From Amoebophrya sp. A120 (taxonomy: Eukaryota; Protista; Dinoflagellata): a stretch of DNA of 7,546 bases. Below the pieces are notes generated by a model. That model had not been told where the DNA came from. It searched no databases and saw only the letters and a list, made by a program, of their open reading frames with translations. A program made the translations under genes and the position numbers. The stretch covers positions 347,768-355,313 of the forward strand of contig CAJINV010000025.1 in assembly GCA_905178155.1 (NCBI GenBank), written 5' to 3'. Positions 1 to 7,546 of this stretch are shown here, piece by piece; within the stretch, counting starts at the first letter, position 1, and the number at the start of each line of letters is the position of its first letter.

Positions 1-350
1 ATTTCGGTTGAAAGCTGAGCTTTCTTCTCGCGGTGTTTGCGCTACTTCAGAAAAGTACACTGTGGCTAAAGCTAAACACAATAACGCGACAGAAGAAAAA
101 AACGTGTATAATTTTCGTTGGTTAATAAAGAGTTTATAACTCTACCACTACTTCTCAGGAAGGTGGGGTAGGCTTAATGGGGTTCTAAATTATTCAGCTT
201 CTCCACCAAAAATGTTGCCCGAATCGGATAGAACACAGACGAGTGTTCTCGCTTCAAAGAAGTTCGACTTTCAATTTCATTTGTTGAGATTATACCCACA
301 AGACTGCTCATATGAGACGACTCAGTGCGGAGACCACACATCAGGCACTC

Positions 351-977
351 ACAATGAGGTCGGTCGTGTCGGTCCTGTCGTGTTCTATCCACAGCCCCCG
401 TAAGGGGGGAGACTGTAGGAGAAGAAAGGCTCGCATTTTTAGTAAAAAGCTGGTTCTTGTCTTCGTTCGAGTCGGTGATCATATTAAAAAAGACTTATAT
501 ACCTGAGCGTACTACTTGGTTCCGCACTGAAGAACAAACACCTTGCCCGGGGAAAGGGGGCTTTTTAGGGGGCCTTACCCTTAGGGGCCCCCTTACCCCG
601 TTTGAAATGGGTGGCCGGGTGTTCGCTTTTTTTTCTTGGGCCCCTTTTCAACAGTCGAAAACCGAGCACCCACAGAGGGGCTTGCTTAGTCGGCCTGAGC
701 GGCCGGATTTGGATGGGGCTGCGATGGCCTTCACCCGAGGACACTCACCCCGGCGAACCTTCGAAACACTACACGCGGAGGAGTTGGGTACGCTATAGCG
801 CATGCGCCCCGGACGCCGCGATGGCTCGGGAGGTGGCCTCATCGTGGGCCTAGGGGGTCGGTCTACGCCGTTTGTTTTGCGTGCGGCGCTACCTAGCACG
901 TGGACATGAATTTTTCCTGCCGCCCCCCTGTTCCTGCAATGCAAATGCAAAGCGGAGCGACCAGAAAGGTGGCCGGC
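351..977. other. 627-bp, largely GC-rich segment present only in copy 1 (possible interspersed repeat, or a deletion from copy 2)
   Basis: Copy 2 reads GCACTC|GTTGTATATT at 5834/5835, whereas copy 1 has 627 bp at that junction. No TIR or target-site duplication seen. Confidence 0.6.
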
Positions 978-1636
978 GTTGTATATTATGGTCCTCCGGA
1001 CAAGGAGTTGATGATAAGTAAGTACTTATCAGAGTGCACCACTACAACTCGCGTTGGGCAGTTCCAGGCCTGAAAAACGGTTCACCCACTAGGCTACCAC
1101 TTCCAGGCAAAGAAAAATGTCGACCAACATACTACGTTCTGTGCTCCTTGTTCCTCCTAGGACAAAGATTTGATCCTGCCGTACGCAAGACAAGAACCCG
1201 CTGGCTGCGGCTGGCGCCGTAACTTGTTATGGCCTTTCGCTAATGTGTGTTGCAGTTCTTACACATTCGTTGCAATATTAAATTTGGCAACGCAAGCCTG
1301 TCCGGCAAGATGAAAAAAAAAACTTGCAAGAGCAGTGCGGAGATCAACATAAAGGAAAGGGATCTGTAAAACACACATAACAAAACGAGGATCGTCTTTA
1401 GCTCTACCTGATCCAATCGTGGCGCTCGACATCACAGACCACGACCTTCTCGTCATGAAAATGAAAAAGCTAAACAATACATAGGAAGGATCCTGCGCAA
1501 AAATGGCGAAAAGAAATCATACTTGTCGAGGTGAAGCAGTCAACTCGGAGTTGTGGTTTTTTTTATTAGACAACAGGTTTTCGATTTTGCTACTTCGGTG
1601 AAAAAAGTGAAACTGCGGACGGTTGCGAAGGAGGTT

Positions 1637-1730
1637 GAAATTTCGCAGATCGGAATAGAAATTCGCAGATCGGCTTTTGACATTCGCAGATCGAGGCTTT
1701 GAAGTTCGAGATCGAGGCTTTGCAGTTCGA
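1637..1730. repeat. Degenerate minisatellite with a ~20-22 bp period
   Basis: TTCGCAGATCG at 1642, 1662 and 1683, TTCGAGATCG at 1705 and a partial copy at 1726. Confidence 0.8.
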
Positions 1731-2106
1731 CCTTCGGTTTTTTCGATCCCGGATGTGAGTTTTTCGGTCCTACCCAAAAATGCAAAAGAGCATTGCACTT
1801 TTGCAAAAATGCAATGTTTGAATTCTGAAAATGCAATGTTTCGGTAATGCTTTTTTTGAAAAAATAATAGCTGGTTTATGAGTGAGGTTTGGGTATTTTG
1901 TCCCTTCATACTGCCGCTCTGAAATAACAATAAGTACGTTGCTTTATTCATCAAAATACTTTTTCAGGTTACTACACTCGTGCTACGTTTTTGGTGAATT
2001 TTTGCTCCATATTAGCCTTAAAAGCGCTATACTCACGGAGTTTTTGAATCGCATTACCGATCGGAGATCATCAGCTATACTTGTACCACCATCGATCGCT
2101 CTACTT

Positions 2107-2130
2107 TCCGTATAGCAGTTTTGGCCCAAG
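2107..2130 (+). other. Degenerate (relict) dinoflagellate spliced-leader-like sequence
   Basis: TCCGTATAGCAGTTTTGGCCCAAG vs DinoSL DCCGTAGCCATTTTGGCTCAAG: 19/22 identities with a 2-nt insertion. Sense strand, 110 nt before the ATG, not followed by a GT donor. Confidence 0.6.
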
Positions 2131-2240
2131 AAGTTTTTAGTGTGTTGACCACTAACCGAGTGTATGATTAAGTAAATAGATTACGCAAGAACATCCTACT
2201 TCCAGGAAATCGTGCCTGAGAGGACATCAACACTTTTCCA

Positions 2241-5200
2241 ATGGTTACGTCTCGTCGTGTATCAACTGCAAATATGTCTGGGTCTGGAAGATTCTGAGAT
2301 TTGTAATGTACGTTTAGCATGGGGGATAATGTCTGTAATGCATGCCGTAGCATCACAGACTTTTCGAGGGCTTCGCGCTGCCTATTCCGCATGACATCAA
2401 ATGCCCTAGATCTCCTGCGTCCGAAGCTGCTTGTGGCGACGGTGCAAAGGTTTTTGATGAGGTGCAGTCGGGTATGCATGACAATTGCGCTCTCCGCGTA
2501 GCCAAGGGTTGCATTCCCTTTGCATTTGCTGGTCATGCAATACAATTTTTTTTGGAATCCAAATGGAGCAGGACAAGTTCGGATTCTTCCAGACCCAGAC
2601 GAGACATTTTTGCATTTGATATCGTGGATTGCCCTGCTGGGCGATTGCCGTGCTGGTCGCGGTACTAGGGGGAGCTGTCCTTATCGCTGTTGTTGTTACG
2701 ACTGTGGTCATTGTCCTACAACGGGCAGGGCAGGCAAACGAAAACGAGGAACTACAAGTGTCATGGCCATGGGGGCAGAGGACAAGGCATAATGAAATCC
2801 CGACTGGCCGGAGGAATCATAATGAAGTCCCGACTGGCCCCCCAGCTGGACTTCGATTGTCATGGCCATGGGGGCAGAGGAGTCATAATGAAATCCCGAC
2901 TGGCCCCCCACCTGCACCACCGCCGCGGCCAGCGCCTGGCCCCCAACCTGCACCACCGCCGCGGCCAGCGCCTGGCCCCCAACCACCTGCACCACCGCCG
3001 CGGCCAATAGTACCCCCGTTATCTGCAGACTCACAGCTCGTGATCCAGCATGCGGGGCTGAACGCGTTGTGCCAGTCGCCGGACGTGTTGGAGTGCAGGC
3101 AGTGGACGAGGACGCAACAAGGAGGCACGGCTACGGCTAGTCAAGAACATCAAGGCACAGCATCAACTGCTACGACAACGAACGCCCCAAGTTCCTCCGA
3201 CTCGACTTTCTATGTGTCCGTCGACATGAAGAAGAATGTTGGCGCTTCTGCAAATAACGGCGCGGACGATGAAGATGGCTTCACCATTGAACTCGATCTT
3301 CCTGCTGGCGTGTTTTACGATGGACGTTATCCGGGTATACCCGCGTACCAGTCGGGCAAGTACATCGTGAGAAGCCGAAGATTGCGGCCCTCCTATGTCC
3401 GGCGCGACCCGGATCTGGCACAGTTCTCTCCCATTCGTTCCCAGCGCATGGGCTGGGCGGACGCAGAGCTTACGCTTCCCGGCGCGAGGACTAGTACGAC
3501 GACCGGTTCTACTGCTGGTACTACTGGTGGAGCCATCGATAATAATGCGCCACCAGCAACGACAGCGCCACGACCAATAAATACGATCCCAATTTTCCTG
3601 AAATTTGACGAGCTCGACTTTCGCAACGATGACCGCGCCAAGGGTTTTCTGCACAACGCTGAAAAAATCTCGGATGTTTGCCACAGGGTAGCGCTGGGTC
3701 TTTCCCCGTTTCCAGCATTCCCAAGCCTAGAAAAGGAGTTTGGAAATTATAGTAGTAGCGCCACGACTTCTTCACAATGGCAGCCACATGCTGCAGGCGA
3801 ACGCTTGAGGCGATTTTTCCGGATGCGGCCCGTTCCTGCTCCGACCGTCATCTCCGTAATCGGTGAGCCCGGCAAAGAGACCGGCTGTGGCTTTTTGACG
3901 ATGTTGGAAAAGGCTGATAGTGACAACGAGTCCTCGCCGTCGCCGGCGTCACCAACTACAACGCCAGCCGCACCTGCTGGACGAGCAAGCAGCCCCGTTC
4001 TGGCTCGGCGGTCGATGCCCTTGAGCGACGTGCTGCGGCGAGTCAAGAGGGCCCGAGAAAGTAGTGCAGGCGGCGCCGCAACTACATTTCTGCAGCGGCG
4101 GGGGGCAGCAGCAGCAGCACCAGCAGCGGCTCGACCACCAGCGAACACAACTACTATGACACAAGCCTCGACTGCGGCAGATTTTGACGACGCCCTGCAG
4201 GCTCTCTTTACGGACACGTCGACTACCGACTTTGTGCAGCAACTGTACACGGAGCTGGTGCGAAACTTGCGGACAATGGACCGGTCGTATCCTGAGTAAA
4301 AACATCCCCACACCAGAGTCAAGACGGGGATTTTGCAACACAAACCTAGAACTTTTGGGGGTCACGCATCACAAGTTGCAGTCCGTAGTGTAGTGCGGGT
4401 TCGTGAGGCCAGCTGCATCAGAAATCCATCTGCTCATCCTGTTTACAGCATTACATACAAATTCCACAACACGATTGGAAATGGCTCCCATGCGGATGCG
4501 CATTACAGGTCTTCCTGTCTTTGCAAATCTGCATTACAACTCTGGTGTGGGTACGTTTTTACACAGGATAGGTCGGGTTTTTTATACATCGACGTGCACG
4601 GCTTGAATATCAAATGTAAAAATGTCTGGGTCTGGAAGAATGCAACTTGTCATGCTGTTTTTCGACTCTAAAAAAAATTGTATTGCATGACCAGCAAAAT
4701 GGGTACAGTTTTTGCTACACAGACAGGCCATTTCTCATGCGGAAGGTGCATGAGGAAGCCCTCTAAAAGTCTGCGATGCTAGTTCAAGCATTACAGGCAT
4801 CATGGGTCATGAGAAATATACATGACAAATCTTGCATTCTTCCAGACCCAGACATTTTTACTTTTGATATTGAACACCTTGGTGCACTTTGAGCTTGTAG
4901 AAGTAGCAGACTCCTCGCAGGAGCCCCCGGGGGCTCCACCTGTCGCGGCTCCCGTTGTACAACTGCGGTATGAACTGTCCCTGGTAGATTACAAAACCCT
5001 GTTGTACATGCGGTCTGCGCAGAAAAATTTTGGTGGGCGGGATGACAGCACGATTGGAGTCCTCAATAACACGAGCGGACGAGACACCAGGCTGCTGCAC
5101 GAAGAACTTCTTTTCGAGGTGGCGAGGACAGCGCCAACGCATTCCACAGTAACCTCCAACCCGGCTGCACCTGATTTGCAGCCGCGGCCACAGACCTTAC

Positions 5201-5673
5201 GAACCCTTTTCGCTTTGAGGAATTTACCAACCCAATGGGGTGGCACAGGTGGCCACATCAAGGACCTGTTTTTTGCCCTGCGCCTCAGTCGCCGCGATCC
5301 GAATAATGCAGGCCGATCCTGTCAAGCCTATGGTGACGAGCTGTATCCCTGGAACCAATACGACCCGGACGCGGTCCCAACGGGCCCGATGGCGGACGAG
5401 CCGGTTACGTACGACCTGACTAGTGGTATCTTGGAGGACAAAGCTTTCGGTTCCGCAATTATGGGCGAAGCGTTCAAGGACCTCATCACCTTTGAACAGA
5501 AAGAAGAGATCGAGATAGCCGTGCTAGAGGAAGACATTGCCGCCGGCGTCTACCAGAACATTCCAGCCGACGCGTATTACGCGGCCCCGGCGGGAGGACA
5601 GCTGCCTAGGGAGGAGATGGACCGGAACCGCATACGAGAGCGGAATAGCTGCCTAAGGGAGCGAAGAGACTGA
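2241..5673 (+). CDS. Predicted 4-exon gene, join(2241-2259,2627-4296,4567-4607,4875-5673): 842-aa hypothetical protein with an N-terminal signal/anchor helix and a Pro-rich stalk
   Basis: ATG 2241 is the first ATG after the in-frame TGA at 2217. Deleting each TIR element plus one direct repeat gives continuous junctions: MVTSRR|GLPCWAIAVLVAVLGGAVLIAVVVTTVVIVLQR, ...MDRSYPE|DRSGFLYIDVHGLN|TLVHFELVEV..., ending at TGA 5671-5673. Total 2529 nt = 843 codons. No family recognised. Exact splice positions slide within the direct repeats. Confidence 0.75.
2260..2621. mobile_element. Element A: 362-bp MITE-like TIR element, putative introner (intron 1)
   Basis: Left end TATCAACTGCAAATATGTCTGGGTCTGGAAGA; right end reverse-complemented TATCAAATGCAAAAATGTCT(CGTCT)GGGTCTGGAAGA. 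Perfect 5-bp direct repeat TCGTG at 2255-2259 and 2622-2626. Confidence 0.9.
2627..4296 (+). CDS. Exon 2 (the 556-aa ORF of the track): hydrophobic helix, peptide repeats, Pro/Thr/Ala-rich linkers between non-repetitive segments
   Basis: Long GC-rich open frame that has only a TTG start on its own. It begins right after element A, and its apparent stop TAA (4297-4299) is the first 3 nt of element B's TIR. Confidence 0.85.
2759..3006 (+). repeat. Coding repeats: SWPWGQR x2, HNE(I/V)PTG x3 and a 36-bp PAPPPRPAPGPQ unit x~2.6
   Basis: TGTCATGGCCATGGGGGCAGAGG at 2759 and 2858; CATAATGAARTCCCGACTGGCC at 2788, 2818 and 2884; CCTGCACCACCGCCGCGGCCAGCGCCTGGCCCCCAA at 2911, 2947 and partially at 2986. 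Confidence 0.9.
4297..4561. mobile_element. Element B: 265-bp TIR element, putative introner (intron 2), a different TIR family
   Basis: TAAAAACATCCCCACACCAGAGT (4297-4319) matches the reverse complement of 4539-4561 (TAAAAACGTACCCACACCAGAGT) at 21/23. Flanks CTGAG/CACAG are a degenerate 5-bp repeat (3/5). Confidence 0.8.
4567..4607 (+). CDS. Exon 3, a 41-nt mini-exon (DRSGFLYIDVHGLN) between elements B and C
   Basis: It is the only sequence between the two TIR elements and is open in the same frame as exons 2 and 4. Confidence 0.65.
4608..4869. mobile_element. Element C: 262-bp MITE-like element, putative introner (intron 3); same family as A, opposite orientation
   Basis: The TIR TATCAAATGTAAAAATGTCTGGGTCTGGAAGAATGCAA matches the right end at 37/38. 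Perfect direct repeat TTGAA at 4603-4607 and 4870-4874. Internal 4670-4698 is the exact reverse complement of 2525-2553. Confidence 0.92.
4875..5673 (+). CDS. Exon 4 (C-terminal part; the track's 283-aa ORF without its element-derived N-terminus)
   Basis: Open frame to TGA 5673. The ATG at 4822 lies inside the right end of element C, so it is unlikely to be a real start. Confidence 0.8.
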
Positions 5674-6826
5674 GTAGCGAATGTGACCCACACGACCCAT
5701 TGCGCGAATGTTGCCCGAACGATAGAACACAGACGAGGTCCGCTTCAAAGAAGTTCGACTTTCATTTGTTGAGATTGTACCCACAAGAGACTGCTCATAT
5801 GAGACGACTCAGTGCGGAGACACATCAAGCACTCGTTGTATATTATGGTCCTCCGGACAAGGAGTTGATGATAAGTAAGTACTTATCAGAGTGCACTACA
5901 ACTCGCGTTGTGCTTGTGCAGTTCCAGACATGAAAAACTGTTCACCCACTAGACTACAACTTCCAGGCAAAGAAAAATCTCGACCAGCATACTACGAAAA
6001 ATGTGTTGCAGTTACTACACATGCGTTGCAAATTTGGCAACCCAAGCTTGTCCGGCAAGACAGAGAAAGAAAACTGGCAAGAGCCGCGCGGGGATCAACA
6101 TAAGGGATTAAAACCCACTAATAAAGTATACGAGGATCGTCTTATTTAGCTCTACCTGATCCTGATGCAATCGTGGCGCTCGACATTACAGACCACGACC
6201 TTCTCGCGATGAAAATGAAAGAGTCAGCAAAATCGAAAAGGAAGGATCCCGACCTGTAGTAGTTGCACACCTGAAACAATGAATTTGAATCTTCATGTGC
6301 TTCTCCATAATAGTACTCGTCTCAGGCACGAGCACGACGGGAACGGTCCTGCGCAAAATTTTTGGCGAAAGAAAATCATACTTATCGAGGTGCAGTAGTC
6401 AACTTCTCGCACCGCCAAGCCTAGCGCGGACCTTGATCCGAGTCAGAAGTAGAGAATGGAGGTGATCAGCGAACGAGTAAAAAAAGATCAGAATGGACCG
6501 CCTGGTGGCATCGTGGTTCCAGCGAGAATGCTGGTGCTAGCAGTCTACGGACGATCATCGCATAACGATCATCGCATAGCGAAAAATTCTTCCTGCTACA
6601 CACAAGAGCTTTTTGATGCTCAACATCTTCCTGCCGCTCTGAAATATAAACAATAAGTACGTTGCTTTCATCAAAATACTTTTTCAGGTTACTACACTCG
6701 TGCTACGTTTTTGGTGAATTTTTGCTCCATATTAGCCTTAAAAGCGCTATACTCACGGAGTTTTTGAATCGCATTACCGATCGGAGATCATCAGCTATAC
6801 TTGTACCACCATCGATCGCTCTACTT

Positions 6827-6850
6827 TCCGTATAGCAGTTTTGGCCCAAG
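6827..6850 (+). other. Relict spliced-leader-like sequence, copy 2
   Basis: Identical to 2107-2130. Confidence 0.6.
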
Positions 6851-6906
6851 AAGTTTTTAGTGTGTTGACCACTAACCGAGTGTATGATTAAGTAAATAGA
6901 TGACGC

Positions 6907-7213
6907 TATGGATGTGTCAGAGTTGAAATCGACAAAGTTGAAATAATTTGTCATGCATAAAATGGATGCCAGTTGGAGCCCAGTTTTCAAGTGGCGCATG
7001 ACAAATTTCGGTGGTCCCTAAATCCAGTTTGTCATGCTATTTAGGCAAAGAAGAGCGATTTTCTCATGCTACTTTAGCAGCTCGAGCTGTAACCCCAAAC
7101 AGGCTTACAATCGGCCTCACTTGCCTGCTCTGCAACGCACGTACCTCGGGTCATGCATTTTATGCATTACAGATTATTTCAACTTTGACGATTTCAAACC
7201 TGACGCTTCCATA
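6907..7213. mobile_element. Element D: 307-bp MITE-like element with 62-bp TIRs upstream of gene copy 2, absent from copy 1
   Basis: 6907-6968 matches the reverse complement of 7152-7213 at 54/62 (TATGGA...). Flanks are GACGC (6902-6906) and TACGC (7214-7218). The paralogous empty site has a single TACGC at 2182-2186. Confidence 0.92.
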
Positions 7214-7272
7214 TACGCAAGAACATCCTACTTCCAGGAAATCGCGCCTGAGAGGACATCAACACTTTTCCA

Positions 7273-7291
7273 ATGGTTACGTCTCGTCGTG
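7273..7291 (+). CDS. Exon 1 (MVTSRR) of a probable tandem paralog; the rest lies outside the window
   Basis: Identical to 2241-2259, in the same context and followed by the same element. Confidence 0.6.
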
Positions 7292-7546
7292 TATCAACTG
7301 CAAATATGTCTGGGTCTGGAAGATTCTGAGATTTGTAATGCACGTTTAGCATGGGCCATAATGTCTGTAATGCATGCCGTAGCATCACAGACTTTTCGAG
7401 GGCTTCGCGCTGCCTATTCCGCATGACATCAAATGCCCTAGATCTCCTGCGTCCGAAGCTGCTTGTGGCGACGGTGCAAAGGTTTTTGATGAGGTGCAGT
7501 CGGGTATGCATGACAATTGCGCTCTCCGCGTAGCCAAGGGTTGCAT
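7292..7546. mobile_element. Element A' (paralogous copy of A at the same site in gene copy 2), truncated by the window end
   Basis: Matches 2260-2514 with 3 substitutions and is preceded by the same TCGTG (7287-7291). Confidence 0.9.

Follow-up and report, generated by a model that had tools for sequence, protein, structure and literature searches.

The four inserts in the window, a stretch of 7,546 nt from Amoebophrya sp. A120, a marine parasite of plankton (contig CAJINV010000025.1, positions 347,768 to 355,313), are very probably Amoebophrya A120 introner elements: short and non-coding, likely non-autonomous DNA transposons, which are likely spliced from RNA together with one copy of their flanking repeat at a fixed distance from their paired ends. 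The gene and its inserts are real, but belong to a published A120 intron class: Farhat et al. 2021 (PMC7789003) describe A120 introner elements among non-canonical introns. The window is a tandem gene array (copy 1 and the beginning of copy 2) with the following features.

1947..2240 (+): 5' UTR of copy 1; 6667-6901 and 7214-7272 in copy 2 have nearly the same sequence
2108..2130 (+): putative relict spliced-leader-like stretch, with a second occurrence 4720 nt downstream in copy 2
2241..2259 (+): coding exon 1, including the ATG, with the left repeat TCGTG at its end
2260..2621: E1, TIR element of 362 nt; repeat TCGTG; 367 nt removed
2627..4287 (+): coding exon 2, with hydrophobic anchor, proline-rich repeats and predicted kinase N-lobe
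4288..4570: E2, TIR element of 283 nt; repeat GGTCG (4283-4287 and 4571-4575); 288 nt removed
4576..4607 (+): exon 3 of 32 nt, predicted catalytic loop, placed by joints in RNA-like contigs and by frame
4608..4869: E3, TIR element of 262 nt; repeat TTGAA; 267 nt removed
4875..5673 (+): exon 4, coding up to the stop and containing Asp609, a predicted metal-binding residue
6667..7546 (+): 5' part of copy 2 in the array, with its ATG at 7273 and its E1 copy from 7292, truncated by the window end
6907..7213: E4, TIR element of 307 nt from a different family, which copy 2 alone carries in its 5' UTR

Removal of the inserts leaves a single open frame from the ATG at 2241, which the excision supplies as the preliminary description had proposed, to the stop at 5671-5673. 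Its excisions of 367 and 267 nt for E1 and E3, with the repeats TCGTG and TTGAA, are confirmed. The 270 nt assigned to E2 have to be corrected to 288 nt by the RNA-like joint 4282->4571; the 270-nt junction is not among the six joints seen and would add six residues, and the joined product has 836 instead of 842 aa. Canonical GT-AG alternatives further away (2257-2668 and 4594-4893), named there as a possible refutation, are likewise not among the joints seen. The gene was only partly hidden. A public A120 gene model, P0003, represents the last 320 residues of the protein (320/320 identical) and already drops E2 and E3 exactly, while the public models found lack exon 1, E1 and the membrane anchor; the gene model is here lengthened by 516 residues. 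The three inserts described earlier stand, but E4 at 6907-7213 and the tandem array had been missed.

In all four inserts an inverted repeat pairs both intron ends, and the end-to-end stems are more stable than those of shuffled sequences (z of -4.8, -6.6, -13.5 and -9.4 for E1 to E4, with no shuffle as good). E1 and E3 have TAT...ATA ends with long inverted repeats and represent one family in opposite orientations. The end motif of TAT, 7 nt and AAA is present in E1-E3; E4 starts with TAT but lacks the As. The direct repeat at the borders matches at 5/5 nt in E1-E3 and at 4/5 in E4, whose flanks are GACGC (6902-6906) and TACGC (7214-7218); here 312 nt are skipped and the left G is retained, which, if the joint holds, would rule out position 0 among the six possible cuts. 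No register of E1, E3 or E4 provides a GT-AG, GC-AG or AT-AC pair (six registers checked for E1 and E3). A U2-type donor (GT or GC) with an acceptor AG is therefore absent from these three and present in E2, which is readable as GT-AG at cut +1 (4284-4571) and might be removed like any conventional GT-AG intron. The earlier statement that none of the introns permits GT-AG thus holds for E1 and E3 but fails for E2.

The joints 4282->4571 (E2), 4602->4870 (E3) and 6902->7215 (E4) occur in contigs of the RNA-like runs X3, X5 and X6, and a joint of E1, equivalent to 2254->2622, in run X6 with a short side of 66 nt. Contigs of X3 and X4 stop at E1, and their leftover ends would sum to a 30-nt overlap. 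One 336-nt record per run spans the joints of both E2 and E3 and differs from the window at no more than one position within 4115-4282. Depth across the spacer (6043-6714) is zero in X3, X5 and X6, and RNA-like contigs start at 1972 (run X4) and 2025 (run X3) within the 5' UTR. Loss of the element plus 5 nt is thereby shown for all four inserts in contigs, as opposed to raw reads, of a single sample that is presumed to be RNA. Copy-2 alleles, along with other differences, are present on these contigs, which may thus derive from a copy other than copy 1. Run X12, an RNA run on record, contributed one contig in exon 4 (5109-5315) without a junction. The raw reads of run X13 were discarded: nearly all of the 142 lie on an element end at 90-95%, which indicates another locus or strain, and none covers the gene.

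Copy 2 differs from copy 1 by 4 substitutions over 333 nt. E4 lies 55-60 nt upstream of the ATG of copy 2 and is missing from copy 1; two further sites hint at additional differences in insert content between paralogs. The array thus offers natural copies with and without an insert. The score of the spliced-leader-like stretch, obtained with the leader sequence as printed in PMC5585692, was matched by 1/2000 resampled sequences and 2/1354 real tiles, a resemblance that may hint at a past retroposition of the gene.

The wider behaviour of the elements is evident from at least 150 related loci in one metagenome assembly, in which 286 elements were defined by their inverted ends alone. An exact flanking repeat of 5 nt accompanies 213 of the 286, one of 4 nt accompanies 4 and one of 6 nt none, and these 5-nt repeats are not due to chance. 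About one element in seven (39/286) has unequal flanks. The published A120 motif TAT-N7-AAA is found at 324/376 element ends in the related loci, the TAT being required by the search. Excision of the element plus 5 nt leaves a coding-like frame on both sides in 138/248 cases, compared with 21-24 in the other two frame classes. A GT-AG pair is possible in any register in 12/141 elements against 6 on the antisense control, and the GT-AG compatibility of E2 consequently occurs at the rate seen by chance. No register being tied to a splice motif, the dinucleotide pairs that predominate for A120 in Table S4 look like aligner placement.

Orientations relative to the gene are balanced in the five largest families (30:37, 12:12, 14:9, 12:7 and 8:8), and no target preference was detected, the bases of the repeats equalling the phase-matched background. 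Insertions show a codon-phase bias. Repeats with one mismatch, in genes that are in frame, amount to 25/141 and involve all five positions (7, 8, 3, 5 and 2); taken alone, without RNA, the mismatch positions proved insufficient to fix the cut position. Sense-strand stems display no excess of G-U (74 G-U against 97 A-C, p 0.09) and hence provide no support for selection on an RNA hairpin. In-frame retention was rejected, as element lengths lack a bias towards multiples of three (99, 66, 87).

The constant length of the target duplication and the insertion polymorphism are as in non-autonomous TIR DNA transposons (MITEs). Neither a transposase nor an autonomous copy was found in 365 kb of loci, where the longest element has 972 nt; viral contigs yielded no match to the E3 end and no autonomous partner, and the four long elements checked contain no nested elements.

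The distinction between removal from RNA and absence from DNA depends largely on the DNA-like run X1. Its depth is flat over gene and spacer, and one of its contigs runs unbroken across the right end of E1 at 110.4, compared with 109.8 upstream. Of 188 joints in X1, 15 were viewed; 12,887 of its contigs match, with depth heaped on element ends as a consequence of genome-wide repetition. Retention in DNA is shown for E1 and for the element class. Programmed elimination from DNA in one life stage, like that of the internal eliminated sequences of ciliates, had been left open by the preliminary description and could account for the TA-bounded ends and the exact restoration of the frame. Absence from somatic DNA, the hallmark of the ciliate type, is however not observed for E1: it is kept at flank depth in X1, which gives no support to a wholesale loss, and the elements are also present in an independent metagenome assembly. 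Furthermore, the runs that skip the elements lack the spacer, and run X4 holds an E1-retaining contig (depth 3) next to E1-skipping contigs (depth 9-11). We regard such elimination as highly improbable.

It is less far-fetched, but still unlikely, that the joined forms are tandem or dispersed copies that never carried the elements or precisely lost them in DNA, the copies in the window perhaps being silent. Since paralogs differ in their inserts, as E4 and paralog insertions elsewhere illustrate, an empty DNA copy is possible for inserts 2-4. One X1 contig ends exactly at 4287, compatible with a DNA copy lacking E2, and copy-2 alleles were not seen in X1, whose contigs drop minor variants. Against this, X1 is continuous over the right end of E1, the E2 and E3 joints share single records that are almost identical to the window in 4115-4282, E4 is linked in the window to the G and C alleles that occur on the contigs without E4, and the frame of copy 1 is intact. 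The intron class is moreover reported as validated by RNA-seq in PMC7789003. Together with the RNA-like joints, that report supports the earlier suggestion that transposon-like introns of the Amoebophrya type are removed at the RNA level.

For the favoured reading as introners spliced from RNA, we envisage that a transposase acting in trans would insert the elements at a staggered 5-nt cut, that they would stay in the DNA, and that the element plus 5 nt would be lost from the RNA. The equal orientations and the motif-free repeats suggest recognition of the symmetric ends instead of a directional donor, branch and acceptor or of the repeat sequence, and argue against an ordinary reading of donor and acceptor. 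Together with the lack of splice-motif and target preference and of a G-U excess, the equal orientations indicate that removal is likely measured from the TAT...ATA ends. Considered by itself, catalysis by a modified spliceosome without recognisable U1, as extrapolated from PMC7789003, appears slightly favoured. A smaller though substantial share of the probability for this step falls to a non-spliceosomal endonuclease and ligase, of the sort suspected for the nonconventional introns of euglenids, that would read the terminal stem and leave full-length circles or linear RNA but no lariat. Such a machinery would agree with the orientation independence and the missing donor, acceptor and repeat motifs, with the failure to detect U1 in A25 or A120 as given in PMC7789003, and with the circles left by euglenid introns (PMC11282704, PMC12501133). 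The same account in PMC7789003 speaks against it, as 83/89 spliceosomal proteins and most snRNAs are listed as present and the layout of inverted and direct repeats is shared by 15% of canonical A120 introns.

A further reading, which we put forward tentatively and consider rather doubtful, is a motif-free ruler: the TAT...ATA stem would set two cuts staggered by 5 nt (at +1 or +4 in the repeat, as predicted from the phase bias), irrespective of orientation and repeat sequence, for a machine other than the U1-dependent spliceosome. If true, transposon excision would have an equivalent at the RNA level, and any insertion of these families would be harmless. With elements whose flanks are unequal, E4 among them, the RNA reads already available would locate the cut throughout the genome.

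The 836-aa protein is probably a type II membrane-anchored atypical kinase, a prediction from hydropathy, residue order and structural neighbours. One transmembrane segment is predicted at 2641..2718 (+), residues about 12-37, with a hydropathy peak of 3.05, and no other 19-residue window exceeds 1.6. Candidate catalytic residues are Lys332 (3601-3603), Glu352 (3661-3663), Asp566, Asn571, whose codon is split by E3, and Asp609 (4987-4989). K332, E352, D566-N571 and D609 were placed by eye in kinase order and are conserved in P0001 and P0002; Lys, Glu, Asp-x4-Asn and Asp are what we take to be the kinase catalytic motifs. Pfam returned no family for both exons, P0001 and P0002. A PDB sequence search, set aside, produced just two antibody matches by chance, and the AlphaFold2 models (pLDDT 35.8 and 37.5) are unusable. 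In the Atlas the best feature score is 0.96 and the structure rows are kinase-like families, with a TM by query of 0.28-0.38, under 0.5. The atypical protein-kinase-like enzymes among these feature and structure neighbours (Kdo/WaaP, RIO1, APH clan) have a similar residue order; the A120 protein differs from them in the lack of a profile match, its long low-complexity inserts, its N-terminal membrane anchor and its relatives, found in A120 only. Word-indexed and exhaustive searches returned this A120 family only, an indication that the kinase-like proteins with a membrane anchor form a family particular to this parasite.

Comparable elements are known from other protists. The nonconventional introns of euglenids (PMC11282704, PMC12501133) share paired ends, junction repeats, the lack of GT-AG and a position given by the spacer from a paired motif. 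They are defined by a code of the CAG/CTG type and by an exon that starts with a purine, whereas the end and flank compositions of the A120 elements reveal neither, and the A120 inverted ends are far longer. Introner-like elements of the dinoflagellate Polarella glacialis (Roy et al., 10.1101/2020.10.14.339549) likewise combine TIRs and target site duplications, form introns in either orientation in some cases and show a phase bias. There, however, G[TCA] and AG are recruited from the repeat or carried by the element, and the phase bias follows from this, while no recruited motif is detectable in A120.

Closest are the A120 introners themselves. Among the 58 A120 families of Gozashti et al. 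2025 (PMC12130899), lengths near 150, 210, 260, 280 and 305 nt resemble those found here, a likeness of length only. The automated repeat lengths given there lie between 2 and 5, where there is a value at all; most of the 22 family rows compared are classed 'TIR DNA, unknown', and about half of the splice sites are non-canonical. The introners of PMC7789003 come from the same strain, judging by the gene model, and are described there as beginning with TAT and having AAA at positions 11-13, with inverted ends, direct repeats of 3-5 nt, a length of ~240 nt and no transposase. From that description the inserts analysed here do not differ in kind. Its main text contains no statement on orientation or phase that we found. 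To this published account we add a strict 5-nt repeat with TAT...ATA ends, equal orientations, the absence of a target preference, a codon-phase bias, presence and absence of elements from copy to copy, and one junction with unequal flanks.

The window holds one complete tandem gene copy and the beginning of the next, and scanning it for inverted ends with flanking repeats located four elements:

E1, 2260-2621: exact 5-nt flanking repeat; 367 nt removed (element plus one repeat)
E2, 4288-4570: exact 5-nt flanking repeat; 288 nt removed (element plus one repeat)
E3, 4608-4869: exact 5-nt flanking repeat; 267 nt removed (element plus one repeat)
E4, 6907-7213: unequal flanks GACGC and TACGC; 5' UTR of copy 2

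All four start with TAT, end with ATA and are predicted to form a stem that joins their two ends (z -4.8 to -13.5). Once E1, E2 and E3 are taken out, each with one repeat copy, 836 codons run from the ATG at 2241 to the stop at 5673. The preliminary description rightly recognised a real gene with transposon-like introns but misplaced the second: its cut of 270 instead of 288 nt keeps the frame but inserts six extra residues. Its statement that no intron offers GT...AG holds for E1 and E3, as for E4, where no register gives such a pair, but not for E2, which is readable as GT..AG at 4284-4571; its count of three elements omitted E4. The right inverted end of E1 (2596-2605) contains a 5-nt near-duplication, not present in E3, that could be an excision footprint. 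The spacers of the tandem copies (275-1545 and 5760-6404) are alike in patches only, with large gaps between, while 1947-2514 shares about 99% of its letters with copy 2. Either the start of the gene was homogenised recently or the assembly has produced this contrast.

Seven of 15 listed sequencing runs were compared with the window. E1 is retained in DNA: in the DNA-like run X1 the depth is flat across gene and spacer, and the right end of E1 is crossed at 110.4, against 109.8 upstream. RNA-like contigs have lost element plus 5 nt. Those of X3, X5 and X6, one sample whose RNA status is a guess and which has zero depth at 6043-6714, jump from 4282 to 4571, 4602 to 4870 and 6902 to 7215; the E1 joint occurs in X6, reading 7286 to 2622 because the compared stretch began inside E1. 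Four of the six joints listed are element removals, and the remaining two fall inside E4. Contigs of X3 and X4 end at E1 with unaligned tails that sum to a 30-nt overlap, and carry the alleles of the E4-bearing copy (G at 2182, C at 2213). No junction was obtained from X12 or X13. The joined forms of E2, E3 or E4 may instead stem from an empty DNA copy, a possibility raised by an X1 contig terminating exactly at 4287, by copy-2 alleles not seen in X1, by the loss of minor variants from contigs, and by a view of the joints that covered 15 of 188.

A diverged paralog in X1, sharing 21 of 31 letters with 2700-2730 and present at depth 48, seems to bear an E1/E3-family end just beyond 2696-2730, where the window copy has no element. 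An E2-family right end joined in X1 to the proline-rich repeat region (about 2897-2908; depth 77) suggests another paralog-specific insertion. In X13, about 130 raw RNA reads cover one E3-like end (4607-4656) and all have the same foreign flank; they reflect an element kept in an abundant transcript that comes from a different locus or strain.

The product has a single hydrophobic segment (residues 12-37). Pfam and PDB searches gave no match. ESM Atlas feature neighbours are kinase-like (best 0.96, 164/256 shared, unnamed cluster), as are structure neighbours from the same single source, with TM by query below 0.4. Lys332, Glu352, Asp566-x4-Asn571 and Asp609 stand in kinase order, and we take them to be the kinase motifs. 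The 32-nt exon 3 is predicted to encode the catalytic loop; since E3 interrupts the Asn571 codon, exact removal would be needed for the predicted activity. A protein search with exon 2 gave two matches, both from Amoebophrya sp. A120 (96% and 62%). The database protein P0003 (GSA120T00023846001) is identical over 320/320 residues to the C-terminal end of the product and thus already carries the 288- and 267-nt removals; its gene number differs by four from that of P0001, and the contigs of the two are listed with equal length. Exon 1 and the hydrophobic anchor are absent from all four proteins found.

A leader-like relict stretch at 2108-2130 suggests, from sequence, that the gene was retroposed and once intronless, all its introns being later insertions. 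Leader-like matches at L077 1-500 and L025 1501-2000, two metagenome loci, score slightly higher than this relict. T-rich stretches ending in AG (1961-1967, 6681-6687) are possible trans-splice acceptors, the former 5 nt before 1972, the most upstream RNA-like contig start.

A scan of one metagenome assembly for the 22-nt end motif gave at least 151 stretches, of which 150 loci (365 kb) were analysed; 286 distinct elements, four of them from the window, were defined by inverted ends alone. The 5-nt flanking repeat is exact in 213/286, agrees in four of five letters in 39 and in fewer in 34. Gene strand was called with a self-trained codon model, adjacent calls agreeing in 82 cases and disagreeing in one. 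Of 248 testable elements, 138 keep a coding-like frame to either side when element plus 5 nt is removed (other frame classes 21-24). This test settles frame only, as +2 and +8 score like +5; its codon model had itself been trained on sequences with the +5 removal. The splice-motif test was limited to the 141 elements whose own strand was called with confidence (188 when calls made per locus are counted; others dropped). No splice motif appeared in any register of the 141; GT-AG could be read in 12 of them, and in 6 when the antisense strand served as control. Repeat bases equal the phase-matched background (one of 25 positions at p 0.012), and the sense stems hold no more G-U than A-C pairs (74 vs 97). 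No element encoding a transposase was found in the 150 loci. L074 2491-3462 (972 nt) and L047 2595-3225 (631 nt) are long elements with exact 5-nt repeats in which no long frame or nested element was found; they are possibly deletion derivatives of an autonomous element. After removal, 25/172 stretches between neighbouring elements (overlapping loci unmerged) measure 45 nt or less, so micro-exons resembling exon 3 are common.

The elements would have been inserted by a transposase with a 5-nt stagger. Orientation to the gene is indifferent in the five largest families (30:37, 12:12, 14:9, 12:7, 8:8), and E1 and E3, of a single family, are oppositely oriented. This, the indifference to repeat sequence and the one-mismatch repeats in intact frames point to recognition by the symmetric ends, with cuts probably placed a constant number of nucleotides away from the stem. 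Should the E4-less contigs derive from the E4-bearing copy, the cut lies at +1 or later within the repeat. The repeat begins on the third base of a codon in 69 cases, on the second in 41 and on the first in 31 (p 0.0003), a bias that accompanies no detectable target sequence preference. Introns usually show an excess of phase 0; for this bias to match it, the cut has to be at +1 or +4. We favour a modified spliceosome as catalyst, with slightly more belief than doubt, over an endonuclease and ligase, to which we give tentative credence. As the G-U counts give no sign of RNA-level hairpin selection, guidance by end-binding proteins is possible.

Our literature search, with subscription papers mostly outside its reach, found no paper resolving the A120 splicing mechanism and none on secreted kinases of Amoebophrya. 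The gene offers testable handles on this mechanism, together with a corrected model. The analysis covered 22 of the 58 A120 introner rows in supplement file 8 of PMC12130899. PMC7789003 reports more than 60% non-canonical introns, no detected U1, and for A120 29,850 introners with the motif TAT-N7-AAA and a border position given as unknown. E1-E4 belong to these introner elements, an intron class already published for A120.

Follow-up and report, generated by a model that had tools for sequence, protein, structure and literature searches.

Introner elements of one family lie in both orientations within an Amoebophrya gene and are missing from RNA-type contigs

Introner elements of Amoebophrya sp. 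A120 were described by Farhat et al. 2021 (PMC7789003) as repeats that start with TAT and are bounded by direct repeats of 3-5 nt, in a genome where more than 60% of introns are non-canonical; the available text of that report calls the border position variable or unknown. According to the same text, U2, U4, U5, U6 and nearly all spliceosomal proteins are kept in A120 and no U1 was found. With no U1 detected, A120 nevertheless has tens of thousands of non-canonical introns to remove, and the means of their removal is the background question. Another Amoebophrya strain is described in the accessible part of PMC12005148 as having canonical introns and U1. Introners of Polarella glacialis (classes 2, 3, 6, 7, 8 and 10) and Aureococcus carry terminal inverted repeats (TIR) and target-site duplications (TSD) and form introns in both orientations, as given in the preprint text (bioRxiv 10.1101/2020.10.14.339549). 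A 2022 introner survey allowed matches in opposite orientation, and the available text of its preprint does not mention Amoebophrya; a 2025 survey (PMC12130899) included A120 introners, with no orientation result in its accessible sections. In the main text and supplement text of Farhat et al., figures S17 and S19-S25 aside, none of the four main-text mentions of 'orientation', and none of the supplement passages, concerns the orientation of elements (PMC7789003). The introner system is already known; orientation neutrality and a fixed cut register were not found reported for A120 or other Amoebophrya in the literature searched, subscription papers and supplement figures aside.

The window is the whole 7,546-nt stretch of the A120 assembly that was analysed. 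It was scanned for TAT...ATA elements with a direct repeat of at least 4/5 and an inverted repeat of at least 9/15, and exactly four elements were returned. Element A (2260-2621, 362 nt) is flanked on the plus strand by TCGTG (left copy 2255-2259, right copy 2622-2626), element B (4288-4570, 283 nt) by GGTCG, and element C (4608-4869, 262 nt) by TTGAA on both sides, the two repeat copies agreeing 5/5 in each case. Element D (6907-7213, 307 nt) lies in the 5' untranslated region of a second gene copy and has the mismatched repeat GACGC/TACGC (4/5). A and C are members of one family; B and D each represent a separate family. The traits of a MITE are present, namely short length (262-362 nt), TIR, target duplication and, for D, an empty paralogous site at 2182-2186 in gene copy 1.

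The host gene (copy 1, plus strand) runs from the ATG at 2241 to the TGA at 5673. When A, B and C were taken out together with one repeat copy each, a single frame of 836 aa was obtained; the antisense frames of the gene contain 14-30 stops. The protein has a hydrophobic anchor at its N-terminus and Pro-rich repeats. Pfam searches with two ORFs of the window gave no family for the host protein, an Rfam search gave no match at E 0.1, viral contigs gave no match to the sequence, and an atlas search with the host protein gave only weak kinase-like rows, all under the bar. The exon between A and B, used as a query, returned two proteins at 96% (P0001) and 62%, both labelled Amoebophrya sp. A120. 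Because the protein closest to that of the host gene carries this label, A-D are identified as introners of the known class that Farhat et al. 2021 describe in the available text of their report (PMC7789003). The A120-labelled proteins P0001 and P0002 are continuous across the B and C junctions, as predicted.

The gene and its upstream region are tandemly duplicated (window about 212-5707 and 5708-7546). D occurs in gene copy 2 only. A has a counterpart in the duplicate, A2 (7292-7546), which lies in the same orientation, is 99% identical over 300 nt and runs off the end of the window. P0002 is a third, more distant paralog of the host gene. The public protein P0001 starts in a different frame (that of the ORF at 2669-3010), and the exon before A and the hydrophobic N-terminus are absent from it. 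A GC-rich stretch of approximately 630 nt (about 345-975, with a hairpin at 548-600) is present in unit 1 and missing in unit 2; it is not a TAT...ATA element. Relative to unit 2, unit 1 also has an extra insertion of approximately 100 nt at about 1137-1245, and about 1545-1905 is replaced, with short tandem repeats (1639-1730).

The first-pass annotation had described the interiors of A and C as inverted relative to each other, and this was borne out. Positions 2525-2553 are the reverse complement of 4670-4698 (29/29), 2348-2374 match the reverse complement of 4755-4781 at 25/27, and the target repeats of the two elements are, as had been claimed, unrelated. Global alignment of A with C scored 30 in the forward and 187 in the reverse direction. 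Against reverse-complemented C, A is identical at 209/262 positions (80%) over the whole length and at 130/172 positions of the interior. The left ends of A and C are 91% alike over 32 nt, and the right end of A contains an insertion of 5 nt. Relative to C, A has approximately 86 extra nt (about 2397-2482), and these had no good match among the 151 loci listed in the genomic scan described below (best score 38). Because of their inverted repeats, both elements fold into long terminal stems, with z-scores of -13.5 (C) and -4.8 (A), far beyond chance. In DNA-like run X1, element ends were found at a depth of 1e4-1e6 against approximately 150, which marks a repeated family. A and C belong to a single transposon-derived intron family of the Amoebophrya A120 type and are inverted relative to each other.

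A, B and C start with TAT, followed by seven variable bases and AAA; D starts with TAT but is without the AAA. Families N6-N8, which include D, have TCA instead of AAA at repeat positions 11-13, and their 3' ends read YTGA with no U tract. We take the YTGA to be branch-point-like.

Removal was assessed in assembled contigs from four runs of one sample in one study. These were labelled RNA by guess and gave no cover at 6083-6586; assembled contigs can merge alleles, and phasing is uncertain. The A joint (2254>2622, 367 nt skipped) was present in two of the four runs (X4, X6). The joints of B (4282>4571, 288 nt), C (4602>4870, 267 nt) and D (6902>7215, 312 nt) were present in all four. All four elements, A and C included, are absent to the base from RNA-type contigs. 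No slide along the direct repeat offers GT/GC...AG ends in A, C or D, and in C no slide gives even a GT/GC start or an AG end alone; B offers GT-AG only with a cut 1 nt into the repeat. In-frame GT/GC-AG pairs near A (9) and C (24) were unused by the RNA-type joints. X4 also contains a retained piece (2451-2639), with a depth of 3 compared with 10.9. Coverage from the raw-read runs X15 and X16 was confined to the repeat end and did not reach the gene. One RNA-type contig with 8 differences over part of the intergenic repeat (5829-5996) and one D-like contig skipping 86 nt internally (7011-7098) are likely to come from other loci.

The A-skipping contig of X4 has a depth equal to that of the D joint, and its exon 2 has an ACA insertion missing from the window; that of X6 agrees with the window over 2622-2826. 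The A joint stems from gene copy 1, gene copy 2 or both. RNA could also derive from genomic copies without B and C, in which case the window copy need not be spliced. The tandem duplication of the gene and the presence of D in only one copy fit such an origin, and in DNA-like run X1 joints other than that of D are masked by copies at other loci, which would hide a genomic copy empty of B or C. We regard it as highly unlikely: an X3 contig that skips B and C has no differences from the window over 4115-4282, where P0001 differs, the X6 contig is without the ACA insertion of the other copy, and the 72 other copies of the A/C family described below would be left unexplained.

Further copies were collected by a pattern scan, which gave at least 151 loci; the 80 listed rows all have the prefix JACKZZ01, from a related assembly. 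Removal at the JACKZZ01 loci was judged from reading frames rather than from RNA. The 151 loci listed contain 224 elements, 211 of them unique and 119 with A/C-type ends. An initial clustering that linked A/C to B gave way to a stricter one. Interior polarity was assigned from 2082 alignment edges among the loci listed, none in conflict. Coding strands were called with a codon model that was correct in 27/27 leave-one-out cases, giving a strand at 124/211 junctions in the listed loci, 72 of them A/C. These 72 copies comprise 34 that are C-like and 38 that are A-like (p 0.72). Eight smaller families in the same loci have calls, each too small to test, and six of these occur in both orientations. 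Same-locus pairs numbered 55 in the loci listed, and those with clear direct alignments, counted by eye, were opposite in 7 cases and the same in 6. At locus L006, both orientations lie within one 2637-nt frame.

Several elements in these loci were unusually long (L075:1491-2462, L064:1491-2521, L048:1595-2225 and L046:571-1051) and are maybe nested insertions or mispaired ends; the one at L075 sits in an Rpb1 gene.

With exact removal, 123/211 junctions of the listed loci could be called, against 16 with a 1-nt shift and 18 with a 2-nt shift. Pfam matches were found in 8/59 called-strand segments and 0/59 opposite-strand segments of these loci, with both orientations represented. C-like copies among them interrupt ABC, acyl-CoA dehydrogenase, Rpb1 and gamma-tubulin-complex genes; A-like copies interrupt SNF2, 3-hydroxyacyl-CoA dehydrogenase, RRM and ABC genes.

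Stable hairpins between short direct repeats favour template switching by reverse transcriptase. The elements have this geometry and all RNA evidence here consists of cDNA contigs, so the skips could be artefacts of this kind and the elements ordinary MITEs. This is very improbable, given that retention of the element disrupts the frame in all 72 A/C copies among the loci listed, including those in Rpb1, SNF2 and gamma-tubulin-complex genes, and that frames and conserved residues continue through the junctions.

We are confident, on the strand calls from the listed loci, that A/C elements occupy genes in both directions about equally. It follows from orientation independence that the element interior carries no essential strand-specific signal. 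Precise removal in both orientations, which the first-pass annotation had supposed, agrees with the exact RNA-type joints and with the frames across the junctions. Its conclusion that the signal must reside in the symmetric ends also stands. Splicing of a single orientation, a bias in orientation (34:38) and the use of GT/GC-AG sites by A or C were not found.

The direct repeats in the listed loci have a composition like that of the flanking exon. GT-AG ends are possible at 9/124 of these sites against 8.6 expected, with per-register counts equal to chance; 26/124 sites lack both a GT/GC start and an AG end, and 18/124 offer any G[TCA]-AG. There is no target-sequence requirement, and target sequences are without GT-AG enrichment.

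The register of the cut was approached through mismatched repeats, which reveal the copy that the message keeps. Six sites were used, only D being read from RNA. At D, the RNA-type contigs retain the left G at repeat position 1, which places the cut at 1 or later; as this reading comes from cDNA, template switching can still obscure where exactly the cut lies. At L070, a cut before the repeat gives a stop, so that the cut is again at least 1. At L041, the Glu of a homolog is encoded by the left copy at position 3 (at least 3). At the first site of L037, the frame agrees with P0004 at every residue over 130 aa and requires the left copy at position 4 (at least 4). At the second site of L037, a cut of exactly 4 gives the QQQ of P0004, whereas cutting at 5 runs into a stop and cutting at 3 or earlier yields His; this element is degenerate and was spotted in a gap of that gene, and P0004 is from another strain and differs at the next codon. 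At L061, the cut lies between 1 and 4, the left copy giving Met as in PDB 2gn4, and the upper limit is soft, since with the right copy at position 5 the residue opposite His is Arg instead of Pro. The upstream exon of L061 had no match in the homolog search. Among five loci for which register homologs were sought, L134 had none and the alignments of L014 stop short of the site. The mismatched repeats of L087 and L016 are synonymous and give no register information, and most of the 42 mismatch rows in the listed loci were without a homolog. No case contradicted a cut after the fourth repeat base.

From these few cases, a fixed register appears likely, in which the cuts lie 1 nt ahead of TAT and 4 nt past ATA. 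The earlier proposal that the cut is placed by distance gains from the D joint and from the mismatched-repeat sites at L041 and L037. The predicted intron would start N-U-A-U-(C/G) and end (C/G)-A-U-A-N-N-N-N, giving 2259-2625 (GT..GT) for A, 4287-4574 (GT..TC) for B and 4607-4873 (AT..GA) for C. Direct repeats end in one codon phase at 65/124 sites of the listed loci (p 4e-5), which would be phase 0 at this register. This excess was discarded as register evidence: it is compatible with cutting at either 1 or 4, yet part of it (41-44%) also emerges from a target-site matrix, by a circular argument, and target preference may be the cause of that part. At L041:1267-1532 (minus strand), the left repeat form would give GT-AG at the predicted register, but the AG is gone from the right copy and the reading frame is unbroken.

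The first-pass annotation had read removal in either orientation as a pointer to structure-guided or transposase-like recognition, and here it was not upheld. The inverted repeats are 30-45 nt long and symmetric, so that an inverted copy shows the same linear 5' and 3' ends; a spliceosome reading these ends would be just as blind to orientation, and orientation independence therefore cannot alone tell a spliceosome reading a terminal motif from an enzyme reading structure. Either-orientation intron creation has, moreover, already been published for other introners. The predicted cut lies at unequal distances from the two sides of the stem (1 nt and 4 nt), and sense-strand G-U mismatches are not in excess over A-C mismatches in the listed loci (127 against 142; 54 against 74 in the first 16 nt).

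A spliceosome-free route, in which an endonuclease and a ligase recognise the base of the long stem and a circle is released, as proposed for euglenids, is rather unlikely. Strong stems do connect the ends, no target is required, and sense and antisense strands fold alike (sense lower in 57/120 in the listed loci). U1 was not found in A120, as far as the text of PMC7789003 goes, and euglenid TIR introns with TSD-like repeats leave as circles according to the available part of a review (PMC11282704). Against it, besides the missing G-U excess, repeat positions 4, 5 and 7 show no covariation in the listed loci, pairing there being no more frequent than for randomly chosen partners. At positions 10 and 14 the two ends do covary (p 0.003 overall, same loci), which could reflect pairing or shared ancestry. 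All families share the terminal TAT(C/G), though a stem needs no fixed sequence. TAT was required by the element finder; without this filter it was present at 169/179 and 98/101 ends in the listed loci, where it is only slightly better conserved than the remaining repeat (3/303 against 39/1313 changes). The degenerate weak-stem element of L037 is still read through. Terminal pairing may help removal, and selection for pairing is without support from these counts.

Recognition of the inverted repeats by a domesticated transposase or integrase, which would cut the element out of RNA or out of a DNA copy that is transcribed, is distinctly improbable. The ends are transposon hallmarks, and A120 family 38 has integrase-like ORFs between its TIRs (PMC12130899, available text). 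The same outcome is however seen in at least ten families with different repeats, the predicted cut is asymmetric on the sense strand, and no transposase was found in A120 by Farhat et al. in the text at hand (PMC7789003). The D-less form with G at 2182 also speaks against this route: it had 0 of depth 86.6 in DNA-like run X1 and 25.8 of 25.8 in X3.

We favour, with moderate confidence, excision of A and C by a modified spliceosome that reads the symmetric ends only, its predicted cuts lying 1 nt ahead of TAT and 4 nt past ATA. Short TIR elements, found here with a 5-nt target duplication, would have inserted as non-autonomous DNA transposons. In the related assembly, they occupy reading frames in either orientation alike, whatever the target sequence. 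In the contigs of the one study, the element is missing together with one repeat length, which brings the original frame back. With a cut 4 nt into the repeat, as the six mismatched repeats suggest, the intron would start N-U-A-U-(C/G), keeping the donor +2 U and +3 A with the first base free, and would end A-U-A-N-N-N-N with no AG. The donor-like end would be read without U1, and the terminal stem would keep both ends together; the distance to the closing AUA would fix the 3' cut, and an A of this triplet is a possible branch point.

The canonical donor has +2 U, +3 A and +5 G. From the sequence pattern, we infer that the N-U-A start may be a donor read by the spliceosome. The base at +5 speaks against this, C being more frequent than the canonical G in the listed loci (C 71, G 29, n=101). 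One canonical-looking intron at L041 begins GTAAAT. In Table S4 of Farhat et al., within the text available, all nine leading A120 splice-site pairs have N-T at the start, which may stem from aligner preference; in A25, the repeat is TTA-purine-purine and leading pairs start TT, with the same +2 U and +3 A (PMC7789003).

A wider alternative would be a general transposon-cancelling RNA pathway in A120, outside the spliceosome, in which a dedicated or domesticated enzyme recognises any TAT...ATA element that has a 5-nt duplication, whatever its direction or target, measures by the stem, and cuts 1 nt before and 4 nt after without a scar. This we hold to be unlikely.

Orientation neutrality combined with no target requirement means that any insertion can be silent, which would explain the spread of the elements; other either-orientation introners, in contrast, depend on a lucky G or AG. 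If the fixed register is true, diverse splice-site dinucleotides would reduce to one rule (N-UA start, cut 4 nt past AUA). It would also give exact junctions for searches for lariats versus circles and would correct gene models such as that of P0001.

Among known systems, the nonconventional introns of euglenids are alike in their TIR stem, TSD-like repeats, non-canonical ends and likely MITE origin, as given in the available text of PMC11282704. Their pyrimidine/purine junctions and the CAG/CTG near their ends are missing here, where ends read TAT(C/G); excision as circles has been shown for the euglenid introns. The introns of Fritillaria borealis, from the same portion of PMC11282704, are alike in being MITE-derived, non-canonical and apparently removed by an altered spliceosome; they prefer AG-AC/AG-AT ends, whereas the terminal dinucleotides here come from an arbitrary target. 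The either-orientation trait of Polarella and Aureococcus introners is present (34:38 in the listed loci), and the near-canonical site from target duplication is absent. By the preprint text (bioRxiv 10.1101/2020.10.14.339549), those introners have G[T/C/A] donors and AG acceptors, carried or target-derived, whereas GT-AG is at chance here; Polarella classes 6, 8 and 10 have an orientation bias, and none is seen here. The A120 introners of Farhat et al. are the same system, with TAT inverted repeats, 3-5-nt junction repeats, a length of approximately 240 nt, repeated families and non-canonical borders in the text available (PMC7789003). Compared with that description, the elements here are orientation neutral, their register is probably fixed, and D-type families are without AAA at positions 11-13.
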